The position numbers and the translations under genes are program-made. Positions 1-16,608 of a stretch of 16,608 nt of DNA are shown piece by piece. The notes under the pieces were generated by a model. That model had not been told where the DNA came from, searched no databases, and saw only the letters and a list, made by a program, of their open reading frames with translations. Numbering within the stretch: the first letter of the stretch is position 1; the number at the start of each line of letters is the position of its first letter. The stretch spans positions 1 to 16,608 of the forward strand of contig JAWXBZ010000128.1 in assembly GCA_034440375.1 (NCBI GenBank), in the 5' to 3' direction. The stretch comes from Candidatus Eiseniibacteriota bacterium (lineage in GTDB: Bacteria > Eisenbacteria > RBG-16-71-46 > JABDJR01 > JAWXBZ01).

Positions 1-4
1 TCCC

Positions 5-13
5 TGCTATTTT
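5..13 (+). promoter_or_regulatory. Putative extended -10 promoter element (TGcTATTTT), probably giving a leaderless tatD mRNA
   Basis: TGn-TANNNT ends 6 nt before ATG 20, and there is no Shine-Dalgarno in between. The -35 region is outside the window. Confidence 0.45.
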
Positions 14-19
14 CATCGT

Positions 20-784
20 ATGGATCTGATTCCCGACGCGCATTGTCATCTGGACGAAATCGACGACCCGATCGGCGCCGTGCATGCGGCGCGCGCCGCC
101 GGTGTCGGGCCGATTCTCGCCATCGGCATGGATCGCATTTCCAGTCGGAAGACGCTGGAACTGGCCCCGCAGCTCGTTGGATTGATTCACACCGGGGTCG
201 GCATTCATCCATCGTACGTGCCGGAGTGGGATGACGAGCGGCTCGAGTCGGAATTTGCCTATGTCCAGGAGACACTGGCCTCGGTCGACTGCCTCGGCGA
301 GGTGGGGCTGGATTACAAGGACGCCGTCGGGCCGGAGCAGCGGGCGCGGCAACAGATGATTCTCGATCGGCAGCTCGGCCTGGCGGCCGACCTGCGAAGA
401 CCGGTGTCGTTTCACAGCCGCCGCGCCGAGCGTCCCAGCGTGGCCCGGGCCACCGAGTTTGCCCGATCGACAGGCCTCGGCATCAATCTCCATTGGTTCA
501 CACACTCCGAAAAGATGGCCCGAAAGTGCGGCGAGGCCGGCGTCTACATTTCATGCGGCCCGGCCATCCTCTGGCGGGAGGAGCAGGCACGGGTGGCCTC
601 GCTCATCCACGAGGATTTCCTGCTCACCGAGACCGACTGCCCCGTCCCCTTCAACGACGAGTCGGCCCGGCCGGCCTGGGCCGCCCGCGTGGCCGCCCGC
701 CTGGCCGAACTTCGGGGCGAATCGCCCACCGACCTGACGGCCCGCCTGGCCCGAAATTTTCGACGGTACATGGGGTGGGCCTGA
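20..784 (+). CDS. tatD: TatD family metal-dependent hydrolase/DNase
   Basis: TatD motifs are present in order: DAHCHLD (HxH), GIHP, GEVGLDY, FHSR, LHWF, ETDCP. Length 254 aa. Confidence 0.93.
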   Translation: MDLIPDAHCHLDEIDDPIGAVHAARAAGVGPILAIGMDRISSRKTLELAPQLVGLIHTGVGIHPSYVPEWDDERLESEFAYVQETLASVDCLGEVGLDYKDAVGPEQRARQQMILDRQLGLAADLRRPVSFHSRRAERPSVARATEFARSTGLGINLHWFTHSEKMARKCGEAGVYISCGPAILWREEQARVASLIHEDFLLTETDCPVPFNDESARPAWAARVAARLAELRGESPTDLTARLARNFRRYMGWA

Positions 785-814
785 ATCCTCCCGGTCGGAC
801 TCCCGGACCTTCCG

Positions 815-823
815 TGTTAGAAT
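815..823 (+). promoter_or_regulatory. Putative extended -10 promoter (TGtTAGAAT) for the DNRLRE gene
   Basis: TGnTAGAAT in the 785-879 intergenic region. SD-like GAGGA at 867-871 precedes ATG 880. Confidence 0.45.
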
Positions 824-879
824 TGAGGCCGCTCGAAAATTGCATCACGGTCCACCAACAGGCAGCGAGGAACATCCCC

Positions 880-1617
880 ATGACACGACAGATAGCGTCG
901 ACACTTCTTGCCCTGACCGTTCTCGGCGCCGGAGCGGCACGGGCCGACATGACGACGTTGACCCCGGCCCAGGACAACACGCTTTACATCGATGCTTCGG
1001 GCGCCGTCAGTAACGGTGCGGGCCCGACCATGTTCTCAGGCAAGACGGGTGTTTTCGGCACCGGGGCGCGCCGGGCGCTGGTGCAGTTCAACGTGGCGGG
1101 GGGCATTCCATTTGGAGCGACGATCACCGCCGTCCAACTTCGCCTCTTCATGAGCCAGAGTGTCACAGGCGCCTCTCCAATCGGTCTGCGCCGGGTGACG
1201 AACAGCTGGGGCGAGGGAATTTCCGATGGCGGCCCCACGGGCGGGCAGGGCGCCCCGTCCGAGGCCAACGACGCCACCTGGGTCCACCGATTCTTCCCAG
1301 GTGTCAACTGGACGACCCAGGGCGGCGATTTTGCCGCGTCAAACAGCGCTTCCATCAACGTGGGCGGCCTCGGTTTCTACACCTGGGGCTCGACAGCCGC
1401 GATGGTGGCCGATGTTCAGTCGTGGCTCGATGTGCCCGCCGGCAACAACGGGTACCTCCTGCTGGGCAACGAGGTGACGGACGGATCGGCCAAGCGTTTT
1501 GACACGCGCGAATCGACCACCACCGGCAATCGTCCCCAGCTGATCGTGACCTACGATCCGCCGGCCGTCGGCGTCGAGTCGTCCACCTGGAGCCGGATCA
1601 AGACGCTTAATCAGTAG
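880..1617 (+). CDS. Secreted DNRLRE-domain (CBM96-like) protein with a C-terminal 'TWxxIK' tail
   Basis: Start moved from ORF-track 493 to ATG 880, based on the SD and a Sec signal MTRQIASTLLALTVLGAGAARA|D. DNRLRE-type motifs: QDNTLY, RRALVQFNV, GATITAVQLRL, VQSWLD..NNGYLL, FDTRE, RPQLIVTY. Length 245 aa. Confidence 0.8.
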   Translation: MTRQIASTLLALTVLGAGAARADMTTLTPAQDNTLYIDASGAVSNGAGPTMFSGKTGVFGTGARRALVQFNVAGGIPFGATITAVQLRLFMSQSVTGASPIGLRRVTNSWGEGISDGGPTGGQGAPSEANDATWVHRFFPGVNWTTQGGDFAASNSASINVGGLGFYTWGSTAAMVADVQSWLDVPAGNNGYLLLGNEVTDGSAKRFDTRESTTTGNRPQLIVTYDPPAVGVESSTWSRIKTLNQ

Positions 1618-1641
1618 GCCCTGGTAGCAGGAATTCATGAA

Positions 1642-1679
1642 AGGCCGGGCGGCGCAGTTTGCCCGGCCTCTCTTTTTTT
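1642..1679 (+). terminator. Rho-independent terminator
   Basis: Perfect 9-bp stem AGGCCGGGC (1642-1650) / GCCCGGCCT (1661-1669) followed by CTCTTTTTTT, about 25 nt after the DNRLRE stop. Confidence 0.85.
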
Positions 1680-1699
1680 CCGTTTCCTTTGCGGGCGAG

Positions 1700-1728
1700 T
1701 TTAAAACTAAGCGTTTGTTTAGTATTAT
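1700..1728 (+). promoter_or_regulatory. Putative promoter (TTTAAA-17-TATTAT) overlapped by an operator-like palindrome ACTAAGC-GTTT-GTTTAGT
   Basis: AT-rich island. The -10 TATTAT (1723-1728) ends 6 nt before GTG 1735. An imperfect inverted repeat at 1706-1723 fills the spacer. Confidence 0.5.
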
Positions 1729-1734
1729 GATCTG

Positions 1735-2781
1735 GTGAAACTCACTCCTACCGCCAATCCGCCGCATCGCTGGAGCGGGCTCCGACTCGACTACGACGAG
1801 GTGCCGCCGCCACCGGCGGACCTGGTCATCTTCGAGGAGCGGGCCAGGACCATCCTGTCAGCCAATGACAGTCCGGATATCAGCTTCAAGTGGAGCCTGA
1901 ATCCCTACCGCGGCTGCTTCCATGGATGTGCCTACTGCTATGCGCGCCCATCGCACAGCTACTGGGATTTCGGGGCCGGCACCGACTTCGAACGAAAGAT
2001 CGTGGTCAAGGTCAACGCGCCAGAGAAGCTGCGGGAATCGTTCTTGAAACCATCCTGGTCGGGTGAGGTCGTGGCGTTTTCGGGTAACACCGACTGCTAC
2101 CAGCCGCTCGAAATCCAGTACGAGCTGACGCGCCGCTGCCTCGAGGTCTGCCTGGAATTCCGAAATCCGGTCGGGATCATCACGAAGGGATCGATCGTCC
2201 GGCGCGATGTCGATCTCCTGGCGGCCCTGGCCAGGACGGCCCGGGCGTCTGTTTACGTCAGCATTCCATTCGCCGACGAGGAAATGGCCCGGGCGCTGGA
2301 GCCCTGGGCACCGTCACCGAAAGCCAGGTTCGATACCCTGCGGATACTGTCGGAGGCCGGTATTCCGACCGGCGTGTCGATCTCACCGATCATTCCGGGG
2401 CTCAACGACAGCCAGATCGCCGAGGTGCTGGAACGCGCCGCTCTGGCCGGTGCCACGCGGGCCTTCCACATTCTATTGCGGCTCCCGAACGAGGTGAAGC
2501 CGATTTTCTTCGAACGACTGGCCGCGGCCTATCCCGACCGCGTGGACAAGGTGAGGAACGGCATCAAGGCCGTCCGCGGCGGCGCCATCAATGATTCGCG
2601 ATTCGGCCATCGCATGACAGGCGCAGGCCCTCGCTGGGAGGCCGCCCGCTACCTCTTCGATTCCACCTGCCGGCGGCTCGGGCTGAACGGCAAGCGTCAA
2701 ACGGAATTCGACGAAGACGTCGCCACCACCTTTCGGCGGCCGGGCGATCAGCTCGGGTTGTTTGAAACCCCGGCCGGCTGA
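1735..2781 (+). CDS. PA0069/Rv2578c-family radical SAM protein (SplB-like, putative DNA repair)
   Basis: SLNPYRGCFHGCAYCYARP (CxxxCxxC), DFERKIVVKVNA, SGNTDCYQP, IITKG, PIIPGLND, LRLP, and a C-terminal QLGLF. Confidence 0.9.
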   Translation: MKLTPTANPPHRWSGLRLDYDEVPPPPADLVIFEERARTILSANDSPDISFKWSLNPYRGCFHGCAYCYARPSHSYWDFGAGTDFERKIVVKVNAPEKLRESFLKPSWSGEVVAFSGNTDCYQPLEIQYELTRRCLEVCLEFRNPVGIITKGSIVRRDVDLLAALARTARASVYVSIPFADEEMARALEPWAPSPKARFDTLRILSEAGIPTGVSISPIIPGLNDSQIAEVLERAALAGATRAFHILLRLPNEVKPIFFERLAAAYPDRVDKVRNGIKAVRGGAINDSRFGHRMTGAGPRWEAARYLFDSTCRRLGLNGKRQTEFDEDVATTFRRPGDQLGLFETPAG

Positions 2782-4004
2782 GGGCGGGGCACGAATCGCT
2801 TGAGCGAAAGGAACGGGCGCTCCCAGGCGTGCCAGAGGAGCCACGCGGCCAGGCTCACGGCACCGATGGCAATGGCCAGGAAGAGAAGCTGGTTGCCAAA
2901 GAGGGCGGGGCCGCTCAAATCCAGATACCGACTCACAGGGTCGAGAAATTTCCGCAGCGCGTTCCGAATCGGCATGTGAAGCAGGTACATGCCGTAGGAG
3001 TACCGACCGAAGAATCTCAGGGGCCGGCTCGTGACGATGCGGGCAAGCCTGGATGAAGCCGGCGCTTCGATGCAGATGGCCAGGCCACCGGCCGCGAGGC
3101 CTCCGACGAAGGTCAGGCCCAGTATGACCCCGGGCGCGGTGAAGCCGTTCAGCCACTGGCCGAGCTGCATCAACACAAGGCCGGAAGCCGACCCGGCCGC
3201 CAGCCACGCCGCCGCTTTCCGGAGCCGATGCCGCGGAACGAGATCCGGCGCGCGGTACAGCCCGGCCAGGAGGCCTCCGAGCGCCAGCGCGTCAAGGCGT
3301 CCGGGTGTCAGGAGATAGGCATCGAGCCAGCTGCCGTTCGAGAACCCGATGGCGGCCCGGATGATCGGGCTGGCCAGCACCACCGTTGCCGAGGCGACCA
3401 GCAGGGCACGCCCACGCAGCAATCCGACCAGGACTGCCCAGAGGAGATAGAATTGTTCCTCGATCGCGAGGCTCCAGGTGACATCCAACCCCTGCAGACC
3501 AAACCCCTCGCGGATGGAGAAGAGGATGTTGGAGGCAAAAAGATAGTACCAGGCGGCGTCGGCCCCTTCGGCGCTCCAGCGCATCGCCTGCCCGATGTTT
3601 CCGGGGTCACTGGCCAGGATGGCGGGCCACGCAACCAGCAAGAACGTCAGCACCAGGTAGTAGAGCGGGACAATTCGAAGAACGCGACGGCCGAAAAAAC
3701 TGGTCAGGTAGCCGGGACGTCCCCGGGTGTCGATCAGGATGCCGGTGATGAGAAAACCAGACAGAACGAAGAAGAGGTCGACGCCGTGCTTTCCGAGATC
3801 AAGAAAGTTGATGACGGCCCGCTCGACCGTACCCGCCGGGTGCAGGATATTGAAGTGGTGAAAAAGCACCAGCAGGATGGCCACACCCCGGAGCCCGTCG
3901 AGCGCCGGGAGGTGGCCATGGATGTCGGATGACCCCGCGCCGGGCTCCCCGTCGGAGGCCGCGACGGGGGAGCGGTTCAGGGCTGTATTCCGTCGGCAAT
4001 CCAC
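2748..4004 (-). CDS. Acyltransferase-3 family (OafA/YrhL-like) membrane O-acyltransferase
   Basis: LPALDGLRGVAILLV, GVDLFFVLSGFLIT, RRVLRIVPLYY, TWSLAIEEQFYLLW, GRYSYGMYLLH, ERPF, and about 10 hydrophobic segments. The start is uncertain and may lie 10-25 codons downstream. No SGNH domain. Confidence 0.9.
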   Translation of the reverse strand: MDCRRNTALNRSPVAASDGEPGAGSSDIHGHLPALDGLRGVAILLVLFHHFNILHPAGTVERAVINFLDLGKHGVDLFFVLSGFLITGILIDTRGRPGYLTSFFGRRVLRIVPLYYLVLTFLLVAWPAILASDPGNIGQAMRWSAEGADAAWYYLFASNILFSIREGFGLQGLDVTWSLAIEEQFYLLWAVLVGLLRGRALLVASATVVLASPIIRAAIGFSNGSWLDAYLLTPGRLDALALGGLLAGLYRAPDLVPRHRLRKAAAWLAAGSASGLVLMQLGQWLNGFTAPGVILGLTFVGGLAAGGLAICIEAPASSRLARIVTSRPLRFFGRYSYGMYLLHMPIRNALRKFLDPVSRYLDLSGPALFGNQLLFLAIAIGAVSLAAWLLWHAWERPFLSLKRFVPRPQPAGVSNNPS

Positions 4005-4195
4005 TGGTCGAGCTTCGCAATCCAGTCGTCTGGCCAGCCGCCGCCGGGAGGCATCGTCTTTTCGCGCAGGGCTGCAGCGATGCGGGGCAGGTCGCGCTTG
4101 AAGTCGGCATAATCCCAGAGGTCAAATGCAAACAGCATCTGATTCCGGTCCTCTTCACGGATCATCGGCTTGATGTCTTTTTCGAAACTGAGCAC
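3977..4195 (-). CDS. Small conserved-type hypothetical protein (72 aa) with a cytochrome-c-like pattern but no CxxCH
   Basis: Strong SD (TAAGGAGG) before GTG 4195. Pattern SFEKDIKP...FDLW.Y...MPP...WP...LDQWI..G..P. Confidence 0.8.
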   Translation of the reverse strand: MLSFEKDIKPMIREEDRNQMLFAFDLWDYADFKRDLPRIAAALREKTMPPGGGWPDDWIAKLDQWIADGIQP

Positions 4196-4264
4196 GCTCG
4201 CTCCTCCTTACCGGGTAAAGCCCTGGGCGCGGATCGACGACCGCTGCCAGTCAAAAGCGGCGAA

Positions 4265-4273
4265 ATAGTAGCA
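4265..4273 (-). promoter_or_regulatory. Putative extended -10 promoter (TGcTACTAT) for the 72-aa/acyltransferase unit
   Basis: The reverse complement of 4265-4273 is TGCTACTAT, about 70 nt upstream of GTG 4195. It overlaps the start codon of the divergent gene. Confidence 0.4.
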
Positions 4274-4998
4274 TGAGGCGGAGTCCATGGCTGGCCCGAT
4301 TCGCCGGGATCGTGCTCCTGCTCGGATTCGGTTTCGCGGGCCTCGAATTCCTTCGGGGTCGTCGGGGGCCGCTGCCCGCGCCCACCGAGGACTCGAAGGT
4401 GGCCGGAAGGAACATGCTCAACCGGATGCTGGACATGACCGGCGCCCGCTGGACAACGACCGACCCCGTGTCGTTCATCGTCACCCCCATCCGGTTCGGC
4501 CGTCCGGAACCGGATCTGGCCATTCGACTCGATCCGCGGAGCCGAATCCTTTCGGTCCAACCGGGCCCGGGGGCGGGGGAGCCGATCGTCTTCGACCCGG
4601 CGGACGGTTCTCTCAGGCCCGACGGCGACGCGACGCTCCGGACGCTTCTCCCCTCGATCGATTTCTGGGCGATTGCGCCGGGGGTATTCGACGATCCGAA
4701 CGTGATTCTGTGGCGGCTGCCGGACGCGGAGGGGCGCGCCCGGGTGGCGGTCCGCTGGCCCAACGAGGCTGACTGGTTCATTCTCGAGTCGGCGCCCGGG
4801 AGCGATCGCCTGGAATCGCTGGAATTCGTTGATGCGCGTTTCGGCGTGTTCCTTCGCTGGCGGGGATTTTACGATGGACCGCTTCCGGGCGGCGCGGCGC
4901 CGTTGCCCGCGGCCTGGCGATTCCGGGCCGCCTCGCCGGTCCTGGATGCCCTGCTCGGTCGACGCGAGCTGGTGGCACTCCGCTTTCGCCATAATTGA
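4273..4998 (+). CDS. Hypothetical protein with an N-terminal signal/membrane anchor
   Basis: 241 aa with a basic N-terminus and a hydrophobic helix (MRRSPWLARFAGIVLLLGFGFAGLEF). It fills the gap between neighbours. No family recognised. Confidence 0.7.
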   Translation: MRRSPWLARFAGIVLLLGFGFAGLEFLRGRRGPLPAPTEDSKVAGRNMLNRMLDMTGARWTTTDPVSFIVTPIRFGRPEPDLAIRLDPRSRILSVQPGPGAGEPIVFDPADGSLRPDGDATLRTLLPSIDFWAIAPGVFDDPNVILWRLPDAEGRARVAVRWPNEADWFILESAPGSDRLESLEFVDARFGVFLRWRGFYDGPLPGGAAPLPAAWRFRAASPVLDALLGRRELVALRFRHN

Positions 4999-5017
4999 TG
5001 CCGCTATCGCCGCCGGC

Positions 5018-5026
5018 TGATAAGAT
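5018..5026 (+). promoter_or_regulatory. Putative extended -10 promoter (TGaTAAGAT) for the 5036-8374 operon
   Basis: TGn-TAAGAT ends 9 nt before ATG 5036, with no SD. Confidence 0.35.
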
Positions 5027-5035
5027 CGATACCCC

Positions 5036-5263
5036 ATGTTTACCGGCCTCTGCGCGTCCTGCGTGCATCATCGATGGATAATCTCCGGGCGGGGCAGCCG
5101 GTTTCTGTTCTGCGAGTACTCGAAGCACGATCCCGCCTTCCCCAAGTATCCGCCGCTCCCCGTATTCGACTGCTCCGCCTGCACCCCTCCCGGAAACGAC
5201 GCCGGCGGGCTCGGGCAGACTGGGCGTTCTCTGGGTGGCGATGTCGACGAGGAGAAACCATGA
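5036..5263 (+). CDS. Small Cys-rich putative metal-binding protein (75 aa)
   Basis: GLCASC...RGSRFLFC...DPAFPKYPPLPVFDCSAC (C6, C9, C26, C46, C49). The stop overlaps the next start (ATGA 5260-5263). Confidence 0.75.
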   Translation: MFTGLCASCVHHRWIISGRGSRFLFCEYSKHDPAFPKYPPLPVFDCSACTPPGNDAGGLGQTGRSLGGDVDEEKP

Positions 5264-5940
5264 CCGAGCGATATCCGTTCATCCCATATCAGCGGGAACG
5301 CCTTGAGCCCGGGGAAATGGCGCGCCGGGCCGCACAGTTTCAAGAGGCGATGGCCAATCGCCGCAGCCTCCGCGAGTTCTCATCCGATCCGGTGCCGAAG
5401 GAACTCATCGAGACGGCCATCCGCGTGGCCGGTGGCGCGCCATCCGGGGCCAACCGGCAACCCTGGACCTTTGTCCTCATCGACGATCCGGCACTGAAGA
5501 GTGCCATCCGCAACGCGGCGGAGGCCGAGGAGCGGCAGAATTACGAAGGTGGACGATTTCCGCCGGAGTGGCTGGAAGCGCTGGCCCCCCTGGGCACATT
5601 TTGGCACAAGTCCTTTCTTGAAACGGCTCCCTGGCTGGTCGTCGTTTTTCGGCAGGACCAGAACAGGGCCGCCGACGGATCAACGGAAAAAAATTACTAC
5701 GTGTCGGAGTCGGTCGGCATCGCCTGCGGCTTCTTCATTGCGGCCATTCACCAGATGGGACTGGCCACGCTGACGCACACCCCGTCACCGATGGGTTTCC
5801 TAAGGGAACTGCTGAACCGACCCGTTCAGGAGAAACCGTATCTCCTGCTCCCGATCGGCTTTCCCGCCGAGGGCGCCGTCGTGCCGGACATCTCCCGAAA
5901 ATCACTGGATGAAATCGTTCAGTGGAACGCAGGCTCCTGA
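5260..5940 (+). CDS. iyd: Iodotyrosine deiodinase-like nitroreductase (FMN-dependent reductive dehalogenase)
   Basis: Start moved to ATG 5260 (SD GAGGAG, ATGA coupling). Motifs: RRSLREFS, APSGANRQPW, lid region AEAEERQNY...EWLEALAPLGTFWHKSFLETAPWL, YYVSESVGIACG, GLATLTHTPSPM. Length 226 aa. Confidence 0.85.
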   Translation: MTERYPFIPYQRERLEPGEMARRAAQFQEAMANRRSLREFSSDPVPKELIETAIRVAGGAPSGANRQPWTFVLIDDPALKSAIRNAAEAEERQNYEGGRFPPEWLEALAPLGTFWHKSFLETAPWLVVVFRQDQNRAADGSTEKNYYVSESVGIACGFFIAAIHQMGLATLTHTPSPMGFLRELLNRPVQEKPYLLLPIGFPAEGAVVPDISRKSLDEIVQWNAGS

Positions 5941-6527
5941 TACTCGCGGCCCTTGCGGCCGCGAGGCGCTTTGATGAGATCCCGGCGGCGGTTTGCGAGG
6001 CAGGCCTGGCTGGGGCCACCGGCGCCGCCATCCGGGAAACAGTGGTGTTTCTCGTCCCCTATTGCGGCTGGCCCACGGCACTCAACGCCATGATGGCCGT
6101 GGCGGGCGAGACACCGGATCTGCTGGCGGCACCGGGTGAAAGCCCCCTCGACACCGCCGATCGCGCGCACCGCCGATTGCTCGGCCTCGAAACGGCCCGA
6201 GCGGTCAATGACCAGTTTGATCGCGTGGCGGAACGGATCGCCTCGATCGATCCGGCCCTGGTCGATCATCTCCTGGAGTCGGCGTACGGCTATGTCTATA
6301 ACCGGCCCGGCCTCAATCTCCGCGAACGGGAGCTTCTGGCCGTCGTCCTCCTGGCGATGCAGCGGCACGAGCGCCAATTGCGGTACCACCTGCGCGGGGC
6401 ACAGAACGCCGGAGCCTCCGTGCAGGAAATTGAGGACACCATCAACGCCCTGAGGGATGTCGATTCCGAGGTGTCAGCGTGGGCTCGCGATGTCTGGAAC
6501 GGAATGCGTCGGCGGATCGATTCGTGA
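5922..6527 (+). CDS. Carboxymuconolactone decarboxylase (CMD/AhpD-like) family protein with tandem CMD segments
   Basis: ETVVFLVPYCGWPTALNAM and AYGYVYNRPGLNLRERELL...QLRYHLRGAQNAGAS..EI. The AhpD CxxC motif is absent. Confidence 0.85.
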   Translation: MERRLLILAALAAARRFDEIPAAVCEAGLAGATGAAIRETVVFLVPYCGWPTALNAMMAVAGETPDLLAAPGESPLDTADRAHRRLLGLETARAVNDQFDRVAERIASIDPALVDHLLESAYGYVYNRPGLNLRERELLAVVLLAMQRHERQLRYHLRGAQNAGASVQEIEDTINALRDVDSEVSAWARDVWNGMRRRIDS

Positions 6528-8374
6528 GCGAGATCGCACGGTTGCGGCTTTGCTACCTGATGGCGGCCTTCATGATCGGGCTGCATCTCCTTGCGGCTCG
6601 TGAACGCGGTCCGCAAACCTGGGGATTTCACCATCTGGGGTACTTGCCCTGGCCCTGGGCCCTGTTCTTGGGTGGAGTGGCGTTGCTGCTCGTGCTGCCA
6701 CCGGTGGCCGGCATTCTGGCCGGCCGTCTCGATGGAACGATGGCAAGGCTTGGCGAACCCGGGCAGGCCCGCACCGCTGCCGTCCTCGTCATTGTCATCT
6801 CGGTGGCCTGTTTCTGGTTCGGTCGCGTCCAGGAGTTTTTTCTCTCCGATAGTCGGCTCCTGATCGACGGTATCGACGAGGCGGCCCGACACTTCGCAGC
6901 CGACACGATGGCGATACGGGTGCACGAAATCGTGCATCGCTGGCTGGCCGGTTTCGGATCGGCAACGGCGTCGTTTCGGGCCGTCTCCATGGGATCGGGC
7001 CTCGTCTGGCTGGCCGCCATGCTGGGGACGGTCGGGGCCATGACGCCGGATGGGCGTTCGCGATTCCTTCTTGGTGGCCTGATCGTGACGGCGGGCCTGA
7101 CGAAACTCTTTTACGGCTATCCCGAAACCTCGCCGCTTTTGGCGGCCGCCGTGGCGCTCTTCATCCTGGCCGGAGTCCGCGTCGTTCGAGGCGGTGGCGG
7201 GGAATGGTGGCTGGCCGCCGCGGCCGTCGTGGCCTCGGCCATGCACGTGACCGGCATCCTGGTGCTTCCCGCGGTTTTCGTGGCACTGAAGGCTCGCCTC
7301 GGGATGAGTGCCCGGGCACGCCTCGCGCTGATTGCGGCACCGATCGCCGTTTTCGCCATCTACGCCGCGGTCTGGTTGACGCGCCCTGAATCGACCGGCG
7401 TCAACCCGTACGGATCGTACTGGGAGGAATTCACGCCGCTCGCCGGCCCGCTGCATGCCAAGCAGGCCTACACCTTGTTTTCCTGGCCGCATCTCGTCGA
7501 CATCGTCAACGAGATGATCCTTCTCGGGCCGTTCGTGCTGGCGGGATGGGTGGCGGCGGTGGCGCTGATCCGGCGGAGCGGGCGGAGATTCCTGGTGGAA
7601 CAGCCCGTGGCGGCCTTCCTGGTATCGCTGCTCGTGCCGTTCCTCCTGCTCTCGTTGCTTTTTCACCGGAAGCTCGGGGCGGCCCGCGATTGGGATCTGG
7701 TGGCCACGGTGGCGGTGCCATCCATCCTCCTGTTCGGCTTCTGGCTGGTGGGCGCGGCCGCGCGGGAAGCGGGGGCCCGGCGCACGCAGGTGGGACTCGC
7801 GTTGATCACGGCGTCGCTGCTTCATCTGGCCGGCTGGGTGCTGGTTGATGCCGAGGCCGGCCGATCGCTCCGGCGGTTCGAAACGCTGGCGGACGTCGGC
7901 GCGCCACAATCGCGCTTTGCGCGTTCCTATGCACTGGAAGAAATCGGCACCACGCATATCCGGGCCGGACGCATGCCGGAGGCAACACGGGCCTACGAGC
8001 AGGCCGTGGCCGCCGATCCGGCCAACGCCAAGGCCGCCGCCTCGCTGGGCACCCTTTACGGGAGCGCGGGGCGGACGGAGGAAGCGATGGCACTCTTTCG
8101 CGAGACTGTTCGTCTACGACCGGACCTCGACCTCGGCCATTTCAATCTGGCCAACGCGCTGGCCCGGCGCAATCAATATCCGGAAGCCGAACTCGAGTAC
8201 CGGGAGGCGCTGCGTCTGGAACCAAAAAACGCCATGGCCTGGCTTTACCTCGGGGCCGTCCTTCGTTCGCAGGGACGGTTGGACGAGGCCCGCCGCGCCT
8301 GGCGCGAAGGACTCACGGTGGCGACTCCGGACGTGGCCCGGCGGCTGAACGCCGCTATCGCCGCCCCGAATTAG
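6524..8374 (+). CDS. Polytopic membrane protein with C-terminal TPR repeats (GT-C/TMTC-like architecture)
   Basis: Start set at GTG 6524 (GTGA overlap with the CMD stop). About 12 hydrophobic segments, polar loop motifs LSDS, YGYPE and RDWDL, then about 4 TPRs (A..AYEQAVAADP, EA..LFRETVRLRP, EAELEYREALRLEP, EARRAWREGL). Length 616 aa. Confidence 0.8.
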   Translation: MSEIARLRLCYLMAAFMIGLHLLAARERGPQTWGFHHLGYLPWPWALFLGGVALLLVLPPVAGILAGRLDGTMARLGEPGQARTAAVLVIVISVACFWFGRVQEFFLSDSRLLIDGIDEAARHFAADTMAIRVHEIVHRWLAGFGSATASFRAVSMGSGLVWLAAMLGTVGAMTPDGRSRFLLGGLIVTAGLTKLFYGYPETSPLLAAAVALFILAGVRVVRGGGGEWWLAAAAVVASAMHVTGILVLPAVFVALKARLGMSARARLALIAAPIAVFAIYAAVWLTRPESTGVNPYGSYWEEFTPLAGPLHAKQAYTLFSWPHLVDIVNEMILLGPFVLAGWVAAVALIRRSGRRFLVEQPVAAFLVSLLVPFLLLSLLFHRKLGAARDWDLVATVAVPSILLFGFWLVGAAAREAGARRTQVGLALITASLLHLAGWVLVDAEAGRSLRRFETLADVGAPQSRFARSYALEEIGTTHIRAGRMPEATRAYEQAVAADPANAKAAASLGTLYGSAGRTEEAMALFRETVRLRPDLDLGHFNLANALARRNQYPEAELEYREALRLEPKNAMAWLYLGAVLRSQGRLDEARRAWREGLTVATPDVARRLNAAIAAPN

Positions 8375-10521
8375 CTCGAGATACCGAACTGGCTCAACAG
8401 GAAGGCGTAATCGAAGGCCACTTCCTTCCACGCATCATAACGACCGGACTGGCCGGCATGCCCGGCACCCATGTTGGTGCGCATCAGGAGGAGGTTGTCG
8501 TCCAGCTTGTTGGCCCGGAGCCTCGCCACCCACTTGGCACCTTCCCAGTAGCCGACCCGGGGATCGTTGAGGCCGGTGGTGATCAGCATGGCCGGGTATC
8601 GCTGTGGCGCCACGTTCGTATAGGGGCAGTAGGAGCGCATGTAGTGATACGACGGCGCCACGTTTGGATCGCCCCACTCCAGGTACTCGCCGACGGTGAG
8701 CGGCAGTGTCGGGTCGAGCATCGTATTCATCACATCGACAAACGGCACCTTGGCCACGAGGCAATGGAAGAGGTCCGGGCGCATGTTGGCCACGGCGCCG
8801 ATCAGGAGGCCACCGGCCGAGCCGCCCATCGCGGCCATCCGATCGGTGGAAGTGAAGCGCCTGGCCACCAGGTACTCACCGGCGGTGATGAAGTCGGTAA
8901 AGGTGTTCCGCTTGAGATAGGTCTTTCCCTGGTCATGCCACTCCTCGCCCAGTTCGCCGCCGCCACGAATGTTGGCGATGGCCCAGATGACGCCGCGATC
9001 GAGCAGGCTGATGCGGGCGCTCGAAAAGCTGGCCTCACTGGAAAGGCCGTAGGAGCCGTAGCCGTACAGGAGAAGCGGGGCCGTGCCGTCCCGGGGCGTT
9101 CCCTTCCGGGAAATAATGGTAATCGGAATTTCGGCACCGTCGTAGGCACGGGCATAGATCCGCTCGGACTGGTAATTGGCCGGGTCAAAGCCGCCCAGCA
9201 CTTCCACCTGTTTCCGAAGCGTCCGCTGTCGGCTCGTCGGATCGTAGTCATAAACGGAGTTCGGCGTGGTGGGCGCCTGGTAGCTGAAACGGTAGGCCGA
9301 TGTGACGAATTCGGCGTTCCCCGAGGGGGAAACGGCGTAGGCGGCGTCCGGGAACTCGATGTCGTGGCTGATGCCTTCCCGGAACGATGTCACGCGCAGC
9401 TGGCCAAGCCCCCTGGAACGCTCGACCGACACCCAGAAGTCCTGGAAGATATCGATATCTTCGATCTTGACGGCCGGCCGGTGGGCCAGCAACTCCGTCC
9501 AATGGGAGGCGTCCGGGGTGGCCACGGGGGCCGTGACGATCTTGAAGTTCTTCGCGTCCTGGTTGGTGCGGATGTAGAACGTGTCGCCCCGGTGATCGAC
9601 GTAGTACTCGATGTCCTCCTGGCGGGGTTCCACGAGCCGGGGCGCGGTGAGCGGCTGGTCGGCCGGAATGACCCGACACTCACTGGTCGTGGAGCTGGCT
9701 GAGCCGAACAGGATGAAGCCATCGCTCCGGGTCTTTGCCAGGTAGATGTCGTAAAGCGCGTCGTCTTCCTGGTACAGCAGGACGTCATTTGCCGCCGGGG
9801 TGTCGAGTTCATGCCGCCACACACGATAGGTTCGCTTGGCAGGATCGCGAGTCGTGTAAAAGAGATGACGGTTGTCGTTGGCCCAGGCCACATTGTCAAC
9901 CTCGCTCATCGCTTCCGGATACAGTTTGCCGGTGGTCAGGTCCCGGAACTGCAGCCGGTACGACTCGGAGCCGTTGGTGTCGGTGGAGAAGGCCATCAGT
10001 TGCCCGTTCGGGCTCACGTTCTTGACGCCCAGGCTGAAATAGTCATGCCCCTTCGCCATTTCATTCTGGTCGCAGTAGATCTCCTCGGGTGCATCAAGCG
10101 AGCGGGTCTTTCGGCAGTAGATGGCGTACTGCTTCCCAGCTTCGGTGCGGCTGTAATAGAAATAGTCGTTGTCGAGATAGGGAACCGTCAGATCGGTTTC
10201 CTTTACCCTCCCCTTGATCTCCTCGAAGATCCGCTGCTGCATGGCCTCGGTCGGCTTCATGACCCGGGCGGTGTAGTTGTTCTCGGCCTCGAGGTAGCCC
10301 AGCACTTCCGGATCCTGACGCTTGTCGTCCCGAATCCAGAAGTAGTCGTCGGCCCGGGTATCCCCGTGAATCGTGACGGGGTGCGGTACAACCTTCGCAA
10401 CGGGCGGATTCTTGTCATCCATCAAGTTCATGGTATTGGAATCTCTTTCTTCGCCAAGGAGGGGCCCGGCGGACAGGCTGGTGATCAAAGCGGCGACGGC
10501 CGCCGCGGAACGAAGCGTCAT
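8371..10521 (-). CDS. ptrB: Oligopeptidase B (S9A prolyl oligopeptidase family) with a predicted signal peptide
   Basis: HGDTRADDYFWIRD, YGYGSYG, IRGGGELG, catalytic GGSAGG, GLNDPRV and AGHAG, VPFVDV. SD AGGAG upstream of ATG 10521. Confidence 0.93.
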   Translation of the reverse strand: MTLRSAAAVAALITSLSAGPLLGEERDSNTMNLMDDKNPPVAKVVPHPVTIHGDTRADDYFWIRDDKRQDPEVLGYLEAENNYTARVMKPTEAMQQRIFEEIKGRVKETDLTVPYLDNDYFYYSRTEAGKQYAIYCRKTRSLDAPEEIYCDQNEMAKGHDYFSLGVKNVSPNGQLMAFSTDTNGSESYRLQFRDLTTGKLYPEAMSEVDNVAWANDNRHLFYTTRDPAKRTYRVWRHELDTPAANDVLLYQEDDALYDIYLAKTRSDGFILFGSASSTTSECRVIPADQPLTAPRLVEPRQEDIEYYVDHRGDTFYIRTNQDAKNFKIVTAPVATPDASHWTELLAHRPAVKIEDIDIFQDFWVSVERSRGLGQLRVTSFREGISHDIEFPDAAYAVSPSGNAEFVTSAYRFSYQAPTTPNSVYDYDPTSRQRTLRKQVEVLGGFDPANYQSERIYARAYDGAEIPITIISRKGTPRDGTAPLLLYGYGSYGLSSEASFSSARISLLDRGVIWAIANIRGGGELGEEWHDQGKTYLKRNTFTDFITAGEYLVARRFTSTDRMAAMGGSAGGLLIGAVANMRPDLFHCLVAKVPFVDVMNTMLDPTLPLTVGEYLEWGDPNVAPSYHYMRSYCPYTNVAPQRYPAMLITTGLNDPRVGYWEGAKWVARLRANKLDDNLLLMRTNMGAGHAGQSGRYDAWKEVAFDYAFLLSQFGISS

Positions 10522-10540
10522 TGACGGGTCTCCTGACAGG

Positions 10541-10593
10541 CAAAAGACGGCCGGTTCGCCGGAAAACAGACGCTGGAAAAGGCGAACCGGCCG
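10541..10593 (-). repeat. Perfect 13-bp inverted repeat (terminator-like hairpin) in the ptrB leader
   Basis: CGGCCGGTTCGCC (10548-10560) / GGCGAACCGGCCG (10581-10593) with a 20-nt loop, followed by TCTTTT on the minus strand. Confidence 0.7.
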
Positions 10594-10608
10594 GGTGGAA
10601 GTCCGGGA

Positions 10609-10617
10609 ATGTTATCA
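10609..10617 (-). promoter_or_regulatory. Putative extended -10 promoter (TGaTAACAT) for ptrB
   Basis: The reverse complement of 10609-10617 is TGATAACAT, about 90 nt upstream of the ptrB start. Confidence 0.45.
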
Positions 10618-10660
10618 GACCTCGCGACCGCTGATCCAGCACGGCATCTGATCGGTAATT

Positions 10661-10669
10661 TGCTATTGT
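10661..10669 (+). promoter_or_regulatory. Putative extended -10 promoter (TGcTATTGT), probably giving a leaderless MFS mRNA
   Basis: Ends 6 nt before ATG 10676, with no SD. Confidence 0.45.
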
Positions 10670-10675
10670 ATTCCA

Positions 10676-11845
10676 ATGTATTGGGGCCTCCTCAGCCTGG
10701 CGGGCGCGTATGGACTGCGGATGCTCGGCCTGTACCTGGTTCTGCCTATCCTCTCTCCCTATACGGCCTCGCTTCCCGGCGGAGCGACCTTCTGGGTCGG
10801 AATGGCCGTCGGCTCCTATGGATTTGCCCAGACCGCCTTCCAGGTTCCGTTCGGGGCCATCAGCGATCGTTTCGGCCGCCGCCGCACCATCGTGGCCGGC
10901 CTGGCTCTCTTTGTTCTCGGAAGCCTGGTGGCAGCGCTCGCGACTTCCGCCCCGATGCTGGTGCTGGGCCGGGTGCTGCAGGGTTCGGGAGCCATTTCCT
11001 CGGCCGTCATGGCGCTGGTCGGCGATCTGGCCCCGCCGGAATTTCGACAGCGCGCCATGTCCCTTCTTGGCATCACGATCGGGTTGACGTTCGGCGTCGG
11101 CCTGATTTTCGGCCCGTTGCTGGCGGTTCATCTGTCCGTGCCGGGGCTCTTCTACCTCTGCGCCCTGATGGGCGTGCTATCCGCGGCGGCCGTCCTCATC
11201 TTCGTTCCCAGCGGCCGTGACGGGCCGCATCCGCCACGCGCCACGTTTCGTCAAAACGTCAGTGTGCTCCATGACAGGAGCCTGTTGCGGGTAAACCTGG
11301 CCGTGATGGCCCTTCACCTTGGCCTCACCGCGCTGTTCGTCGTTCTGCCGCTGCAGATCGAAACGCTGATTGCCCGCGAAGCGATGGGACGCGTCCTGGC
11401 CCCGGCCATTGGTATCGGCCTCCTGGTGCTGGCGGCCACGGCTTTTCTGGTCGATCGGTTTCGGGCGGAACGGACGGCGTTGCTCGTCGGGGCCGGCTTG
11501 TTTGTCCTTGGCGCGGTGTTGCTTCGGACGGGATTCGATCGGGTCGGGGGGCTCACCCTGGGCCTCACCGTGGCCGTGGCGGGCATTGCCGTACTGGAGC
11601 CGATCCTTCCCAGCCTGGTAACACTGTACGCCGGCGCCGAAGTACGCGGGCTGGCCTCCGGCACCTACAGCATGTGCCAGTTTTTCGGCGCGGGAGTCGG
11701 CGGGCTGGCCGGGGCCTACTACCTGGCCCGGCAACCGGTGGACATTGTTTACCTGCTCGGGACGCTCGGGCTCGTCATCGCGGCGGCGGCCAGCGGCCTC
11801 CCGCCGCCTCATGGTCCTAAAGGTGGCGCCCGTCGAACCTCATAA
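10676..11845 (+). CDS. MFS transporter, YajR-like
   Basis: LRMLGLYLVLP, YGFAQTAFQVPFGAISDRFGRR (motif A), GRVLQGSGAISS, and about 12 TM segments. Length 389 aa. Confidence 0.92.
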   Translation: MYWGLLSLAGAYGLRMLGLYLVLPILSPYTASLPGGATFWVGMAVGSYGFAQTAFQVPFGAISDRFGRRRTIVAGLALFVLGSLVAALATSAPMLVLGRVLQGSGAISSAVMALVGDLAPPEFRQRAMSLLGITIGLTFGVGLIFGPLLAVHLSVPGLFYLCALMGVLSAAAVLIFVPSGRDGPHPPRATFRQNVSVLHDRSLLRVNLAVMALHLGLTALFVVLPLQIETLIAREAMGRVLAPAIGIGLLVLAATAFLVDRFRAERTALLVGAGLFVLGAVLLRTGFDRVGGLTLGLTVAVAGIAVLEPILPSLVTLYAGAEVRGLASGTYSMCQFFGAGVGGLAGAYYLARQPVDIVYLLGTLGLVIAAAASGLPPPHGPKGGARRTS

Positions 11846-12734
11846 TGACCCGTGGGCCCAGCCAGTCGAACATCAGTCCGGTTGCAAGGCCGGCCAACGC
11901 GTCAACGGCGTAGTGAAATCCGCCGTACACCGTTCCCACCGTCAGGAGCATTACCGGCAGGAACAGGATCCGGTAGGCCGGCTTGTTGTACAGCCGCGCC
12001 ATTCCCAGCACCGTGATGGACGCGGCGATGTGGCTGCTCGGAAAGGCCGAGCCGCGTGAGCTGCCAGCGGCCACGATTGTGTTGGTGAGCTGGGGAAAGA
12101 ACCACCCCTCGAGATCGGGATTCGGCTGGGGGAGTTGCCAGTACGGTCCGGTGACCGGCCAGAAGATGTACCAGAGATAGCAGGAAATATAGGCCGCGCC
12201 GACCACCGACATGCTGATCCGGAACTCCCGGTGGCGCTTCATCAGCCACAGCGGAATGAAGAGCGACGGCAGCATCAGGTAGTAGCAGAAGTAGCCGAAG
12301 TGCACGGCTTCGCCGAACAGCTTCGAGGGGATCATCTGGCGGAGCGTCACCGCGAGCTGCTGCCCGAAAAGGGCTTCCTCCCAACGCATGGCCACCGAAT
12401 CGAAATAGCGGTCGGTGAGGATGCGGTTGAGGAACTGCAGCTCGCCGTACATCAGCGCGACACCCAGGATCGGGTACCACTCGCGGAAGAAGGAAAGCAC
12501 CGGACTCCGGTTGGAAAACCGGACCAGGAGCGGAACGCCGACCAGGTAGACCAGGTGGAAGAGGAACAGGGAGAGCCAGTTTTCCGGCCGGTTGGGATGC
12601 GCAAGCAGCAGCGTGTTCATGGCGAAGTAGGCCATGACGATTTTGTCGATGAGTCGGAATCGTCCCGGGGCCGGGTCGCGCCAGGTGGAATGCGCTGTCA
12701 CGACAGCCACCAAACGATCATGACAGCCAGCCAT
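11817..12734 (-). CDS. PAP2-superfamily membrane protein, Aur1/inositol-phosphorylceramide-synthase-like
   Basis: YIFWPVTGPYW, AFPSSH, GGFHYAVDALAG and multiple TM helices. Start uncertain: ATG 12734, or GTG 12710 or 12701. Last gene of the spt unit. Confidence 0.8.
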   Translation of the reverse strand: MAGCHDRLVAVVTAHSTWRDPAPGRFRLIDKIVMAYFAMNTLLLAHPNRPENWLSLFLFHLVYLVGVPLLVRFSNRSPVLSFFREWYPILGVALMYGELQFLNRILTDRYFDSVAMRWEEALFGQQLAVTLRQMIPSKLFGEAVHFGYFCYYLMLPSLFIPLWLMKRHREFRISMSVVGAAYISCYLWYIFWPVTGPYWQLPQPNPDLEGWFFPQLTNTIVAAGSSRGSAFPSSHIAASITVLGMARLYNKPAYRILFLPVMLLTVGTVYGGFHYAVDALAGLATGLMFDWLGPRVIMRFDGRHL

Positions 12735-13698
12735 TCTCGCGGTACCACCGCGCCGTGTCGGAGAGGCCGGCCGCCAGGCTGAAGCGAGGCGTGAAATCCA
12801 GGCCACGAAAGGCCGGTGTCGCGTCGCATCGCCACGCCGGCGCGACGATTTCAATCACCTTGTCGTTGTTGATCGTCATCGGCCGCCCCGTCGTGTCGTA
12901 GATCAACTGGCCGAGTGATCCACCGATCGCGAGGACCCAGAACGGCACGCTGAGGCGAAGCGGGCGTTTGCCCAGCGCCGTCGCGATGGCGCGCATGATA
13001 TCGCGAAATGGATACAGCCCGCCGTCCGTGATGTACCAGGTGTGACCCGTAACGGGCAACTCGCCGGCCTTGATCAGCGCCTCGGCCAGGTCGGTGACAT
13101 GGAGCATCGGCAGGACCTGGCTTCCATTCCCTGGCAACGGCATGAATCCCCGGTTCACGGTCGAAAAAAGCAGGAACATGTCCTTTTCACGAGGACCGTA
13201 GACGGGCGGCGGGCGAAGTATCAGCCAGGGCTGCTCACCCATTTCCCGGCGGATGATCGTCTCGCCGGCCAGCTTGGTTCGACCATAGCGGGAGATGGGA
13301 TTCGGCGTTTCCTCGCCGGACAGGACGCTCATCCCGGGCGACGGCCCGCCGGCTGCCAGGCTCGACACGTAGACCAGTTTCGGGCGGCTCGGCGCGGCGC
13401 GGACCGCGGCGACTACCGCTTCCGTGCCCCTGGCATTGATCGCGTCATAGTCGGCATCGGAACGAGCCCGAAGCGCCGCCGCCAGATGGTAGACGACCTC
13501 GGCGTCCCGGGCAGCGTCGATCAGCGATTCCGGTGCGGTCAGATCGCCCTTCCGCACCGTGACCTTTGGATGCGTGGCGCGGAGCCCGAGTCGAGCCGGA
13601 TCGCGTACCAGCGCAATGACCTCGTGCCCCCGATCGAGGAGATGATCGACAAGGTGGCTGCCGATGAAGCCGGTGGCCCCGGTGACCAGCGCTTTCAT
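12718..13698 (-). CDS. NAD(P)-dependent epimerase/dehydratase-type extended SDR; putative ceramide (3-keto) reductase, CerR-like
   Basis: Start moved to ATG 13698 (ATGA overlap with the upstream stop). VTGATGFIG, VYHLAA, YVSSLAA, YGRTK (YxxxK), LRPPPVYGP. The reductase role is inferred from context. Length 326 aa. Confidence 0.85.
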   Translation of the reverse strand: MKALVTGATGFIGSHLVDHLLDRGHEVIALVRDPARLGLRATHPKVTVRKGDLTAPESLIDAARDAEVVYHLAAALRARSDADYDAINARGTEAVVAAVRAAPSRPKLVYVSSLAAGGPSPGMSVLSGEETPNPISRYGRTKLAGETIIRREMGEQPWLILRPPPVYGPREKDMFLLFSTVNRGFMPLPGNGSQVLPMLHVTDLAEALIKAGELPVTGHTWYITDGGLYPFRDIMRAIATALGKRPLRLSVPFWVLAIGGSLGQLIYDTTGRPMTINNDKVIEIVAPAWRCDATPAFRGLDFTPRFSLAAGLSDTARWYRENGWLS

Positions 13699-14822
13699 GC
13701 CACCGGTTTCTCGTACAGCCGGTAGGTTCGATAGACGTAGCCGCCCAGGTTGTCCATCGCCGTGCGGATCACCAGGTTGTCCTCCAGGAGCCAGGAGAAC
13801 TCGCCACCGCGGTAACCTTTGTCCTGGCAGACCTTGAACAGGTGGTCGTACATCATCACGTCGATGCCCGACTTCCGGTATTCCGGCAGGAGGCCGAGCG
13901 TGAGCACCCGCACCCATTCGGCCTTGCGCGCATACCAGAGGAGCTTGATCAATCCCAGCGGGAAGAGACGTCCGTTGGCTTTCTGGAGCGCCGGGTAGAC
14001 ATCCGGCAGCGACATCGAAAAACCGATCACCTTCCCGTCCTTTTCGGCGAAGTAGATCAGGTCCGGATCGACCACGGGCCGGAGTTCCTTCGCCATGTGT
14101 TTAATTTCCGGGTCGGTCATCGGCACGAACCCCCAGTTTCGCTCCCAGCTCCGATTGTAGATGCTGCTGATGATGGCAACCTCGGACTCAAACTTTTTCA
14201 TGTTGACGGATCGGATGGTGACATCGGGCGAACGGCGGCGGACGATCTCATTGCCGCGGGCCAGCCGTTCCGGGATCACATTGTGGGGAATGAAATAGGC
14301 CACCAGATCCTTGGCCTTCGTGAAACCGGCCCTCTCGATCAAGCCCGGATAGTAGGTCGGGTTGTAGGTCATCATGACCTTGGGCGTGCCATTCCAGCCA
14401 TCGACGAGCAGCCCCCACTCCTCGTTGCTGCTGAAGTTGGCCGGCCCGCGCATGGATGTCAATCCGCGTTCCGCCAGCCAGCCGGCCGCCATCTCGAACA
14501 GCGCGGCGCTCACTTCGGGGTCATCGATCGACTCGAAAAATCCGAAGAAGCCGACATCCTCGGCATGAAACTTCTGGTGATTCCGATTCCAGATGGCGGT
14601 GATCCGGCCGACATCCCGGCCGCCCTGGACCGCCAGGAATGACTGGACCATCGAGTGGCGATGAAAGGGGTGCCTTGCCGTATCGAACAGCTTCTTGAAT
14701 TCCCCGAGGAGCGGCGGCACCCAGCACGGATCCTTCCCGTAGATGCTCCACGGGAGGCGTGCGAAGCGATTCAGGTCACGCGGCGTGGTGACGGGATGGA
14801 CGGTCAGACTTGGGAAGGGCAT
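13695..14822 (-). CDS. Tandem-GNAT N-acyltransferase; putative bacterial ceramide synthase (bCerS-like)
   Basis: Start moved to ATG 14822, 4 nt after the spt stop. IYGKDPCWVPPL, GRITAI, GFFGFFESIDD, MRGP, GLLVDG, YNPTYY, NWGFVPMT, PEYRKSG, EFSWLLEDN, YRTYRLY match the roughly 375-aa double-GNAT family that includes bCerS. Confidence 0.8.
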   Translation of the reverse strand: MPFPSLTVHPVTTPRDLNRFARLPWSIYGKDPCWVPPLLGEFKKLFDTARHPFHRHSMVQSFLAVQGGRDVGRITAIWNRNHQKFHAEDVGFFGFFESIDDPEVSAALFEMAAGWLAERGLTSMRGPANFSSNEEWGLLVDGWNGTPKVMMTYNPTYYPGLIERAGFTKAKDLVAYFIPHNVIPERLARGNEIVRRRSPDVTIRSVNMKKFESEVAIISSIYNRSWERNWGFVPMTDPEIKHMAKELRPVVDPDLIYFAEKDGKVIGFSMSLPDVYPALQKANGRLFPLGLIKLLWYARKAEWVRVLTLGLLPEYRKSGIDVMMYDHLFKVCQDKGYRGGEFSWLLEDNLVIRTAMDNLGGYVYRTYRLYEKPVA

Positions 14823-14826
14823 CCGA

Positions 14827-16086
14827 TCAGAGGATGCCCACCTTCTTGCCGATGCGACCGAAGGTTTCCAGGACGATGTCGAGCTGCTCGTCCGTGTGCG
14901 TGGCCATGTAGGAGGTGCGGATGCGGCAGGCGTTTTCCGGAACGGCCGGCGGGATGACTGCGTTGGCAAAAATGCCAGCCTCGAAAAGGGACTTCCAGAA
15001 ATTAAAGGTCTTTTCCTTGTCGCCGGTAATGATCGGGATGATCGGCGTTTCGCTGGTGCAGGTGTCGAAGCCGAGATTCTGGAAGCCGGCCAGCATTTTC
15101 CGGGTGATCTGCCAGAGGCGTTCGCGTCGCTCCGGTTCCGATTTCATGATGTTGAGGCAGGTGTGCACCGTGGCCACCGCGTAGGGCGGCAGTGCCGCCG
15201 AGAAGATCATCGGCCGGGCGAAGTGCTTGATGTAGTCGATGACCATGGCATCGCCGGCGATGACGCCGCCGATCGAGGCAAATGACTTGGAAAAGGTTCC
15301 CATCACCAGGTCGATGTCTTTTGTCAGCCCGAAATGAGCGGGCGTGCCGTTTCCCCGGGGGCCCAACACGCCGAGTGAGTGGGCGTCATCACATAGAATG
15401 CGCGCCCCATACTTCCGGGCGATGCGGACGATGTCGGGCAGCGGGGCGATGTCCCCCTCCATGCTGAATACCCCGTCGACGGCGATGAGGCGCCCGCGTT
15501 CGGGCTCGATGCGATTCAACTGGCGCTCGAGATCTTCCATGTCGTTGTGGCGATAACGGAAAACCTTGCCCGGCGACATGAGGCAGCCATCGACGATGGA
15601 GGCATGGTCGAGCTTGTCGATGATGACCGCGTCGTCCTTGGTGACAAGCGTGGCAATGGTGCCCAGATTCGTCAGAAAGCCGGTGGAGAATACCAGCGCC
15701 GCCTCCTGCCCGATGAACTCGGCCAGATCATGCTCGAGGTTCAAGTGCAGATCGAGCGTGCCGTTCAGGAATCGGCTGCCGGTACACCCCGAGCCGTAGT
15801 CCCGGGCGGCCTTCTCGGCTGCCGCGAGGACGCGGGGATCATGGGTCAGGCCGAGATAGTTGTTCGAGCCGATCATGATCCGGTTCTTGCCACCGATGTT
15901 GACCTCGGTGCCGTCGGACCCCTGGATTGGAATGAAATAGGGATAAAAGCCGGAGGCGCGCGCCTCCTGGGCTTTGGTGAAGCCGTGGGCGCGGCGGAAG
16001 ATGTCGGCATACGGGGATGACGAAACGGTGTCGGCGGCCGAGAGAGTCCCCTCGATCGGACCGGCAGCTGGCTTCTGTGGGGTCAC
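14827..16086 (-). CDS. spt: Serine palmitoyltransferase (PLP-dependent alpha-oxoamine synthase)
   Basis: Start set at GTG 16086 (SD GGAG). GFYPYF, MIGSNNYLGL, GSGCTGSRFLNGTLDLH, DHASIVDG, DGVFSMEGD, DDAHSLG, and GTFSKS carrying the PLP lysine. GSRFLNGT and TFSKS favour SPT over BioF/Kbl, and the context supports it. Length 419 aa. Confidence 0.82.
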   Translation of the reverse strand: MTPQKPAAGPIEGTLSAADTVSSSPYADIFRRAHGFTKAQEARASGFYPYFIPIQGSDGTEVNIGGKNRIMIGSNNYLGLTHDPRVLAAAEKAARDYGSGCTGSRFLNGTLDLHLNLEHDLAEFIGQEAALVFSTGFLTNLGTIATLVTKDDAVIIDKLDHASIVDGCLMSPGKVFRYRHNDMEDLERQLNRIEPERGRLIAVDGVFSMEGDIAPLPDIVRIARKYGARILCDDAHSLGVLGPRGNGTPAHFGLTKDIDLVMGTFSKSFASIGGVIAGDAMVIDYIKHFARPMIFSAALPPYAVATVHTCLNIMKSEPERRERLWQITRKMLAGFQNLGFDTCTSETPIIPIITGDKEKTFNFWKSLFEAGIFANAVIPPAVPENACRIRTSYMATHTDEQLDIVLETFGRIGKKVGIL

Positions 16087-16192
16087 TCGATATCTCCAGA
16101 ACGTCGGGAAAACCGGTCGGCGGAGGATGAGCGGCAATACCGGGGCGGCCCGCAGGGCCGTTTTGACCCGTATCAGCCATCCAGAACCGGAA

Positions 16193-16221
16193 ACTATAGG
16201 CAGCAGTGGGGGGGGTGTCAA
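16193..16221 (-). promoter_or_regulatory. Near-consensus sigma70 promoter TTGACA-N17-TATAGT for the spt operon
   Basis: On the minus strand the -35 TTGACA is at 16221-16216, the spacer is exactly 17 nt, and the -10 TATAGT is at 16198-16193. Confidence 0.8.
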
Positions 16222-16233
16222 CGCTCATTCTGG

Positions 16234-16294
16234 GGATCAAAAAATCGACTCAATCAATTGTCCTGCAATGAATTGGATCGATTTTCGATGATCC
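16234..16294. repeat. AT-rich long imperfect inverted repeat
   Basis: GGATCA/TGATCC, AAAATCGA/TCGATTTT, and CAATCAATTG/CAATGAATTG around a TCCTG loop. Confidence 0.65.
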
Positions 16295-16338
16295 GGCCGC
16301 TCATTATAGTGACTTCCACCCGCAAGGGGATGATGGCG

Positions 16339-16608
16339 CTATCTGGCCCGGACGATTTTTCGCGATTCGCGGGTCAGCCCGGACTCCACGATCACGAGGT
16401 AGACGCCGCCCGGGGAATTGCGGCCGGCGTCGTCCCGGCCGTTCCACTCGAATTCCATCTCCCCTTCAGTCACGGCGCCGTCATGAAGCGTCCGAATGAC
16501 ACGACCGTGGATGTCACAGATCACCACCAGCGCGCGGCTTGCCCCACCCGAGGGAATGGCCACCCGGACACAGGTATCGTCGGTGAACGGGTTCGGCGCC
16601 GGCGCCGA
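16339..16608 (-). CDS. 3' end (partial) of a secreted protein with an FlgD-Ig / T9SS-like C-terminal domain
   Basis: The frame is open to the window edge: SAPAPNPF....V...I.DIHGRVIRTL...EWNGRDDAGRNSPGGVYLV...RKIV. Confidence 0.88.
   Translation of the reverse strand, partial: SAPAPNPFTDDTCVRVAIPSGGASRALVVICDIHGRVIRTLHDGAVTEGEMEFEWNGRDDAGRNSPGGVYLVIVESGLTRESRKIVRAR

Follow-up and report, generated by a model that had tools for sequence, protein, structure and literature searches.

A predicted four-gene phosphosphingolipid operon with an Aur1-fold PAP2 protein in a Candidatus Eiseniibacteriota genome

Four minus-strand genes in the window (the whole 16,608-nucleotide stretch of contig JAWXBZ010000128.1 that was analysed) form a compact predicted operon in the order spt, GNAT, SDR and PAP2. 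The first three genes very likely encode a ceramide core, and the fourth is likely to encode a ceramide head-group transferase. The complete reading, in which the operon makes a phosphosphingolipid and the PAP2 protein uses phosphatidylinositol (PI) as donor, stands at about even chances on the sequence evidence. The ceramide core itself is a known and widespread pathway, already predicted in 40 bacterial phyla (PMC11334938), and would not surprise specialists. Of wider interest is the fourth gene: by its sequence relationships it marks out a subfamily that accompanies ceramide genes in different phyla.

Gene organisation and proposed pathway

The four genes are as tightly coupled as the preliminary description had stated. 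A 4-nt gap separates spt from GNAT, the SDR start overlaps the GNAT stop as ATGA, and 16 nt lie between the SDR stop and the PAP2 start at GTG 12701, giving a cassette of 4.3 kb. The features of the locus are listed below.

16193..16221, minus strand: putative sigma-70-type promoter-like site, TTGACA-17-TATAGT, 11/12 consensus matches
14827..16086, minus strand: spt, GTG start 16086, TGA 14827, 419 aa, predicted serine palmitoyltransferase, a PLP-dependent alpha-oxoamine synthase (AOS)
13695..14822, minus strand: bCerS-like GNAT-fold N-acyltransferase, ATG 14822, TGA 13695, 375 aa, weak PF00583
12718..13698, minus strand: CerR-like extended SDR, ATG 13698, TGA 12718, 326 aa, PF01370
11817..12701, minus strand: predicted Aur1-fold PAP2 membrane phosphotransferase, GTG 12701, TAG 11817, 294 aa, PF14378
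10676..11845, plus strand: MFS transporter, PF07690, convergent, with a 29-nt overlap with the 3' end of PAP2

The sequence GGAGA sits 6 nt 5' of the spt GTG as its ribosome-binding site. The unit had previously been drawn to 16221, a coordinate that marks the promoter and not a start, because the in-frame TTG found there belongs to the -35 hexamer; with the ribosome-binding site preceding GTG 16086, TTG 16221 was ruled out as the spt start. The earlier proposal of one consensus promoter holds in part: match quality and position support the promoter-like site, but the number of such sites, two in 5.6 kb against 1.0 in shuffled sequence, is not above chance. For PAP2, GTG 12701 is the most likely start, and the three closest homologues are likewise 294 aa long. 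An alternative ATG at 12734 would produce a 17-nt overlap with the SDR gene.

The convergent MFS transporter lies outside the transcription unit. It is a conserved neighbour in this class, with a homologue at 19 of the 100 related loci examined, 16 of them distinct. Neighbours were surveyed with six genes of the window plus five AcpR/AasR/Lpt queries; none of the 100 related loci yielded an AcpR homologue. No ACP or acyl-CoA ligase gene was found inside the four-gene unit, in agreement with the preliminary description. This absence is expected, because this Spt falls in the Bacteroidetes-type subgroup; it is rhodobacterial SPTs that are accompanied by the specialised AcpR/AasR pair (PMC9386255).

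In the proposed pathway, in which every reaction is a prediction, Spt would form 3-ketosphinganine by condensing L-serine with a long-chain acyl thioester, for which acyl-CoA and housekeeping acyl-ACP are the probable candidates. GNAT would N-acylate this product to 3-keto-dihydroceramide, and SDR would reduce the 3-keto group to yield dihydroceramide, an order of steps suggested by mutants of Caulobacter and B. fragilis. The membrane PAP2 protein would transfer the phosphorylated head group of a glycerophospholipid onto the 1-OH of ceramide and release diacylglycerol, working via a phospho-histidine, with H263 activated by D267 and H224 serving as general acid/base. The donor would most likely be PI, and the product inositol phosphoryl-dihydroceramide. 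The complete ceramide pathway with a head-group enzyme that had been predicted is borne out to the extent that the Spt, bCerS-like, CerR-like and Aur1-like proteins each passed sequence, tree or fold tests.

Identity of the ceramide core

Spt carries PF00155 and a PLP-lysine motif, GTFSKS (K267), aligned to the serine palmitoyltransferase (SPT) 8guh. Its best PDB matches are the SPTs 8guh and 3a2b at 420 bits, while BioF and Kbl reach 285 or less. The top NCBIfam model is SerpalmtaseCFB, whose score of 525.7 bits lies under its cut-off of 640, so that the curated SPT threshold is not reached. That the AOS is instead a BioF or Kbl enzyme, and the four genes unrelated neighbours, is a very improbable reading that is already largely refuted. 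The NCBIfam BioF and Kbl models do also reach about 400 bits with this protein, but in the phylogeny called for by the preliminary description (24 sequences without ALAS, the references being named from their annotation or gene context) the protein falls on the bacterial-SPT side, apart from Kbl/BioF, with a split of 100/100. The Kbl/BioF functions are covered elsewhere, by the genome's only other AOS (on contig C130), which clears the cut-offs of those models, and the gene order of the operon is conserved across several phyla. On the tree split and the separate Kbl/BioF enzyme, this identity was rejected. A further reading keeps a ceramide-like product but derives it from another amino acid, such as alanine, giving 1-deoxyceramide, or cysteate, giving a sulfonolipid. 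It gains from the sub-threshold Spt score and from the proposal that Spt-like proteins of a wider clade use alanine or lysine (PMC11334938). It remains improbable, given that the SPT score of 420 bits compares with 237 for cysteate-C-fatty acyltransferase and that, as a matter of chemistry, a 1-deoxy or sulfono backbone would lack the 1-OH on which the linked Aur1-fold enzyme should act.

The bCerS and CerR comparisons used orthologues by gene position, standing in for Caulobacter CCNA_01212 and CCNA_01222. GNAT, present in a single copy in the genome, is a full-length homologue of E. coli YghO (35% identity over 377 columns, E 5e-78), and the Fig. 9 legend of PMC9386255 gives yghO as orthologous to Caulobacter CC_1154. 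Its best PDB match in a sequence search has an E of only 0.088, and neither GNAT nor PAP2 matched NCBIfam at E<=1. SDR is the genome's top match of the Sphingomonas CerR-position protein, a one-way best hit at E 3e-29, with the runner-up at 1e-6. It is 27% identical to E. coli epi and 30% to the B. finegoldii SDR. With a profile built from 87 operon SDRs, the proteins of E. coli, Sphingomonas and B. finegoldii reach 231-254 bits, and no other SDR in the genome exceeds 141 bits. The TGxxGxxG motif and Y138/K142 are conserved. The CerR of Caulobacter is periplasmic (PMC11087976).

The reference genes of the Spt/bCerS/CerR pathway are CC_1162, CC_1154 and CC_1164 in Caulobacter and ECD_02854, yghO (ECD_02850) and epi (ECD_02852) in E. 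coli BL21, together with cerS BF9343_4218 and cerR BF9343_4240 in B. fragilis. All three enzyme families are present in the window with full-length matches. In contrast to the known systems, the unit is compact, lacks AcpR, AasR and LptFG paralogues, carries an attached head-group enzyme, and has an Spt nearer the Bacteroidetes type (420 bits) than the Sphingomonas type (327 bits).

Fold, subfamily and linkage of the PAP2 protein

The synteny survey suggested by the preliminary description places the PAP2 gene among ceramide genes. The exact gene order is kept in 56 of 80 PAP2 loci and a core gene adjoins PAP2 in 68; in the other 12 no core gene lies close by, and 8 of these include at least 4.2 kb of upstream sequence. 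Among 101 sampled genomes of Gemmatimonadota, the phylum of genome G041, GNAT is present in all 52 PAP2 carriers, within 3 kb in 49, while PAP2 occurs in 0 of 41 GNAT-negative genomes. These co-occurrence counts overstate the association, because related genomes are not independent. The linkage, with the exact order kept in 56 of 80 loci, is far past chance.

The AlphaFold model of PAP2 (pLDDT 95.8) finds its best folds in the inositol phosphorylceramide (IPC) synthase structures 9vj4 and 9ivc, and the only two Foldseek matches at E<=0.001 are both IPC synthases. Structural alignment to fungal Aur1 spans 271 residues at rmsd 4.3 and gives Z 17.6, compared with 13.1 for LpxE and 11.4 for SMSr. 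The catalytic triad H224, H263 and D267 is invariant across 54 sequences, and its spacing of 39 and 4 residues is that of Aur1 H255/H294/D298 (PMC13133130). The two proteins are nevertheless only 13-19% identical in structural alignments. A phmmer search of the PDB returned no match, Aur1 included, and a profile search matched LpxE and PgpB weakly (E 0.001-0.08) and never Aur1.

These observations also bear on the reading that the core is real and PAP2 a hydrolase that would strip phosphate or a head group from, for example, a phosphosphingolipid, ceramide-1-phosphate or the phosphate of a sphingoid base. In its favour are the weak PDB profile matches, confined to LpxE and PgpB, and the H-H-D triad that lipid phosphate phosphatases also have (PMC13133130); PgpB, LpxE, G6PC1 and SMSr share the catalytic core with the window protein at Z 11-13. 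Their alignments cover only part of the chain, however, with the phosphatases confined to the C-terminal 160-190 residues, whereas Aur1 matches the whole chain. The phosphate-monoester motifs are missing as well. Lipid phosphate phosphatases of the PAP2 type carry a C1 motif K-x6-RP and a C3 motif S-R-x5-H, seen in the genome's canonical PAP2 (L087) as KPAFHRLRP and SRVYLGVH, while the corresponding stretches of the window family read PVxGP and GTVYGGFH, without the basic C1 motif and the C3 arginine. The unit also holds no kinase gene, and hydrolysis is therefore considered quite unlikely, with head-group transfer the favoured role.

The closest named homologue of PAP2, from Ca. Eisenbacteria, is 73% identical. 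In the analysis, this match and the related loci were the basis for placing the lineage, the assembly having yielded no 16S gene. B. thetaiotaomicron BT_1522, a PI-dihydroceramide (IPC) synthase, resembles the window protein in its PAP2_3 family and Aur1-type motifs, and homologues of MIPS, PIP synthase and PgpA occur in the window genome. The BT_1522 type, represented by three stand-in genes from the same cluster position, differs in lying within an inositol cluster and in its motifs, PAAPPW, AMPSLH and YSSHHY, against PVxGP, AFPSSH and YGGFHY and ceramide-gene linkage in the window family. The window profile gives it 28-30 bits, compared with 141-156 bits for a distinct paralogue, linked to SDR, that occurs in Bacteroidota and Nonomuraea, and it forms a separate long-branch clade (branch 2.93) in a tree whose deep nodes are weak. 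On these three stand-ins, orthology with BT_1522 was ruled out. The Aur1-like label given earlier stands for fold and triad spacing, but the subfamily is distinct from that of BT_1522, the characterised bacterial Aur1 homologue. Since PAP2 is not a BT_1522 orthologue and its locus is not in an inositol-lipid cluster, its head group is not readable from homology.

Candidate head-group donors

The genome encodes MIPS, above its cut-off, and a PIP-synthase-like gene that lies under curated cut-offs (159.9 of 180; 138 of 170) and has PIP synthases as its best PDB matches. The host is therefore predicted to be capable of making PI, which is probably the PAP2 donor here; inositol as the main donor is held at even odds overall. 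MIPS is found in 37/41 genomes of the class and 93/101 Gemmatimonadota, and PIPS in 40/41 and 98/101. As both are near-universal, their presence does not discriminate between donors, and their co-variation with PAP2 was set aside as uninformative for inositol specificity. Genomes G084 and G137, without MIPS and PIPS, keep spt, GNAT and SDR and lack PAP2, while G020, at 97% completeness, carries the whole operon and yielded no match for MIPS. G084 and G137 are two small genomes, possibly reduced or incomplete.

The main competing reading retains the same core and chemistry but has the SDR-linked subfamily transfer phospho-head groups to ceramide in general, drawing on whichever phospholipid is abundant in the host: PG here, giving ceramide phosphoglycerol, and PE where present. 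It is less probable than PI use, yet carries appreciable weight. PgpA and a PgsA/Cls-like gene are present in the genome, and the closest Bacteroidota PAP2 homologues follow a CerR-like SDR and not an inositol gene. Prevotella sp. oral taxon 299 carries both an SDR-linked PAP2 and a BT_1522-type gene, and B. finegoldii has an SDR-linked PAP2, in the order rnr-SDR-PAP2-dusB, despite an alternative HAD-type inositol cluster. Additionally, Cer-PE is a core lipid in four Bacteroides species (PMC10056535), and in the BT1522 study BLAST found no EPC synthase and the mutant retained <1% IPC (PMC8791184). Conversely, the Bacteroidota SDR-linked proteins are just 28-30% identical to the window PAP2, the weak deep nodes apply here too, and yeast Aur1 is strict for PI (PMC13133130). 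Psd was detected in 0/41 genomes of the class, so the Psd route to PE is not available there and PE is an unlikely donor in this organism; PAP2 is also kept in six Psd-negative Gemmatimonadota.

With PI retained as the preferred donor here, phosphosphingolipids are predicted for about half of the sampled Gemmatimonadota (52/101) and for much of this genome's class. No sphingolipid literature was found for either group, although the supplementary phyla list of PMC11334938 may name them. Members of the cerR-linked PAP2 subfamily range over Eisenbacteria, Gemmatimonadota, Bacteroidota and Actinomycetota. It is a tentative and somewhat doubtful proposal that they constitute a second Aur1-fold ceramide transferase family, whose Bacteroidales member would be the still unassigned Cer-PE (or phosphoglycerol) synthase of gut and oral species while the copy described here, in a class without Psd, would form IPC. 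The Bacteroides SDR-linked PAP2 is accordingly a candidate for the synthase of ceramide phosphoethanolamine, which is reported to exceed all other sphingolipids in abundance in four Bacteroides species.

Organisation and conservation of the four-gene unit

The operon lies in a genome (G000) of 3.96 Mb that is 93.7% complete, on contig C128, all of which forms the window.

Features of the operon and its adjoining gene
16221-16193, minus strand: promoter-like TTGACA-17-TATAGT, a sequence match
16086-14827, minus strand: ORF, spt
14822-13695, minus strand: ORF, GNAT
13698-12718, minus strand: ORF, SDR
12701-11817, minus strand: ORF, PAP2, starting at GTG 12701
10676-11845, plus strand: MFS transporter, convergent, overlapping the last 29 nt of PAP2

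The four co-oriented genes of the preliminary description were found on the minus strand at the positions it had assigned, and the tight coupling it reported was recovered in full, with 4 nt between spt and GNAT, an ATGA overlap of GNAT and SDR, and a 16-nt gap before PAP2. An alternative PAP2 start, ATG 12734, would replace this last gap with a 17-nt overlap with SDR, but GTG 12701 is favoured because the nearest homologues have the same length, 294 aa. The closest named homologue of PAP2, from Ca. Eisenbacteria, is 73% identical.

Among 20 GNAT loci from relatives (of 29 non-self loci), spt-GNAT-SDR is present in 19, PAP2 lies directly 3' of SDR in 15, and the complete four-gene set occurs in 14. 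The wider synteny survey likewise recovered the order spt-GNAT-SDR-PAP2 in 56 of the best 80 of 590 confirmed GTDB PAP2 loci, the remainder showing SDR-spt-GNAT-PAP2 (3), a partial core (9), or no core (12). By label these 80 are mainly Gemmatimonadota, followed by Eisenbacteria, Krumholzibacteriia, and KSB1, with one Acidobacteriota and two Poribacteria, the latter carrying PAP2 alone. In a sample of 101 Gemmatimonadota genomes, PAP2 occurs in 52 and GNAT in 60; GNAT is found in all 52 PAP2 genomes, at most 3 kb away in 49, and PAP2 in none of the 41 GNAT-negative genomes, although these genomes are kin and such co-occurrence counts overstate independence. Among the eight GNAT-only genomes, two loci stop just past SDR and two carry a divergent GNAT. 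The four-gene operon is real and conserved, and very probably encodes ceramide synthesis together with an enzyme of head-group transfer.

The three-gene ceramide core is itself established and has been predicted in 40 phyla (PMC11334938, consulted in part), in whose main text, so far as accessible, Eisenbacteria, Krumholzibacteria, Gemmatimonadota, and KSB1 are not named. No paper on the four-gene unit or on an SDR-linked PAP2 was found in the literature searched, which lay mostly outside subscription journals.

In two families of the same class (f9 and f11; loci L044 and L046-L049), spt-GNAT-SDR occurs with PAP2 not adjacent; these genomes carry a more distant PAP2 homologue at another site, and some have extra GNAT paralogues. 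Streptomyces and Rubrobacter plasmids carry spt-GNAT-SDR cassettes (L170:4766-9292; L171:4701-10293) whose last gene is of the condensation-domain or LTA-synthase family, not PAP2, which suggests that the fourth enzyme of the ceramide cassette is interchangeable.

The MFS gene, presumably YajR-like by its motif, recurs beside the operon in 19 of 100 loci (16 distinct), in the class of G000 and in records labelled Eisenbacteria or Krumholzibacteriia, with none labelled Gemmatimonadota; this could reflect plain synteny or a lipid flippase. Elsewhere in the window are a FlgD-Ig/T9SS-like C-terminal sorting domain upstream of the promoter, in a gene truncated by the contig end (16339-16608, minus strand), a multi-pass membrane protein of 631 aa with C-terminal TPRs, whose membrane part has no family match (6479-8374, plus strand), an ORF of 241 aa that matches nothing in Pfam or NCBIfam (4273-4998, plus strand), and a secreted protein with a DNRLRE domain, whose short C-terminal tail ends in TWSRIKTLNQ (about 880-1617, plus strand).

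Probable enzymes of ceramide formation

The assignment of the AOS enzyme as Spt, apart from BioF and Kbl, was upheld by a tree of 24 sequences, in which it clusters with SPT-position proteins of Bacteroidota, Sphingomonas, and E. coli, and Kbl and BioF separate at 100/100, the references being labelled by annotation or neighbourhood. Three putative AOS proteins, of Streptomyces, Rubrobacter, and Priestia, also fall on the SPT side. Its nearest solved structures are bacterial SPTs (8guh and 3a2b, 420 bits; 2jg2, 327 bits), against at most 285 bits for BioF/Kbl structures and 237 for cysteate acyltransferase, and its top NCBIfam model is SerpalmtaseCFB, at 525.7 bits under a cut-off of 640. Contig C130 carries the one further AOS detected in G000, which passes the BioF/Kbl cut-offs. 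On a Priestia megaterium plasmid (L223:4998-6212) lies an AOS gene whose product shares 50% identity with the window Spt; neither a GNAT nor an SDR is annotated next to it.

The bCerS-like nature of GNAT is borne out by 35% identity, over the full length, to E. coli YghO, described in PMC9386255 (seen in part) as the orthologue of Caulobacter CC_1154, its gene clustering with spt, acpR, epi, and aasR; this cluster was also seen in the E. coli DNA examined here. The window SDR is 27% identical to the E. coli epi protein. Its proposed CerR-like character agrees with a search of G000 using the Sphingomonas protein in the epi position, which ranks this SDR first (E 3e-29; runner-up 1e-6). Against a profile built from 87 operon SDRs, six reference SDRs reach 231-382 bits, and none of the 17 other SDR-like matches in G000 exceeds 141. 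A search of 100 related loci gave no AcpR homologue, and two of these loci contain AasR-like matches (24% identity); this scarcity fits, as expected, a Bacteroidetes-type Spt.

In the proposed pathway, Spt would condense serine with an acyl thioester to 3-ketosphinganine, GNAT would convert this to keto-dihydroceramide, and SDR would reduce the latter to dihydroceramide. N-acylation is placed before reduction because B. fragilis cerS and cerR knockouts build up 3-KDS and keto-dihydroceramide (bioRxiv 10.1101/2023.05.23.541633), an order also backed by PMC11087976 (both sources in part). PAP2 would then form a phospho-histidine from a glycerophospholipid and transfer the head group onto the 1-OH of ceramide. 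Since LpxC was found in G000, sphingolipids would accompany LPS rather than replace it.

PAP2 and its candidate head-group donors

PAP2 carries PF14378, and residues H224, H263, and D267 are invariant across 54 homologues, with spacing equal to that of the yeast Aur1 triad H255/H294/D298, reported as essential in the part of PMC13133130 consulted. Its AlphaFold model (pLDDT 95.8) matches IPC synthase structures best in Foldseek (E 7.8e-5 and 6.5e-4; next match 0.07). VIA gives Z 17.6 against IPC synthase (271 residues, rmsd 4.3), 13.1 against LpxE, and 11.4 against SMSr; Z values near 13 are common among helical bundles, so the weight rests on the Z margin and the full-length cover. The canonical basic motifs of PAP2 phosphatases are absent. 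Predicted fold and triad spacing together are consistent with the Aur1-like designation. The family is large, with 911 representatives counted at a threshold of E<=1e-30.

BT_1522, the Aur1 homologue that has been characterised in bacteria, is encoded in an inositol cluster and makes PI-dihydroceramide (PMC9246714 and PMC8791184, in part). The window PAP2 is not of this type: the profile of its family scores 28-30 bits on three PAP2 genes of PgpA-GtrA-PIPS clusters, which form their own clade on a branch 2.93 long in a tree whose deep nodes are weak. Of the five matches of the window PAP2 to annotated records, four are PAP2 genes from Bacteroidales and Nonomuraea. Three of them have as neighbour an SDR that shares 30-34% identity with the window SDR, and these three score 141-156 bits against the family profile; the remaining one is located at the end of its record. 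Both PAP2 types, SDR-linked and inositol-cluster, are present in Prevotella sp. oral taxon 299, and homology therefore leaves the donor unfixed. Among loci of the SDR-linked subfamily (L206:5721-7684; L207:4699-6675; L208:6872-10104), those of B. finegoldii and Prevotella have PAP2 after a CerR-like SDR. In the Nonomuraea locus, PAP2 is convergent on a GNAT-SDR pair, and the spt-like gene next to this pair is divergent, its match being divided between two frames.

PAP2 and its Bacteroides counterpart appear most worth experimental effort. Cer-PE belongs to the core lipids of Bacteroides (PMC10056535), a BLAST search in 2022 gave no Cer-PE synthase (PMC8791184), and the accessible parts of PMC10865984 and PMC11052126 name no further Cer-PE enzyme, all four sources being seen in part.

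Genome content favours inositol as the head group in G000, which carries MIPS, a PIP-synthase-like gene, and PgpA. Psd, a route to PE, was found in none of the 41 genomes sampled from its class; six Psd-negative Gemmatimonadota retain PAP2, and two Gemmatimonadota without MIPS and PIPS also lack PAP2. However, MIPS and PIPS are near-universal, and another genome (G020) has the operon but no MIPS match. PG is a possible donor instead, given a PgsA/Cls-like gene in G000. This CDP-alcohol phosphotransferase gene appears split between the end of contig C194 and the start of C81, with 16 nt in common. The MIPS and PIP-synthase-like genes are often adjacent in both the 41-genome and 101-genome samples, and these bacteria may use inositol lipids instead of PE. 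A third CDP-alcohol phosphotransferase (L085:171-926), with a weak PIPS-like score of 47.8 bits, could supply another head group.
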